Source: Candidatus Terraquivivens tengchongensis (GTDB lineage: Archaea > Thermoproteota > Nitrososphaeria_A > Caldarchaeales > Wolframiiraptoraceae). From it: 64,000 nt of DNA. The notes beneath the pieces are model-generated. The model ran no database searches, was not told where the DNA came from, and was given only the letters and a program-made list of their open reading frames with translations. Of the stretch, positions 1-64,000 are shown piece by piece. The stretch covers positions 181,078 to 245,077 of the forward strand of contig JALNJZ010000002.1 in the NCBI GenBank assembly GCA_023261845.1, given 5' to 3'. Every line of letters starts with the position of its first letter. The first letter of the stretch is position 1. Position numbers and translations under genes: made by a program.

Positions 1-1811
1 GGACCGAAGGTAGGGTCTCTATGCATACCTATGGCTGTTTCTCTTCCTTGGGGAACCATCTTCCTAACTATTATTCCTCTTATCTCAGCGTTTGGTGCTT
101 TCTCCTTCACGTTCTTCATGATCTTTTCGTATGCCTGCCTTACCTCATCTTGGCTCTTAATGTTGAGTATTATTCCTCCGACATCGACCTTGTGGAGTAT
201 GTTTGGAGACTCCACCTCTAAGACTACGGGGTATCCGACACTATTAGCCGCTTTTACAGCATCTTCTACAGTATTCACTCTAACCTTATCAACTACAGGA
301 ATTCCGTACGATTTTGCGACCTCAGCCGCCTCAGAGGGTAGGAGTATGTTTCTTTTCTCCTCTATTGCTGCCTTTATTATTTTCTCTGCCCTGCTCTTAT
401 CTACCTTAATCTCTTTCATGTCCTCTTCTTTGTTTTTCTCCAAGAACCTGCGATACTTTAGTAGTTGACCTATGGCAGAAACTGCCTTCTCAGGTGTATC
501 GTATGCTGGTATGCCGTTCGAAATGAGCATCCTCATAGCATCCTCGCATTCTTTCCCTCCAATGAAGCATACGGTTATCGGCTTTTCTTTGCCCACAGAA
601 CTCTTCGCCCTTATGATAGCGTTTGCTACATCCGCCGGGTCGGTTTGTGCTGTGTGACAGTATAATATTATAACGTTGTTGACCCTATCATCTTCTAGAA
701 GTGTTTTTAGTGCTCCTTCGTAATCGCTCGGAGATGCCATTCCAGTTAGGTCGACTGGGTTGTATACGCTACCAAAAGGAGGCATGAACTTCCTAAGCTT
801 CTCTGCTAGGTCATTCGGAATATCCATGAGCTTTACTTTAAATTCTTCTGCCGCATCTGTTGCCATAACGCCAGCTCCGCCTCCGTTTGTTAATATTACA
901 GAATTTTCGCCACGGGGTAGTGGAAGCAAATTAAACGCCACAGCCCAGTCGAAAAGCTCGATTATTGTAGGTGCCCTTATTATCCCCGCTTGTTTAAAAG
1001 CTACCTCATAAGCTATGTCTGAACCAGCTAAGGAACCAGTGTGAGACCTTATTGCCTGTGAAGTTCTTTCTGATTTTCCTGGCTTTAGCACTATTATCGG
1101 CTTCTTTTTGCTCACTTTCTTAGAAACTTCCAGGAACTTTCTTCCATCTTCCACTCCTTCTAAGTATAGGGTTATAACCTTTGTATATTCATCGTCCCCA
1201 AAGTATTCTATAAAGTCAACTTCGTTTAGGTCTGCTTTATTACCCATGCTGACTAAGTCGGACAGTCCAATTTGCTTTAATGAAGTCCAGCCAGCTAAAC
1301 CTATTGCCAGAGCTCCGCTTTGGCTAATGAATGCGATGTTCCCTTCCTTAGGCAATTGCTGTATAAAGCTTGCGTTTACCTTCTTTACGGTATCTGCTAC
1401 CCCAATTATGTTCGGCCCTAAAATCCTTGCACTCCCTTTCCTTGCAATTTCAACAAGTTCTAATTCTTCTTTCACATTGCCTATTTCTTTAAAGCCTGCA
1501 GAAATTATGGCGATTGCTTTAACGCCTTTTTCTACGCACTCTCTGAGTACCTGCGGCACTGCTTTTGCTGGAACGGCTATGACCGCTAGGTCAACGTTGT
1601 GTGGAACATCTTTGATGGACTTGTAGCACTTTAAGCCTAAAATTTCGTCCGCGTTTGGATTTATAGGGAAAACTTTTTCTCTTGAAGGAGAAAATCTCAA
1701 GAGGTTCTTTACTATAGCATGACCGATTTTATTGGGTTCTCTCGCCGCTCCTATGACGGCTATGCTGTCTGGTCTAAGAAGTTTAGTTATAACTTCACTC
1801 TGCTCGCTCAT
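1..1811 (-). CDS. ADP-forming acyl-CoA synthetase (acetate--CoA ligase), alpha-beta fusion; 3' end runs off the window
   Basis: Not in the ORF track (no stop in window). Manual translation from ATG 1811: MSEQSEVITKLLRPDSIAVIGAAREPNKIGH..., with GPNIIG, SQSGAL, SHTGSLAG (phospho-His), TNGGGAG, NPVDLTG and SPNILHKVDVGG. Paralog of 3028-5118. Confidence 0.9.
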   Translation of the reverse strand, partial: MSEQSEVITKLLRPDSIAVIGAAREPNKIGHAIVKNLLRFSPSREKVFPINPNADEILGLKCYKSIKDVPHNVDLAVIAVPAKAVPQVLRECVEKGVKAIAIISAGFKEIGNVKEELELVEIARKGSARILGPNIIGVADTVKKVNASFIQQLPKEGNIAFISQSGALAIGLAGWTSLKQIGLSDLVSMGNKADLNEVDFIEYFGDDEYTKVITLYLEGVEDGRKFLEVSKKVSKKKPIIVLKPGKSERTSQAIRSHTGSLAGSDIAYEVAFKQAGIIRAPTIIELFDWAVAFNLLPLPRGENSVILTNGGGAGVMATDAAEEFKVKLMDIPNDLAEKLRKFMPPFGSVYNPVDLTGMASPSDYEGALKTLLEDDRVNNVIILYCHTAQTDPADVANAIIRAKSSVGKEKPITVCFIGGKECEDAMRMLISNGIPAYDTPEKAVSAIGQLLKYRRFLEKNKEEDMKEIKVDKSRAEKIIKAAIEEKRNILLPSEAAEVAKSYGIPVVDKVRVNTVEDAVKAANSVGYPVVLEVESPNILHKVDVGGIILNIKSQDEVRQAYEKIMKNVKEKAPNAEIRGIIVRKMVPQGRETAIGMHRDPTFG

Positions 1812-1996
1812 TTTTCTTTTCCCGGGGGATTCTCTGATAAAGGCTTTATTTTAGGACTACTGTGGTATTAATGAGTTAAATATAAGTGTTTCATTTTTCC
1901 CGCAAATATGAAGGTTTATAGAAACATCTGTACAAAATTTATGCGTACCCATCTTTCGGCGCACTTAACATAAAAATTTGATAAACATTATTAAAT

Positions 1997-2641
1997 ATGC
2001 GCTCCGAAATCAACATGGTGCGCTTGGGAAATACATCGTTGTTGGGAAGAAAAGGAAGGAAAATCTTCGAAGAAGCAACGGGTAAACTCATTGGCTACAT
2101 GGCCAGACATGATGTAAGTCCTACCGCATTGAGCTTTTTCGGACTCGCCTTAGCCATCGTATCAGCCGTTCTTTACGTTTTAGCTGCCAACGTACGCGAG
2201 TTTATAATCTTGGCAGCCGTCGTTTTATTAATATCTGGGTTCTTCGACGCAATAGACGGTGCAGTCGCAAGAGCCTCGGGCAAAGTTACCGCCTTTGGCG
2301 CGTTCACGGACTCCATGTTTGACAGGATAGGAGATGCAGCACTAATCATCGCGATAACCCTTGCAGGTTTTTTGAACGTCCTGTTAGGCATGCTCCTGCT
2401 GTTATCTTCATACTTGGTAAGCTACTCGAGGGCAAGGGCGGAGGGCCTCGGCATCGAGATGAAAGGTGTAGGACTCTTTGAGAGGGCTGAGAGAATTCTT
2501 GTGATCTTTGCAGCATCTATAATTGAATACTTCTTTCCCCGCACCATGATGCTAGTCTCTGCCGTGCTGATAGTGATAAATGTCTTGGTAATCATCCAAA
2601 GAGTTTTACACGTGAGGTCTAAGTTGAAAGAAAAATGCTGA
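1997..2641 (+). CDS. CDP-alcohol phosphatidyltransferase (archaetidylinositol-phosphate synthase-like)
   Basis: DAIDGAVARASGKVTAFGAFTDSMFDR matches DxxDGxxAR...GxxxDxxxD; several TM helices. Confidence 0.9.
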   Translation: MRSEINMVRLGNTSLLGRKGRKIFEEATGKLIGYMARHDVSPTALSFFGLALAIVSAVLYVLAANVREFIILAAVVLLISGFFDAIDGAVARASGKVTAFGAFTDSMFDRIGDAALIIAITLAGFLNVLLGMLLLLSSYLVSYSRARAEGLGIEMKGVGLFERAERILVIFAASIIEYFFPRTMMLVSAVLIVINVLVIIQRVLHVRSKLKEKC

Positions 2642-2642
2642 G

Positions 2643-2975
2643 CTAAACGGGAACGAATGTTATTTTACCATCCTTAAATTGCAACTCGTAAATGTAGTTT
2701 ACCTCGAGCTTCACGTTGAGCATTTCGTACTCTTCCTCCGTAAGGAAGAGCGTCATCTTCGGTATAATGAGCTCCCTCGCATGAGGTAGCAAGCCCATAG
2801 ATTGCATCTGAAGGAATACGCCCTGCATCAACCTTTGTAGCATTAAAGTCTCCTCAGCAAGCACGCCGGTCCTTTCACTTTGTCGTCTGACCTCGACCAA
2901 CTCTATTATTCTCCCAGGCCTACCCGTCTCTGGATCGTTGGTGCTGGAAATCCTGTAAACCTTTACCAGAACCAT
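2643..2975 (-). CDS. Arcadin-1 family protein
   Basis: 110 aa; N-terminal DP.TG...IELVE and C-terminal IPKMTLFLTEEEYE...EV..IYELQFKDGKITF resemble Pyrobaculum arcadin-1 as recalled. Confidence 0.7.
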   Translation of the reverse strand: MVLVKVYRISSTNDPETGRPGRIIELVEVRRQSERTGVLAEETLMLQRLMQGVFLQMQSMGLLPHARELIIPKMTLFLTEEEYEMLNVKLEVNYIYELQFKDGKITFVPV

Positions 2976-3027
2976 TTGGCAATAAGATGAAGACAGAAGT
3001 ATATTAGTTTGTCGAGAATGTATGCTG

Positions 3028-5118
3028 CTATGCGATATCCCTCTTCAGTAGTATCTTCACGTCAAAGGCCATACAACCACTTTCGTAGACGAATAGTGGG
3101 TTTATGTCAACATCGCTTATAACATCAAAGTCCAGCGCCAACTGGTTCACCGCTGCCAATACGTTCTTCACGGAGTCCACATCCTTCCGAGGGCCCCTAA
3201 AACCTTTCAATACCTGATAGACCTTCGTCTCACTCATCATCTCATCCACGTCAACATCAGTTAGTGGTGCGACCCTGAAGGACACGTCTTTGTAAAGCTC
3301 TACCAGAACACCTCCAGAGCCGAACATAACGAGCGGTCCAAAAACTTCGTCTCTATGCATCCCCACAGCAACTTGTACACCTTCTTTAACGAACGACCTA
3401 ACTACGACACCTTCTATCCTAGCGCCCGGACACCTTTCCACAACGGACTTGATAATTTCATGATAGGCATGCTCCAGCTCTTTACTGTTTTTTATATTGA
3501 GCTTTATCGCTCCTATGTCAGTTTTGTGGAGTACATCTGGGGATTCGACTTCAAGGACAATGGGGTATCCTATACTGTCCGCAAACCCAATAGCCTCTTC
3601 CAAGCTTTTTGCGACATTCTTCTTCGGTGCGGGTATACCATAGAGTCTTGCAACCTCGCACGACTCGGATTGTGTTAAGTTCCTCCCTTCTTTAATGGCT
3701 CTTGCTATAATTTCGTGTGCCCTGTCCTTTTCTCTCTTAACCTCAAGATGCTTGCCCGCCGGTCTGCTCTTATAATAAACGTACTTGTACTTCGTTGCGA
3801 TAGCTGCTGCCGCCCTTTCTGGTGTATCAAAGGTAGGTACGCCGTTTTTTATGAGAAACCTTGTAGCATCATCACACTCCTTACCACCTATAAATGCGGA
3901 AACAATTGGCTTGTTTTTTCCCACTTCACTTACGCAGCTTGCTATCGCCTTGGCAACATTCATGGGGTCAAGTGTGGCTGGATGTGAAAAAAGTGTTATA
4001 ACTACATGAACTCTTTCATCTCTCAGTAAGACCGAAAGGGCTCCATAGTATTCTTTCTCCGTGGCCATTCCCGTCAGGTCTATCGGGTTGAGGACCGAGC
4101 CGAAACTTGGCATCCACTCTCTAAGAGCCAAAGCCAAATCATCGGGGATTTCCATCAAATGGAGCCCCAAATCCTCACAAGCATCAGCGCACATTATGCC
4201 TACACCGCCACCATTCGTCACTATTACAACATTCTCACCCTTTGGGTCTGGTAGCATCGCCAAAGACAATGCGTAGTCAAAAAGCGTTCGTATATCGCTC
4301 GCCCTTATGATGCCACACTGCTTGAACGCTGCATCATAAGCGACGTCTAAGCCTGCTAGCGAGCCGGTATGCGATCTTACAGCCTCAGCCGCCTTTTTTC
4401 CCTTCCCCGCCTTCAGAATGATTATGGGTTTTTTTCTACAAACTCTCTCGGCAACTTCCATGAACTTTTTCCCATCCTCAACACCCTCCATGTAGAGCGT
4501 TATGGCCTTCGTGTGAGGGTCTTTAGAGAAGAACTCAATAAGCTCACACTCATCTATATCTGCTCTATTCCCCAGGCTTATGATATCTAAAAGACCGATG
4601 CCCTTCACTTTAGTCCAAGTTAGTAGACCTGCCGCTAGGGCACCGCTCTGGGATATCATTACAATCTCTCCCTTCTCTGGAAGATAAGGCAGAAAGCTTG
4701 CATTCAAGTTAACTACCGTATCTATCAAGCCCACTATGTTAGGTCCTAGAACCCTCACACCGCCTTTTTTTGCAATCTCTACTATCCTCTTCTCAGCCTC
4801 AACATTCCCAACCTCTCTAAAGCCAGATGATATGATGGCCGCAAACTTTACGCCCTTCTCGACACAATCCTCAATAATCTTTGGAACGATGTTAGCAGGT
4901 ACAGCAATCACCGCCAAGTCGAGTTCAGATGGTACTTCTTTCAGGTTCGCGTAACACTTGAGACCAAGTATCTCTTCAACATTCGGGTTTATTGGAAAGA
5001 CCCGCTCCTTCGGAAAACCGTTATCAATTATGTTTTTAAGTATCACATGGCCGATCTTAGTTGGCTCTCTCGAGGCACCAACGATGGCCACGGTGCGGGG
5101 CCTTACGAGGTACTCCAA
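3028..5118 (-). CDS. ADP-forming acyl-CoA synthetase (acetate--CoA ligase), alpha-beta fusion
   Basis: VAIVGAS CoA-binding fold, GPNIVG, SQSGA, SHTGSLAG, NPIDLTG; ATP-grasp beta domain HKTDIG, FGPLVMFGSGG, DINPL. Confidence 0.93.
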   Translation of the reverse strand: MEYLVRPRTVAIVGASREPTKIGHVILKNIIDNGFPKERVFPINPNVEEILGLKCYANLKEVPSELDLAVIAVPANIVPKIIEDCVEKGVKFAAIISSGFREVGNVEAEKRIVEIAKKGGVRVLGPNIVGLIDTVVNLNASFLPYLPEKGEIVMISQSGALAAGLLTWTKVKGIGLLDIISLGNRADIDECELIEFFSKDPHTKAITLYMEGVEDGKKFMEVAERVCRKKPIIILKAGKGKKAAEAVRSHTGSLAGLDVAYDAAFKQCGIIRASDIRTLFDYALSLAMLPDPKGENVVIVTNGGGVGIMCADACEDLGLHLMEIPDDLALALREWMPSFGSVLNPIDLTGMATEKEYYGALSVLLRDERVHVVITLFSHPATLDPMNVAKAIASCVSEVGKNKPIVSAFIGGKECDDATRFLIKNGVPTFDTPERAAAAIATKYKYVYYKSRPAGKHLEVKREKDRAHEIIARAIKEGRNLTQSESCEVARLYGIPAPKKNVAKSLEEAIGFADSIGYPIVLEVESPDVLHKTDIGAIKLNIKNSKELEHAYHEIIKSVVERCPGARIEGVVVRSFVKEGVQVAVGMHRDEVFGPLVMFGSGGVLVELYKDVSFRVAPLTDVDVDEMMSETKVYQVLKGFRGPRKDVDSVKNVLAAVNQLALDFDVISDVDINPLFVYESGCMAFDVKILLKRDIA

Positions 5119-5172
5119 TCCTTTTCACGAAAGTCTGGACGTTTTACGGCTATAAAAACTTCTTAAGGATTT

Positions 5173-5610
5173 TTACTCCTCTCCTCCTCCCGCCTCTTCT
5201 TCCAAACTTTCAATGTAACGTCTATATTCCTCCGAATCCATTAACTTCTCAAGTTCATTCGGGTCAGAAATCTCTACCTTTACTATCCAACCGTCTTCGT
5301 ACGGTGAATCGTTTATCAGCTCCGGTTTATCGATTAGGTTGCTGTTTACCTCAACTATTTTTCCTGTAACTGGAGAATACACTTCCGATACAACCTTCAC
5401 AGACTCTATCGTACAAAGTGTATCTCCCTGCTTAAGCTTCTGGTTGACATTCGGCAACTCGAGGTACATTATATCGCGTAGCTTCTTCTGCGCATAGTCC
5501 GTTATGCCGATCATCGCTATTTTTTTCTTGACTAACTTAATCCACAAGTGGTCCTTGCTGTACATCAAGTCCTCCGGTATTTCAAAACTTTCAGACACGT
5601 ACGGTTCCAC
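5173..5610 (-). CDS. gcvH: Glycine cleavage system H protein (lipoyl carrier)
   Basis: YSKDHLW, GITDYAQ, IESVK (lipoyl-Lys), P..IN.SPY.DGW. Confidence 0.95.
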   Translation of the reverse strand: MEPYVSESFEIPEDLMYSKDHLWIKLVKKKIAMIGITDYAQKKLRDIMYLELPNVNQKLKQGDTLCTIESVKVVSEVYSPVTGKIVEVNSNLIDKPELINDSPYEDGWIVKVEISDPNELEKLMDSEEYRRYIESLEEEAGGGEE

Positions 5611-5656
5611 CTAAAGCGCCCGCAATAGAATCTTATATTTAAAATTTCCTAAGGCC

Positions 5657-6019
5657 TTACTTTAGCATCTCGCTGAGCCTTTTATACTCGCCCTCCTTAT
5701 AAAATAGGATCTCGGTCTCAAGCTTTACCCGCATGCCCAACCTTCTGAATAACTGGAGGAGCGTCCCTCCATCAATCTTATCCTGTAGAGCACCCTTATC
5801 CGCCAACTCGACCAGTTTGTTTATCACAACCTTTGTCTGTTCAGGGTATTGCTCTAGGGCGGCGTTAAGCACTTCTTCTGCCCTATCGCCAAGGAACGGC
5901 CTAAGCTTTTCCATGGGTCCTTCTGCGGTCTTAGTCTGCTCAACCTTTTGAGCACTCTGCATCAGCTGGCGTAACCTTCTCATCTGTATCCTCTTAAGTT
6001 CTAGGTCATCTCCGGACAT
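5657..6019 (-). CDS. PDCD5-family double-stranded DNA-binding protein
   Basis: DDLELKRIQMRRLRQL N-terminus, L..RA.E.L...YPE, KIDGGTLLQL pattern. Confidence 0.7.
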   Translation of the reverse strand: MSGDDLELKRIQMRRLRQLMQSAQKVEQTKTAEGPMEKLRPFLGDRAEEVLNAALEQYPEQTKVVINKLVELADKGALQDKIDGGTLLQLFRRLGMRVKLETEILFYKEGEYKRLSEMLK

Positions 6020-6073
6020 AGCTAATACAGAAGTGCCATAATCTGCATATAGACTTTTCCGGCATCTAAAGCT

Positions 6074-7384
6074 CTAAGCGACCTTTTTCATGATGCTCTT
6101 AAGCGTGGAGATGTTAGTGAGGTAGCGTAGTCTCACGCCGATACTGTTCAGTCTCTCCGCCGCACCTTCTTCCCTATCGAATACGACGTAATATGCCAAT
6201 ACCTTTCCGCCTAACTCCGACACGGCTTTTACACAAGCTTCCGCAGTCTCGCCCGTCGTCGTCAGGTCGTCAACACATATCACCTTATCGCCGTTTTGCA
6301 CGACCCCCTCGACCCTCCTTCCAGTTCCGTAGCCCTTCTCTTTGTGTCTAACGTACACCAGCCCCTTGCATAACCTGTCAGCGACTATCGAGGCTATAGG
6401 TATGCCAGCAGTTTCTGTCGTGGCCACTTTATCGGCGTCCACGTTTCCTTCCATGCTTATCCTCACGAGCATGAGTTCAGCTATCTTACTTCTCGGTTCT
6501 GGGTGCGAGTAAAGAGCTCTAATATCAACATAGTAGTCGCTCTCCTTTCCGCTCGAAAGTATGAATGGCTTGTCTGGTGAGTAGCGGTAGACACCAGGGG
6601 TTCTGATAATTTCCAAGGCGGCATTCATGCGTATCCAAGAATCGGTTAAGGTGTCCCTATACTCGGCCGCCACTTTTTTCGGCTCAGGCGAATCAACAAC
6701 CGACCTGCCAATGTTCACTAGCACATTCCAGCCACCATAAATGATTGCCTTCTCCAAGTCGCCGCCCTGCACACCTATGCCAGGGAAGAGGATTATAGGC
6801 CCTTCACCAACAACACTCCTTATGGTGGCTATATCGTTCGCGGAGGCAGTCTCCGTTGCACTGACGACGAGACCGTCTGCTCCAGAAATTTTTGCATCTT
6901 CTGCAAGTATTTCAAAAAGCTTTTTACCACCCATGTCTAGCTTAAACAACCTTGCCGACTCGGGGTTAGATGGTAGGGTTACAGAAAATACGGCAAGCCC
7001 TAGGTCATGAGCCGTCTTGACAACTTGACCGAGGTTTCCGAATATTGGGTTTACTGTAAGCCCATCATAGCCCATGTCCTTAACTATACTGATGCCCATG
7101 GTAGCCGTACTCGTTATGTCGGATAACTTGCAATCGTATATCGTCAGTGTCCCGAGCGACTTGCAAAGCTGTGTAATCTCTTGGTGGTCCTCCATGCTCA
7201 AGTGTCTAGTGTAGTTCTCGTTCACTTTGAAGGCTATAGCATAGGGCGCCGTCGACTCTACGAGTTGCTCCAACCTCTCTACGTACTCCTTTCTAGATTC
7301 TCCCCTCCTCTTCACGTCCAGTGAAATGCACATTATGCTGCCCTTTTGCCTCCTAAGCTCGGCGTACTTCCTCAAGAACGACAT
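6074..7384 (-). CDS. pyrFE: Bifunctional OMP decarboxylase / orotate phosphoribosyltransferase (PyrF-PyrE fusion)
   Basis: N-half: DCKLSDITST, PGIGVQGG, GRS. C-half: FILSSGKESDYYVDIR, KEKGYG, VDDLTTTG (PRPP loop). ATG 7384 preferred over TTG 7417. Confidence 0.9.
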   Translation of the reverse strand: MSFLRKYAELRRQKGSIMCISLDVKRRGESRKEYVERLEQLVESTAPYAIAFKVNENYTRHLSMEDHQEITQLCKSLGTLTIYDCKLSDITSTATMGISIVKDMGYDGLTVNPIFGNLGQVVKTAHDLGLAVFSVTLPSNPESARLFKLDMGGKKLFEILAEDAKISGADGLVVSATETASANDIATIRSVVGEGPIILFPGIGVQGGDLEKAIIYGGWNVLVNIGRSVVDSPEPKKVAAEYRDTLTDSWIRMNAALEIIRTPGVYRYSPDKPFILSSGKESDYYVDIRALYSHPEPRSKIAELMLVRISMEGNVDADKVATTETAGIPIASIVADRLCKGLVYVRHKEKGYGTGRRVEGVVQNGDKVICVDDLTTTGETAEACVKAVSELGGKVLAYYVVFDREEGAAERLNSIGVRLRYLTNISTLKSIMKKVA

Positions 7385-7474
7385 CAGCACACCATCTCTC
7401 TGCTCATATGTATGCAAGGTCCTTATATTATCTATGTTGGCATTACGGGACGTTATGTTATCGCAACTTAAGCC

Positions 7475-8923
7475 CTAAGAAACTGGCGACCTACCGAGTC
7501 TTACGTTTCTGAGCCTTATAGCCGGGCCACCGAACCAGACTGGCATGCTCTGCATAGGCTCGCTCTTACCACAATAGCCAGCATAGAATTTGACATCTTT
7601 ACCGACGGCATCGATCGACGAGTAAAGACCCTTAGTGGTCAACTCGATGGTCGGATTCCTCAGCATGGACTCGAGTTTACCGTTCTTTATCAGATATGCC
7701 TCCAGTCCAACGTATCTTTGATTCCATCTTCTGTCGTCAATGTTCCACTCCATGTATGAGCTTATGTAGACGCCGTATCTGACACCTTCTATCAATTCCT
7801 CGAGCGAGTAGTCTCCGGGCTTCATGTAAGTATTGGCCATACGCACTATCGGCTCGACGCCGTAAAAGCTCGCTCTCGACGATCCGTTGCTGAGCGTGCC
7901 AAACTCGGCAGCTGTTTCCCTATTGTGTAGCAACTCGTTTATCCTTCCTTTATCGATGAGCACTCTCTCCTTAGCCTCGACACATTCGTCATCGTAAAGA
8001 TAATAGCCGAATGAGTTCGGTAGCCTAGGATCGTCTACGATAGTAACATGCTCCGAGCCTATGTATTCACCGATAAGCTCACGGGTCACGTAGGTCTCGC
8101 CGCCTTGTGCCGCCTCCCTTCCAAGGACCCTATCGGCCTCTAGGGGATGTCCGGCAGACTCGTGACAGATTATTCCAACGAGCTCAGGTCCCAATACGAC
8201 ATCGAGCGTGTCTGTAGGTGGCTCTACAGCATCTGTCAGAATCTTGGCTAGCTTCCCCGCCTCTTCTGAAATCCTCTCGTCGAGGAGCCATCTCTCAACC
8301 CTTTCCCAGCCTCCAGACTCTCCTATGTTCTCGAACCTTTGAACGGTTCCCTTTCCAGCCTTCGCCGCGGTCAGCATGTAGGAGAACATGACTCTCGGTA
8401 TATGGCTATGGATGTTTGACCCCTCGGACGTGATTATGTGCTTCTCGGTTATTAAGTAGCCGACGCTTAAAACCCTCGCTGGAAGCTTTACATCGTTTCG
8501 AGAAGTTGCTTCAACGCTCCTATCATCAACATCCTTGAGCAGCTCGACCTTTGAGTCAGGGTCAACATATTCAGGCTTTACCCTCGGCTTAATCGCATAG
8601 TTTGCCTTTACAGTCTTTACTTCTGCCATTCTGATGGGGCTTTTGACAGCTTTTGAGGAAGCTTTTGCAAGCGTGATAGCTCTAACAACAGCATCTTTTA
8701 CATCCGCTTTTTTTGTCAGGTTTGTTGAGGCAAACCCCATGGAGCCGGAAACTATGGCCCTTATAGACAGGCCCCTACTTGCGCCGAACCCAGGCGCCTC
8801 GGGCACGCCGTTCCTTAGCGTGAATTCCTCAAAAATATCCGACTGATACCTTACCTCCGCATAGGAGGCGCCCAGTTTCATAGCATAATTGACTGCATAA
8901 CTTAGAAGGTCCTCCATCACCAT
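7475..8923 (-). CDS. tldD: TldD/PmbA family metalloprotease (TldD-type)
   Basis: HESAGHPLEADR (HExxGH), YDDECV, RMANTY, CGK..PMQ..PV..GGP. Confidence 0.9.
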   Translation of the reverse strand: MVMEDLLSYAVNYAMKLGASYAEVRYQSDIFEEFTLRNGVPEAPGFGASRGLSIRAIVSGSMGFASTNLTKKADVKDAVVRAITLAKASSKAVKSPIRMAEVKTVKANYAIKPRVKPEYVDPDSKVELLKDVDDRSVEATSRNDVKLPARVLSVGYLITEKHIITSEGSNIHSHIPRVMFSYMLTAAKAGKGTVQRFENIGESGGWERVERWLLDERISEEAGKLAKILTDAVEPPTDTLDVVLGPELVGIICHESAGHPLEADRVLGREAAQGGETYVTRELIGEYIGSEHVTIVDDPRLPNSFGYYLYDDECVEAKERVLIDKGRINELLHNRETAAEFGTLSNGSSRASFYGVEPIVRMANTYMKPGDYSLEELIEGVRYGVYISSYMEWNIDDRRWNQRYVGLEAYLIKNGKLESMLRNPTIELTTKGLYSSIDAVGKDVKFYAGYCGKSEPMQSMPVWFGGPAIRLRNVRLGRSPVS

Positions 8924-8956
8924 GGCTCAACATTCCAAAAAATCTTTAATTAATTT

Positions 8957-9226
8957 TTAAACCCTTTTTGGGAGGAATTTCTCCTGCTCTTTATCCCTTA
9001 TGCTGAGTATGGCTTGGGCTCTATGTAGCAACAGCCTAGCTTTTTGGTAGAGGCTCTTAGCCTGCTCCATCTCGCCTTCTGTAAGCTTCTGCTTGAGCAT
9101 GAAATCTTCCAACTTTGAACTTATCTCCTGAAGAATCTCTACCACGAGCTCGAGCCTGCTCTCGCTCTCTACAGACATCTGGCAAAACTTCAGCTCCTCC
9201 TCGATGTCTGCCAGCACCGTACTCAT
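8957..9226 (-). CDS. Hypothetical helical protein
   Basis: 89-aa ORF with upstream SD-like GGTGGGT and TATA-like element; fills the gap; no recognised motif. Confidence 0.7.
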   Translation of the reverse strand: MSTVLADIEEELKFCQMSVESESRLELVVEILQEISSKLEDFMLKQKLTEGEMEQAKSLYQKARLLLHRAQAILSIRDKEQEKFLPKRV

Positions 9227-9348
9227 GCGGGTTGACCCACCTTCAGTATAATTTCAAAACGTGTCTATTAAGAGTTTTTCTGATAATGTAACGTGGGTTG
9301 CAAAGCTTTTATAAACCTGCCCTATCCATCCTCTGGTTAAGCACGGAC

Positions 9349-10068
9349 ATGATAGGCCAACCGCAACACATTAAATCAGCAAAAGGCGAAGTTGCAGAAA
9401 GGGTTGTGGTTGCAGGAGACCCGGCTAGGGTTGTTCAACTTTCTAGAATGTTAGAAAGACCAAAACTCGTTAATGAAAACCGTGGCTTTTTGACATACAC
9501 TGGTTACTTTAATGGTACACCAATAACGGTTTCTTGTCACGGCGTTGGCGGCCCATCGTCTGCGATAGTTTTTGAGGAGCTTGTCATGTTGGGTGCCAAG
9601 GTCGTCGTTAGGCTTGGCACGACTGGAGCATTTTTAAAGCACATGAAGATCGGCGAGGTGGTCATTCCGACTGGGGCAGCATACTTAGGGGGAACGCTTG
9701 CGCAGTACGTACCCGATGCCCACATAACCCCTGTTCCTAGCTTTGACGTGACGAATGAGTTGGTTAATACCGCAAGGGAGGAGGGGCTGACGTACCACAT
9801 CGGGCCTGTATTCTCGAGCGATGCATTCTACGCTGAGGACCCTGAGTTCGTCAAGAGGTGGTCAAGCAAAGGCTACATATCCGTCGAGATGGAGTGTGCA
9901 ACACTCTTCGGCCTCGGGATGCTACGTGGTGTTAAAACAGGTGCTATGCTCCTCATAAGCGACAACTTGGCAGAGATGACGCCCATGGTAAATGCTGAAT
10001 ATCTTAAGCCATACGTCGAGAAGGCAGGAAGGGCAGTCTTCAAAGCACTCCTGAGGATAAAGCTCTAA
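9349..10068 (+). CDS. Purine/uridine nucleoside phosphorylase (hexameric PNP family)
   Basis: GDPARV, ENRGF, HGVGGPS, RLGTTG, SSDAFY, VEMECA; ATG 9349 downstream of TTTATAAA. Confidence 0.9.
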   Translation: MIGQPQHIKSAKGEVAERVVVAGDPARVVQLSRMLERPKLVNENRGFLTYTGYFNGTPITVSCHGVGGPSSAIVFEELVMLGAKVVVRLGTTGAFLKHMKIGEVVIPTGAAYLGGTLAQYVPDAHITPVPSFDVTNELVNTAREEGLTYHIGPVFSSDAFYAEDPEFVKRWSSKGYISVEMECATLFGLGMLRGVKTGAMLLISDNLAEMTPMVNAEYLKPYVEKAGRAVFKALLRIKL

Positions 10069-10844
10069 GATACGCTCTCCAAAACCGACTTGAGCGACGT
10101 CACGAAGTCTGACACTTTTTTCTTCGCAACACTAGCAGTATTATCCTCTATTATATTGACTAGCTCGCTACCTACGACTATTCCGTCAACCATACCTACT
10201 AACGTCTTCGCATAGGACAGGTCTCTTATACCGAAACCAGCCACCAAAGATGTATTGCCGACCAGCCCCCTGACTCTTGTAATGGACTTAGCAGGATCTA
10301 TGTAAGCTACTTCGCCCGTAACCGACGATATGCCGATATAAACAAATACTGGATTGTAGCTCGCCATAATCTTGATTGTATTATCTGGATAATTGTAGCT
10401 CGCGAAGAACAGTTTTTCGAGATTTACGGTGTCGCAGGCTTTTGCATATTCGTCCAAAGCCGAAGGACCAACCATGCCCAAGTCCGGTATTAGCGCACTA
10501 GAAGCTCCAGTCTCTGCGACCGAATGCATAAACTCCGTTAACTGTCCAGCGGTATTCAGATAACACAACAGTATTTTCGTTGCGTTAACGTTTTTAGCAA
10601 TATCTAGCGCCATGCCCTTATCTATACCCTGCTCCTTTACTCTCCAATAAGATAGCCTTATGCTCGTGCCGTCATAGATGGCGATTTTAGGTGGTATGCC
10701 AAGTTCAAGTATATCAGCACCAGAACTTTTGAGTATATCACAATATTCCATGAATGCATCAGGTGTCGGATATCCCAAAGTCATGTAGGTTATAAGACAT
10801 TTCTTCTTTCTCGTAATTTCTCGTATGTTCAACAAACCTCGCAC
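10065..10844 (-). CDS. trpA: Tryptophan synthase alpha chain
   Basis: YMTLGYP, LELGIP...YDG (catalytic Glu/Asp), VTG, AGFGI, DGIVVGS; last gene of the trp operon. Confidence 0.88.
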   Translation of the reverse strand: MRGLLNIREITRKKKCLITYMTLGYPTPDAFMEYCDILKSSGADILELGIPPKIAIYDGTSIRLSYWRVKEQGIDKGMALDIAKNVNATKILLCYLNTAGQLTEFMHSVAETGASSALIPDLGMVGPSALDEYAKACDTVNLEKLFFASYNYPDNTIKIMASYNPVFVYIGISSVTGEVAYIDPAKSITRVRGLVGNTSLVAGFGIRDLSYAKTLVGMVDGIVVGSELVNIIEDNTASVAKKKVSDFVTSLKSVLESVS

Positions 10845-11482
10845 CGTTTTGCATTCTTTACGAATTCAAAAATCTTTTTTCTGTCCTTTATACCGGGACT
10901 GACCTCTACACCGGACGATACGTCAACGGCATAAGGCCTCACGCTACGTACAGCTTCTGCCACGTTCTCAGGTCTTAGACCGCCAGCAAGTATTACGGGC
11001 TTAGGGTAAAGGCACTCAACAACCTTTCTACTTATCTCCCAGTCGTGAATCTTACCCTGACCACCGTACCCTCCGACGAGCGAATCAAGCAACAAGGCGT
11101 CGAACTCATTTATTGAGTTTCTCAGAGATTCAACGTCAGAAACTTCATTGACGTTGATCGCCTTTATTAACCTAATATCGGACAACGCATTACGCAACTT
11201 TTCGGCACCCGAAAAGTCGTTACCGTGTATCTGCAATGCAGAAGGTCTAAGCAGGTTACGAACTCTAAGTAGCTCGTCAAAATCTGATGTAACAGTTACT
11301 ACCACGCTATCTACAAATACGGGTACTGTTTTTATCAACTCTTTGGCCCTTTCGTAAGTTAGATTTCTCGGCGATAGTGGTGAGGCTACGACGAATCCTA
11401 CAGCATCGGCGCCAGCATCCACAGCATCCATTAGGTCTTGCTCGCGTGTTATGCCGCAGATCTTAACCCTTACATAGGTCAT
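10829..11482 (-). CDS. trpF: Phosphoribosylanthranilate isomerase
   Basis: VKICGIT, SPR, QIHG, LLDS..GGYGGQG, LAGGLRPENV, VDVSSGVE. Confidence 0.95.
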   Translation of the reverse strand: MTYVRVKICGITREQDLMDAVDAGADAVGFVVASPLSPRNLTYERAKELIKTVPVFVDSVVVTVTSDFDELLRVRNLLRPSALQIHGNDFSGAEKLRNALSDIRLIKAINVNEVSDVESLRNSINEFDALLLDSLVGGYGGQGKIHDWEISRKVVECLYPKPVILAGGLRPENVAEAVRSVRPYAVDVSSGVEVSPGIKDRKKIFEFVKNAKRCEVC

Positions 11483-12257
11483 GGCCTCTCACAAGCTCTC
11501 TTACGCTACTCTCAATGTTCGTTGACGTCATTATGAACGTCCCGACCAAGAAAGCATCTGCACCGAGATTTTTCAGGAGAATAACTTGGGCAGGGCTGTT
11601 TATACCACTCTCACACACGACCAGTTTGCGCTTAACTTTTGCACTCGTAAGTATTCGTTTTGAAATATTGATATCGACCTCCAACATCTCTAAATCACGG
11701 TTGTTTATCCCTAGCATGTCTGCCTCCGTATCCATGCCGGAAAGAAACTCTTCCTCTGTGTGAGTTTCTAAAAGTACTTCAAGACCTAACGAGTGAGCCG
11801 TTTTTATCATGTCGTCTAAATCTTCATCGCACATGCTCTGGTCGTAAACTTTCTTTATTAGGAGAACAGCGCTCGCTCCTAACCTCGATGCGGCCTCAAG
11901 CTGAATACTGCTAACGATTACGTCCTTCATAAGTATTGGTATGCTGACAGTTTCTCTAACAGCTCTCAGCTTATCTAACGAGCCATCGAAGAATGTGTTT
12001 TCCGTCAAAACCGATATGCCTACAGCTCCGCCACGTTCCATAGCCTTAGCCATGCTTTTGACGTCTCCATGTATGCGCCTTCCCATGGTTGGCGACGTCA
12101 GCTTCAGTTCAGCTATAATAGGAATGGCCTTGCAGGCGAGTATCGCCTCTTTTAAGCTCGGAGGTTTTGAAAATGTTGCCGAAGAAGGTACATCATAGTA
12201 GCCGTTCTTCACGCGCTTGATGGCATTTTCGACCAAAACCTTAAGGAAGTTGGCCAT
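11463..12257 (-). CDS. trpC: Indole-3-glycerol phosphate synthase
   Basis: IIAELKLTSP, ISVLTE..FFDGS, LMKD, GINNRDL, CESGI; ATG 12257 has a GGAGGAG SD. Confidence 0.93.
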   Translation of the reverse strand: MANFLKVLVENAIKRVKNGYYDVPSSATFSKPPSLKEAILACKAIPIIAELKLTSPTMGRRIHGDVKSMAKAMERGGAVGISVLTENTFFDGSLDKLRAVRETVSIPILMKDVIVSSIQLEAASRLGASAVLLIKKVYDQSMCDEDLDDMIKTAHSLGLEVLLETHTEEEFLSGMDTEADMLGINNRDLEMLEVDINISKRILTSAKVKRKLVVCESGINSPAQVILLKNLGADAFLVGTFIMTSTNIESSVRELVRGHDLCKG

Positions 12258-13311
12258 ATATCTCCTCCATCCTTTCAAGCTTGGATGGATCACCGCTAAG
12301 TTTCACCAGCTCCTTCAACTTTTTGTACGCCTTGCCACTCTCCAAAGACTCCCTTGCCAGCTCCATACCTTCGAGAAAGCTATCCGCCTGTCCGCCCAAT
12401 AATATGCCCAAAGCAGCGTTGACTAAGACAGCATCCTTCTTAGGGCCGCCTTTACCATTCAGAATCATAAAGGCTACTTGTGCCGCCTCCTCTTGTGTCT
12501 TAATTTCTAGGTCTTCCCGTCTGCAAGGCTCAACACCAAAATCTCTTGGTGTCAACTCAAGAATCCTAACATTATTATGCTTCAACCATGCAACCCTTGT
12601 TTTACCTATTATCGACACCTCATCTAAACCGTCAAGACCGTGCACGATGAAGGCCTCTTCGCATCCCAAGTTCATCAACACATATGCTAGCGTATTCATG
12701 ATTTTATCATCATATACACCTAATAGCTGGGCGTTTACGTCGGCTGGATTCGCAAGGGGTCCGAGAATATTGAATACAGTCCTTATTCCCATCTCTTTCC
12801 TTACCCGCTGAACGTTTTTCATAGCCGGGTGGAAATATGGGGCGTACATGAAGCCTATGCCAACAACCTCGATAGCCCTTTCGACCGATTCAGGCTCCTG
12901 CTCAAGCCTTAAGCCAAACATTTCAAGCAAATCAGCGCTGCCGCACTTTCCAGAAATTGCTCTGTTCCCATGCTTCGCTACTTTGACACCAGCTCCAGCA
13001 ACAACGAAGGCCGCAACCGTGCTTATGTTGAATGTTTTGATCCTATCGCCGCCAGTTCCGCATACATCTATAAGCCTTCCATTTATCTTGGGTTTTACCT
13101 TACAACAGTATTCCTTCATAACCTTTGTGAAAGCGGTAAGTTCTATAACAGACTCACCCTTCATTCTGATTGCCGTCAAGAAGCTTGCAAGCTGGGCATC
13201 AGTAACATTACCATCCATTATGCTCCTCATAGCGCTTTCGGCCTCATCGTAGTTTAAGTCGTACCCCTCAACGAGCTTCCTAAGTATCTCCACAAACATA
13301 TCAAAAACCAT
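12241..13311 (-). CDS. trpD: Anthranilate phosphoribosyltransferase
   Basis: DVCGTGGD, FNIST, KHGNR, GSAD, RTVFNILGPL.NP, GLDE. Confidence 0.96.
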   Translation of the reverse strand: MVFDMFVEILRKLVEGYDLNYDEAESAMRSIMDGNVTDAQLASFLTAIRMKGESVIELTAFTKVMKEYCCKVKPKINGRLIDVCGTGGDRIKTFNISTVAAFVVAGAGVKVAKHGNRAISGKCGSADLLEMFGLRLEQEPESVERAIEVVGIGFMYAPYFHPAMKNVQRVRKEMGIRTVFNILGPLANPADVNAQLLGVYDDKIMNTLAYVLMNLGCEEAFIVHGLDGLDEVSIIGKTRVAWLKHNNVRILELTPRDFGVEPCRREDLEIKTQEEAAQVAFMILNGKGGPKKDAVLVNAALGILLGGQADSFLEGMELARESLESGKAYKKLKELVKLSGDPSKLERMEEIYGQLP

Positions 13312-13882
13312 CCAAGAAATTTTTCAGAATCTTTTTACCATCCTCGCACATCACGGACTCAGGATGGAACTGCACGCCTTCTATAGGATGCTCTATATGG
13401 CGAACACCCATTATCTCATAGTCATCAATAGATTCAGCCGTAATTACAAGACATGAGGGCAAGGATTTCCTCTCCCCGCAAAGGGAATGGTAGCGGGCAA
13501 CCCTCAGAGGATTCTTGACGTTTTTGAAGAGACCCGTACCGTCATGCCTGATAAGACTAGTCTTTCCATGCATGAGTCTCTTCGCCTTTACAATTTTACC
13601 ACCGAAGGCATAAATTATGCTCTGATGCCCTAAGCAAACACCGAGTATAGGTATTTTGGGTCCTAACTCCTTGACTATGTCGATACACGAGCCGACGTAC
13701 TTCGGGTCTTGGGGAGATCCAGGACCTGGCGATAAGATTATCCTATCAGGCTCCAGCATTTTAGCACGCTCCAAAGTTATCTCATCATTCCTGTACACAA
13801 GAGGTCTGCCGCCCAATTCACCGACGTACTGGACTAAGTTGTAAACGAAGGAATCGTAATTATCTATGATGAGAACCCTCAT
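13301..13882 (-). CDS. trpG: Anthranilate synthase component II (glutamine amidotransferase)
   Basis: IDNYDSF, SPGPG, GVCLGHQ, RYHSL, GVQFHPES. Confidence 0.96.
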   Translation of the reverse strand: MRVLIIDNYDSFVYNLVQYVGELGGRPLVYRNDEITLERAKMLEPDRIILSPGPGSPQDPKYVGSCIDIVKELGPKIPILGVCLGHQSIIYAFGGKIVKAKRLMHGKTSLIRHDGTGLFKNVKNPLRVARYHSLCGERKSLPSCLVITAESIDDYEIMGVRHIEHPIEGVQFHPESVMCEDGKKILKNFLDGF

Positions 13883-15195
13883 TTTCCTTCACCACTAGAC
13901 ATCTTCAACGCTTCCACGAGCGGGGCAAGTTTGTGTTCAGTCTCCATCCATTCGTTTTCAGCCTTTGACTCCGCGACTATACCTGCGCCTGCTTGAATGA
14001 ATGCTCTACCATTGTTGATGAACATCGTCCTAATCGTTATCGCAAAGTTTGAGTTGCCGTTGAATGATATGTAGCCGACCGAGCCAGCGTACGGTCCCCT
14101 CCTCGTAGGCTCCAATTCCTCTATGATCTCCATCGCTCTAACCTTTGGCGCACCCGTTACAGTGCCTGCTGGAAACACGGCTCTAAGCGCGTCGTAGCAA
14201 TCGCAACCTTCCCTTAGTTTACCGACAACCCTTGAGACTATGTGAAGCACGTGACTGTACTTGTAGACCTTCTTCAGCTCCGAGACCCGCACGCTACCAA
14301 ATTTTGAGACCTTGCCTAAGTCATTCCTCGCAAGGTCGACGAGCATCATGTGCTCAGAAAGTTCTTTTGGGTCATTGAGCAGGTCCTTTCTTAGCATCTT
14401 ATCGTTTCCGCGTGGTCTTGTGCCAGCGATGGGCATAGTTTCGACGAAATTACCATGGACCCTAACGAGCGCTTCTGGGCTGGAGCCTATGATGTATCTT
14501 TCCCCCATCTTCAAGATGTACATATAAGGAGAAGGATTGAGCCCACGTAACGCTGAATAGAACGTAATCACGCTGCCCTTAACGTTAAAACTGTACTTCT
14601 TTGATAGGACAACTTGGAAAGCATCACCGGCGGCTATGTATTCCTTGACAACCTCTACCATTGAGATGAACTTCTCTTTATCAACGTTGGGCCTGAGCTC
14701 CGTGTGTAATAGGGGTTGTTGCTCCGGCTTTTTCACGAGTAAGTGCGTAATCTCATCAAGTCTATCCTCCTTAAGGTAATAGTAGTGTACCCTCCTGTCC
14801 TTTCCATTAAATAGTAGGCCGTCATAGTATGCTCCAAACTCCATGTCTGGAAATCCATGGTCATCGACGGTTTTCTGAGGCAACTTTTCCAAGTACCTGA
14901 CCAGATCGTATGATACGTAGCCAACGGCGCCTCCAGCAAATTTTAACTTTGCATGGTTGTGATGTATCTGACCTACAGCTTCTCTCAAAGTTTGCAAGGG
15001 CTCCGATGTCCTTTTGCGCAGTTCGCCCTCGGGCGACTTAATAACGCACACACCATCTTTAACTATAACAGTTTTCAGAGGATTAAAGCCCACTAAGCAC
15101 TGTTGGGCAATCCTACGCCTTGAATTTGTAAACTCTATGAGGTATGCATATTCGTAATGCTCGCTCAGGTTTGTGAAAACTTCAATGGGTGACAA
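13879..15195 (-). CDS. trpE: Anthranilate synthase component I (start uncertain; frame stays open to 15267, see findings)
   Basis: [57 protein letters not shown]. Confidence 0.95.
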
Positions 15196-15238
15196 ATCAG
15201 TGTATACGTCTTTAAACCTTGGCCGTTCGTATGTCTGA

Positions 15239-15256
15239 TCAATGCCAAAGGCACAT
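15239..15256 (-). other. Mini-ORF MCLWH* upstream of trpE; candidate Trp-sensing +1 frameshift site (CTT TGG)
   Basis: Minus strand ATG TGC CTT TGG CAT TGA. The +1 frame (TTT GGC ATT GAT...) is the trpE frame. Confidence 0.55.
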
Positions 15257-15292
15257 GCCCCGCAACCTTAGCGTAGTTACGAAGATTGATTG

Positions 15293-15302
15293 TATTTAAT
15301 AA
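15293..15302 (-). promoter_or_regulatory. Putative TATA box of the trp operon
   Basis: Minus-strand TTATTAAATA about 37-46 nt upstream of ATG 15256. Confidence 0.5.
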
Positions 15303-15458
15303 TTAGTGCACAAAAATGCTCAACGCAAAATCGAGAATAATGGCCCAGAAAAACGACGTTTAAACCCAAAAGGATCTAAGTTCTTTTTGAATGTACAATT
15401 CTGTTACATTAAAAACGGCTCCATGGTTATGTTTAGATACTGCCCATAGCAGTTATGC

Positions 15459-16445
15459 ATGCGTATGAGAGAGCGGAACACCATAACGGTATGGGTTCCT
15501 TCTAGCTCCGCAAACCTCGGACCAGGTTTCGACGTGCTTTCCATAGCACTTAGAGAACCGTCCCTAAAAGTGAGCCTGTCATTCTGTGGCGGTGATAATA
15601 TCAAGCTTGTACTCAAAGGTAAATATGGAGAAACTCTTTGCGCCAGCCCAGAAGTTCACTCCGGATGCAGAGCACTTAGAGCACTCATGAACAAGTACAG
15701 CATCAATGAAGGGCTTGAAATGGTTGTGTATGTTGACATACCGCCGAAAAAGGGCCTCGGACTTTCTGGTGCAGAGGCCGCTGGTGCCGTAGTCGCATTA
15801 AACGAATTGCTTTCCTTGGCACTATCGAAAGATGAGTTAGTTCACTACGCATCATATGGTGAGCCGGAAGGGCATTTGGATAACGTGTCTGCCTCGGTAT
15901 GCGGAGGCTTTAACATCGTGGTAAAAGACTACGTCAGCGGAATGCCGCGCGTTTATAACTTCAGACCACCATCAGACCTTGGCACAGTCGTCATAGTTCC
16001 GAATATAGAAAAGAAATCCACGGAGGATGCAAGAAAGGCCGTTCCCGCATTCGTCCACAAGAGCGATATGATCGGGAACATTTCCAGAGTTGCTGCAGTA
16101 TCTGTAGGTTTTGTCACAGGCGACGTGGAGTGCATTCTGAGAAACATAGCATGGGATACTGTTGTCGAGAGGGCTAGAGCTGATTCTCAGGTGTACGGAA
16201 ATGGTATAGACTGGCGATTCTTGGAAGAAGAGAAGCTCTACTTGTTCAAAAAGTACGGCATCGCAGAGACAATAAGCGGTGCTGGCCCCTCAAGGATTTT
16301 GTGGTATAGTATATCACGGCATTCACAGGTGGTAGATGAGGCCTTAGGCTATGTTGTAGACCGTATAAAAGAGCTCGGGTATAGCGTGGAAGGGATTTTC
16401 AAGACGTATCCGTCTGGAATTGGTGCGTATAAATTATCGGAATGA
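15459..16445 (+). CDS. thrB: Homoserine kinase (GHMP family)
   Basis: PSSSANLGPGFD, PPKKGLGLSGA, HLDNV, ISGAGPS. Confidence 0.88.
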   Translation: MRMRERNTITVWVPSSSANLGPGFDVLSIALREPSLKVSLSFCGGDNIKLVLKGKYGETLCASPEVHSGCRALRALMNKYSINEGLEMVVYVDIPPKKGLGLSGAEAAGAVVALNELLSLALSKDELVHYASYGEPEGHLDNVSASVCGGFNIVVKDYVSGMPRVYNFRPPSDLGTVVIVPNIEKKSTEDARKAVPAFVHKSDMIGNISRVAAVSVGFVTGDVECILRNIAWDTVVERARADSQVYGNGIDWRFLEEEKLYLFKKYGIAETISGAGPSRILWYSISRHSQVVDEALGYVVDRIKELGYSVEGIFKTYPSGIGAYKLSE

Positions 16446-16491
16446 TTTAGATAAAATGGTTTATTAATAGGACGTTTTACGTTAAGCCGTC

Positions 16492-16908
16492 ATGCAAGAC
16501 GACGAGTTAGAAAAAATAAAGCAACGTAAACTTGCCGAGCTTATGAAGAAAATATCAGGAATAAAGGGTGGCTTTGTAACACAGACACCTTCTGAGCCCG
16601 TTACGCTTACCGATGAAAATTTTGATAGTTTTATCTCGAGTAACAGGCTTGCTGTCGTAGACTTTTGGGCGGAATGGTGCGCGCCTTGCAGGATGCTCGC
16701 ACCAGTTATTAAAGAACTCGCAAAGGAATACGCCGGGAAGATAACCTTCGGGAAGCTCAACGTGGACGAGAATCCAAAGACCGTTATGAAGTTTGGGATA
16801 ATGAGTATACCGACCCTAATAGTTTTTAAAGATGGGCAGCCGGTTGACATGATAATCGGTGCGGTGCCGAAAAGGCAGATAGAAGTGAGACTAAATAGGT
16901 ACATTTAA
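16492..16908 (+). CDS. trxA: Thioredoxin
   Basis: DFWAEWCAPC, KLNVDE, SIPTL. Confidence 0.95.
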   Translation: MQDDELEKIKQRKLAELMKKISGIKGGFVTQTPSEPVTLTDENFDSFISSNRLAVVDFWAEWCAPCRMLAPVIKELAKEYAGKITFGKLNVDENPKTVMKFGIMSIPTLIVFKDGQPVDMIIGAVPKRQIEVRLNRYI

Positions 16909-16972
16909 AGCAGCATATCCTTGGAGAAGTGATAATCAAAAAACCCTTTAATAGGTAGTCCGTGCCTCATAT

Positions 16973-17938
16973 TTGGTCAGAACAGAAAAGGCTGGTAGCA
17001 AAAATTTGGCCTCACCGGCATGGACCGATCTACTTAAGTACGTGGAAACAGCAAGGGCAGAGATAGACAGGAAGCTCCTAGAGAAGATTAATAACAGGAG
17101 CGATAGGATAGTTATAAAAAATGTACTATCCGGTGGGAAGAGATTAAGACCTGTGTTGCTTCTGCTTGCTTACGATACCCTTGGGGGTAAAGATAGAGAT
17201 GCGGCACTTGATGTTGCCTGTGCTTTAGAGCTTGCACATAACGCGAGCTTGATTCATGACGACATAATTGACGGTGATATCGAGAGAAGGGGTAAACCAG
17301 CGCTTTGGAGACAGATAGGGGTGGTGAATGCGATCATACAGGGGCACAGGATGATTAATCTTGCTTTTCAGACAGTACTCGACAAGGGAATCGAACTTGC
17401 TAAGATATTCCTCAAGGCATGGAATGACGCCTCCGCAGGGGTTCTGGAAGAGATATTTTCAGGAGAGCCGTTCTCCAAGAAGCTTTATGCGAAGATAGTC
17501 AAAGAGAAGACTGCTTCACTTTTTGCGGCAGCGACCGAAAGTGCTGCGGTGCTCGCACATTCTGACGAGAAGGTAAGAGAGCTGATGAGGAAGTATGGTG
17601 AGATGGTTGGTATGGCGTATCAGCTTGCGGACGACTACGTCGAAATAGTGAAGGGCAGAAGAAACTTAAACTTTCCTATCTTCATACTTAGACAACTCGA
17701 GGAGACAATAAAGCAACTTTATGTGGCAACGAAAACTGGAAACATTCGTGCGATTTCACCAAAAACTTTATTCAATGTAAAAAAAGTAGACGGCATATTC
17801 TTAAAGGAGATCAGGGATTATGTAATGAGGGCAAAAGAAATAGCATCCAATCCAGCGATACCAGACTCCCGCTATAAAGTTATGTTAGCAGAGTTTCCAA
17901 AATACTGCGTCAATTCTATGCTAAATGAGTTAAGATAG
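16973..17938 (+). CDS. Polyprenyl diphosphate synthase (GGPP synthase family)
   Basis: GGKRLRP, HDDIIDGD..RRG (FARM), KTA, YQLADD (SARM-like). Confidence 0.9.
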   Translation: MVRTEKAGSKNLASPAWTDLLKYVETARAEIDRKLLEKINNRSDRIVIKNVLSGGKRLRPVLLLLAYDTLGGKDRDAALDVACALELAHNASLIHDDIIDGDIERRGKPALWRQIGVVNAIIQGHRMINLAFQTVLDKGIELAKIFLKAWNDASAGVLEEIFSGEPFSKKLYAKIVKEKTASLFAAATESAAVLAHSDEKVRELMRKYGEMVGMAYQLADDYVEIVKGRRNLNFPIFILRQLEETIKQLYVATKTGNIRAISPKTLFNVKKVDGIFLKEIRDYVMRAKEIASNPAIPDSRYKVMLAEFPKYCVNSMLNELR

Positions 17939-18391
17939 TTTTGTTCTCTTTTTAAAGAATCTCTTTTCTATCTCCTCTAGCTTTTTTATGTTCTCTTCCT
18001 CGGATGGGTCGAATGTTGTTGAGAACCATGCATCCAGTATATCTTTTGCTTTTTCCTCGGTCGTCTCGGAAAGACTCATCACCAAAATGTTGGGCTTGTT
18101 CCATTTTCGCGCACCCTTAGCAATTTCACTGCTGCTACACAGGGCTGCCCTTATGCCCGGAACCTTATTGGCCGCTATCGTTACGCCAGTACCAGTCCAG
18201 CAGAATAATATTCCTTCGTCCACTTCTCCCTTCAGGATACTCTCAGCAACTTCAACGGCAACATCCGGCCATGAAGCTACGTTCCTAGCAAGGGCACCGC
18301 AAAGCTTGACAGTATGTCCCCTCTTTTTCAGCTCTTCAACGACAAAGTCTGTCAATTTAGTCCTTTCATCACTCCCTACAGCTATCCTCAT
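17930..18391 (-). CDS. RpiB/LacAB family sugar-phosphate isomerase
   Basis: MRIAVGSDE, GILFCWTGTG, AANKVPGIRAA; ATG 18391 preferred. Confidence 0.85.
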   Translation of the reverse strand: MRIAVGSDERTKLTDFVVEELKKRGHTVKLCGALARNVASWPDVAVEVAESILKGEVDEGILFCWTGTGVTIAANKVPGIRAALCSSSEIAKGARKWNKPNILVMSLSETTEEKAKDILDAWFSTTFDPSEEENIKKLEEIEKRFFKKRTKLS

Positions 18392-18427
18392 ATCATATTT
18401 GAAAATCGAGCGAGCAATATTTAGCAT

Positions 18428-18775
18428 TTAATTAATTTTCTTAAGTAGTGCCTTTAACGTACCCGAGATCTTTCTAACATCCAAAGATGTGCTCTCTCCT
18501 CCGACGTTATTGACCATGGCGATGGCCGCTACAAGAGTTCTAACCTGCTTCGAGTTACACCTTATCACGATACCATCTAAATCCTTTTGAATCCTGACCA
18601 AGTATGGGTTAACGTCTGCATAACCCAACGTACCGACGAGATACTGAAGACTTGACAGTATAGCCTTCCATATTTCAGATTTATCAAGCTTAACATCTCT
18701 CGGAAAGTGTCTCACGAAAACGTAGCGGTATTTAGCCTTCAGCAAGCCATACGCCCTCCTGTACCATCTTGCCAA
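18428..18775 (-). CDS. rnp2: Ribonuclease P protein component 2 (Pop5/Rpp14)
   Basis: KYRYV, GIVIRC, ISGTLKAL; adjacent to Rpp30. Confidence 0.8.
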   Translation of the reverse strand: MARWYRRAYGLLKAKYRYVFVRHFPRDVKLDKSEIWKAILSSLQYLVGTLGYADVNPYLVRIQKDLDGIVIRCNSKQVRTLVAAIAMVNNVGGESTSLDVRKISGTLKALLKKIN

Positions 18776-19409
18776 GTAGCTTAGCTCTGTTTCTAAGCAG
18801 TATGTTTAATGGTATGGTTGAGAGCGCATCAAGCGAACGTTCGAAGTTAAGGCCAAGCGCATTGACAATACACGAAACATCGAAAGGCCCCCTCTGCTCC
18901 ACGGGGTTAGAGGCACATGAAGAAAATACGAGACTCAGGTCTTTCATATCGATTAAACGTACAATGCTCCTCATCTTCTGGAGCGCAACCCTATCAGAAA
19001 TTGTGTCAATAAGTGTAAGCTCTATTGAGTTTCGTGTTACAGACAGCATGTGCCTATCGAAGCTCATGAAACCGTTTGGTCTAAATACGACGGTGTCAAC
19101 CCTTCCGTCCCTTAAGGCCACCAAGGCCGCATCCCTTGTTAGACAATACACAGTTAACACATCATAAGAGTGTCTGAACTTGGCTGCCGCCTTGAGTACA
19201 TCGCCCCTTGTCTTAGCAGATACAACTGCTTTGCTGTAAATCTCTAAGCCATATTCCTTGGCACTACTCTTTAATTCTTCGAGCATAGGTTTAGGTGCCT
19301 CCACGACGAGCGTCGAGTATCCTAAATCAAATGCCCTCTTACACATCTCCTTCGCAACGTTGACATCAGGAGGTCTTATCCAAAAATCGACGAACGTCCT
19401 CTTACCCAC
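18732..19409 (-). CDS. rnp3: Ribonuclease P protein component 3 (Rpp30)
   Basis: PHP-like fold, D.RVD, VFSSCAS...EQRGP.D, LS.IP..IL.RNR. Confidence 0.75.
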   Translation of the reverse strand: MGKRTFVDFWIRPPDVNVAKEMCKRAFDLGYSTLVVEAPKPMLEELKSSAKEYGLEIYSKAVVSAKTRGDVLKAAAKFRHSYDVLTVYCLTRDAALVALRDGRVDTVVFRPNGFMSFDRHMLSVTRNSIELTLIDTISDRVALQKMRSIVRLIDMKDLSLVFSSCASNPVEQRGPFDVSCIVNALGLNFERSLDALSTIPLNILLRNRAKLLGKMVQEGVWLAEG

Positions 19410-19411
19410 AA

Positions 19412-19825
19412 TTATACACCCAGCTTATCCTTCAAAGCGTTTAAACTTCCAGCAATCCTGATCTCGAGCTTTATAGCATCGCTGTCTGAGAGCCTTAAGC
19501 TTCCGAGGTATGCGCTTTGCTTATCAAGCCTTACGTAAAGTATACTTTCCTGCCCTTTTTCTTCGAACGCCTCAGAGACCAACGTGGACTTCTCGATAAC
19601 GCTTAAACATTTCTCTAGTTTATCCAGCACTGCCTTGGCTTGGTCCTCGTCATTTAACTCTAAGGTTAACAGCACTATGGGGTCCCCATAATGGCCGATC
19701 AGTTGTTCCCTCTTAAGCTTCCCCTTCTCTATACTGCCCAAAACATTCTCAAGAGCTTTTAGCACCTTCTTCTCGTCTTCAGTGGCATGACATATAACCC
19801 TGGCGGTTACGCCCAAAACCCTCAT
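19412..19825 (-). CDS. Predicted RNA-binding protein (exosome-superoperon associated, COG1325-like)
   Basis: HATEDEKKV, GHYGDPI, LYVRLDKQ.AY.G. Confidence 0.85.
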   Translation of the reverse strand: MRVLGVTARVICHATEDEKKVLKALENVLGSIEKGKLKREQLIGHYGDPIVLLTLELNDEDQAKAVLDKLEKCLSVIEKSTLVSEAFEEKGQESILYVRLDKQSAYLGSLRLSDSDAIKLEIRIAGSLNALKDKLGV

Positions 19826-19896
19826 AGCCAGACTATGTAAGGGTAGAAGCTGCTGATAAGCTTATTAAATGGAATCAGCACCAGACCTACAAACGG

Positions 19897-20379
19897 TTGA
19901 GTACAGGCATGACGGGTCTGTACGCGCACCTTTCAAAACTTTGGAGAGAAAAGCCGGAAGAGCTAAAGCAACTCATGAGGAAGAGGCTGATAGAGTGGCG
20001 TAAGCAGCCTGCTGTCGTAAGGGTCGATAAGCCTCTGAGACTCGATAGGGCAAGGAGCCTCGGTTACAGGGACAAGCAGGGCTACGTGGTCTTGAGGGTA
20101 AGGGTGAGGAAGGGCGGCTTCGCAAGAGCGAGGCCAAGGTCTGGTAGGAGACCGAAGGCTCTTGGTGTCGTTAAGCATAAGGTTAACGTATCCATGAAAG
20201 AAGAGGCTATAAACAGAGCTAAGAAGAAGCATCCGAACCTATACCCGCTTGGAGCCTATTGGGTAGCAAGCGACGGCCTTTACAAGTGGTACGAGGTTAT
20301 AATGGTTGACCCCTACCACCCATCGGTCATATCCGACAGAAACCTATCCCTGCCAGCGAAGGTTAGACAGGAGCGCTAA
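19897..20379 (+). CDS. rpl15e: 50S ribosomal protein L15e
   Basis: WRKQP.V.R...P.RLDRARSLGY..KQG.V..RVRVRKGG, YKWYEVIMVDP.HP. Confidence 0.96.
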   Translation: MSTGMTGLYAHLSKLWREKPEELKQLMRKRLIEWRKQPAVVRVDKPLRLDRARSLGYRDKQGYVVLRVRVRKGGFARARPRSGRRPKALGVVKHKVNVSMKEEAINRAKKKHPNLYPLGAYWVASDGLYKWYEVIMVDPYHPSVISDRNLSLPAKVRQER

Positions 20380-20412
20380 TCATAAGCCTTCAAAAACATT
20401 TTTAAAGATATA

Positions 20413-21798
20413 GTGACAAGGTCAAAAGACATACGTATGGCTCTTGTTAAGAACAAGCACGCATTACTTTCTCACGGTAATGTGGAAGGAAGAAAGATCG
20501 TACTGGATATAATTGAGTACACCCTTAAGTCTGTAGATACTTACGATCTCGTTAGAGGGGTCGTTTTCGTTGAAGGCCAAACGCTAAGCATCAACCGCCT
20601 AAAGTACGACCTTTCAAGGATTCGAAACATATACGTGGTGGGTGCTGGCAAGGGATCTGTGAGGATAGCTGAGGCTTTGGAAGACATCTTAGGTAACAGA
20701 ATCAGCGCGGGAATAATAATCGAGAAGAGGGGACAGGGTCGTAAGCTCAGTATGATTAAGGTAGTTGAAGGGGGTCATCCGATACCGGACGGGGCAGGAT
20801 TAGAGGCAGCGAAGGAAGTTGTTGAGATAGCAAAGCGCGCTCAGGATGGTGACCTGATAATCGCCTGCATAACGGGCGGCTGCTCTGCATTAATGCCCTT
20901 ACCAGCCGAAGGCATAAGCTTGGACGATAAAAGGATAGTGACGGATTTACTACTAAAGTGTGGCGCTACTATAGATGAGATAAACGCCGTCAGAAACCAC
21001 ATTTCTGCCATAAAAGGTGGGAGACTCGCCATGTATGCCCATCCCGCTGAAATAGTCAACCTTGTACTCGTTGATGAAGTGGCAGGACTTCCATGGGGAC
21101 CGATGGTCCCAGATCCATCAACATTCGTTGATGCTGTGCGTGTTCTCAAGAAGTACCGCCTTTGGGAAAAAGTCCCCGATTCTGTGAGGAAGCACCTCGA
21201 GATGGGACTGAGCGATCAACGTATGGAAACACCGAAGCCAGAAGACTTCGAGCGCTTAAAGGTTCATAATGTGGTGTTGGCAAGCATCGAGATTGCATGC
21301 GAAGCCGCGAAAAAGAGGGCTGAGGAATTGGGGCTTAACTCCATGATACTATCCACGATGATGGAAGGTGAGAGCCGAGAGGTTGGCATAGTCTTGGCAA
21401 GCATCGCCAAAGAGGTAGAGAAGAAATGTAGACCGATCAAACCACCATGTGCACTCATTGCTGGGGGTGAAACAACGGTAACAATCACAGACCATTGTGG
21501 TGAAGGAGGACCGAGCCAAGAACTCGCCTTAAGCTCCTCCCTTAAAATTCACAAAAGCAAGAAAATAGTCATCGCTTCAATAGACACCGATGGTACAGAC
21601 GGGCCGACAGATGTAGCTGGGGGGATTGTTGACGGCTACACGCTAGATAGGGCAAAGGAGAAAGGGATAGACGTTTATGAAAACTTAATGAAGCATGCAT
21701 CATCCCGCGTACTAAAGGGGCTTGAGGATGTCATCATCACGGGTCCGACCGGAACGAACGTCGCGGACCTTAACGTTGTGGTGGTTGATGAGTTATGA
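20413..21798 (+). CDS. MOFRL-family glycerate 2-kinase-like protein (divergent)
   Basis: VVGAGKG, GHPIPD, GG.SAL, INAVRNH.S.IKGGRL, GGETTV, TDGTDG, TGPTGTNV.D. Confidence 0.85.
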   Translation: MTRSKDIRMALVKNKHALLSHGNVEGRKIVLDIIEYTLKSVDTYDLVRGVVFVEGQTLSINRLKYDLSRIRNIYVVGAGKGSVRIAEALEDILGNRISAGIIIEKRGQGRKLSMIKVVEGGHPIPDGAGLEAAKEVVEIAKRAQDGDLIIACITGGCSALMPLPAEGISLDDKRIVTDLLLKCGATIDEINAVRNHISAIKGGRLAMYAHPAEIVNLVLVDEVAGLPWGPMVPDPSTFVDAVRVLKKYRLWEKVPDSVRKHLEMGLSDQRMETPKPEDFERLKVHNVVLASIEIACEAAKKRAEELGLNSMILSTMMEGESREVGIVLASIAKEVEKKCRPIKPPCALIAGGETTVTITDHCGEGGPSQELALSSSLKIHKSKKIVIASIDTDGTDGPTDVAGGIVDGYTLDRAKEKGIDVYENLMKHASSRVLKGLEDVIITGPTGTNVADLNVVVVDEL

Positions 21799-23096
21799 GT
21801 CTGGATAGGTCAGAGGCCTTCAAAATAAAGGAGGTTAAGGCAAGGGAAATCCTTAACTGCAGAGGAGAACCAACGGTCGAAGTTGATGTATTGACGTCAG
21901 GAGGTTTTCTGGGCCGGGCATCAGTTCCAAGCGGCCGGTCGACCGGTAAATACGAGGCCTTCGAGCTTAGGGACGGAGGACATAGGTATCTAGGAAAAGG
22001 GGTCCTTAAAGCGGTCAAAAACGTGAACGAAATAATAGCTCATGTGCTGAAGGGAAAGGACGTAAGAAATCAAAGGGAAATTGATGAACTACTCATCGAG
22101 CTCGATGGAACCGAAAACAAATCAAAACTGGGGGCCAACGCAATAGTCGGTGTATCCCTTGCCGTGGCAAAGGCTGCTGCCGAAGCTCTAGGCGTCCCCC
22201 TTTATCGGTACATAGGTGGGCCTAACGCCTGCATACTTCCCGTTCCGTTCATGAATCTCATAAACGGCGGGAAGCTGGCAGCAACAGAGCTCGACTTTCA
22301 AGAGCACATAGTGGTGCCCGTTGGTGCCAAATCTTTCTCTGAAGCGATAAGGATGGGTACGGAGGTTTACTATAAGCTCGGAGAGGTTCTGGCTGAGAAA
22401 TGGGGCAGGCATTCTTTGAACGTCGCTGACGAGGGCGGATATACGCCGCCTGGTATGAAGGACCCGAGGGAGGCACTCGACATTGAATTGAAAGTCATAG
22501 AAGAACTTGGATACAAAGACAAATTTGTACTTGGGCTTGACGTCGCTGCCAGCCACCTATACAACGAAAAGACAAAGAGGTATACGTTGATGGGAAAAGA
22601 GATTAGTAGAGAGGCTCTTATGGATTTCTATGAGGAGCTAGTATCTGCTTATCCAGTCAAGTCTATCGAAGATCCGCTGGAGCAGGATGATTTCGAAGGG
22701 TTTGCTGAGTTAACGAGGTCTCTCGGAATCCAGATAATAGGTGACGATTTATTCGTCACCAATATGAGGAGGCTGGAGAAGGGTATTATGACAAAGGCTG
22801 CGAACGCTATGCTGCTAAAAGTTAACCAAGTCGGCTCACTCAGCGAAGCCTTGGATGCAGCACAGTTCGCTTTTAGGAACGGCTATGCTGTCCAGGTCTC
22901 TGAAAGATCTGGACAGACAGAGGACACATGGCTTGCTGACATAACCGTTGGATTGAACGCCGGACAGATAAAAACTGGTGCACCGTGCAGAAGCGAGAGA
23001 ACTGCCCAATACAATCAGCTACTTAGGATAGAAGAAGAACTTGGTAGGGCAGCAAAGTACGCAGGAATACAAGCACTCAAGGTTGGCGTGGTATAA
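21795..23096 (+). CDS. eno: Enolase (atypical active-site residues)
   Basis: AREIL..RG.PTVEV, LGANA, DEGG, SIEDP, GDDLFVTN, LLKVNQ.G, QIKTGAP.RSER. Confidence 0.85.
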   Translation: MSLDRSEAFKIKEVKAREILNCRGEPTVEVDVLTSGGFLGRASVPSGRSTGKYEAFELRDGGHRYLGKGVLKAVKNVNEIIAHVLKGKDVRNQREIDELLIELDGTENKSKLGANAIVGVSLAVAKAAAEALGVPLYRYIGGPNACILPVPFMNLINGGKLAATELDFQEHIVVPVGAKSFSEAIRMGTEVYYKLGEVLAEKWGRHSLNVADEGGYTPPGMKDPREALDIELKVIEELGYKDKFVLGLDVAASHLYNEKTKRYTLMGKEISREALMDFYEELVSAYPVKSIEDPLEQDDFEGFAELTRSLGIQIIGDDLFVTNMRRLEKGIMTKAANAMLLKVNQVGSLSEALDAAQFAFRNGYAVQVSERSGQTEDTWLADITVGLNAGQIKTGAPCRSERTAQYNQLLRIEEELGRAAKYAGIQALKVGVV

Positions 23097-23128
23097 GGCT
23101 TTTATAATAAACGACTAAAAACCCATTA

Positions 23129-24148
23129 ATGACTGGAAGCCGGGTGCGGTCTTTGCTCTACGTTAGATTACCGGGTAGGTCTGAAAAGCTGGCCTCAGAG
23201 GTATGTTCAGCTATAGAGGCCTTTAATATGGAGTACAGGCCTCTGAAAAGTCTAGCTGATGCTGAGTACATGAATGGAGATATAGCGATCGTCGTAGGAA
23301 CAGACAGCGACGTTCTAAAGGCTTTTCATGAACTCGGCTCAAGATGCGTACCCGTACTCGGAATATGCGAAACTGAGACCAGAGGATTCTTAACGGAGAT
23401 CTCCATAAAGGATCTACCGCAAGCGCTCGAGAATCTACAAAAAAAGAGATACGTCATAGAAGAGAATGTGAGGCTTTCGGTCTCTGTGGATGACAAAAAT
23501 CTTCTGCCCGCGGTGAACGAGGCCGCAATCTTCCCCTCGAAGAGTGCCACTATAATGGAATACACTTTGACGGTTGATGATGAGATCGTGTGGAGGGATT
23601 ATAGCGATGGTGTGATAATCTCGACACCTTTAGGCTCTAGCGCCTATGCGCTATCCGCTGGTGGGCCTATGGTCGTCCATAAGGCAAAGGTATTCGTAAT
23701 AGTGCCCGTTAACTCCTTAGATGTCACAAGGAGACCGTTGGTCATACCAGATGACTCCAAAGTCCTAATAAACGGCATACATTCGAGGGTGAGATGCGAG
23801 GTGGTCATAGACGGTACGATTAGACTTAAAGTTGATAACAGGATATGTATCAAGAAGCACGAGGTCCCAGCGCGGCTGGTTAGGCTCCCAGGCAGCTCCT
23901 ACGTCTTGGAGAAGATGGTGAAAAAGGTACAGCTCGCCGAGGAGCTCTTAAAGATACCTCCAAGCGCAAAACTGATATTAAAGACGCTCGAGTACGAAGG
24001 ACCTCTTACACATAGGGAGCTAGTAAGGAAGACCATGCTACCCGACAGGACGATGAGGCAAGCCCTAGCGCTGCTAATAGGTAAGGGAATGGTAAAGAGG
24101 AAACCGCTTTTACGGGATGCGAGGCAGAAGCTCTATTATATAGCGTAG
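23129..24148 (+). CDS. NAD kinase-like protein with C-terminal winged HTH
   Basis: GFLTE, AVNE, DGVIISTPLGSSAYALSAGGP; C-terminal PPSAKLILKTLEYEGPLT...LP.RT.R.AL..L HTH. Confidence 0.8.
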   Translation: MTGSRVRSLLYVRLPGRSEKLASEVCSAIEAFNMEYRPLKSLADAEYMNGDIAIVVGTDSDVLKAFHELGSRCVPVLGICETETRGFLTEISIKDLPQALENLQKKRYVIEENVRLSVSVDDKNLLPAVNEAAIFPSKSATIMEYTLTVDDEIVWRDYSDGVIISTPLGSSAYALSAGGPMVVHKAKVFVIVPVNSLDVTRRPLVIPDDSKVLINGIHSRVRCEVVIDGTIRLKVDNRICIKKHEVPARLVRLPGSSYVLEKMVKKVQLAEELLKIPPSAKLILKTLEYEGPLTHRELVRKTMLPDRTMRQALALLIGKGMVKRKPLLRDARQKLYYIA

Positions 24149-24227
24149 CCATGCTGTTAAAAGTTCTTAAACACATTTAAAAACAAGAAGTAAATCGGGT
24201 TATATGTCACGATTGGAGGTTTAGGTT

Positions 24228-24638
24228 GTGGCGACTAAGGAGCAGATAGCCAGGGCAATTGCAGAACTTCAGATAATAGAGCAGATAGTTAACGAGTTTC
24301 AGCTAAGAATAGCGACGCTCGACGCAGCATTAAGGGAGCATGAAAGCGCAATATCTCTAATAGAAGAGATGAAGAAAGCAGAGGGCAATATGGAGGTCCT
24401 GATACCAATAGGTGGTGGGAACTTTGTCCATGGTATTATAACATCTACCGATAAGATGGAAGTGAGTGTAGGCGCTGGTGTCGTTATTACCAAGTCCTTA
24501 GAGGAAGGTCATCAGATAATGCTAAAGAGAAAGGACAGTTTGATACGCATGAAGGAAGCATATCTACAAAAGCTTCAGGAACACATCAATAGAGCCGCAG
24601 AGCTGAGAAGGTTTTTGGAGAGTGTGAGGACCGAGTAA
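24228..24638 (+). CDS. pfdA: Prefoldin alpha subunit
   Basis: Coiled coil with EVLIPIGGGNFV and VSVGAGV hairpins; precedes ftsY as is typical. Confidence 0.88.
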   Translation: MATKEQIARAIAELQIIEQIVNEFQLRIATLDAALREHESAISLIEEMKKAEGNMEVLIPIGGGNFVHGIITSTDKMEVSVGAGVVITKSLEEGHQIMLKRKDSLIRMKEAYLQKLQEHINRAAELRRFLESVRTE

Positions 24639-25555
24639 TGCTTGAGGGCATCAAGAAGGCATTCGCGAACCTTACGGATAGGATAAAGACGACCACACTC
24701 TCAGAAAGCGAGATAAAGAAACACGTTGAAGACTTCAAGCTACAGCTGATTGCCAATGATGTAGCGGTTGAGGTTGCTGAGAAGCTGGCGATGGAGGTCA
24801 CGGAGCGTCTGAAGACGTTGAAAGTTCCAAGGTTTTCAGAGCACAAGGAAGCAATCATTCAGGTTTTGGAGGAGAGCATTAGCTCGGTGATCTTGGAGGT
24901 CAACCCGGATAGTTCTTTCGTAAATTTAGTTAGGTCTAATTACAGCATAGGCAAGCCCACAGTCGTGCTTTTCGTCGGCCCAAACGGTGGTGGAAAGACG
25001 ACGAGCGTCGTAAAGGTGTCAAACTACCTGAAGTCTAAAGGACTGAGCTCAATAATAGCATGCAGCGACACATATAGGGCTGGAGCCATTGAGCAGCTAA
25101 AAGGCCTAGCCGAAAGGGTTGGAGTAAGGGTTGTAAGTCATAAATATGGTGGAGATCCAGCTGCTGTCGCTCTAGATGCTATAGAAGCAGCAAGGGCTGC
25201 GAAGGTCAGCACGGTTCTAATAGACACAGCAGGCAGGACGGAAGTTGACAAGAACCTCCTTGAGGAGATGAGGAAGATCAAGAGAGTGTCAAACCCGGAC
25301 GTTGTTATATACGTTGGCGATGCGCTTGCGGGCAACGTCGTAGTCGAACAGGTTAGGAGGTTCAATGAGTACGTCGGCATAGACTATATAATCTTGGCTA
25401 AGCTGGATGCCGACATGAAGGGAGGCTCCGCAATATCCGTCAGCTACATGACCGGGAAGCCGATACTCTTCGTCGGAACTGGGCAAGGGTTAAACGACCT
25501 CGAACCTCTAGACAAAAAAAGACTAATCAACACAATACTCGGCCGTGTCTTCTAA
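24638..25555 (+). CDS. ftsY: Signal recognition particle receptor FtsY
   Basis: GPNGGGKTT, DTYRAGAIEQL, DTAGR, KLDAD.KGG, GTGQ. Confidence 0.95.
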   Translation: MLEGIKKAFANLTDRIKTTTLSESEIKKHVEDFKLQLIANDVAVEVAEKLAMEVTERLKTLKVPRFSEHKEAIIQVLEESISSVILEVNPDSSFVNLVRSNYSIGKPTVVLFVGPNGGGKTTSVVKVSNYLKSKGLSSIIACSDTYRAGAIEQLKGLAERVGVRVVSHKYGGDPAAVALDAIEAARAAKVSTVLIDTAGRTEVDKNLLEEMRKIKRVSNPDVVIYVGDALAGNVVVEQVRRFNEYVGIDYIILAKLDADMKGGSAISVSYMTGKPILFVGTGQGLNDLEPLDKKRLINTILGRVF

Positions 25556-25619
25556 GGTGCGATAAGCACCTCTACTACAGTGTTAAACCTCTATATTCCG
25601 GGCCAGCGTAGTATCTGAT

Positions 25620-26255
25620 GTGCTAAACGTTCGCGAGCAGATAAGTCAGCTCGTTAGAGGAGAAGCACCAGGCCCATCACCATCTTTCACGACCTTACAT
25701 GTTGTTATGGCACTTCTCGTTTTAGGAGATAAGGGGAAACTTGGTAGGAAAAAGTTCACCGAAGAACTTGGTCTAGGTGAGGGTGCTGTCAGAACTATCA
25801 TCAATAGGCTTAGAAAGCACTCTTTGGCCAAAGTAGATCGCTCGGGTTGTAGTTTGACCGAGAAAGGTAGGAAGCTCTATGAGGCTTTGAGGAATAATAT
25901 TAGTGAATTTGTAGAGATTAACGAGAATATGCCTTGGAACTACCGTCACAGCATTGGTATGAAGGTGAAGGACATGGCTAAATTCCTAAAAACTGGTCTG
26001 GAGGAGAGGGATGCCGCCGTAAGGGCAGGCGCGGATGCTGCAATGATAATAACTATGCGAGAAGGGAGTCTGTTAATGCCCGGTGTCAGCAATCTTAGCG
26101 AAGAACAGCCGAACTTTGCATCGAAAATAATGTTATCATTCACACCGTCAGAGGGTGATGTAATAATCATAGCCGGCTCAGATGATAGGGTTAAGGCATT
26201 GTACGGCGCGTTAGCGGCTGCCTACGAACTCCTAGAAAAGGCGGCTAGACAGTAG
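25620..26255 (+). CDS. HTH-domain protein (DUF4443/DUF2111-like putative regulator)
   Basis: GRK....LGLGEGAVRT...L, G..LT.KG; C-terminal G.E.RD.AVR.GA. Confidence 0.7.
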   Translation: MLNVREQISQLVRGEAPGPSPSFTTLHVVMALLVLGDKGKLGRKKFTEELGLGEGAVRTIINRLRKHSLAKVDRSGCSLTEKGRKLYEALRNNISEFVEINENMPWNYRHSIGMKVKDMAKFLKTGLEERDAAVRAGADAAMIITMREGSLLMPGVSNLSEEQPNFASKIMLSFTPSEGDVIIIAGSDDRVKALYGALAAAYELLEKAARQ

Positions 26256-26616
26256 GCTTCCAAGCTATCGCCAAGGCGCCACCTACTATTCCTAGGATTG
26301 CGCCTATTATGAACCCTCCCATGCTGACTAAGCTAATTATGGAAAATATGAGCACCAAGGTACCCCACATATGCGCCTGCTTTGGTCTAGAATACAACAT
26401 AAGCGCACCAATTAGGACGACGATTCCGGACACGACGTTTACAAGTACGCTATAGTACAATCCTGCACTCCATGGCCACGACCAACCCCACATGCACATC
26501 ATGCCCATACACCATCGAGTGGTCGTCCAAGTCATGAAGCCAACAAAGCCAAACAGGAGCATCAACACGGCAGCTGACAATGAGAGAGTGAACGCCAAGC
26601 CAGGAGTTTCTTCCAT
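26245..26616 (-). CDS. Small membrane protein (DUF6114-like)
   Basis: About four TM helices ending GGFIIGAILGIVGGALAIAW. Confidence 0.7.
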   Translation of the reverse strand: MEETPGLAFTLSLSAAVLMLLFGFVGFMTWTTTRWCMGMMCMWGWSWPWSAGLYYSVLVNVVSGIVVLIGALMLYSRPKQAHMWGTLVLIFSIISLVSMGGFIIGAILGIVGGALAIAWKPTV

Positions 26617-26689
26617 GCCGTAATTTTAGTGAGAATCTGTATTAAATATTCGCCCGGTCAACATATATACGGCCGCATTAAGAAAAATT

Positions 26690-27718
26690 ATGCGATACCC
26701 GTTGAGGGCGGTCATTCTTAAGAAATTTAAAGAATTGCCAGAGCTAACAGACATTGAGCCTGACTGGTCTTTAGGTCCCGGCGAGGTTCTGTTAGAGGTT
26801 GAGATGTCCGGCCTTTGTTATAGAGACCTGCTAACGGTTGATGGGTACTTCCCAAGGACAAAACTCCCGATAATCTTAGGCCACGAGATAGCTGGCAAGG
26901 TATTAAGAGTTGGTGATGGTGTCATAAGCTTCAAGCCTGGCGACAGGGTCGCATCTTTAACATACATTCCATGCGGCAAGTGTAGGTACTGTAAATCCGG
27001 AAATGAAAATCTATGCAAGCAGCGCCTCACTTTTGGTGAGGATATAAATGACTCATTCGCCCAGATGGTGAAGGTACATGAAAGAAGTTTAGTAAAGATA
27101 CCGGATAAAGTTACACCAGAAGGGGCAGCGATGGCAGCATGCGTGACGGGCATGGTGTTACACGCGTTCAGACATGTAGCAAGAATCAAAGAGGGCGAGT
27201 CCGTGTTAATAACAGGCGCTGGCGGCGGTGTAGGGATTCATGCGGTTCAAGTTGCAAAAGCCTTCGGTTGCAGAGTAATAGCAGCAACAAGCTCCGAGGA
27301 AAAGCTCAAGCATATATTGGATGCAGGAGCGGATGAGGTTTTGTTATCTGATGACAAGATGGTTGAAAATGTCAAAAGACTTACTGATAATGAGGGTGTG
27401 GATGTTGTTCTAGAGGCAGTTGGTCAGCCTACTTTTGACAAGAGCTTAAGATGCTTGGTATGGGGCGGCAGGATGGTCGTCGTAGGCAACGTAACCGTGT
27501 CATCTGTTAAGGTTCCGCTTGGGCTGATAATCTTAAAGGCGAACTCAATAGCTGGTACGATAGCCGCTACCAAGAGGGACTTAGAGGATGCGCTCAGACT
27601 CACGGCGGAAGGAAAAGTAAAACCCGTTGTAACTGTCTATCCGCTTGAGAAGGTCTACGATGCGATGGAGAAGATGCGCCGAAAGGAATCAATCGGTAGG
27701 ATACTACTAAAACCCTGA
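26690..27718 (+). CDS. Zn-dependent MDR oxidoreductase, acryloyl-CoA reductase-like
   Basis: LCYRDL, GHE, CGKCRYC...C, CVTGM, TGAGGGVGIHAVQVAKA. Confidence 0.85.
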   Translation: MRYPLRAVILKKFKELPELTDIEPDWSLGPGEVLLEVEMSGLCYRDLLTVDGYFPRTKLPIILGHEIAGKVLRVGDGVISFKPGDRVASLTYIPCGKCRYCKSGNENLCKQRLTFGEDINDSFAQMVKVHERSLVKIPDKVTPEGAAMAACVTGMVLHAFRHVARIKEGESVLITGAGGGVGIHAVQVAKAFGCRVIAATSSEEKLKHILDAGADEVLLSDDKMVENVKRLTDNEGVDVVLEAVGQPTFDKSLRCLVWGGRMVVVGNVTVSSVKVPLGLIILKANSIAGTIAATKRDLEDALRLTAEGKVKPVVTVYPLEKVYDAMEKMRRKESIGRILLKP

Positions 27719-27754
27719 AGTAAAGCATGCTTAAATCCTAATCATATCTTAAAG

Positions 27755-28018
27755 ATGTTTGTGATAGAGAAGATATTGGCATCCATAGAAGAGTTCAATA
27801 AGTATAGGTCTCCAGAGGCTAATGCCAGGCTTATTTCGTTTGACAAGTCAATAATCAAAATAGAATTCACCGGACCCTTCTGCAGGACTTGCGGCTTTTA
27901 CGACTACTTCGACGACTTGAGGATAATCTTCGAAGAGATGGGGCTGAAGACTGAGATAACACTCATCGAAGAGACGGAAGATGGTGCCATCGTCGATTTC
28001 AAGTTAAAGAATACATGA
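27755..28018 (+). CDS. Conserved archaeal hypothetical protein with CxxC (NifU-C-like)
   Basis: FNKYRSPEA.A, F.GPFCRTCG.YDYFDD. Confidence 0.7.
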   Translation: MFVIEKILASIEEFNKYRSPEANARLISFDKSIIKIEFTGPFCRTCGFYDYFDDLRIIFEEMGLKTEITLIEETEDGAIVDFKLKNT

Positions 28019-28057
28019 CAGAAATTTATTAGGAAGCATTTTACATGGTGCTAATGG

Positions 28058-28234
28058 ATGGTAAAAATCGTAAAGCTTGAACATAAAGAAGAGACCGGAA
28101 CATACTATATGTGCGAAGAGTGCGGCCTCATTTATGCTGAAATTAGCATCGCCAAGTGTTGCGAGGACTGGTGCAGAAACCATAAATCTTGCAATCTTGA
28201 AATAACAAGAAATGCGATAAAGTTCGAAGGTTAA
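28058..28234 (+). CDS. Small Cys/His-rich putative zinc-finger protein (58 aa)
   Basis: Not in the ORF track. MVKIVKLEHKEETGTYYMCEECGLIYAEISIAKCCEDWCRNHKSCNLEITRNAIKFEG; upstream TTTATTA and GGTG SD. Confidence 0.8.
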   Translation: MVKIVKLEHKEETGTYYMCEECGLIYAEISIAKCCEDWCRNHKSCNLEITRNAIKFEG

Positions 28235-28239
28235 AGACC

Positions 28240-29463
28240 TTGAAACTCATGGTCGTTGACTGTTCGGTTTCAGGCGTATCTGGCGATATGCTTCTAGCGG
28301 CTTTACTGGACGTTGGTGCTGATAAGGAAGTTGTTAAGCGAGCTATCGAGCGTGTTCCAAAATTCTTAGACGGTTGCAAGGAAATAACGTTCAAGTTGGA
28401 AGAAGTTTACGTTGATGAATTAAAGGCGAAAAGGGTCAAAATAGTGGCCAAAGATGTTGTTAATTCAAGATCAGCTGTTATGCTAATTGACGCAGTCAAG
28501 GAATGCGTATCCGACCTGAATTTATCAAACGATGCCGCTAACATCGCAATCAACGCCATAGAACTCCTAGCAAGGGCTGAGGCAAATGTCCATGATGAGC
28601 CGATCGAATCCGTGCGCCTCCATGAGCTTGGAATGGCTGATACCGTGGCGGACATAATTGGTGTAGCAGCTGCCTTAGATTCTCTTAACTTGAGAAGGGA
28701 AATGATAGCAACGACGAGGTTGGCAGTAGGTGGTGGAGTTCTAAAGCTATCCCATGGTATTTTTCCGGCACCAGCTCCGGTTACTTTAGAACTCCTTAAG
28801 GTTTCTGGAATACCTTTCAGTGGTGGACCGATTGAGGGTGAGCTGGCTACGCCTACTGGCGTAGCGCTCTTGGCCTCAATGTCAAGCAGAGTAATCCAGG
28901 TTTATCCACCGATGAGTGTGGAGAAAATAGGCTATGGTGCAGGCTCGATACTGCACGACGGAAACCCGTCCGTTTTACGTTTACTTCTCGGTCAAGAGCA
29001 AGAGACTCGTGGGAACGTTGAGGAGATAATGCTACTTGAGACAAACGTTGATGATGTTTCTGGCGAATCGTTAGCTTATGTCGCAGATAAGTTGTTGTCC
29101 GAAGGTGCATTGGACGTGAACATCATACAGGCAATCGGCAAGAAGGGAAGACCCACAAGCATACTCAGGGTTCTGAGTAAAAAGGGCCATGAGGCAAACT
29201 TTGCGCGTACGATGATGCAGGAGCTCGGAACGTTGGGCGTTAGGTTTCTAACTGTTGGAAGGTTTGTAGCTATGAGAGAAGAATCTTTGGTTGACGTACG
29301 TATTGCTGGCAGAATTTTTAAAGTAAGGGTTAAGAGGTCCTTCCTTCCCGGAGGAGAGTCCTTAACCCTAAAGCCCGAGTTCGAAGACTTAAGAACGATA
29401 GCGCGGGAGACCGGCCTAACCATAAGGGAAGTTGAGAATGCGGTAAAGAAACAGATAAGCTAG
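28240..29463 (+). CDS. larC: Nickel-pincer cofactor biosynthesis protein LarC
   Basis: SGVSGDM.L.AL, AEA.VH, HE.G..D...DI, HG..P.PAP, GEL.TPTG, ETNVDD, KKGRP, KPEFED. Confidence 0.9.
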   Translation: MKLMVVDCSVSGVSGDMLLAALLDVGADKEVVKRAIERVPKFLDGCKEITFKLEEVYVDELKAKRVKIVAKDVVNSRSAVMLIDAVKECVSDLNLSNDAANIAINAIELLARAEANVHDEPIESVRLHELGMADTVADIIGVAAALDSLNLRREMIATTRLAVGGGVLKLSHGIFPAPAPVTLELLKVSGIPFSGGPIEGELATPTGVALLASMSSRVIQVYPPMSVEKIGYGAGSILHDGNPSVLRLLLGQEQETRGNVEEIMLLETNVDDVSGESLAYVADKLLSEGALDVNIIQAIGKKGRPTSILRVLSKKGHEANFARTMMQELGTLGVRFLTVGRFVAMREESLVDVRIAGRIFKVRVKRSFLPGGESLTLKPEFEDLRTIARETGLTIREVENAVKKQIS

Positions 29464-29771
29464 TAGAACATCTGCACATGCATTATGCCGCCGACCTTAA
29501 TCGCGGCGCTCTCACGGATAAGGCCCTTACTTATCAACATGCTGACTATCCTATTGCCCAGAAGGTTTATTATCGTAGCTTGCTCTATATAATGTATAAC
29601 GCTTTCACCCTCGACCAGAACGCCCCCGTAAAACGAGTTATCAACCTTTATCTCGAGACCGCCCTCTGCAACTATCCTTCTGCCGAGAAGCTCCTCATCA
29701 CAGATTGCCGCAACTACCTCTCCAGTCCTGGAATGATGAAGCTTAACCCAGAACCTCCCCCACTCGCTCAT
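29460..29771 (-). CDS. DUF424 family protein
   Basis: VAAICDEELLG, FYGG, ATIINLLG. Confidence 0.85.
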   Translation of the reverse strand: MSEWGRFWVKLHHSRTGEVVAAICDEELLGRRIVAEGGLEIKVDNSFYGGVLVEGESVIHYIEQATIINLLGNRIVSMLISKGLIRESAAIKVGGIMHVQMFY

Positions 29772-29932
29772 CGTTTCCCGTTAAAATGATTTGCTACAAG
29801 GTTTTTAAACTTTGGTCATATAAAAAATCTGGCGCACCTTACACAAAAATGCAACAATCAGTATTTTTTAAAGAGAACTCATAAAAATTTAACGTTTATA
29901 CCTTACAAGATGGACGACATTCATGGGAAAAG

Positions 29933-31066
29933 TTGAAGCTGTATGAATATGAGGCAAAGCAGCTCTTCTCCTTGTACAACATCCCGGTGCCAAAGTCTGG
30001 CCTAGCGAAAACGCCGGAAGAAGCCATGGAAATCACTCAGAAGCTGGGCGGAAAATCCGTCTTAAAGGCGCAGGTGTTGGTAGCAGGAAGAGGGAAGGCA
30101 GGTGGCATAAAATTCGCTGGAAGTCCGCAGGAAGCATACGAACTCGCAAAGATATTGTTGAACATGGAGATAAAGGGCGAAAAGGTCCGTTCTTTGCTAG
30201 TAAGTGAAACTGTGGACATAGAGAGGGAGCTTTACCTTAGCATCGTTATAGACAGATCTGTCGGTGCAGCGTCGATACTAGCGTCTTCCGAAGGAGGTAT
30301 AGATATCGAGGAGCTTGCGGCAAAGTCGCCAGAGAAGATCGTAAAGGTCTACATAGACCCATTGGTGGGCTTGAAGCCCTATCATGTAAGAAGGATAACG
30401 GAGTTCATGAGCCTTTCTGATGAGCAGAAGAAAGTGCTTCATGACATTACTCTGAATCTCTATAGGTTATTCGTGGACTTTGACTGCGAGCTTGCTGAAA
30501 TAAACCCTCTGGCGGTGGATAAAGAAGGTAAGCTCGTTCCTGTAGATGCAAAGGTCATAATAGACGATAACGCTTTGTTCAGAAGGAAGGAGTTTGCTGA
30601 GCGTGCATCTGCAGAGTTAAGCGAATTCGAGGCAGAGGCGAAGAAGTATGGCTTTAGCTATGTTGAACTTGATGGTGACATCGGAATAATAGGAAATGGT
30701 GCTGGTCTGACAATGGCAACGATGGATGTCGTTAAGTTGTATGGTGGAAAACCTGCCAACTTTTTAGACATAGGTGGCGGTGCCAGAGCTGACATCGTGG
30801 AGAAAGCTGCCTCATTACTTTTGAAGCATCCAAAAGTAAAGGTTCTGCTTGTTAACGTTTTAGGTGGTATAACAAGATGTGATGAGGTTGCGAAAGGTCT
30901 CGTGAACGCCCTAAAGGCTTATGGTAAAGGCAAAAAACTTGTCGTGAGACTTATGGGGACAAACGAGGAGGAAGGAAAGAGGATTTTAAGCAGTGCTGGA
31001 ATATCAGCGTTCGACTCCATGGAGGATGCTGCAAAAAATGTCGTCGAGCTTGTTAAGGTGATGTAA
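29933..31066 (+). CDS. sucC: Succinyl-CoA synthetase beta subunit
   Basis: [49 protein letters not shown]. Confidence 0.95.
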
Positions 31067-31068
31067 TC

Positions 31069-31947
31069 ATGACGGTGCTGGTAAACAAGGATACCCAAGT
31101 CGTAGTTCAGGGTATAACCGGAAGAGAAGGGAGCTTCCACACTAAGGCAATGCTAGATTATGGTACAAAAATCGTAGCTGGCGTCACACCTGGAAAGGGT
31201 GGCCAAAATGTCTACGGTGTACCGGTCTACGACTCTGTCCATGATGCTGTGAGCAAGCACCCTGAGATTAATACCTCGATTATATTCGTCCCGTCACCTT
31301 ATGCTCCTGATGCCGTTTATGAGGCCATGGAGGCAGGGATAGATGTGATTGTACTCATAACTGAGCATATACCGGTTCACGATTCGATGAAGTTTATAAG
31401 ATATGCAAAATTGAGGGGTGTCCGTATAATAGGTCCTAACTGTCCAGGTATAATATCGCCGGGAGAATCGAAGGTAGGCATAATGCCAGGTCACGTGTTT
31501 TCCAAAGGAATGATCGGCATAGTATCAAGAAGCGGTACCCTGACGTACGAAGTAGCCTATGCTATAACGAAAGTGGGGCTAGGCCAATCTACCGCAGTAG
31601 GCATTGGTGGCGACCCAATCACGGGCATGAGTATGATCGATATGCTAGAACTCTTCAGGGAAGATAACGAGACCAAAGCAGTCGTTCTAATAGGTGAGAT
31701 AGGTGGTGATATGGAGGAACGAGCCGCCGAATACATAAGAAGGAGCAACTACGAGAAGCCGGTCATAGCATTCGTCGCAGGTAGGACTGCGCCGCCTGGA
31801 AAGAGAATGGGACATGCGGGTGCGATAATCTCCATGGGTGCTGGCGATGCTGAAAGTAAGATAAGGGCATTCGAGGCAAGTGGTGTAAAGGTTGCCTCAA
31901 CACCAGTAGAGGTTGCTAAGTTGTTGAAGGATGCGTTAAAGGTTTAG
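31069..31947 (+). CDS. sucD: Succinyl-CoA synthetase alpha subunit
   Basis: [36 protein letters not shown]. Confidence 0.96.
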
Positions 31948-31956
31948 GGTCATATA

Positions 31957-32757
31957 ATGGGCAGGTCGTTAGGCGAAAGGGAATTCATGCAGCTTCTCCT
32001 AACGTCGTCGGAAATATTTGAGAGCGAGCCCCAAGTGTTGGACGTAGAGGACGAGTGCATAATCGTTGGTGATGTGCACGGTGATAAGGAATCGGTCGCT
32101 AGGGCTCTTGAATTACTCGAGCAAAATAGAACCCTAATCTTTTTGGGAGATTACGTTGACAGAGGTCCTTATCAGCTGGAGAGTATGTATGTATTACTGA
32201 AAGCAAAGATAGAGAACCCATCTAGACTCATCCTACTAAGAGGAAATCACGAATCGAGAAGTATGAATCTTTACTACGGATTTTACGACGTCGTGTTGAG
32301 CAGGTATTCGCAATCTTTATACGAACTCTTCGTAGATGTTTTTTCCAAAATGCCAATCTGTGCACTAATCAATAGAGAAATCTTGTGTCTCCATGGAGGC
32401 ATAGCCGAAGGTCTGGAAAGCATAGAGCAATTAAGGACCCTTCCAAAGGGCGATGACGACCCTAAAGACCCTATATATCTTCAGGTGCTATGGAATGATC
32501 CGGACGAGAGCATCGAGACGTTCGCTCCGAGTTACAGAGGCCCGGGCATTAGGCTCTTCGGCGCATCCGTCCTTGAGAATTTTCTGAAGAAGAACGGGTT
32601 GAAGATGCTTGTAAGGGCGCACGAACCTCAGCCTGAAGGGTTTAAGTTCATATTCGGAAATAGGTTGTTATCGCTCTTTTCATGTAGATACTATGGGATA
32701 AGACCTGCAGCCGCTCTTTTGAGGGGAAATGAAATCAAGATTCTCAGCCTTGGGTAG
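31957..32757 (+). CDS. PPP-family Ser/Thr protein phosphatase
   Basis: GDVHG, FLGDYVDRG, LRGNHE, HGG, LWNDP, RAHE. Confidence 0.92.
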   Translation: MGRSLGEREFMQLLLTSSEIFESEPQVLDVEDECIIVGDVHGDKESVARALELLEQNRTLIFLGDYVDRGPYQLESMYVLLKAKIENPSRLILLRGNHESRSMNLYYGFYDVVLSRYSQSLYELFVDVFSKMPICALINREILCLHGGIAEGLESIEQLRTLPKGDDDPKDPIYLQVLWNDPDESIETFAPSYRGPGIRLFGASVLENFLKKNGLKMLVRAHEPQPEGFKFIFGNRLLSLFSCRYYGIRPAAALLRGNEIKILSLG

Positions 32758-33649
32758 CTGACCTCTCTAAGTATTCCAGCATACCCTCAACTGCCAACTT
32801 TATACTCGTTCTTACATAGTCCGGTACTTCCTTTACGTTTACACCGAATTTTTTAGCTAAAGCTTTGCAGGCCGCATCGGTAATTAATTCAACGTCACCA
32901 CTTTCCTTTTCGGAAGAGATAAAATCTTTCCACCAGTTCAGCAGAGATATTTCCCCCTCAAAGACGCTTTTAGATGCTTGTCTGACGCCGAAGTGTGGTA
33001 CCATCAAAAGCTTTGGTTCCAGTTTCATCAAGCGCTTAAGGTCTTCTATTAAACCATGATAATCAAAACTCGGAGGTACGGATGATGGTACGAATACTGG
33101 GAAGCTCGGATATGTTCCTGAGATAACGTCTCCCGTGAATAGAAAAGAGTTGGTTTCCTCGTAAACACAAATATGATGGGGCGCATGACCTTGTGTGTGA
33201 ACAAACTTAAGTCGCATTTTCCCTAAAGATACGCGAGCGCAATCCTCAACACTAGACACTTGTTCTGGAGGGATCGGTTCGACCTTTCCAAAGAGGGCTG
33301 CTACCTGACCATAAATTTCTTCTACGCTGGAAATCAACCTCGTTGGGTCTACAAGATGCTTTACACCTCTTGGGTGCGCAAGAACCTTCGCGTTTGTAGC
33401 AGTTTTTATCAGCGAGCCAGCAGCACCTGCATGGTCCAAATGAACATGCGTAACTATGATGTAGTCAAGCATTGAAGGGTCCAAACCTATGCTCTTGATG
33501 TCAGATAAGAGAACGTTGAGGGACGAGGCATAACCTGTATCGATAAGCGCAGTCTTTTCGTCAACCAGAAGATATGCAGCGACGAATTCCCTAACACCTA
33601 GCGCCATCGTATCTATGAGATACACTCCATCTTGAATCCGCGTTATCAA
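32744..33649 (-). CDS. MBL-fold metallo-hydrolase
   Basis: THVHLDHAG, GHAPHH, FTGD, PHFG. Confidence 0.9.
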   Translation of the reverse strand: MITRIQDGVYLIDTMALGVREFVAAYLLVDEKTALIDTGYASSLNVLLSDIKSIGLDPSMLDYIIVTHVHLDHAGAAGSLIKTATNAKVLAHPRGVKHLVDPTRLISSVEEIYGQVAALFGKVEPIPPEQVSSVEDCARVSLGKMRLKFVHTQGHAPHHICVYEETNSFLFTGDVISGTYPSFPVFVPSSVPPSFDYHGLIEDLKRLMKLEPKLLMVPHFGVRQASKSVFEGEISLLNWWKDFISSEKESGDVELITDAACKALAKKFGVNVKEVPDYVRTSIKLAVEGMLEYLERSATQG

Positions 33650-33741
33650 AACCTTCTCATTCGCTAAAGCATATTGCGATTATTTAACCATACGCACGCA
33701 AACTTTTTAACAGAGATGGTTATACAAATCCTTGCACATAC

Positions 33742-34656
33742 ATGATAACAATAATAGGTACTGGAAGAGTTGGTGTTGCGGTAGCGATCCACCTAGCCAT
33801 TAAGGGATTGGATGACATCATGCTGATAGACATTATCGAAGGTTTACCGCAGGGGGAAGCTTTAGATCTCACCCATATGTGCGCCACGCTTGGTATTGAT
33901 ATTGATATATCCGGATCAAACGATTACAAAGATATGAGCGGGTCCGAACTCGTGATAGTTCCCGCAGGTTTCATAAGGACTGCCGACATGAGTAGGCTTG
34001 ACCTGCTCTACAAGAATTCAGAGGTTATAAAGGCTGTCTCGAAGGGCATTAAAGAGTACGCACCCAACTCAAAGGTCATAATGGTAACAAATCCGCTTGA
34101 CGTCATGACATACCTTGCCTACAAAGTAACGGGATTCGAGAGGAATAGGGTACTTGGGTTTAGCGGCTTACTCGACACTTCGAGGTATAAGAGTCTGATA
34201 GCCAAAGAGCTGGGTGTTGCAGCATCAACTATCTATACAACAATAATCGGAGAACATGGAGATACGATGGTCCTCCTGCCACGTTTTACGATGGTTGGGG
34301 GTGTTCCATTAGAATCCTTGATACCAAAGGAGAAAATTCAACAGATAATCGAGCGCACGAAGAAAATGGGCGCCGAGATCATAAAGCTGAAAAAGTGGTC
34401 AGCATCGCATGCGGTCGGCGCTGGTGTCGCCACGATGGCAGAAGCCATCATCAAGGATACAAAGGCCGTCATACCAGTTTCGACCTACTTACAAGGAGAG
34501 TACGGTGTTTCAGACGTCTGCGTAGTCGTCCCTGCTGTAATTGGTAAGAACGGTATTGAGAAAATCATAGAACTTCCCCTGAATGATGAGGAGAGGGCTG
34601 CATTCCTTAAAAGTGTCGAGACAGTAAAATCGGCAATATCCCAGCTCAAGCTTTGA
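33742..34656 (+). CDS. mdh: Malate dehydrogenase (LDH-like)
   Basis: GTGRVG, G.ALDL, R...MSR.DL specificity loop, TNPLD, LDTSR, GEHGD. Confidence 0.92.
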   Translation: MITIIGTGRVGVAVAIHLAIKGLDDIMLIDIIEGLPQGEALDLTHMCATLGIDIDISGSNDYKDMSGSELVIVPAGFIRTADMSRLDLLYKNSEVIKAVSKGIKEYAPNSKVIMVTNPLDVMTYLAYKVTGFERNRVLGFSGLLDTSRYKSLIAKELGVAASTIYTTIIGEHGDTMVLLPRFTMVGGVPLESLIPKEKIQQIIERTKKMGAEIIKLKKWSASHAVGAGVATMAEAIIKDTKAVIPVSTYLQGEYGVSDVCVVVPAVIGKNGIEKIIELPLNDEERAAFLKSVETVKSAISQLKL

Positions 34657-34761
34657 TTAGCTCCCTAGTTGATAGGAACACCATTACATCCCAATTTTTT
34701 AATGAGTAAAAAATTTAACCAAGCCGTAGATAGTTTCTTACCTTAAAGGGGGCTCTGTAAG

Positions 34762-36042
34762 GTGGGCATGACAATAACTGAGAAGATATTGGCTAAGGCA
34801 AGCGGCAAGCGCACAGTGAGCCCAGGCGATGTAGTGTTTGCGAACATCGACAAAGTTATGATGCATGACGTCGGCGGTCCTGGTGTCTGGGCGGTATTCC
34901 AAGAACTGAAACCGATAATAGGCGAGATTGAGAAGATATGGGACCCAGATAAGGTATGGCTAACTGAAGATCATTTTGTCCCTCCAATAGATAAACAATC
35001 TGCTGAAAACATAAAGACGCTTGAAGATTTTGCCAAGAGGTATGGAATACGCAAATATTTCAGGTACGGCTTGGGCCAGTATGGTGTTTGCCACACTCTG
35101 TCCTACGAAGAGGCGCTGGTGTTGCCCGGTGAAGTGTACGTAGGCACGGACTCGCATACAAATACCGCAGGGGTGGTCGGTGCGTTTGCTGCAGGCTTAG
35201 GACACACGGATATAGCATACGTGTTGGTACACGGAAAAACTTGGTTCAGGGTTCCCGAGACTTTGCTGTTCAGGATTTCTGGCGAGCTTCAACCTTACTC
35301 CACAGCTAAAGATTTATCACTCGCTATACTGCATGAGATCGGAACGGATGGGGCTAACTATAAAGCAATGCAGTTTTCCGGCTCTGCCATCAAGGCAATG
35401 GATATAGACGAGAGGGCCACCTTGACCAACATGTCAACGGAAGCAGGAGCCAAGAACGCTATAATCGAGCCGGATGAACGCCTGCTTCAATACCTGAGGA
35501 GTAGGACGGACTCGCCGCTAACGCCCGTTTACGGTGATGAGGATGCTGAATTTTCCGAGGTTTACGACATGGATGCGAGGACGATAGAACCCCTTGTCGC
35601 GAAGCCTTACTCTCCCGGAAATGTGTCCTCTGCAAGGGAGCTTAGCGATGTAGAAGTTGACAGGGTTTACATAGGCTCATGTACGGGAGGTAAGATAACG
35701 GATTTGAGGATGGCTGCAAGCGTTCTAAAGGGGAGGAAAGTGAGGGTTAGGACCGAAATAGTTCCGGCAACCCAAAGGACATACATGCAAGCCTTGAAGG
35801 AGGGACTGATAGAGATATTCTTGCAGTCTGGTGCCCTAATCGGTGCGCCGACATGCGGCCTTTGCTTTGGTGGCCACATGGGTGTGCTTAGGAAGGGTGA
35901 GGTTTGCATCTCGACGACCAACAGGAACTTCCCAGGTAGGATGGGTGACAGAGAATCAAAGACGTACCTAGCATCACCCTTAACGGCCGCAGCAACAGCC
36001 GTAACCGGCAGGATAACAGACCCCAGAGACTTGAGCGGGTGA
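34762..36042 (+). CDS. leuC: 3-isopropylmalate/homoaconitate dehydratase large subunit
   Basis: MTITEKIL, DHFVP, GVCH, DSHT, GSCTGG, CGLCFGGH, STTNRNFPGRMG, YLASP. Confidence 0.9.
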   Translation: MGMTITEKILAKASGKRTVSPGDVVFANIDKVMMHDVGGPGVWAVFQELKPIIGEIEKIWDPDKVWLTEDHFVPPIDKQSAENIKTLEDFAKRYGIRKYFRYGLGQYGVCHTLSYEEALVLPGEVYVGTDSHTNTAGVVGAFAAGLGHTDIAYVLVHGKTWFRVPETLLFRISGELQPYSTAKDLSLAILHEIGTDGANYKAMQFSGSAIKAMDIDERATLTNMSTEAGAKNAIIEPDERLLQYLRSRTDSPLTPVYGDEDAEFSEVYDMDARTIEPLVAKPYSPGNVSSARELSDVEVDRVYIGSCTGGKITDLRMAASVLKGRKVRVRTEIVPATQRTYMQALKEGLIEIFLQSGALIGAPTCGLCFGGHMGVLRKGEVCISTTNRNFPGRMGDRESKTYLASPLTAAATAVTGRITDPRDLSG

Positions 36043-36543
36043 GTGAATTTGGAAGGTGTATTGAGAGGATGCGTCCACAAATACGGCGATAACGTGGATA
36101 CAGACAGTATAATACCTGGAAGGTTCCTGAAAGAGATGGATCCGAAGAAGCTTGCCGAGCATGCCATGGAAGGCATAGACCCAGACTTTGTTAAGAAAGT
36201 CAGACCGGGAGACTTCGTCGTTGCGGGTAAGAACTTTGGTTGCGGCTCTAGCAGAGAGCACGCACCAATTGCCCTTAGGTATGCCGGTATCAAGGCCGTC
36301 TTAGCAAAATCTTTCGCTAGGATATTCTACAGGAATGCCGTCGACGGAGGTCATCTTATACCGATTGAAATAGACAACAACGTTTACGAAAGGTTATCTG
36401 ATGGCGACGAAATAGAGGTTGACGTATCGAAAGGTATCGTCAGGAACTTGACTAAGGGTGAGGTCTACAACATACGGCCGATACCAGAGCTTGTGATGAA
36501 GATAATCAAGGCTGGTGGAATATTCATGTTTAAACATGAATAA
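36043..36543 (+). CDS. leuD: 3-isopropylmalate/homoaconitate dehydratase small subunit
   Basis: DNVDTD.IIPG, NFGCGSSREHA, SFARIFYRN. Confidence 0.9.
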   Translation: MNLEGVLRGCVHKYGDNVDTDSIIPGRFLKEMDPKKLAEHAMEGIDPDFVKKVRPGDFVVAGKNFGCGSSREHAPIALRYAGIKAVLAKSFARIFYRNAVDGGHLIPIEIDNNVYERLSDGDEIEVDVSKGIVRNLTKGEVYNIRPIPELVMKIIKAGGIFMFKHE

Positions 36544-36583
36544 CTTTATAGAGTGCCCTAGACATGCTATAAAATGTGTGACG

Positions 36584-36712
36584 ATGGAACAGAAAAAGTA
36601 CCGATGCCCCTATTGCGAGCAATCCTTCGATACGGAAGATGAACTCTCAAAGCATATGGATAAAGTGCATATAGGCAAGGGGTTGCTAGAAGGCGATAGG
36701 AGAAAGCGGTAG
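36584..36712 (+). CDS. Small C2H2 zinc-finger protein (42 aa)
   Basis: YRCPYCEQSFDTEDELSKHMDKVH; ATG 36584 downstream of CTTTATA. Confidence 0.8.
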   Translation: MEQKKYRCPYCEQSFDTEDELSKHMDKVHIGKGLLEGDRRKR

Positions 36713-36768
36713 TCGTAGATGAGTTAAAGTTATATACCCTAAACTTTTCTATAGATGTTTGAGCAGAA

Positions 36769-36828
36769 TTGGTCAAGGCTAAAAAGAGCTCAAAGAAAAA
36801 GCGCGCTGGATGTAAAAAGAAGAAGTAA
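36769..36828 (+). CDS. Putative 19-aa Lys-rich micro-protein
   Basis: TTG GTC AAG ... TAA = MVKAKKSSKKKRAGCKKKK; own TATA-like TTATATA near 36730 and T-tract downstream. Confidence 0.4.
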   Translation: MVKAKKSSKKKRAGCKKKK

Positions 36829-36853
36829 GCTTATATCACAAATCAATTTTTAT

Positions 36854-38059
36854 TTATGCGAGTTCTTCCATCTTTTTCAAAAAATCGTCTTCAGTACCTC
36901 TAGGTATCAGAGCCGATGCAGCGGTTAAATGTCCATCACCATAACCTCCAACATAGTCAGCCGCCTCCACAACCAACTTTGATACAGAAGGCATCGCCCC
37001 CTTATTTATGAGCTCTGCCAACAACTTAGGCGCTCTTACAGATACCTTAGTCCACTCACCTTCTATCTCGCCCAACTCTGGTATCACTCGTGGAAAGTTC
37101 ATGAAACCAACAAGATACTTTCTTTGGTCGACGAACCCTCTGTATGCCAGAATGAATGTGAACGTTCCTAGGACCTTGGTTCCCATGCCCGCAAAGCTAT
37201 CCCCAACGGAGAACCACTGAACCTTCTCATCACGGCTGATACCATGTCTTCTTAAATTGGCCATGACCTTACTAAAGATTTGTTTCCTGTACTCCTCCAG
37301 CACCTCTACATCGTTTTCATCTAAGCTCCTTTTGATACAAGATTCTACTGCTTTCTTGGGTCCATCAGTGTAATAACCTACGCTTCCAAGTATTGTTAGC
37401 TTTGTTGATAACCTGTCCCAAGCCTCTCTGAAAGGTATTATGTAATACCTTTCCCTTCCTGCCGATTCTCTGACTTCAACGTCGCCGACTTCGACAGCAT
37501 GTTCAAGGGGTATCCTGTTCAGCGATGTTAAACTTCCACCAAGCTCCGCCGAACCTACCACTGACGCCCATGCCATGTGCTTAACGTCCGCAAGTTTTTC
37601 CGCAAAAAGATACGTGGCTGTCGCACCGCTTACGTCCCTCTCACCACTAAATCCGTAAAGTTCAGGGTTAAGATTCAGAACGTTAGGCTTGCTGACCATA
37701 ACTGGATCATGATGGTCCAATATTATGACGAGTTTATCTCCAGCCAATCTCTCTATTATTTCGGCTTTTCCCGAGCCTATATCCGTATAAACGTATGCGT
37801 CGTAATCGGTGCTATGAATTTTAGACAATATCGCAGGGTGTAGCTTTTCGATACAAACCCTGCCCGTCTTAATGCCTGAAGACTCGAAGGCCGACAGCGC
37901 GATCGCCGCTGAACATATGCCGTCTGCATCGTCGTGGTGAATGACGAGAACGTTGTTGGTTGATGCTCTAAAGAGTTCGCTGGCCCTTTTAAGCTCCTCA
38001 GAGTACTTCATAAAATCCACATTAGAGCTCTGATGGATTATACTAAAAGCGGCAGGCAT
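36854..38059 (-). CDS. DHH family phosphoesterase (RecJ/GAN-like nuclease)
   Basis: HHDDADG, TDIG, LDHH, LNP, DHHA1-like GGYGDGH..AA; true start may be ~38011. Confidence 0.85.
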   Translation of the reverse strand: MPAAFSIIHQSSNVDFMKYSEELKRASELFRASTNNVLVIHHDDADGICSAAIALSAFESSGIKTGRVCIEKLHPAILSKIHSTDYDAYVYTDIGSGKAEIIERLAGDKLVIILDHHDPVMVSKPNVLNLNPELYGFSGERDVSGATATYLFAEKLADVKHMAWASVVGSAELGGSLTSLNRIPLEHAVEVGDVEVRESAGRERYYIIPFREAWDRLSTKLTILGSVGYYTDGPKKAVESCIKRSLDENDVEVLEEYRKQIFSKVMANLRRHGISRDEKVQWFSVGDSFAGMGTKVLGTFTFILAYRGFVDQRKYLVGFMNFPRVIPELGEIEGEWTKVSVRAPKLLAELINKGAMPSVSKLVVEAADYVGGYGDGHLTAASALIPRGTEDDFLKKMEELA

Positions 38060-38198
38060 AACTCTGCATCAACCTCGGACCCGCGCACCGGCTTCAGGCC
38101 TACTATTATGCTATGTTCTAGGCAAAAGATAAGCGTGACCATAGTCATGGTTTAGTTTGTTAAATACATATTGCCAGAATATGACCCCGAAAATACGT

Positions 38199-39368
38199 CT
38201 AATCCTGTTTACCTAAAAGCTCTAGAGCTATTTCGTAGTAAATTTTTGCGGCAGCCTCAAGCTCGTCTATCGATACGCTCTCGTTATAGGAGTGCGCCTG
38301 GGAAAGCTCGCCCGGACCCAACACGACGCCTGGTATTCCGGCAGCAAATATCCACCCAAGGTCCGTATAAGCCGGAAAGCCGAAAGGCTCAGCCTTAACC
38401 CTGACTACCTTCGAAACAGCCTCCAAAGCCGCCCGCACTACTGGTTCAGAAGCGCTAACCTCAGTGGCCCTATGGTATTGCACGATAGAAGTTGAGAAAT
38501 CCGTACCACGCCTTTCTGACATCACTTTAGATGCCACCTCCTCAAAGGATGCCTTCACGACCTCAGGGTCTTCGCCCGGTATCAATCTCCTATCGATAAC
38601 TATTACGCACTCGTCAGGAATGACGTTAGACTTCACACCGCCGCTTATCATTGTAACGGTTACTGTCGGTTTACCGACCAAAGGATGCCCACTAACTTTC
38701 GATAGCGAATCGGCCATTCGTTCTATTTCGTTGCAGTAAGAGGCAGCGGCAAGTATGGCGTTAATCCCCTCTTGGGGCATGCTGGCGTGTGCAGGTTTGC
38801 CCTTTACCCTGACCTTCACCTCTAGTCTGCCCTTGTGGGCGGTGCAAACTTTCAACCCCGTCGGCTCGCCCACGATAGCAAAGTCGAATTTACTGTACTT
38901 TGATAAAAGCGCCTTAGTACCGATACTGCTGACCTCTTCATCGGCGACCGCGGCAAGTACGACCTTGCCGCCTATCTTTTCCTGAACGTTAAGAAGGGCC
39001 TTTAGGCTCGCGGCCATAGCTGCAATCGAGCCTTTTGCATCGGCCGAGCCTCTACCATAGAGTCTGCCATTCCTAATAAGGCCACCAAGAGGCTCCACTT
39101 GCCATTTATCCCGATCGCCAACCGGTACAGTATCCAGATGGGAGTTAAAAAGTAGGGTAGGCCCCGCACGGCTACCCTCCAAAATGCAGACAGCATTCGC
39201 CCGGACACCGTCCAGCCTGTCTATTGTGGATTTTATACCAAGGTCTGCAAGCCGCTCTGCTAGAAAACTAGCTGCCTCTAGCTCCCTGCCAGGCGGATTC
39301 TCCGTGTTTATCCGCACAAGTGCAGAGGCTATAGTCAGTAAAAATTCCCTGTCTATATGTACATCCAT
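38199..39368 (-). CDS. M20 family metallopeptidase/deacylase (ArgE/DapE-like)
   Basis: SHLDTVP, GRGSADAKG, DEE, GEPT, AHAS.P..G.NAI, AH..NE. Confidence 0.9.
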   Translation of the reverse strand: MDVHIDREFLLTIASALVRINTENPPGRELEAASFLAERLADLGIKSTIDRLDGVRANAVCILEGSRAGPTLLFNSHLDTVPVGDRDKWQVEPLGGLIRNGRLYGRGSADAKGSIAAMAASLKALLNVQEKIGGKVVLAAVADEEVSSIGTKALLSKYSKFDFAIVGEPTGLKVCTAHKGRLEVKVRVKGKPAHASMPQEGINAILAAASYCNEIERMADSLSKVSGHPLVGKPTVTVTMISGGVKSNVIPDECVIVIDRRLIPGEDPEVVKASFEEVASKVMSERRGTDFSTSIVQYHRATEVSASEPVVRAALEAVSKVVRVKAEPFGFPAYTDLGWIFAAGIPGVVLGPGELSQAHSYNESVSIDELEAAAKIYYEIALELLGKQD

Positions 39369-39412
39369 GAGAATATTTAATAAAACATCAGCGATATAAC
39401 CTTAAAATAAAG

Positions 39413-39610
39413 TTAGACAGTTAGGAGTACCTCGGCAGGTACCTCGATGTACTTCTCGTTGCTGGTCTGCTTCTTCTTTCTCGGTGAGTTCCTCAAAAGG
39501 GTTCCGCAGTAGGGACACCTGACCTTGTCCGTAAGATGGTACGCCCTACACCTCGAACAGTACTTGTAACCGTTCGCGTAACTTCTCCTAACTTTTCTTG
39601 TCGCGCTCAT
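39413..39610 (-). CDS. Small zinc-ribbon protein
   Basis: YCSRC...RCPYCG..LR..PR; basic. Confidence 0.75.
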   Translation of the reverse strand: MSATRKVRRSYANGYKYCSRCRAYHLTDKVRCPYCGTLLRNSPRKKKQTSNEKYIEVPAEVLLTV

Positions 39611-39687
39611 TTTTTATCAAATATTTGTAAAAATTACGATTATTAAACGTTATCTATATATAGTATTTTTTGTATATACTATTAGGA

Positions 39688-40743
39688 ATGATTGAGATAA
39701 GAAAACTGCAAAAGGTGGGTACAGCAACCCTAACAGTATCCCTGCCTAAAAAATGGGTGTTAAAAAAGGGCTTAAAGCCTGGGGATAGGGTCACGCTTAT
39801 AGAAAACGAGGATGGCTCTTTACGCCTAGACGTGGGCGACGTCAAAACAGCAGAAGAAACAGTATTTACGATCAACTATGACCTTTGCAACTCTAACAAT
39901 ATACTAAAAAGATTGATAATAGGTGCATACTTACAAGGAGCGGATATTCTAAAAATAATCTCGAGCAACGCGCTAACGACAGACACGATTAGTGAAATTC
40001 AAGCAACTGTTGATAAACTGCCCGGCTTCGAGATAGTAGAGCAGACCTATAGGACCGTACTCATCCAAAGCTTCCTAGATCCGTCAAAGTTCCCCATAGA
40101 GGTTTTGCTGAAAAGGTTACAAATAATGGTGGCTTCCATACTCAACCAAGTAATCTCTTCAATATCTGAAGGCACTCTTGTGAACATCAGCGAGATAACC
40201 AGACAAGAGAGCAAAGTAGATGAGCTATACTTTTTAACGGTTAGACAATTGTTTTTAGCGTTGCGCAGATGGCACCTCGGCATGACCCTTGGCATAGACA
40301 GCCCGACCTATGCAGCCGGTGTACGACTCGTAGCAAAAACGCTTGAAGATATTGGCGATGTGATTGAGAACATGGCAAAGGGATTGAATTCTGTACATAA
40401 ATCTTCACTCAAAATAAGCCCCGAGATCGCTAAGAAGATAGGAGAACTTGGCATTATGGTCCAAACACTCTTTAGTAAGACTATGAAAGCATTCTTCAGC
40501 CTTGATATAGACCTATTGAATGATGTCTTTGACAATATTTCGTATGTATTAGGGCAGCAGGACAGGCTGACTGAGGACATTCTGCTGATGATAAACGACG
40601 AAAGACTCGTATCATACCTTAAAATTATCTGCTGGGGCCTCAGTTGTATAGCACGTAACTGTGAGGTAATAGCTGAAGTAGCTTTCAATAGGCTTACAAG
40701 AACTCCCTCAAACATTATATTGATTGAGAAAGCTCAACTCTAA
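39688..40743 (+). CDS. PhoU-family phosphate uptake regulator with N-terminal AbrB domain
   Basis: RKLQKVG..TLTVSLPKKWV...GL..GD; R.II.AYL.G; E..VD.LY; LE.IGD. Confidence 0.88.
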   Translation: MIEIRKLQKVGTATLTVSLPKKWVLKKGLKPGDRVTLIENEDGSLRLDVGDVKTAEETVFTINYDLCNSNNILKRLIIGAYLQGADILKIISSNALTTDTISEIQATVDKLPGFEIVEQTYRTVLIQSFLDPSKFPIEVLLKRLQIMVASILNQVISSISEGTLVNISEITRQESKVDELYFLTVRQLFLALRRWHLGMTLGIDSPTYAAGVRLVAKTLEDIGDVIENMAKGLNSVHKSSLKISPEIAKKIGELGIMVQTLFSKTMKAFFSLDIDLLNDVFDNISYVLGQQDRLTEDILLMINDERLVSYLKIICWGLSCIARNCEVIAEVAFNRLTRTPSNIILIEKAQL

Positions 40744-40755
40744 AGGGATTTCAGG

Positions 40756-42432
40756 TTGGGCAAGGGTGAATTAAAGCACAGAAGTCGACAAATATCAGAG
40801 GGTATAGACAGAGCACCGCATAGGGCGCTACTTAAAGCCTTAGGCTTAACGTATGAGGAAATCTCGAGACCATTCGTAGCCATCGCGAATAGTTGGAACG
40901 AGATTGTACCCGGACATATGCATCTGAGAGAGTTGGCTGAGAGAGTAAAGGCAGGAGTTAGACGTGCAGGTGGTAGTCCTTTTGAGTTTAACACTATAGC
41001 GATATGCGATGGCATAGCGATGGCACATGAGGGCATGAGAGCGTCTCTTCCGAGCCGTGATATAATAGCAGACTCCGTAGAGTTGATGATTATGGCACAT
41101 CAGTATGATGCTGTCGTGGCGATCGCTAGTTGCGACAAAATAGAGCCGGGCATGATGATGGCCTTAGCAAGGTTAAACCTGCCATCGATCTTCATGAACG
41201 GTGGTCCTATGCTGATGGGCGAGAATGGTGGCAAGCGTTTCGCTGTAGGTAATGTGTTTGAGGCTTTAGGTGCATATTATAAGGGTCAACTCACGCTCGA
41301 AGAACTTTATGAAATTGAAAAAGTTGCATGCCCTGGCCCCGGCTCTTGCGCCGGCCTTTACACTGCTAACACGATGGCCGTACTGATAGAAGCCTTGGGA
41401 ATGAGCCTGCCGGGTAGCTCCACGATACCAGCAGTTGACGTAAGAAGGCTCTACGTAGCCGAAAAGACCGGCGAGACAATTATGAAAGCCTTAGAGACCG
41501 ATTTGAAGCCTAGCGACATCATGACATACGAAGCTTTTAGAAACGCTATAGCTGTTGATGCAGCGATAGGTGGTTCAACGAATGCCGTGCTACATTTGAT
41601 GGCGATAGCCAAAGAACTCGACATAAAGCTGACGCTCGATGACTTTGATGAGGTAAGCAGCAGGACGCCACAACTCATAGAACTGATTCCAGGAGGAATG
41701 TATGCGATGCAAGACTTGGATATGGCCGGCGGCGTTCCAGCCGTAATGAAAAAACTACTCGATGCTGGCTTAATTAATGGGTCCACTATCACGATAACAG
41801 GCAAAACTTTGGCGGAGAACTTGAGAGAATTCGTCCAACCTACAAAAGTAGAAATCATAAGGTCTGTTGAGAACCCAGTACGTCCAACGGGAAGTATAGT
41901 AATCCTCAGGGGAAGCCTAGCGCCAGATGGTGCTGTCGTGAAGATTTCTGGGGTAAAGAGGCTTAAACATGAAGGGCCAGCAAAGGTCTTCGATTGTGAG
42001 GAAGATGCTTACGCCGCAGTTAAGCAAGGAAACATCAAGGAAGGGGATGTTATCGTGATAAGGTATGAGGGACCAAAAGGAGGCCCAGGTATGAGGGAAA
42101 TGTTGAGCGTTACGTCCGCGATAGTAGGCAGAGGTATGGGAGAATCCGTGGCATTGGTGACTGATGGTAGGTTTTCGGGCGCCACTAGGGGTCTAATGGT
42201 TGGACACGTATCTCCTGAAGCTTTCGATGGAGGGCCGATAGCTGTAGTTAGGAATGGTGACTGGATAAAGATTGACGCGGAGCTGAAGAGGTTGGACGTC
42301 GAACTTGACGAAGACGAGATAAGAAAAAGGTTTGCATCATGGAAGAGACCTGCACCCAAGTATAAAAAAGGTGTGCTGGCGAAGTATGTAAAGTATGCAT
42401 TATCGGCATCAGAAGGCGCAGTATGGAGATAG
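40756..42432 (+). CDS. ilvD: Dihydroxy-acid dehydratase
   Basis: [54 protein letters not shown]. Confidence 0.96.
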
Positions 42433-42512
42433 CGCATATTTTTATAAGTTTTTATAAAATCGCCGTAATATTTTTATATATCATGAGCTGTTTTTACTCC
42501 CGAGGGAATAAT

Positions 42513-43958
42513 ATGCCAAAATTTGTAACACCACTCGAAGAAGTAAATTGGGAAGAACTTATAGAGATGGATAAGAAGTATTTCCTGAGACCAATATCAA
42601 CCGCAAAGGAATATTCTCCGTTGCCAATAGCAAGGGCTGAGGGAGCCTATCTAATAACCTCAGAGAACGTCAAGATTCTGGACTTCATGTCGGTTTTACA
42701 CTGCGCAAACGCAGGTGCTTATCATCCTAAGATAGCCCAAGCAATAAAGGAGTATGCTGACCATTTCGGTTACCTATACGAGGGTGGTTTCTTAGAGCAG
42801 ATGAGGCCAAAGGTATGCAAATTCCTCATAGAGGAAGCATTCAAGGGAGATATGGCTAGGGTTGGTTTCGGAAATAGCGGAAGCGAGGCAGTTGAGTATG
42901 CGTTAATGATAGCTAGGGTGTACACAGGCAAACCATATGTAGTTACCAGATGGTATGACTACCACGGCTGGACCGCTGGTGCGGTGGCCAACACGATAAT
43001 ACCGTATCTTAGGGACCTAGCAATAAAGCCAACAAAACCTGGTGAGGTGCCTGAGATTAAGACGCCCGTTGGTGGTATAGTTCCATATACCGCCGTAGCT
43101 CCACCACCCCACTGTTATCGATGTCCTTTAGGACAGACATATCCTGACTGCAAGGATAGGAAAGGAATGCTGGCATGCATTAATATACTCAAGGAATTGA
43201 TACTTGCCTATCAACCCTACGTCGCCGCAGTCATAACAGAGATTGTGCAGGGAAGCTGTGGTGTGTTCGCTCCGCCGCCCGAGTACAACCCGCAGTTAAG
43301 ACAGATAACGAAGGAACTCGGAGTTCTTTGGATAGATGACGAGGTTATCTGTGGCTTCGGAAGAACAGGGCCTTGGTTTGGATACCAGAACTGGGACATT
43401 AAGCCCGACATCGTTACCTTTGCTAAGGGTGTAACGAGCTCTCACATCCCCGTAGGAGGTGTCGCTATTAGCCCGGAGTTGGCTAAGTGGTTTGATGAGA
43501 GAAAGTGGTGGCACGCGAGCACGTTCGCATCCCATCCGCTTGGAATGGCCGCAGCTTACGCAACGCTGACTGTATATAAGGAGGAGAAGCTCATACCCGA
43601 CCATGCGAAGAAGATCGGCAAGAGACTCGAAGAAGGACTCAAAGGCATTCAGGACAGACACAAATCTGTAGGAAATGTAAGCGGCATGGGACTTATATGG
43701 GGCATAGAGCTGGTAAAGAACAAGGAGACGAAAGAGCCGATATTCCCGCAGGACAGGTTCTACTTCTGGCATGAAGAGGGTGTCAAGATACCGAGCAAGG
43801 TGGTTGCTGTTAAGTGCATTGAGAGGAGGCTGTTGGTCTCGACGTTCGCCGCCAACAACATAACGCTGATGCCGCCGCTTGTCGTGACTGAAGACGAAGT
43901 GGATAGGGCTATTGACATATTGGATAAGGCTATTGAAGAAGTCGACAAGATGATATAA
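42513..43958 (+). CDS. Class III PLP-dependent aminotransferase
   Basis: SGSEAVE, YHG.T, DDEVICGFGRTG, PDIVTFAKG, STFASHP; ATG 42513 with GAGGG SD. Confidence 0.9.
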   Translation: MPKFVTPLEEVNWEELIEMDKKYFLRPISTAKEYSPLPIARAEGAYLITSENVKILDFMSVLHCANAGAYHPKIAQAIKEYADHFGYLYEGGFLEQMRPKVCKFLIEEAFKGDMARVGFGNSGSEAVEYALMIARVYTGKPYVVTRWYDYHGWTAGAVANTIIPYLRDLAIKPTKPGEVPEIKTPVGGIVPYTAVAPPPHCYRCPLGQTYPDCKDRKGMLACINILKELILAYQPYVAAVITEIVQGSCGVFAPPPEYNPQLRQITKELGVLWIDDEVICGFGRTGPWFGYQNWDIKPDIVTFAKGVTSSHIPVGGVAISPELAKWFDERKWWHASTFASHPLGMAAAYATLTVYKEEKLIPDHAKKIGKRLEEGLKGIQDRHKSVGNVSGMGLIWGIELVKNKETKEPIFPQDRFYFWHEEGVKIPSKVVAVKCIERRLLVSTFAANNITLMPPLVVTEDEVDRAIDILDKAIEEVDKMI

Positions 43959-44002
43959 ACACTTTTAAATAAACTATTTTTTATTTTTATGTGTGAGGAT
44001 AT

Positions 44003-45163
44003 ATGCGTATACTAGTGCTTGGTGGAGCAGGAATAATAGGCTCTGAAGTAGCTGAGAACCTAGTAAAATATCCAGACGTAGATGAGGTGATCTTAGGAGA
44101 TATACTCATAGACAAAGCTGAGAAACTGGCCAGCAAAATGAAGAAGGCTAAAGCCCTGAAGGTGGATGTGACAGACCGCCCGTCACTGATCGCCCAGATG
44201 CAAAAAGCAGACGTCGTTGTAGGTTGCGTAGGACCTTACTACAAATTCGGTGTACCTATAGTAAAAGCTGCGGTTGAAGCCGGTGTTAACTTCGTAGACA
44301 TAATGGATGATCCGCTTCCCTCTAAGGAGGTCCTTGAAGACAAGGCGCTTTTTGATGAGGCAAAGAGGAAGAATATCAGCGTCGTTATAGGTCTTGGCTC
44401 GACACCAGGTCTTTCAAACGTTCTGGCAAGATATGGTGCATCAAAGCTTGACGAGGTTGAAAATATAGACGTGTCTTGGATTTTCACGACTGCAGCCGGT
44501 GTCGCCTCGGAAGCAGTTACTGCTCACATGTTCAACGTCACCAGCGGAAAGGTGCTAACTTACGAAAACGGAAACTGGAAGGAAGTCGTACCGATGCTTG
44601 ACGGAAAGGAGGTTCAGGACTTCCTTGAGCTTGGTAATGTGGAAGTTTACCATGTAGGACATCCGGAGCCCGTGACGATCCCAAGATACATAAAGGCAAA
44701 GAACGTGACGTGCAAAGCCGGAATGGTACCCGGCGAAGTCGTCGAGATTTACAGAATGTTAAACAAACTGCAACTGGTACAGCTCGAACCCATAAACGTT
44801 AAAGGCCTTAAAGTATCACCAAGAGATTTCATCATGGCACGCTTTGCATCGTTGCCGATGGACGTCGCGATGGAGCTTTTCAAGTTCGATGCCGCGGAAC
44901 CTCTCTTTGAGATGAGGGTAGTGGTCAGCGGAAAGAAGGGCAAAAACCCAACAAAGTATGTGTACAAATTCTCCGACGTAGGACACGAATTCGCCACGGC
45001 GATATCCGCTGTTATAGGTGCTATAATGTTAGGACGTGGACAGGTGAAGGCAAAAGGTGTCTTTGCTCCAGAAGGTTGCATAGATCCAGAGATCTTCTTG
45101 AAAGAAATTAAAGAAAGTGGAGTTACGATACAAGAGTCGTATCAGACTTCAAAGGAACTTTAA
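44003..45163 (+). CDS. Saccharopine dehydrogenase-family oxidoreductase
   Basis: VLGGAGIIG, VGPYY.FG, G.G.TPG.SNV, HPEP.T, GVFAPE. Confidence 0.85.
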   Translation: MRILVLGGAGIIGSEVAENLVKYPDVDEVILGDILIDKAEKLASKMKKAKALKVDVTDRPSLIAQMQKADVVVGCVGPYYKFGVPIVKAAVEAGVNFVDIMDDPLPSKEVLEDKALFDEAKRKNISVVIGLGSTPGLSNVLARYGASKLDEVENIDVSWIFTTAAGVASEAVTAHMFNVTSGKVLTYENGNWKEVVPMLDGKEVQDFLELGNVEVYHVGHPEPVTIPRYIKAKNVTCKAGMVPGEVVEIYRMLNKLQLVQLEPINVKGLKVSPRDFIMARFASLPMDVAMELFKFDAAEPLFEMRVVVSGKKGKNPTKYVYKFSDVGHEFATAISAVIGAIMLGRGQVKAKGVFAPEGCIDPEIFLKEIKESGVTIQESYQTSKEL

Positions 45164-45165
45164 AC

Positions 45166-45462
45166 TCATTCGGACTCAGCTTTTTCCCTTGGTTCCGCTA
45201 CGATGACAGCTTCTTCCTCTGGTATTTTAAATTCAACCATTTTATTTTTGTTTATGAATGCATAACCTCTCGGTGCATCAGCGCTATACGTAACCTCGGC
45301 CTTGAATAGAAGTTCGCCTTCATACACCACCTCTACCGGCTCCTTCTCGGGTACTTTGAGTAGCGCCATGTACTTGTTGTTTATCTTGACAGAGTTTGGC
45401 GGAACATTCGGGTCACCTTTTGCCTTAAGCCATACAAATTTCTGACCTGGTAGAACGCCCAT
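45166..45462 (-). CDS. Small hypothetical protein, possible double-psi beta-barrel
   Basis: Two similar halves (..D..VP.NSV.IN..YM..L.V.E.E.V.V / ..DAP.G.A.IN...M..F.I.E.E.V.V); ATG 45462 downstream of TTTATAAA. Confidence 0.6.
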   Translation of the reverse strand: MGVLPGQKFVWLKAKGDPNVPPNSVKINNKYMALLKVPEKEPVEVVYEGELLFKAEVTYSADAPRGYAFINKNKMVEFKIPEEEAVIVAEPREKAESE

Positions 45463-45562
45463 AATACGCACCTGCCTGTTAAGTATGTAGGGTTTCCGCT
45501 TCGTAATAAGTTTACTCAAATTTTATAAATATTTTATTCAAAAATGAACCGGTTGGTGCTGT

Positions 45563-46405
45563 TTGGTTAGGGTGGCCGCAATACAGGCTAAACCTTCTGG
45601 CGGACTCTTCACGGAAAAGAACCTGCCTAGGGCACTGGAGTTGCTCGATACTGTGGCAAAGATGGAGGTTGATATAGCCGCGTTTCCGGAGGGATACCCC
45701 TCAACGGGCGAGAAGGAACTCTGCAAAAAGGCTCGCGAAATAAACTCTTACGTTATAGCTACATTGCTCCAAAAGACACAGAACGACAAGTACGGAAGCA
45801 TGTGCATACTCATAAGTCCCAATGGTGAAGTTATAGGTAGGCAGGGCAAGACTACGCTGCTTTGGGTGTTCGAGGAAGGGCTTTTTGAGCCCGTAGATTC
45901 TCTGCCATTGCATGACACTGTTCATGGAAAAGTAGGTATCCTGAGGTGCTCTGAGATAATCTATCCTGAGCCCATGTCAATGCTGAGCATGATGGGAGCT
46001 GACATCATATTCGTTGTCTCAAACTGGAACGCGAACGTCATACATCTTTGGCACCGCATAATTTTAGTCCGCTCTTGGGAGAATTGGATGCCCATAATAG
46101 GTGTTAACACTGCTGAATGGATTAAATCGCGATTGGTTTATGCAGACTTTGAATTGGAACCGAGATATGGAGGGTACAGCATCATCGTCGTGCCCGAAGA
46201 TATTACTAGCATAGACGAGTTCATCGTAAGGCCCTATAGCGGCGAAAATATGTTCACGGAAGAGAGGCTGATAAAGGCGAAGGCAGGCAAGGACGAGGAG
46301 ATATTGGTTGCGGACATAGACCTAAAGCGATACTCTGAGTTTAGATGGAAAGTCTTCTTCAGGAATAGAAGACTAAAATTTAAAACGCTAGAAAAAGGTT
46401 TTTAG
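45563..46405 (+). CDS. Carbon-nitrogen hydrolase (nitrilase superfamily)
   Basis: E-K-C triad: FPEG, QGKT, GILRCSE; E..L.ADIDL. Confidence 0.85.
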   Translation: MVRVAAIQAKPSGGLFTEKNLPRALELLDTVAKMEVDIAAFPEGYPSTGEKELCKKAREINSYVIATLLQKTQNDKYGSMCILISPNGEVIGRQGKTTLLWVFEEGLFEPVDSLPLHDTVHGKVGILRCSEIIYPEPMSMLSMMGADIIFVVSNWNANVIHLWHRIILVRSWENWMPIIGVNTAEWIKSRLVYADFELEPRYGGYSIIVVPEDITSIDEFIVRPYSGENMFTEERLIKAKAGKDEEILVADIDLKRYSEFRWKVFFRNRRLKFKTLEKGF

Positions 46406-46418
46406 ATGGACGACATGC

Positions 46419-47276
46419 TTGCATGGTGTGCCTAAGGTATACGTGCCACACCCGAAATACCCTACGGTGTCCATAACAGGTAGTAGATGTGAGCTGAAGT
46501 GCGACTATTGTCGCGGCCTCGTCTTAAGGACGATGGTGCAGATAGAGAGCCCTGACAGGCTCTTGTCCTTTTGTAAGAGGTTGAAGGAAAGAGGTGGTAT
46601 AGGATGCTTGCTCAGCGGTGGTTTCAACAAAGAAGGCAAGCTACCATTTGAGCCGTATATCGAAACCATAAGATGCGTGAAGAAGGAACTAGATCTAATG
46701 CTTAGTATACATCCCGGAATCCTAAATAAAGACGAGGCGGTCCAGTTAAGGGATTCTGGAATAGATATAGCGGAATTCTACGTCATTCTCAGCGACAACG
46801 TTCTAAGGAACGTCATGCACACTAAACCAAACAAGGATGATGTATTGAAGGCGCTCGATATAATTTACACCTACGGTCCTCGTTATGTCTCGCCGCATAT
46901 AACAGTGGGCTCAGATTACGGTAAGATCTCTTGGGAGTACGAGGCCATCGATGCGCTGAGGGATTATGACCCTTATGTTCTAATATTTCTGATATTGGTG
47001 CCGATAGAAGGTACACCCATGGCCCATGTCAAACCACCATCCATCAGCGATTTAGTGAACCTTTTCGCTACTGCTAGGAAAAAGCTAGAGAACACGGAGC
47101 TTGCACTGGGTTGCATGAGAGTTAGAGGGAAGTATACGCAAACTCTTGAAAGCGAGTTAATGCGTAAGGGTTTAGTTGACAGAATCACTGTGCCCTATAC
47201 ATCAATTCCAGAACCAACAATCCATACGTGCTGCTCTCTTCCGGATAGTGTTGCATTAAAGTATATACAAAAATAA
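46419..47276 (+). CDS. Radical SAM protein, biotin-synthase-related, LipS1-like
   Basis: SITG..CELKCDYC, GCLLSGG, P..GTPM, LGCMR and C-terminal CC. Confidence 0.75.
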   Translation: MHGVPKVYVPHPKYPTVSITGSRCELKCDYCRGLVLRTMVQIESPDRLLSFCKRLKERGGIGCLLSGGFNKEGKLPFEPYIETIRCVKKELDLMLSIHPGILNKDEAVQLRDSGIDIAEFYVILSDNVLRNVMHTKPNKDDVLKALDIIYTYGPRYVSPHITVGSDYGKISWEYEAIDALRDYDPYVLIFLILVPIEGTPMAHVKPPSISDLVNLFATARKKLENTELALGCMRVRGKYTQTLESELMRKGLVDRITVPYTSIPEPTIHTCCSLPDSVALKYIQK

Positions 47277-47304
47277 AAATAATGGAAAACTTGTTCTGCT
47301 ACCT

Positions 47305-48387
47305 CTACTTAAAGTAGGGTAGTACCTTCTCGCCTAGAAGCTTTATCTGTTCTTCCAGCTTTCTGACGTCGCCAGTTACGTAGAGACCGACCAAGTCCTT
47401 TATGACGACGTTCTTCGCTCCAGCTTTTAGGAACTTCTCAATGCCCGCAATTACCTCGTCCGGTGTGCCCACGGCTAAGAACTTCTCGGCTATTTTGTCG
47501 GGCATGGCCTCTGCAGCCTTTCTCGGATGTTCAACAACTTCCTCAACGGGCGGTGCTCTCTGGTACGAGTAATCTACAGTCTCGGGTATCGGCACCTCAA
47601 ACCCAAGCTCCTTCAAAGTCTTTCTATGCGTCAGCATTATTATCTCCGGCTTTATGGCGTCAACCGCAGCTTTTCTCATGTTTGGATCGTCCGTCACAGC
47701 AGTGTAGATGAAGGCGATTTTATCTATGGCCTCAAAGTCCCTTCCTGCTTTCTTTGCGGCATCCTTTATTATCTCTAGCCTCTTCTGGTAAAGTTCTGGG
47801 GTAGCGAGCCAGGGCTTCCAACCATCGGCAACCTCTCCTACTAACCTGAGAGACTTGGGAGATCCCAATGCGCCCACGTAAATGGGCGGGGCAGGTTTCT
47901 GTACCGGAACTTGGTCTATCCAAGCATTCTTAAGCTTGTAGAACTTTCCCTCAAAGTTGACCGGACTTGCCCTGCTAGACTTCCATGAAAGCCTGATTAC
48001 CTCTATAGCTTCCTTTAACCTTGCGACCCTTGTTTCCGGATCTTCCCACGGTAAACCATACGCCACTATGTTCATCGCTTCACCGGCTCCGAGCCCGAGT
48101 ATTACCCTACCACCAGTCAGCTCGTCAAGTGTAGCTGCGATATGAGCAACTTTTGTTGGGTGTGCCCTGATAACATCCGTCACATCTGTTGCAAGCCTCA
48201 TGTTCTTTGTCTGCACACCTATGGCGGTGAGAGTTACCCAAGGGTCAACTTTGTCGCCTGAAGGTGGCATATCTGTATAGTGGTCTGGAACCCATGCGGA
48301 CGTGAAACCATACTTTTCGGCGAGCACGCCTGCATGTACTAGATCCGCCACGGGTAGGACGGTTAGGTGTATACCAAATTTTACCAT
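47305..48387 (-). CDS. LLM-class flavin/F420-dependent oxidoreductase (Mer-like)
   Basis: AEKYGF..AW.PDH, DPW, HP...A...ATLD.L..GR..LGLGAG, PPIYVGA, ADGW. Confidence 0.9.
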   Translation of the reverse strand: MVKFGIHLTVLPVADLVHAGVLAEKYGFTSAWVPDHYTDMPPSGDKVDPWVTLTAIGVQTKNMRLATDVTDVIRAHPTKVAHIAATLDELTGGRVILGLGAGEAMNIVAYGLPWEDPETRVARLKEAIEVIRLSWKSSRASPVNFEGKFYKLKNAWIDQVPVQKPAPPIYVGALGSPKSLRLVGEVADGWKPWLATPELYQKRLEIIKDAAKKAGRDFEAIDKIAFIYTAVTDDPNMRKAAVDAIKPEIIMLTHRKTLKELGFEVPIPETVDYSYQRAPPVEEVVEHPRKAAEAMPDKIAEKFLAVGTPDEVIAGIEKFLKAGAKNVVIKDLVGLYVTGDVRKLEEQIKLLGEKVLPYFK

Positions 48388-48439
48388 ATCCCTTCAAAAG
48401 AAAAGATTAATTGATTAGTTTAATAAAATTTTCTGTTCT

Positions 48440-49603
48440 CTATCTACTTTTTTCGGCCTTTGAAGCAATGGCGATACATGCCATTGTAGCGGCCATTATG
48501 GCCTGAAGGAGGAAACTTTCCCGTAGGCCTACGACCTCTGATATGTATCCGGCTAGCAAAGGACCGAATGCAAAACCGATGCCGAAGATGCCCTCGTAGA
48601 CACCTACGACGAAGCCGTACTTCTCTGCAGGCGTGTTATACGTTAACGCATTAAAGAGCAAGGAGGTAAAGTAGCTCAATGTTGCAGCATAAATCGCAAC
48701 TGCGGTATAGAAAACGGCCAAGGATGGAAAGTATGCTATCAAAAGCATGGGTATAGCAAAAAATACTGATGCCATTGTGAAGGCAAACCTCGGTTGTGAC
48801 CTAAACATCTTTCCTACCACTAAAAATGACAATAACCTAGCGAGGCTGAAGACCGTGAATATTGTGCCGACGTAAAACTCGCTTATTCCCAACCTCCAAG
48901 CGTAGTTGGGGAATATCACCAAGAGTGTTGCATAAACCATTGATTGAATGATAAGCATGCTATAGAATGGTGCAAGCCTGAGAAGGGAAAATTTATTGTT
49001 CCCCCTCTTTTCATTCAAGTCCTTTTGCTCTAAGACTTTTGGCTGTCTTAACAAAAGGACCATCGGTATAGCGGCCACCAATATTGCTAAGGATAACCAG
49101 AATGTCGCATATATTCCGAAATTCTCAGCTATGTAGCCTCCTATACTGGGTCCGAGCAGAAAGCCAGCGTTCCATGAAACACTATAGAACGCAAATGCCC
49201 TGACCCTATTCTGGACTGTTGAACTAGAAGCAACAATCGTTTCTCCTATGGGCCAATAGAAGACAAATGCCAGACCTATCAGAAGCTGGGCGATGATAAT
49301 CTCGGGTACGCTTTTAGCTAGTGAGACGACTATGTAAAAAATCATGGCCATTATGGGGCTAATCAGGTACAGCCTAACCTTACTGACACCTGCCAAGAAA
49401 TGTCCAACAAGAGCGGGTAGGAAGGTATACGGCAAGGCTCTCACGAAGCCGAGCGCTCCTATCTCTATGTAAGATGCACCAAGAATCTCAGCCTGTATCG
49501 GGATAAAGTATAGACCGGAAGATATGCCAAGGCCTATGACAAATGTGGAGACGCTGAGCAACCACAGGAACGTTGCAGATTCTTTGGACGTAAGTTCACC
49601 CAA
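48440..49603 (-). CDS. MFS transporter
   Basis: About 12 TM helices; G..LGP.IGG motif in both halves. Confidence 0.85.
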   Translation of the reverse strand: MGELTSKESATFLWLLSVSTFVIGLGISSGLYFIPIQAEILGASYIEIGALGFVRALPYTFLPALVGHFLAGVSKVRLYLISPIMAMIFYIVVSLAKSVPEIIIAQLLIGLAFVFYWPIGETIVASSSTVQNRVRAFAFYSVSWNAGFLLGPSIGGYIAENFGIYATFWLSLAILVAAIPMVLLLRQPKVLEQKDLNEKRGNNKFSLLRLAPFYSMLIIQSMVYATLLVIFPNYAWRLGISEFYVGTIFTVFSLARLLSFLVVGKMFRSQPRFAFTMASVFFAIPMLLIAYFPSLAVFYTAVAIYAATLSYFTSLLFNALTYNTPAEKYGFVVGVYEGIFGIGFAFGPLLAGYISEVVGLRESFLLQAIMAATMACIAIASKAEKSR

Positions 49604-49673
49604 TTTCGTGTTGCCTCTGAGTACGCACCACGATTAAAATGTTTTCAATTATGGTTATGCAAAACTTCACACT

Positions 49674-50399
49674 TCAGACAAGAGTTAACTGCTTCGCCTT
49701 CTTGAATATGTTATTCAGCATGCTCTGCGTTAACCTGCCGGTCTGTGTGTTTTGTCTGCTAGGATGGTAAGATGCGATGAGCGAAGGTGCAGCCCTACCG
49801 AATAGCTCCCCTTCCAACTTATAAACAGCACCGTGCGAAAACTTCGGAGAAGGCCTCGGCATCTTAACGCCGAGTTCTGATAAAATTTTCACACAAGTAT
49901 TGAACGCTACCATACCAAGTGCGACTATTGCCTTTACGTTCTTGAGAAGGAAGAGCTCATTCTTTAGGTATGCTGAACAGTTCTCGATCTCTTCCTTAGA
50001 AGGCATGTTTTTGGGCGGAACGCATCTAACGACGGCAGTGAGGTATGCGTCCTTAAGCCTAAGCCCATCATCCCTGTGAATGCTGTAGGGCTGGGATGCG
50101 TAGCCTACAAAATACAGCGCCCTCATCAGAGTATTAGCGGAACCATCACCCGTGAACATCCTTCCGGTCCTATTCCCTCCATGAGCTGCTGGCGCAAGCC
50201 CTACGATTAAGAGCCTCGCGTTAGGGTCACCGAAGCTTGGTATGGGTTTTGCCCAATACTCGTCTTTCAAGTACCTCTTCGGTCGTTTCTCAGCCACATA
50301 AACTCTGTAGTGCACAAGCCTGGGACATTTTTTACATGAAATTATCGTCGTTGCTAGTTCTTCTAAGCTGTTTAGCATGAGATGCTCTCCGCTACTCAA
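49674..50399 (-). CDS. udgB: Uracil-DNA glycosylase family 5
   Basis: CKKCPRL (Fe-S), GLAPAAHGGNRTGRMFTGD, RC.PP.N, YHPSRQNT. Confidence 0.92.
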   Translation of the reverse strand: MSSGEHLMLNSLEELATTIISCKKCPRLVHYRVYVAEKRPKRYLKDEYWAKPIPSFGDPNARLLIVGLAPAAHGGNRTGRMFTGDGSANTLMRALYFVGYASQPYSIHRDDGLRLKDAYLTAVVRCVPPKNMPSKEEIENCSAYLKNELFLLKNVKAIVALGMVAFNTCVKILSELGVKMPRPSPKFSHGAVYKLEGELFGRAAPSLIASYHPSRQNTQTGRLTQSMLNNIFKKAKQLTLV

Positions 50400-51010
50400 C
50401 GCTTGGCCAGCTTTATGAACGGGTTACTTCTCCTTTCAGCACCTATTGTAGTCGGTCTTCCGTGCCCAGGGTAAACCACATAATCGTCTGGTAGCGACAT
50501 CAACTTTTTGGATAGCGAGTCTGCCAACTGCTCAGCGTTACCACCAGGATAATCCGTCCTACCAACGGTACCGGCAAATAGTGTATCACCAGTAAATACG
50601 AAACCATCGCCTACGATTGACACGCTTCCTGGAGTATGTCCAGGTGTATGCAGAACCTTAAGCGGTTGCTGACCAACCTCTATCATGTATCCATCGTATA
50701 GGTAGCCGTCTGGTTCTACGTATTTCCTTGCGCTTTTAGCAGCCATTTCCAACAACCATACATCGTCCTTATGTATCAAGAATTTACAACCAAGGACACT
50801 CCTAACGTAATCGGCCGCTAGTGTGTGGTCAAAGTGTGCATGCGTGCAGCACAAGTAGCCGACCTTGACACCAGCTCTATCCACTAGCGCCACTATCTTA
50901 TCACCATCACCGCCAGCATCGATTATGATTCCTTCATGCATCTCGGGATCGTATACAAGGTACGAATTACTTGACAGTGGTCCGACAACAACCTTCTCGA
51001 TACGTAGCAA
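50396..51010 (-). CDS. MBL-fold hydrolase (glyoxalase II-like)
   Basis: THAHFDH, HTPGHTPGS, FTGDTLF, GRTD, YPGHG..TT. Confidence 0.9.
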   Translation of the reverse strand: MLRIEKVVVGPLSSNSYLVYDPEMHEGIIIDAGGDGDKIVALVDRAGVKVGYLCCTHAHFDHTLAADYVRSVLGCKFLIHKDDVWLLEMAAKSARKYVEPDGYLYDGYMIEVGQQPLKVLHTPGHTPGSVSIVGDGFVFTGDTLFAGTVGRTDYPGGNAEQLADSLSKKLMSLPDDYVVYPGHGRPTTIGAERRSNPFIKLAKR

Positions 51011-51030
51011 TGGCTACCACGCTCCACATG

Positions 51031-51987
51031 CTAGCCGTAAACAACCTCTTCCATTTCCCTGTATTTTTTTAGCCTGACCTCTATAAGTTCAACGATCTGA
51101 CTCGGCTTTAGCACACCCTCCTCCGTTATGTAGGCCGTCACGAGCTCCGCGGGCACAACCTCGAAATATGGATTCCTTATCTTTATCTTTCGGGTAGGTA
51201 ACGATTCTGGCGGCAACACTTCTTCAGTAACGTGTTCCTCCTCCGGATACTCCAAGGTAGGAAAGGCTTTCCATGTTGTGGAGACAACATAAAACGGCTT
51301 TCCTAGAAACTTGGATGTGCATGCTAGCTGAAGTGTACCGACCTTGTTGGCGAAAGAGCCATTCATGAGAATCGAATCCGCTCCTACGAGCGCCGCGTCC
51401 GCCTCTTTCAACATGCGACCGATTGCCGCGTCCGTTGTTAACACAACATCGATTCCTGATTCTACCAAAGCGGCGGCCATCTTTCTACCTTCTAAGAGGG
51501 GCCTAGATTCCGCTACGTAAACCTTGATGTTCTTTCCAACTTCCTTAAGTATCGCCAACACTGATGAGCTATAACTTAACGTTACGACGCTGCTAAGCCC
51601 GGAAAGCAGTTCACGTCCGAACCTCCTAAGCCTTTCGACCGCAACCCTATGCTCCTCGAGCACTGATGCGGCTATCTGTTTCAGCAGCTCTTTTAAGACA
51701 TGAGGGTTATCCACATAACGTGAAGCCTCCATAAACTTGACCGCTACTTCAAACGCTACATTCTTCAAAGAGAACATCGATGGTCTGGAATCTGCTATTT
51801 GTCGCGCTAACTTGACAATCGAGCGTCTGAGCCCTTCCGCAGAGTCTGTAAGTGCCGAATCTGCTAAAGCGATAAAAGCATCCATGGCCCTGAGCGCAAG
51901 CTCTGCCGACCCCCTTTCCACATCGTTCTTTATCTCCTTGAGTATGCTCTCAACTTCTCGCTCCAAATATCGCCTGCCCCAATCCAA
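51031..51987 (-). CDS. eIF-2B alpha/beta/delta family protein
   Basis: RGS..LA, RPSM, ESRPLLEG, VGADSI..NG...NKVGT, NPYFE..P. Confidence 0.85.
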   Translation of the reverse strand: MDWGRRYLEREVESILKEIKNDVERGSAELALRAMDAFIALADSALTDSAEGLRRSIVKLARQIADSRPSMFSLKNVAFEVAVKFMEASRYVDNPHVLKELLKQIAASVLEEHRVAVERLRRFGRELLSGLSSVVTLSYSSSVLAILKEVGKNIKVYVAESRPLLEGRKMAAALVESGIDVVLTTDAAIGRMLKEADAALVGADSILMNGSFANKVGTLQLACTSKFLGKPFYVVSTTWKAFPTLEYPEEEHVTEEVLPPESLPTRKIKIRNPYFEVVPAELVTAYITEEGVLKPSQIVELIEVRLKKYREMEEVVYG

Positions 51988-52042
51988 TTGATTGTCGCAA
52001 CCTTAGATTAAAGGCTAGCGCTTTATGTTTGCGCTGAGTTGG

Positions 52043-54580
52043 CTACATGAAGCTCTCCAAACTACTTACGCCCACCATTTTATCGAAGTCTATTCCTAGC
52101 GCATCCAGTACCTGCTCGAACGTTGACCTCATGTAATCGATGTACTTATCGACATCAATGTGCTCTGGCTTTGCAAGCTGGAGCGGTCTGACACCATCTT
52201 TATCCTTAGTCTTGACGAAGCTTATTATATCTCCGGCAGATAATTGTATGCCAACGGCCTCCAACTTCTTCGCAGCCTTAACATGCTGGGGTGTCGTTTT
52301 TGTGTACCTCTCAGGCATCTTAGAAAGCATGACTCTAAACGCTAAGTCCTCCAACTCAAATTGTCCGTTCTTCAGCCTGTAGTACCAGGTCCTCAAGAGG
52401 TTTTGCAAATTCTGCTTCGCTTGCTCAAAGTCCTCTTCACTCTGCACTTTCTTGAACTCCTCCAGCATGTTGTCAAAGGCCTCCTTTATGAACGTTGGTA
52501 TATGCCGCTTCTTCCCAGTCAGACCTTTAACATCTACGACATCCTTCGTCGTCACACCAAGGTAGTTCTTCTTCCTTGTGGAGAAGACTACGTACCTGTA
52601 GACTTTGTCAACCTCAAGGTCCAGCCTTAGCGTGCTCTTCGCCCACGATATGAGCTCATCTATAAGCTTCGGATCGTTTGTCTTCAAAAATAGAGAGTCT
52701 GTATCGCCGTAGACTACCTGTATTCCCAACTCTTTAGCCTTCTTTAAGGTCATCTTGAACGCATACCTTCCTATAGCCGCAGTGCTCTCAGCCACTGGCG
52801 GACAGTAGAGCTGGAAGTTGGAGAAGCCAAATACGCCGTAGCTAGCGTTAAGCAAAACCTTCAGAGCACGCTGGACAACTTCGTACCAACTCCTCACCTC
52901 GGGCTGGAGCGTCTTGTCGCCGCTCTTGGGCTTATACCATCCGATCCTTATGTCCCTCAATGCACCGATTACAAGACTCTGCAGGCCACGTCTCTTCTTG
53001 CAGACCCAGTGACCGGTTTCTGGGATAATGTTGTCCTTGCACTCTTCATGGACGCACCTCACCGTTTCATAGCTTAGGTTCCACTCCTTGAGGGCAGAGG
53101 GATATAGGCTTGCGAAGTCCAAGACTGTGACGCCAAAATGTACGCCAGCCATCGGTTCTGCAACTAAAGCACCTCTATACTTCTTGCCCTCGATTACTGC
53201 CTTAGTTGTAGTAGCTCCCTTTTCTTGGAGTAGCTCATCCTGCCTCGGTATCAAGTAGCCCCTCCTTCTATGCTCGAAGTAGAGCAAGCTCTTTATCCAG
53301 CCCGAGACACCATGCCTACAAACATCCTCAATGGGCATTCTGCCTATCCTTGCCAATATTATGAGTAGTTTGATCAGAAGCGAATTGTTGAAGGTCAGTA
53401 GCTCGTGGACCAGCATAGCGTCCCAGAAGCTGTACCTAGCCAGCTCCTCCAGGCTTAACTCACCCATCGGCTTACTTATCTCCACCTTCCCCTTTCCTAC
53501 TAACGCTGTTGAGATTGCTTCCAGTGTGTTCTCCCGATATTTATTGTCAAATGCGTATACCTGTATGGACTTATTCAGGAATAGCCTGTACAGGTCCACA
53601 TGTATTCCCTTGCGTAATGTTGCGCCCTCTCTACCAATGATTATCGGATTCTTCTCTTTAGGTACGCCGAGCTTATCGCCCCTGTTCTTCAAATATGGTA
53701 GATCGAAATCGTCGCCGTTAAACGTGGCAACGAGAGGGTATGAGTTTATTATGTTGAATGCCTCCTCCAACATCGTCTTTTCGTCATCAAAAAGTTTCAA
53801 CTCAAACCCTTCGCTGATAGGATTGGCCACAACATTTCCCCTCCTTAGCAGAAATACGGCCTTGAAACCATCAGAACCGACGAAGGATATTGCTACGACT
53901 GGGTCTTCAGCCTTCGTCGGTGAGGGAACCCTGGTGGTTACGGGTGCTAGAACTTCTATATCAATAGACACGTGCTTTATCTTCGGATACTGTGCCTCCA
54001 AAATCGAGAGCCATCTTCGAACCTCTTCAGCATCCTCGCCCTTTACTTCGGCAAGATGTTTGGCCATAACCATTATCTGATTGACGTTTTCGTTGCTGGC
54101 TGTCATCATGATGAGCTCTCCGTTAACGACCTTGTATGGCATACCTGGTATCAAGCCCTTATCGTACAGATAGCAGAGGTGGTAAGGTATGTCAGCCTCC
54201 CAAGCTGTGATAAACTCCCTTATAGAATTGGACTTTCCTCCGATTGCTAGTGGGTCGTTAGCGATAATCTTCACCAGCGTTACTTCCTTATCATGAAGAA
54301 GGTCGTACTTCTTTTCTTCCACAAAACCTATAGCCCCTCTAGCCTTTAGCTCTTGGTTGTTAGAGAGTTCCTCTAAACTCAGATTCGAATAACAATACGG
54401 TTTATGCCCGCTCTCGTCATAAATAATGACAACTTCGTTCTTTTCAGGGTCGAGCATCTTAAGATAAGCCTTACCCGACTGGCCGTCATAGGCTGATGAC
54501 AGTAGGTATAACGTCTTTTCTCCACAGTTTACCCAGTATTCCAAGGACGTCTGTTGCGTTATGTGAGAATCTTGAACCAC
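52043..54580 (-). CDS. polB1: Family B DNA polymerase (PolB1 type)
   Basis: ExoI DIEV, ExoII FNGDDFDLPYL, ExoIII Y...D, PolA DFASLYPS, PolB K...NASYG, PolC YGDTDS. Confidence 0.93.
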   Translation of the reverse strand: MVQDSHITQQTSLEYWVNCGEKTLYLLSSAYDGQSGKAYLKMLDPEKNEVVIIYDESGHKPYCYSNLSLEELSNNQELKARGAIGFVEEKKYDLLHDKEVTLVKIIANDPLAIGGKSNSIREFITAWEADIPYHLCYLYDKGLIPGMPYKVVNGELIMMTASNENVNQIMVMAKHLAEVKGEDAEEVRRWLSILEAQYPKIKHVSIDIEVLAPVTTRVPSPTKAEDPVVAISFVGSDGFKAVFLLRRGNVVANPISEGFELKLFDDEKTMLEEAFNIINSYPLVATFNGDDFDLPYLKNRGDKLGVPKEKNPIIIGREGATLRKGIHVDLYRLFLNKSIQVYAFDNKYRENTLEAISTALVGKGKVEISKPMGELSLEELARYSFWDAMLVHELLTFNNSLLIKLLIILARIGRMPIEDVCRHGVSGWIKSLLYFEHRRRGYLIPRQDELLQEKGATTTKAVIEGKKYRGALVAEPMAGVHFGVTVLDFASLYPSALKEWNLSYETVRCVHEECKDNIIPETGHWVCKKRRGLQSLVIGALRDIRIGWYKPKSGDKTLQPEVRSWYEVVQRALKVLLNASYGVFGFSNFQLYCPPVAESTAAIGRYAFKMTLKKAKELGIQVVYGDTDSLFLKTNDPKLIDELISWAKSTLRLDLEVDKVYRYVVFSTRKKNYLGVTTKDVVDVKGLTGKKRHIPTFIKEAFDNMLEEFKKVQSEEDFEQAKQNLQNLLRTWYYRLKNGQFELEDLAFRVMLSKMPERYTKTTPQHVKAAKKLEAVGIQLSAGDIISFVKTKDKDGVRPLQLAKPEHIDVDKYIDYMRSTFEQVLDALGIDFDKMVGVSSLESFM

Positions 54581-54645
54581 AGTATAGATAATCTACAACG
54601 CAGGCTTAATAATGTTTGTCCGGCAAAAAATACCGGGATGTTACC

Positions 54646-56385
54646 TTAGAATTTAGGTTTTTCTATGGGCTTACCCTTCCACCAGCTTACCAGTATGTAC
54701 AAGAGACCTAACAAGGATGCGATGAAGATCACGAGCGTTATTGTTTGGACGACCAATGCGACATCTATCAACGACCCACCTATGGCCAACTTATCGCTTA
54801 TCCTTATCCTAAGTTCCTCAGGCCCTGTCAACGGAATGTTGCGTTTCTGCAAGAGGTTTCCGTCCGTAAACACTGAGACGGTAAGTTCGCCTGGATGTGG
54901 TAGGGTCAGCCTTATACCTTCCCTGTCAATAGTACCCTCAAACACGCTCTTTCCGTTAAAACTAGCCTGAAGCTTCAGGCCACCTATTCGTGTACCGATC
55001 GAATCTACTACGTAAACAGTCACGGGATAGTTGACGGAGTTCAGCCTTATATTAATAACCCCCTCGCCCAGATTCATAACGCTAGAATGCACAGGTTTTC
55101 CCATGTAGTTGAATGTAAGCTCGTACGGACCCGGTAAAATTTTCAGCTCCGCACGCCCATCTTTTTCTGTAGTAGCCTCGTACTCGACATCCAAGATGAC
55201 ATCTTTGGCCTTAAGCACTACGCCGGCAAGCGGTGTACCTTCATAGTCTGTCACAGTTAATACTGCCTTAGAAGGTTTCACCACGAACGTCTCTTCGACG
55301 AGTGCAGATGTTATTCTCGTAATAAACTTACCTATGTACGAGTTGCCCTTGAACACCATTAGAGTATAATCGCCTACGTTGCTAGGCGGTGTAGAGAATG
55401 GCGCGTTAGTGAGCGTGATGGTACCATTGGCATTGGTTCTCAAAATGGTAAAGTTAGCAATGAGCTCATGACTTATCATAACGTTCAAACCCTCAACTGG
55501 CTTTCCATCATCATCCACGACCCTGAGCTTTAACGTGCCTAGGCTCGCGACCACATCCAGAGCCATGTCGTTTGTCACGCTCCTGTTTTCTTTGTAAATA
55601 GTTATTGGTGTCGCCATGACGGTCCTCGTTACCTCTATCATGTAATAACGCGTAGGCACTAGGTCTGAAGATGGAATGTTTTGGAACGCTACGGATCCCT
55701 CGGTTCCCGTGAGGCTTTTGCTAAAGTTTCCGGACCTTATCCTTACTTGTACCTGCGGGACCTTTTTACCCTCTAGGTTCGTCACCGTGATATTCAAGTT
55801 CACGAGCTTAGCGGACAGCTCTACCGTCGTTTTCTCCGGTATGGAGAACTGCGAGCTAGCGACAGGTATGCTGTCTACGAAAGCCTCTGCTGTATAGTTT
55901 CCTATACCCTCAACCGAAGAAAACGGAACATCCGCGAACGATACTCTACCAAATTCGTCGGTGGTTCCACTTAGGTTAATGCGTCCACCAGAATCCTTTA
56001 CACGCACCATTATGCCTTGAACAGGTTTTTCCTTCACATCTCGAACGATTACGTCAAGGGATGATACTTCGAGAGTAAGCTCTACATACGATTCTTTCGG
56101 AAACTCTACGACCTTTCTCGCCACGACGATATCTTTGATTAACGCCTCAACGGTATAAGTGCCGCTTGTCAAACCCTTAAACACAGCGTGGCCGGTGCTG
56201 TTCGTTACGAATATGCGACTGAACCCTTCTTTGATAACTCTAACCTCGACGTTGCCCCTCGGCCTACCATCAGCATCAACCACACGCACGTATAGGTCTT
56301 GTTGTGCATGTATAGCTGGGATTAAGTAGGCAACTAGCAGTGTTAGGACAATGAACAGGGTCAAACTTTTTAAAGCCCTACCCAT
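54646..56385 (-). CDS. Membrane-anchored surface protein with tandem Ig-like (carboxypeptidase-regulatory-like) domains
   Basis: N-terminal signal peptide; repeated V.VVD..G.P..G..V and T...G...F..P units; C-terminal TM helix plus basic tail. Confidence 0.8.
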   Translation of the reverse strand: MGRALKSLTLFIVLTLLVAYLIPAIHAQQDLYVRVVDADGRPRGNVEVRVIKEGFSRIFVTNSTGHAVFKGLTSGTYTVEALIKDIVVARKVVEFPKESYVELTLEVSSLDVIVRDVKEKPVQGIMVRVKDSGGRINLSGTTDEFGRVSFADVPFSSVEGIGNYTAEAFVDSIPVASSQFSIPEKTTVELSAKLVNLNITVTNLEGKKVPQVQVRIRSGNFSKSLTGTEGSVAFQNIPSSDLVPTRYYMIEVTRTVMATPITIYKENRSVTNDMALDVVASLGTLKLRVVDDDGKPVEGLNVMISHELIANFTILRTNANGTITLTNAPFSTPPSNVGDYTLMVFKGNSYIGKFITRITSALVEETFVVKPSKAVLTVTDYEGTPLAGVVLKAKDVILDVEYEATTEKDGRAELKILPGPYELTFNYMGKPVHSSVMNLGEGVINIRLNSVNYPVTVYVVDSIGTRIGGLKLQASFNGKSVFEGTIDREGIRLTLPHPGELTVSVFTDGNLLQKRNIPLTGPEELRIRISDKLAIGGSLIDVALVVQTITLVIFIASLLGLLYILVSWWKGKPIEKPKF

Positions 56386-56433
56386 TGCGGAATCAACCTT
56401 GGTGCCTTTAGAAATACAGCGGTTAATAATATT

Positions 56434-56862
56434 TTACAGACACCCGCCTTTGGACATGAGGAAGTCGTGAGCCTTAATCAACGTCTCTTTTGCCGTCTTG
56501 TACGTGAGCCTCTTTAGGGCGTTCTCGTAGTCTAACCATATGTAATCCTTATGTTCACTGGATAGTGTGACGTTCTTTTCATGAGACCTGACCAAATAGA
56601 ATACGACCTTTTTGTTGACGACGTCTCCCATCTTCTTGTAGAAGTACCTTATCTCGTGTTTGAACCCTGACACAAACGTAATGTTCTTTATGCCCGTTTC
56701 CTCAAAAATTTCTCTCTTCACGGTATCGATTTCCTCCTCCCCTTCCTCTATGTTTCCCTTAGGAAAATCCCAGTGTCCGGCACTGTAAAGCAAGAGCAAG
56801 TACTCTATGTATTTGTCCTCGCAATAAAATACGACGGCACCTGCTGACCTCTCATGAAGCAT
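56434..56862 (-). CDS. NUDIX hydrolase (Ap4A hydrolase-like)
   Basis: SAGAVV, HWDFPKG.IE.GE....T..RE..EETG, LS.EH. Confidence 0.9.
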   Translation of the reverse strand: MLHERSAGAVVFYCEDKYIEYLLLLYSAGHWDFPKGNIEEGEEEIDTVKREIFEETGIKNITFVSGFKHEIRYFYKKMGDVVNKKVVFYLVRSHEKNVTLSSEHKDYIWLDYENALKRLTYKTAKETLIKAHDFLMSKGGCL

Positions 56863-57005
56863 GCGTACATGCCCCCGAATGATGACCTCAGCGGACTTCG
56901 GCAAAGTTGTCCTCAAAAACACATATTAAGTTTAACTGTGACATGGATGGCATAAGTTTCTCGTGAAACAAATGTTAATAGCCTTGAATTCCTGAATTAA
57001 TAATA

Positions 57006-57878
57006 ATGCTCATGGAAAGAAAGCCCAAATGGATAAGAGCAAAAATCCCATCGGGTCCTCTATACAATCGCGTGAGCCGTGTTTTGAGGAGTAAAGGCCT
57101 CCATACTGTATGCGAAGAGGCATTATGCCCAAACATCGCAGAGTGTTGGGAGCATGGAACGGCGACGATAATGTTGTTAGGCGATGTATGCACGCGCTCA
57201 TGTAGGTTTTGCGCAGTCAAAGCAGGAAACCCAATGGGGCATGTGAGCGCATCTGAGCCGGAGAAGGTAGCTATGGCCGTGAATGAGCTGAATTTGGACT
57301 ACATCGTCTTGACTTCTGTCTGCAGGGACGATTTATACGATGGAGGTGCTTGGATATTCGCCGAGACAGTCAAGGCGATTAAGATGTTGCGTCCAAATGC
57401 AAAGGTCGAAGTACTCATACCAGATTTTAAGGACGATAAAGATGCGATCGAGATTGTGGTGAAGTCGAAACCAGACGTCATCGGTCACAATTTAGAAACT
57501 GTTAAGAGGTTGACACCGGTCGTCAGGGATAGAAGGGCAAGTTATTACGTTTCCCTCAACGTCCTAAAGACGGTAAAAGAGCTGGATTACAAAATATACA
57601 CGAAGTCGTCTTTGATGCTCGGTCTTGGCGAGACCGAGCAGGAAATCGTTGAGGCCATGTCGGACCTGAGATCGGTTGGTGTTGACATCTTAACTCTAGG
57701 ACAATATCTTAGACCTACTAAGCTACACGCACCGGTCGTCGAGTACGTCCGCCCTGAAGCATTCGAAAGGTTAAGGAACATAGCCCTCTCTTTAGGTTTC
57801 AAGGCTGTGGCCTCTGCCCCACTCGTGAGGAGCTCGTACATGGCCTCAGAGTTATTCCAGAAAGCATCGGGGGGTTGA
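57006..57878 (+). CDS. lipA: Lipoyl synthase
   Basis: CEEALCPNIAEC (CX4CX5C), CTRSCRFC, RSSY. Confidence 0.96.
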   Translation: MLMERKPKWIRAKIPSGPLYNRVSRVLRSKGLHTVCEEALCPNIAECWEHGTATIMLLGDVCTRSCRFCAVKAGNPMGHVSASEPEKVAMAVNELNLDYIVLTSVCRDDLYDGGAWIFAETVKAIKMLRPNAKVEVLIPDFKDDKDAIEIVVKSKPDVIGHNLETVKRLTPVVRDRRASYYVSLNVLKTVKELDYKIYTKSSLMLGLGETEQEIVEAMSDLRSVGVDILTLGQYLRPTKLHAPVVEYVRPEAFERLRNIALSLGFKAVASAPLVRSSYMASELFQKASGG

Positions 57879-59278
57879 TTTTATTGGAGGCTGATGCAGT
57901 AGTCATAGGTGGAGGTCCTGCTGGTTACGTTGCGGCGATAAGATTAGGCCAGCTACGTAAGAAGACCGTTTTGATAGAAAGAGAAAACTTGGGCGGTGTG
58001 TGTCTCAACTACGGTTGCATCCCAGTAAAGGTTTTTGTAATCGCGGCCGACATGTTCTGGAGGACCAGAAAGCTCGACAGGTTAGGCATAAAGGCTCAAG
58101 GACTATCCATAGAACTCAAGCAGTTGCAAGATTGGAAAAGGAAAACTATCGCAAAGCTGAGGGACGGCATAGCCTATCTACTCAAGGGAAATGGTGTTCA
58201 AACAATCAAAGGCTTCGCAAAGCTTAGGTCAGCTAAGAAAGTAGAAATCAGGACGGAAGCTTCTTGGACCACCATCAAAGCCAAGAACGTGCTATGGGCC
58301 GTAGGTGCCGAGGATGCAGGTCTTCCAGATATGCCTTACGACGGTAGGCGTATAATAAGCTCAAAGGAACTGCTCGACATGGAAGCCTTGCCCAAGAGTA
58401 TGCTGGTGGTAGGTGGAGGAGCGGTAGGTCTTGAGCTTGGAACGAGTTTCGCGAAGATGGGCACGAAGGTTATCGTCGTCGAGATAATGGACCAATTGCT
58501 TCCAGGCATCAGCAAGGATGTTGTGGCCGTAGTTCATAGGAACCTGAAGAGGCTTGGCGTCGAGGTGCATACTAGCTCCCGTGTGTCCGCGTACAGGTAC
58601 GGCGATGAACATGTATCGGTAGACGTCATAAGGAACGGCGAGACGCTATCCTTTAACGTGGAGTATGTACTCGTCACGGTCGGCAAGAGGGCACCGTCCC
58701 AGAACTATGAGCTGAAGGAGCTCGGTGTGGAGCTCAATAGGAATGGTTTTGTGGTCGTAGACTCTAACATGAGAACCTCAGCAGACGGGATATTCGCGGC
58801 CGGTGATGCTACCGGGCCTCCATTCCTTGCGCATAGAGCCTCGAGACAAGGTTTGATAGCCGCAGAAACTATAGCTGGCCAGAAGACGAGCACCAGACTT
58901 CCACCAGTACCCCTCGCACTCTTTACGGACCCAGAGGTTGCGGTCGTAGGAATGTCTGAGGAGGAAGCGAAAGCATCGGGCATGGAAGTCGCTGTCGGTA
59001 AGTTCCCGTTAACGGCTTTAGGGAGGGCGAACGTATCTGACGAAACAGATGGTTTCATTAAAGTCGTTGCGGATAAGTTTAGCGGAAAGCTCTTGGGCAT
59101 TCAAATAGTTGGACGCGGAGCGACAGACCTCATAGGCGAGGCTGCCCTCGCGGTATCCATGGGCATGACTGTTGATGATTTAGACAACGTAATCCATCCC
59201 CATCCGACATTCTCGGAAGCAATAGGAGAGGCCGCGGGTGCCGTTAACAAGAAAGCTATACATATGCTGAATATTTAA
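57875..59278 (+). CDS. lpdA: Dihydrolipoamide dehydrogenase
   Basis: GGGPAG, GGVCLNYGCIP, GGGAVG.E, LAH.A, HPHPT.SE. Confidence 0.93.
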   Translation: MILLEADAVVIGGGPAGYVAAIRLGQLRKKTVLIERENLGGVCLNYGCIPVKVFVIAADMFWRTRKLDRLGIKAQGLSIELKQLQDWKRKTIAKLRDGIAYLLKGNGVQTIKGFAKLRSAKKVEIRTEASWTTIKAKNVLWAVGAEDAGLPDMPYDGRRIISSKELLDMEALPKSMLVVGGGAVGLELGTSFAKMGTKVIVVEIMDQLLPGISKDVVAVVHRNLKRLGVEVHTSSRVSAYRYGDEHVSVDVIRNGETLSFNVEYVLVTVGKRAPSQNYELKELGVELNRNGFVVVDSNMRTSADGIFAAGDATGPPFLAHRASRQGLIAAETIAGQKTSTRLPPVPLALFTDPEVAVVGMSEEEAKASGMEVAVGKFPLTALGRANVSDETDGFIKVVADKFSGKLLGIQIVGRGATDLIGEAALAVSMGMTVDDLDNVIHPHPTFSEAIGEAAGAVNKKAIHMLNI

Positions 59279-59300
59279 AGAATAACGCGTTCAATGCCCG

Positions 59301-59990
59301 TTGGGTGACATGTCGCCAATGAGGAAAGGCTTTTTCGTCGACCTCGGCTTCTGCGAGTATGAACCCGTCTGGAGGCTTCAGCTTAGGCTCGTAGATTTAA
59401 GGTCCTCTTCCGCGATTCCGGATACTCTGCTACTCGTGGAGCACGACCACGTGTTCACGCTTGGCAGAAGGGCCTCTATGAGCGATGTAATCGAGGCAAG
59501 AGCGCCCGTGTTTAAAGTCGAAAGAGGTGGCGGCGCCACATACCACGGCCCAGGCCAGCTCGTAGGTTATCCGATAATGGATCTGAGTGGTATGAGGCTA
59601 GACGTCAAGCAGTACATCCGTAAGCTGGAGAGCGTCTTGGTCAAGAGTTTACGTAGGTTTAAAGTAGAGACGGAAATCAAAGAAGGCTATCCGGGCGTAT
59701 GGATCGGCGAAAGGAAGGTGGCGTCAATAGGCATAGCCATCAAGAATTGGGTCACATTTCACGGTTTTGCGCTGAACGTGAACACGGACATGAGCTACTT
59801 TAGGTGCATAAGGCCGTGCGGAATGCAACCTGAGACGATGGCCTCGGTCAAGGAGCTTTTAGGAGCGCCTCTCAGGTTGGAACTCGTAAAGGAAGCCCTT
59901 ATAAAGGAATTCGAAGCGGAATTTGGCCTGAATTTAAGCCCGTTTCCGCCAGACAAATGGAAGACTATCGCAGAATCCGTTGGTTTATAA
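59301..59990 (+). CDS. lipB: Octanoyltransferase
   Basis: EH..VFTLG, RGG..TYHGPGQLV.YP, KVASIG, HGFALNV, I.PCG. Confidence 0.93.
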   Translation: MGDMSPMRKGFFVDLGFCEYEPVWRLQLRLVDLRSSSAIPDTLLLVEHDHVFTLGRRASMSDVIEARAPVFKVERGGGATYHGPGQLVGYPIMDLSGMRLDVKQYIRKLESVLVKSLRRFKVETEIKEGYPGVWIGERKVASIGIAIKNWVTFHGFALNVNTDMSYFRCIRPCGMQPETMASVKELLGAPLRLELVKEALIKEFEAEFGLNLSPFPPDKWKTIAESVGL

Positions 59991-60056
59991 AGGATGTAGC
60001 AATATTTATAAGCCGAGCTTTTAAATACTATTTAAATAGCCGTGGAGAGTTGTGTA

Positions 60057-60629
60057 ATGCCAAAGGGACCTGAGCCAACTATAAAGATAGAGAATGTTGT
60101 GGCTAGTGTGACGCTGTTCCAGAGGCTCGATCTATCCCAAATACAGAGGAGCTTCCCGGACGTGGAGTACAAGCCAGCACAGTTCCCAGGTCTCGTTTTC
60201 AGGCTTCAGAAGCCGAAGACGGCCACGTTGATCTTCAGCAGCGGCAAGATGGTCTGCACCGGAGCGGAAAGCGAAGAGGAGTCCATCAAGGCCGTCAAGA
60301 CGGTCGTTAAGCTTCTGAAAAAGGAGGGCTTTCTAATCAAGGAAGAGCCACAGATAGAGATACAGAATATAGTGGCGAGCGTCGACCTACACGGTAGGAT
60401 AGACTTGGAGAGGGCCGCCGCGGAGTTGGAGAACGTCATGTACGAGCCGGAGCAGTTCCCAGGTCTAATCTACAGGATGGAGCAACCAAAAGTCGTCATA
60501 TTGATGTTCGCCAGCGGTAAGCTCGTCTGTACTGGTGCTAAGTATGAGCGAGAAGTCTACGAGGCGGTACAAAGGTTAAGGGAAATACTCGAAGAGAAAA
60601 AATTGCTGATGTACAACACAACGTCATGA
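60057..60629 (+). CDS. tbp: TATA-box-binding protein
   Basis: Two repeats NVVAS/NIVAS, Y.P.QFPGL..R, F.SGK.VCTGA. Confidence 0.97.
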
Positions 60630-61652
60630 TATACGTTTCTCCTTTAGCAAGATCTCGATAAGTCTTTTTGTCACGTCCTCTGCTGTCGCTCTTCCGCCCA
60701 AATCGGGCGTCAGGCTCTTCGAGTCTTGTAGCAGGGAGAGGACCGCATTCTCCAGACTACTCGCGGCCTTTAGCATGGCCATGTTGCCCTTTGTCCTGCC
60801 GAGCCACTCGAGCATCATCTTCGACGCCATGATTTGTGCTATAGGATTCGCATACGACGGGTCTATGTCAGGCGCCGTTCCGTGAACCGGCTCAAACAGC
60901 CCGAACTCGTCCCCTATGTTGGCCGAGTAGGCTAGACCCAAACTACCGACTATGCCTGCCGCTTCATCGCTCAGTATGTCGCCGAACATGTTCGTCGTAA
61001 GTATGACATCAAACCTCTGCGGATTGGTCACGAGCTGGTATGCTGTATTATCGACGAGCATTTCCTCCATGGTAACGGATGGATAAGATTTCGCAACCTC
61101 GAGCGCAGCCTTCCTGAAGAGCTCAAAACTTTTCAACACGTTTACCTTATGGACGACGGTCACCTTCTTCTTCCTAGTCTCCGCCATCTGAAATGCAACA
61201 TTCGCTATCCTTACGCATGCCTTCTTAGTTAAGACCATCAAGGCGACCGCATGCTCCTCGCCGACATCCTCAACACCTTTGTATAACTCCTCAGTGTTCT
61301 CCCTGACTATCACTATGTCCACGTCCCTCCACTTGGAGCTCACGCCGGGAAGCGTCTTGAAAGGCCTTATGTTGGCGTAAAGGTCTAACCTCTGCCTTAG
61401 GAAGACTATCACGTCCTTTGCCGTATCGCCGACAGGACCCTTCAAACATGCATCGGAAGACCTTATCTTATCAAAAGAGTCCTTCGGTAACGGTTCACCA
61501 AAACTCCTTTTAGCGGCATCGCCAGCTGGTGCTTCCACGAAGTTCAGCTTGAAACCATAAAGCTCAGAGACAGCCTCCAACACCCTTATCGCAGACCTGA
61601 TGATGACCGGGCCTATGCCGTCGCCTGGTATTACGCTTATGAGATTCGTCAC
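60624..61652 (-). CDS. leuB: 3-isopropylmalate/isocitrate dehydrogenase family
   Basis: [48 protein letters not shown]; GTG 61652 preferred. Confidence 0.85.
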
Positions 61653-61793
61653 ACTCTGACCGCCCTTTTTGTACGTATTTAAGCGTTTTTGACTTAAAGC
61701 ATACCTCAAGAAAATTTTTCCTCTTAATAGAGTAATGACTATAAGGACTTTGGGACCATGGTCACACTTTCGGTACTTTTCTGAAGCTGACAG

Positions 61794-61845
61794 CGAATTA
61801 GTTCAGCATTCATGGAAAATTTTTCCGCGGTGCTGAACTAATTCG
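61794..61845. repeat. Perfect 15-bp inverted repeat around a palindromic core
   Basis: CGAATTAGTTCAGCA (61794-61808) / TGCTGAACTAATTCG (61831-61845); spacer contains GGAAAA-T-TTTTCC. Confidence 0.9.
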
Positions 61846-61855
61846 TGAGAAACTC

Positions 61856-61863
61856 TTATATAT
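61856..61863 (+). promoter_or_regulatory. Putative TATA box for leuA
   Basis: TTATATAT preceded by BRE-like GAGAAA; implies a ~130-nt 5' leader. Confidence 0.55.
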
Positions 61864-62017
61864 GCTGTCTAAACGTAATATTACACCGTTCGGTCGGTGA
61901 GCAAAGTGAGCCAACTCGAATAAGTTTAACAAAAACCTTCAAGCCGACGTCTAGCAAAATCTTTCAAAAATTCTGCTCTGCTCGCTTTGCTCCATTCCTT
62001 CTCTGAGGTGTTATGTT

Positions 62018-63556
62018 ATGGCTTGGAAGAAAATACTCTCAGAAGAATATACCCTCCCCGAAAGGGTCTTGATATTCGATACGACCCTGAGGGATGGTGA
62101 GCAGACGCCCGGCGTTGCTCTGACACCAGAAGAGAAGGTCGAGATAGCTATACAACTCGACAGACTCGGTGTTGACATCATAGAGGCTGGCTTCCCGATA
62201 ACCTCGAAAGGTGAATGGAAGGCTGTGTCAGATATATGCAAGCTCGGTCTCTCGGCGAAGGTATGCGCGCTTGCAAGGTGTGAGAAGAGTGATATAGATG
62301 CCGCGGTAGATACTGGCGTTGATTGGGTACATGTATTCTTGGCAACCTCCGACATACACCTGAAGTACAAACTTAGGATGACGAGGGAGCAGGCCCTCAA
62401 TAAGATAGCAGAGGCTGTAGAGTACGCTAAGTCGAGGGGAGTGGTTGTTCACTACTCAGCCGAGGATGCGACGAGGACGGAGCATGAGTTTTTGATGAAG
62501 GCGCTGAAGGTGGCATCCGATGCTGGAGCGGACAGCATAGACATACCCGATACCGTTGGCTTCGCGATACCCATGACGATTCACAGGATCGTGTCGTCTG
62601 CAAAGGTCGTTACGGGTAAGCCGATAGCCGTTCATTGTCACGACGACATGGGTTTAGCGGTAGCAAACTCGCTTGCAGCCGTTGAAGCAGGTGCCGAGAT
62701 AATTCACGCGACGGTTAACGGGATAGGTGAGAGGGCCGGTAACGCGAGCTTAGAGGAGATAGTAGTGGCGTTGCACACGCTCTACGGTGTGAAGACCAAC
62801 ATAAACCTCCAAGAGATATACAAGACATCGAGACTCGTTGCAAAACTTACTGGGGTCTGGGTTCCTAAGAACAAAGCAATAGTCGGCGAGAATGCCTTTG
62901 CGCATGAGAGTGGCATACACGTACACGGCATACTCGGCTCTCCTGAAACCTACGAACCTATAGCGCCAGAGGTTGTCGGAAGGAGAAGGAAGATAGTGGC
63001 CGGAAAGCATTCCGGCATACATGGTATAGACTTCTTACTCAAAGAGAGCGGTCTTGACATGGATAGGGCAAAGGCTAAGGAGGTTCTGGAAAAGGTCAAG
63101 GCCCTCGGCGATATGGGCATGAGGGTTTCAGACACCAAACTCAAGACCATAGCCGAAGAAGTCGTAGGTAAGCCAGGAGATTCCCAGATGATATCCCTGA
63201 AGGAACTAAGCGTCACGTCGAATACAAACGGTGCTATGGCACGCATATCCCTGAAAATAGGCGATGAAGTCATTACAAGTGAGTCTTTCGGTCACAACCC
63301 GGTCGTCGCATCCCTTTCAGCTCTTCTGAATGCGGTATCGAGAAAGATGAACGTCAAGTTAACCGACTTTAGAATCGATGCAACGTCTTACTCGCCGGAT
63401 TTGACGTGCGAGGCAGAGGTTGTGTTAACGATCAACGACTCACAAGAGTATGTAGGCGAGGCAGTCGGGCATGACCCTGCTTTAGTCGTCGTATACGCCG
63501 TAATAGCGGGCATCGAGAAGGCTATGCTGTCCTCGGCCGGAGGTAAGGCAACATGA
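62018..63556 (+). CDS. leuA: 2-isopropylmalate synthase / citramalate synthase family
   Basis: FDTTLRDGEQTPG, PDTVG, HCHDDMGLA.ANSL, GERAGNA, HESGIH, GKHSG; SD GAGGTG. Confidence 0.88.
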   Translation: MAWKKILSEEYTLPERVLIFDTTLRDGEQTPGVALTPEEKVEIAIQLDRLGVDIIEAGFPITSKGEWKAVSDICKLGLSAKVCALARCEKSDIDAAVDTGVDWVHVFLATSDIHLKYKLRMTREQALNKIAEAVEYAKSRGVVVHYSAEDATRTEHEFLMKALKVASDAGADSIDIPDTVGFAIPMTIHRIVSSAKVVTGKPIAVHCHDDMGLAVANSLAAVEAGAEIIHATVNGIGERAGNASLEEIVVALHTLYGVKTNINLQEIYKTSRLVAKLTGVWVPKNKAIVGENAFAHESGIHVHGILGSPETYEPIAPEVVGRRRKIVAGKHSGIHGIDFLLKESGLDMDRAKAKEVLEKVKALGDMGMRVSDTKLKTIAEEVVGKPGDSQMISLKELSVTSNTNGAMARISLKIGDEVITSESFGHNPVVASLSALLNAVSRKMNVKLTDFRIDATSYSPDLTCEAEVVLTINDSQEYVGEAVGHDPALVVVYAVIAGIEKAMLSSAGGKAT

Positions 63557-63572
63557 AGTTTACCACGAAACG

Positions 63573-63581
63573 TTTTTATAA
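63573..63581 (+). promoter_or_regulatory. Putative TATA box for ilvB
   Basis: TTTTTATAA preceded by BRE-like CGAAA; implies a ~105-nt leader. Confidence 0.55.
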
Positions 63582-63710
63582 CATAGGAGCACATCCATCC
63601 ATCTCGAAGCGTGAGGGTGATAATGAGGCGCCAAGTCCTATAAATAAAGCATGGCACCTCGTCCAGCATCTACTATTATCTCTAAACCTTCTGTTAAGTG
63701 GTGAACGCAT

Positions 63711-64000
63711 ATGGTAAGGGCAGCTGACGTTCTAGTCAAAACCATGGAGTCCAAGGGCGTAGACGTCATCTTCGGAATACCTGGCGGCTCCATCCTGCCA
63801 TTCTACGATGCGCTTTACGACAGCAACATAAGAACAATACTGATGAGGCATGAACAGCAAGCAGCGCACGCTGCAGAGGGTTATGCAAGGGTCAAAGGTA
63901 GGCCCGGGGTAGCTGTGGCTACATCGGGTCCAGGTGCCACAAACCTCGTGACTGGTATAGTCAACGCAATGATGGATAGCCAACCAGTTATAGCGATAAC
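63711..64000 (+). CDS. ilvB: Acetolactate synthase large subunit (5' part; runs off the window)
   Basis: Manual translation MVRAADVLV...[13 protein letters not shown]...[28 protein letters not shown]. Confidence 0.93.

Follow-up and report, generated by a model that had tools for sequence, protein, structure and literature searches.

Recoding and attenuation systems related to the trpE site

Very few programmed frameshifts act, to our knowledge, as sensors of some quantity in the cell; those of RF2 and antizyme are the cases that we know. In bacterial prfB, the RF2 gene, a short zero-frame ORF at the gene start is followed by a body in the +1 frame; within CUU_UGA_C the P-site tRNA slips from CUU onto UUU, the slow A-site codon is one whose decoding rate reports the pathway's own product, and a G-rich, SD-like stretch lies upstream. 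Each of these features has, or in the case of the slip and of the slow, reporting A-site codon would have, a counterpart at the head of trpE in the window analysed here, a 64,000-nucleotide stretch of the genome of the archaeon Candidatus Terraquivivens tengchongensis, where the G-rich stretch occupies positions −11 to −6 with the G at −9 invariant among relatives, and the spacing of the SD-like element of prfB resembles that of this stretch. The two sites differ in that the A-site codon of trpE is the sense codon UGG, read by a tRNA, whereas that of prfB is a stop codon read by a protein factor, and in that the trpE site would sense Trp-tRNA. In addition, the host of the trpE site is archaeal and its mRNA would often be leaderless, the slip would occur at codon 3–8 rather than at about codon 26, and GUU, AUU and UUU are also used as P-site codons.

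Antizyme, a polyamine sensor, likewise uses a metabolite-responsive +1 frameshift to close a feedback on its own pathway. There, however, the shift is stimulated by polyamines and yields a protein that represses synthesis, whereas at trpE it would be stimulated by shortage and would yield the biosynthetic enzyme itself; antizyme is also a eukaryotic system, and its A-site codon is a stop. Enterobacterial trpL attenuation resembles the present locus in placing a short leader ORF with a Trp codon before trpE; the speed of the ribosome at UGG reports charged tRNA-Trp in trpL and would do so here. The short ORF described here has one Trp codon where trpL has tandem codons, it overlaps trpE and therefore leaves no room for terminator and antiterminator hairpins, and its output would be a change of reading frame rather than transcription read-through. 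Gallant and co-workers reportedly described 'hungry codon' frameshifting in E. coli under amino-acid starvation as an error process; it shares with the mechanism proposed for the trpE site a +1 slip from an empty A site when an aminoacyl-tRNA is limiting, whereas the trpE site would be a natural, conserved and productive use of such slippage.

The heptamer of yeast Ty1 and ABP140, CUU_AGG_C, is one base away from the CUU_UGG_C of trpE. According to a 2016 review (PMC5009743), the yeast site has a sense A-site codon limited by tRNA supply, as proposed for trpE, and a +1 codon GGC, as at trpE; it needs no downstream structure, and CUU_AGG_C (Ty1) by itself supports about 40% +1 shifting, helped by the abundant tRNA-Gly for GGC. 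The tRNA of Ty1 is constitutively rare and the ratio is fixed, whereas charging of the trpE tRNA would vary with the operon's own amino acid; furthermore, re-pairing is on UUA in Ty1 and would be on UUU in the archaeal trpE. With regard to a productive use of starvation frameshifting, the same review states that 'no examples are known' (PMC5009743), and a conserved +1 site centred on UGG at the head of a trp operon would supply the missing example. A search of the open-access PMC and bioRxiv literature found no earlier description of a trpE frameshift device.

Two reading frames at the head of trpE

All features of the locus lie on the minus strand of the window. The trpE body, assigned to anthranilate synthase component I, occupies 13879..15246 in the +1 frame, from GGC at 15246 to the stop codon at 13881-13879. 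Its product matches NCBIfam TIGR01820 (TrpE-arch) with an E value of 9.6e-143 and 476.7 bits, a score below the cut-off of 512.05, and TIGR00564 with 452.5 bits, against a cut-off of 517.7. Its assignment as TrpE rather than PabB is supported by the genes directly downstream, namely trpG (13301-13882), trpD (12241-13311), trpC (11463-12293), trpF (10829-11482) and trpA (10065-10844), each of which was recognized as an ORF with a family match. Each neighbouring pair of these five genes (10065..13882) overlaps, and the stop codon of trpE and the start codon of trpG share the tetranucleotide ATGA.

An earlier note on this sequence had described a short out-of-frame ORF, a TATA-like box and a trpE frame without an upstream start, and all of its sequence statements hold. 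The trpE frame is open from a TAA at 15270-15268 and contains no ATG, GTG or TTG until the TTG at 15195-15193, the sole canonical in-frame start. The putative initiating frame is that of the short ORF ATG TGC CTT TGG CAT TGA (15239..15256), which encodes MCLWH followed by a stop, with ATG at 15256-15254, TGC, CTT at 15250-15248, TGG at 15247-15245, CAT and TGA at 15241-15239. The putative shift heptamer CTT_TGG_C (15244..15250) places CUU in the P site and UGG (Trp) in the A site, and a +1 step gives UUU and then GGC. The note's statement that a +1 shift at CTT lands in the trpE frame was confirmed by reading CTTT as one step, which joins the short ORF to trpE and gives a product starting Met-Cys-Leu-Gly-Ile-Asp; this translation is meaningful for the first 298 residues, a second in-frame CTTT being present at residue 299.

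The TATA-like box ATTAAATA (15293..15300) lies 44 nt before the ATG and is conserved in all seven members of the genus. From the archaeal spacing rule between TATA box and transcript start, a start near 15270, about 30 nt downstream of the box, is predicted. An SD-like AAGGT (15265..15269), also present in 7/7 genus members, lies 8 nt before the ATG at 15256 and overlaps a TTG at 15265-15263, which corresponds to the −18 position at which other genera place the short-ORF ATG; the 3' end of the 16S rRNA, GGATCACCTCCT on contig C12, contains an anti-SD. Upstream of the slip site is the G-rich element CGGGGC (15257..15262), which includes the G at 15258, i.e. −9 from TTT. A conserved promoter-proximal motif, TGTGCACTAAT (15302..15312), contains the palindrome GTGCAC; in varying form, it directly precedes the TATA box in the genus of the window and directly follows it in genus g2, and it may be an operator separate from the frameshift device itself.

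An assembly error was rejected. Three DNA runs, each from a different study (X1, X5 and X10), gave contigs that cover 14900-15500 free of insertions and deletions, and their one substitution, G>A at 15208, changes GAC to GAT and is synonymous in the trpE frame. A contig from an RNA library (X16) covers 14984-15236 only and ends short of the slip site. ATG TGY CTT TGG is present in all seven species of the genus, and no in-frame start precedes TTT in any of them, in line with what the earlier note proposed to look for in relatives.

Two fallback starts that the note had named were rejected as well, neither being conserved in the genus. The TTG at 15195 is replaced by TTA, CTA or CTC in five of the seven members, and the ATT at 15243 by AGT in five and by ATC in one. 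The note's suspicion that initiation at TTG 15195 would remove an N-terminal segment is borne out by the predicted fold, in which residues 11–15 of the TrpE body form the first β-strand within a confidently predicted block (mean pLDDT of 91 for residues 11–20), a strand that would be deleted, and solved relatives in the PDB have 11–52 residues before the corresponding point.

Conservation of the arrangement across the phylum

A total of 105 trpE 5' regions of the same phylum, drawn from at least 215 matching genomes and with families f14, f16, f20, f25, f32 and f41 left out, were surveyed for a start codon, 2–7 codons, NTT and TGG, with the trpE body reading TTT GGN in the other frame. The pattern was found in 86 of the 105 regions, representing 19 families, and in 35/35 readable regions of the window's own class, always 32–44 codons upstream of a conserved LLES block. 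The identical detector applied to bacterial trpE controls gave 1/66, at another position. Judged by these counts (86/105 archaeal versus 1/66 bacterial), the pattern is more than chance. The shift site is kept at the nucleotide level, the spacing between TTTGG and the LLES block being fixed and the flanking positions variable.

The short ORF starts with ATG in 76 of the 86 regions, TTG in nine and GTG in one, at 9–24 nt before TGG (15 nt in 51/86), and its stop codon lies 0 to 45 codons after TGG, being immediately 3' of TGG in four of the first 80 regions. In the trpE frame, no ATG, GTG or TTG is present between the upstream in-frame stop and TTT in 42/86 regions, and in 13/86 the stop codon directly abuts TTT. 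Since stop codons flank the site in either frame, the frame change is confined to TTTGG.

The P-site codon is always NTT (CTT in 45, GTT in 29, ATT in eight and TTT in four of the 86 regions), and the TTT of the trpE frame is never TTC. The combination of NTT with an invariant TTT is what re-pairing on UUU requires, and selection on either peptide alone would not be expected to yield it. The CUU_U slip context named by the earlier note is present in the window, but it is too narrow as a rule, the wider one being NUU_U across the 86 regions. The G at −9 is likewise found in 86/86, and the surrounding stretch from −11 to −6 is rich in G across families.

A TATA-like 8-mer is present 28–33 nt before the short-ORF start in 36/86 regions, at exactly 30 nt in 20 of them. 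Many archaeal mRNAs are leaderless, and a TATA-like box about 30 nt before the short-ORF start implies a leaderless mRNA. An SD-like 4-mer occurs 4–18 nt before the short-ORF start in 42/86 regions, as in L022, where GGAGG lies 7 nt before the ATG. As sequence motifs, both kinds of signal point to the start codon of the short ORF.

The pattern of substitutions also changes at the site. Within the genus (seven members), all 20 pairwise differences at −10 to −2 fall on third positions of the short-ORF frame. Differences are fewest at trpE-frame third positions upstream of the site (93 vs 126 and 158) and most numerous at trpE third positions downstream of it (2456 vs 1847 and 1653); the coding signature flips at the slip site. 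Family f15 is an exception, the upstream codon-position test running the opposite way (66/22/16). This family includes L203, in which the homologous ATG, SD and promoter are fused in frame with trpE (MRNHL-DNQ...), and its sister L204, which has the same promoter and SD followed by ATG AGG AAT CGT CTT TGG. Ordinary in-frame starts are found in genomes that have no motif, namely 5/5 of family f21, 10/10 of family f10, and L149, L160 and L170.

Mechanism and alternative explanations

It is likely that trpE is expressed by a programmed +1 frameshift at NUU_UGG_N that fires when Trp-tRNA is scarce. The comparisons of aligned 5' regions establish the two-frame layout, its conservation, the confinement of the change to TTTGG and the position of promoter and SD signals at the short ORF, and they strongly support a frameshift at the head of trpE; on the same sequence grounds, in 19 or more of the phylum's families a common device (start codon, 2–7 codons, NUU_UGG_N) appears to head trpE. 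The frame change is presumably ribosomal slippage, the rate of which would rise with Trp-tRNA shortage, and the downstream trpGDCFA would be translated by coupling.

In the window, initiation would take place at AUG 15256, and possibly at UUG 15265 too, on a transcript whose leader is very short, and Met-Cys-Leu would be read, which would leave peptidyl-tRNA-Leu paired with a P-site CUU and UGG as the A-site codon. With prompt arrival of Trp-tRNA, Trp-His would be added and translation would stop at UGA, releasing a pentapeptide and no TrpE. With charged tRNA-Trp scarce, the A site would stay empty, the P-site tRNA would re-pair one base forward on UUU, GGC (Gly) would be read and translation would run on through trpE, from which overlap coupling would carry it into trpGDCFA. 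ARAGORN found genes for tRNA-Leu(GAG) and tRNA-Leu(UAG) in the genome of the window and found no tRNA-Trp gene there. A quadruplet-decoding tRNA was rejected, since the 4-base 'anticodons' given by ARAGORN are not among the tRNAs listed in its intron-aware run, which resolved an intron-containing tRNA-Ile and tRNA-Gly. A trpL-type attenuator was also rejected, as there is a single TGG with no tandem codons, the leader overlaps trpE, and no Rfam family matches positions 15000-15480 at E values up to 1.

The best surviving alternative, although an unlikely one, is that the +1 frameshift is real but constitutive, either setting a fixed low level of trpE translation or correcting a tolerated indel, with any Trp control exerted at transcription, for example through the GTGCAC motif. 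All of the sequence evidence for a frameshift fits it equally well, and a conserved motif containing a palindrome is indeed present at the promoter. The A-site codon, UGG in 86/86 regions, bears on it in two ways. It would follow of necessity if slipped ribosomes must read UUU GGN, and its invariance is inseparable from the need for these two codons once the frame has changed; yet it is the Trp codon in all 86 leaders of a Trp-biosynthesis operon, and an NUU_U slip would work with any codon starting with U or with a stop, as in prfB, of which none was seen. Conservation over 19 families speaks for a function rather than for a tolerated indel.

A scan of the genome for the same device (ATG, 2–9 codons, NTT, a codon starting with T, a +1 ORF no shorter than 200 codons, and no upstream in-frame start) gave 28 hits. 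Going by the nine of them checked in Pfam, no other biosynthetic gene has the same architecture, a further point against a constitutive shift. These nine included no amino-acid biosynthesis gene matching its own A-site codon; they comprised homoserine dehydrogenase, W/Y tRNA synthetase, TatC, HerA, a RecA-like protein, DUF92, an NAD synthase-like protein and two without a match. Hits other than trpE were taken as chance because all have plausible in-frame starts.

Slightly less probable still is an arrangement without any frameshift, in which the short ORF encodes a regulatory leader peptide of its own, containing a single Trp codon, and TrpE starts alone at a GTG or ATG, at a non-canonical codon or at a downstream TTG (15195 in the window). 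Of the 86 genomes, 44 have a GTG (mostly at −9, within GGTGG) or an ATG (at −6 or −3) in the trpE frame, within 3–9 nt of TTT, that could serve as a direct start of trpE; in family f5 the T that creates the in-frame GTG is retained in 13/14. Family f10 has lost TTTGG, and its ordinary start is an in-frame ATG or GTG in the same place, some of its members still having the out-of-frame ATG 7 nt upstream, and the TIGR01820 alignment begins at residue 20 of the extended protein, near TTG 15195. Against this arrangement stand the 42 regions that have no canonical in-frame start, including 13 with a stop codon abutting TTT, and genus g1, which keeps no near-cognate codon and in which TTG 15195 and ATT 15243 are lost in most species. 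The loss of the predicted strand, set beside the 11–52 residues of solved relatives, also disfavours TTG 15195. Furthermore, TATA spacing and SD motifs address the short-ORF ATG, and L203 uses this ATG as its trpE start. A ribosome stalled at UGG would, moreover, cover a start at −9 to −3, and the regulation would thus run in the wrong direction.

Correction of the frame in nucleic acid, whether TTT is edited or the polymerase slips there, is very improbable, as is a sequencing artefact or a pseudogene. Loss of one T from TTT would yield the protein expected from the +1 slip, but a run of three T falls far below the length of known polymerase slippage sites, the region has no Rfam match, three assemblies from three studies are identical at the site, the arrangement is common to 86 genomes, and the trpE bodies are intact with third-position variation. 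Polymerase slippage runs of about 7–9 or more are those treated in the 2016 review (PMC5009743).

Implications for archaeal tryptophan synthesis

On balance, the programmed frameshift appears, with somewhat less assurance than for the trpE site itself, to be an ancient switch across the phylum, by which a +1 slip at a single UGG, about five codons into an mRNA that is leaderless or SD-led, would turn on the trp operon in most tryptophan-making Nitrososphaerota-type archaea, with the supply of charged tRNA-Trp directly setting the reading frame. If true, it would be the first natural productive 'hungry-codon' frameshift and the first recoding device to sense an amino acid, and in function it would be an archaeal equivalent of attenuation. 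Most archaea are, as far as we know, without known attenuators, and the site would show how archaeal amino-acid synthesis can be regulated at translation. We know of almost no mechanistic data on sense-codon +1 shifting in archaea, and the trpE site would offer a natural shift of this kind in archaeal ribosomes. The current trpE start calls in these lineages would, if the proposal is true, be wrong or arbitrary and need re-annotation, and a hot-spring archaeon, together with many related archaea, would possess a built-in sensor of tryptophan shortage.

Reading frames at the start of trpE

In the window, the trp operon is read on the minus strand, with trpG, D, C, F and A downstream of trpE, each overlapping its neighbour, and with ATGA common to the trpE stop and the trpG start. 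When this strand was re-read, the sequence statements of the earlier note all proved correct. A TATA-like box, ATTAAATA (15300–15293), precedes TAA (15270–15268), the in-frame stop upstream of the trpE frame; between this stop and the short ORF lies an SD-like AAGGT, 8 nt before ATG 15256, with a TTG at 15265–15263 and CGG GGC directly 5′ of the ATG. The short ORF runs from ATG (15256–15254) and TGC through CTT (15250–15248, the putative P-site codon), TGG (15247–15245, the putative A-site codon) and CAT to TGA (15241–15239). The trpE frame is +1 relative to it, is open from TAA 15270 and has TTG 15195 as its first ATG, GTG or TTG; with CTTT taken as a single step, the product reads MCLGIDQTYER....

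The frameshift that the earlier note had proposed for this one gene is supported by a survey of the phylum, which extends it to a conserved, phylum-wide device. A profile (A1) built from 17 TrpE sequences matched trpE in 37 of the 76 genomes of the window's class and in 215 of the 401 genomes sampled from the phylum. The 105 trpE 5′ regions read comprise 35 from the class (all those with the 5′ end on a contig, G012 and G075 being cut by contig ends), the named record L022 and 69 from other families, chosen among the better-scoring matches and spread across families, with the low-scoring f14, f16, f20, f25, f32 and f41 omitted; the named records L021 and L023, repeats of L161 and the f5 type, were not counted. 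In 86 regions from 19 families, an in-frame TTT GGN lies 32–44 codons before the conserved LLES block, with a start codon ahead in the −1 frame. This start codon is ATG in 76, TTG in nine and GTG in one, at a distance from TGG of 15 nt (51 regions), 18 nt (21), 21 nt (six), 9 nt (seven) or 24 nt (one); the P-site codon is CTT (45), GTT (29), ATT (eight) or TTT (four), and the A-site codon is TGG in all 86. The short-peptide types include M-x-G-G-x-[LV]-W, M-R-[DY]-x-V-W and M-G-G-H-L-W. Among 66 bacterial trpE loci the same detector gave one match, at another position, and the archaeal records L030 and L057 have ordinary ATG starts. Trp synthesis may be patchy in the window's class: among near relatives, the profile found trpE in 0/3, 0/8 and 0/3 genomes of genera g4, g5 and g7 and gave no match in 12 of the 13 g8 genomes, although several genomes in these four genera are more than 95% complete.

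In 42 of the 86 regions the trpE frame contains no ATG, GTG or TTG from its upstream stop to TTT, and in 13 a stop codon abuts TTT (TAG TTT GGC). The stop of the short ORF immediately follows TGG in four of the first 80 and lies 1–45 codons on elsewhere. Since some genomes have the trpE frame closed as far as TTT and others have the short frame closed immediately after TGG, the hand-over is confined to the five bases TTTGG, assuming that one mechanism serves all genomes. Throughout the 86 regions TTT is never TTC, although Phe permits TTC, and the codon before it ends in TT without exception, whereas other endings would also encode Leu, Val or Ile; the constraint thus acts on nucleotides, as an NUU-to-UUU slip requires. 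In a codon-position test of 59 sequences in nine groups, third positions of the trpE frame differ least upstream of the site (93 versus 126 and 158) and most downstream (2456 versus 1847 and 1653), family f15 being the exception upstream (66/22/16). As read from the alignments, this coding signature agrees with a frame change at TTTGG.

The device is kept throughout the window's genus; the earlier note had proposed such a comparison of related genomes as a check. A genome search detected trpE in 19 of 41 relatives. The six other species of the genus (TrpE identity 75–82%) all retain ATG TGY CTT TGG CAN, with a stop 1–5 codons past TGG, and none has a trpE-frame start codon ahead of TTT. From the ATG region to the heptamer, 20 of 20 pairwise differences in the genus fall at third positions of the short ORF, which correspond to second positions in trpE.

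Alternative starts of trpE

The same frame would also result from a −2 slip, which the sequence does not separate from +1. In 44 of the 86 motif genomes an in-frame GTG (mostly at −9 from TTT, inside GGTGG) or ATG (−6 or −3) is present, and some lineages may start trpE both ways; 13 of the 14 members of family f5 have kept the T that creates this GTG, and in f10, after loss of TTTGG, trpE starts at this −9 to −3 position. GGUG may instead be retained as an SD-like stimulator. A second, frameshift-independent start could also be provided by the in-frame ATG or GTG directly past TTT GGC (FGM..., FGV...) in L204 (G241), L111 (G008) and L121 (G073).

Ordinary in-frame starts were found in 5/5 regions of f21 (Sulfolobus-like N-termini, SD present), in 10/10 of f10, and in L149, L160 and L170. 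The f10 loci (L154, L157, L190–L197) start at ATG or GTG (M/V-A-[AT]-R-T-I), and some have an out-of-frame ATG 7 nt upstream (ATG ACT CGT GGC...) opening a short ORF without a Trp codon; the device may have decayed to this arrangement. L203 (f15), which lacks the TGG, shares promoter and SD with its sister L204 (ATG AGG AAT CGT CTT TGG CAT..., trpE in the +1 frame), but has six bases where L204 has seven, and its homologous ATG reads directly into trpE (MRNHL-DNQTTKQ...). This in-frame fusion shows that translation of trpE in that lineage is initiated at the ATG of the short ORF.

As fallback starts, TTG 15195 and ATT 15243 were rejected: across the seven genus members neither codon is conserved, the former being TTA, CTA or CTC in five and the latter AGT in five and ATC in one. 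An AlphaFold2 model of TrpE on alignment A1 (mean pLDDT 86.2) has a predicted strand at body residues 11–15 (RFKDV; mean pLDDT 91 for block 11–20), which a start at TTG 15195 would delete, and disorder limited to residues 1–6; in solved relatives, 11–52 residues precede the Leu-Ser-Pro-Ile position. According to the model, the stretch ahead of TTG 15195 is protein.

A sequencing or assembly artefact is ruled out by three DNA contigs, each from a run of a different study (one possibly the window's own source), which cover 14900–15500 without inserted or missing letters and with a sole substitution, G>A at 15208, synonymous in trpE; hot-spring metagenomes contain the stretch (in 14 runs from six studies, 85% or more of its sampled words are present), and an RNA-library contig spans 14984–15236, short of the heptamer.

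Initiation signals and other genes

Transcript starts are predicted here from the usual archaeal TATA spacing. In 36 of the 86 regions, including 14/14 of f5 and 8/8 of genera g2 and g3, a TATA-like 8-mer starts 28–33 nt before the short ORF (exactly 30 nt in 20), so that the predicted transcript start falls on the A of its ATG, giving a leaderless mRNA. In 42 of the 86 the TATA box lies farther upstream and an SD-like 4-mer stands 4–18 nt before the start codon, as with GGAGG 7 nt before the ATG of L022. The window's genus, with its AAGGT, belongs to this SD class, its TATA box predicting a transcript start near 15270; the 16S rRNA 3′ end of the window's genome is GGATCACCTCCT. Homoserine kinase (thrB, 15459–16445, plus strand) is divergent from the trp operon, and the 200-nt region between them holds both promoters. 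The motif TGTGCACTAAT (15302–15312, minus strand), containing the palindrome GTGCAC, is common to g2 and the window's genus and is a possible operator at which a transcriptional regulator could act on the trp operon; it lies upstream of the TATA box in the latter and downstream in g2 (just 3′ of it in L108, L110 and others), and the promoter of the window's genus looks remodelled relative to that of g2.

No convincing further case of the trpE architecture was found when the other genes of the window's genome were scanned for it. A RecA/KaiC-like ATPase gene (G000:C9:71064-71897, minus strand) has ATG CGA GTT TGG TGA ahead in the −1 frame, the same heptamer type, but also an in-frame ATG five codons downstream, and its heptamer is probably due to chance. 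In a class I tRNA synthetase gene of the Trp/Tyr type (G000:C6:81306-82631), 25 codons are open ahead of the first canonical start, and an out-of-frame ATG...CTT TTG lies upstream; since its Pfam domain does not begin until residue 92, this gene probably has an ordinary start.

Proposed mechanism and known systems

The device resembles the prfB, Ty1 and antizyme sites, and its sequence has the features expected of a programmed +1 site. With prfB, the window's heptamer shares CUU_U and, a short way upstream, a G-rich stretch (−11 to −6, with G at −9 in 86/86), and the fused trpE of L203 corresponds, in archaea, to those prfB genes that lack a frameshift. For Ty1-type shifts, the relevant passages of a 2016 review name a scarce A-site tRNA, re-pairing of tRNA-Leu one base on and abundant tRNA-Gly for the +1 GGC (PMC5009743). 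The device does not qualify as an attenuator: only one Trp codon is present, hairpins do not fit, and Rfam gave no match at the trpE start region. The same review, in the parts relevant here, describes few archaeal frameshift cases, none in amino-acid biosynthesis, and states of productive starvation-induced frameshifting that 'no examples are known' (PMC5009743). No description of such a frameshift at an archaeal trpE was found in full-text searches of open-access PMC and bioRxiv.

On these sequence comparisons, expression of trpE in the window's genome very probably depends on a +1 ribosomal frameshift; the reading as a whole, with Trp sensing included, is probable at somewhat lower confidence. 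The constancy of UGG cannot be told apart from the requirement for UUU and GGN, and ARAGORN did not find a tRNA-Trp gene in the window's genome. Closeness to the start, with the P-site codon at position 3–8, may in itself favour slippage. With UGG in the A site, charged tRNA-Trp would be the natural variable: where it is plentiful the ribosome would read on and terminate after 0–45 codons, and where it is scarce the ribosome would slip, TrpE would be made and the overlapping downstream genes would then be translated. The direction of this response matches the need of a biosynthetic operon.
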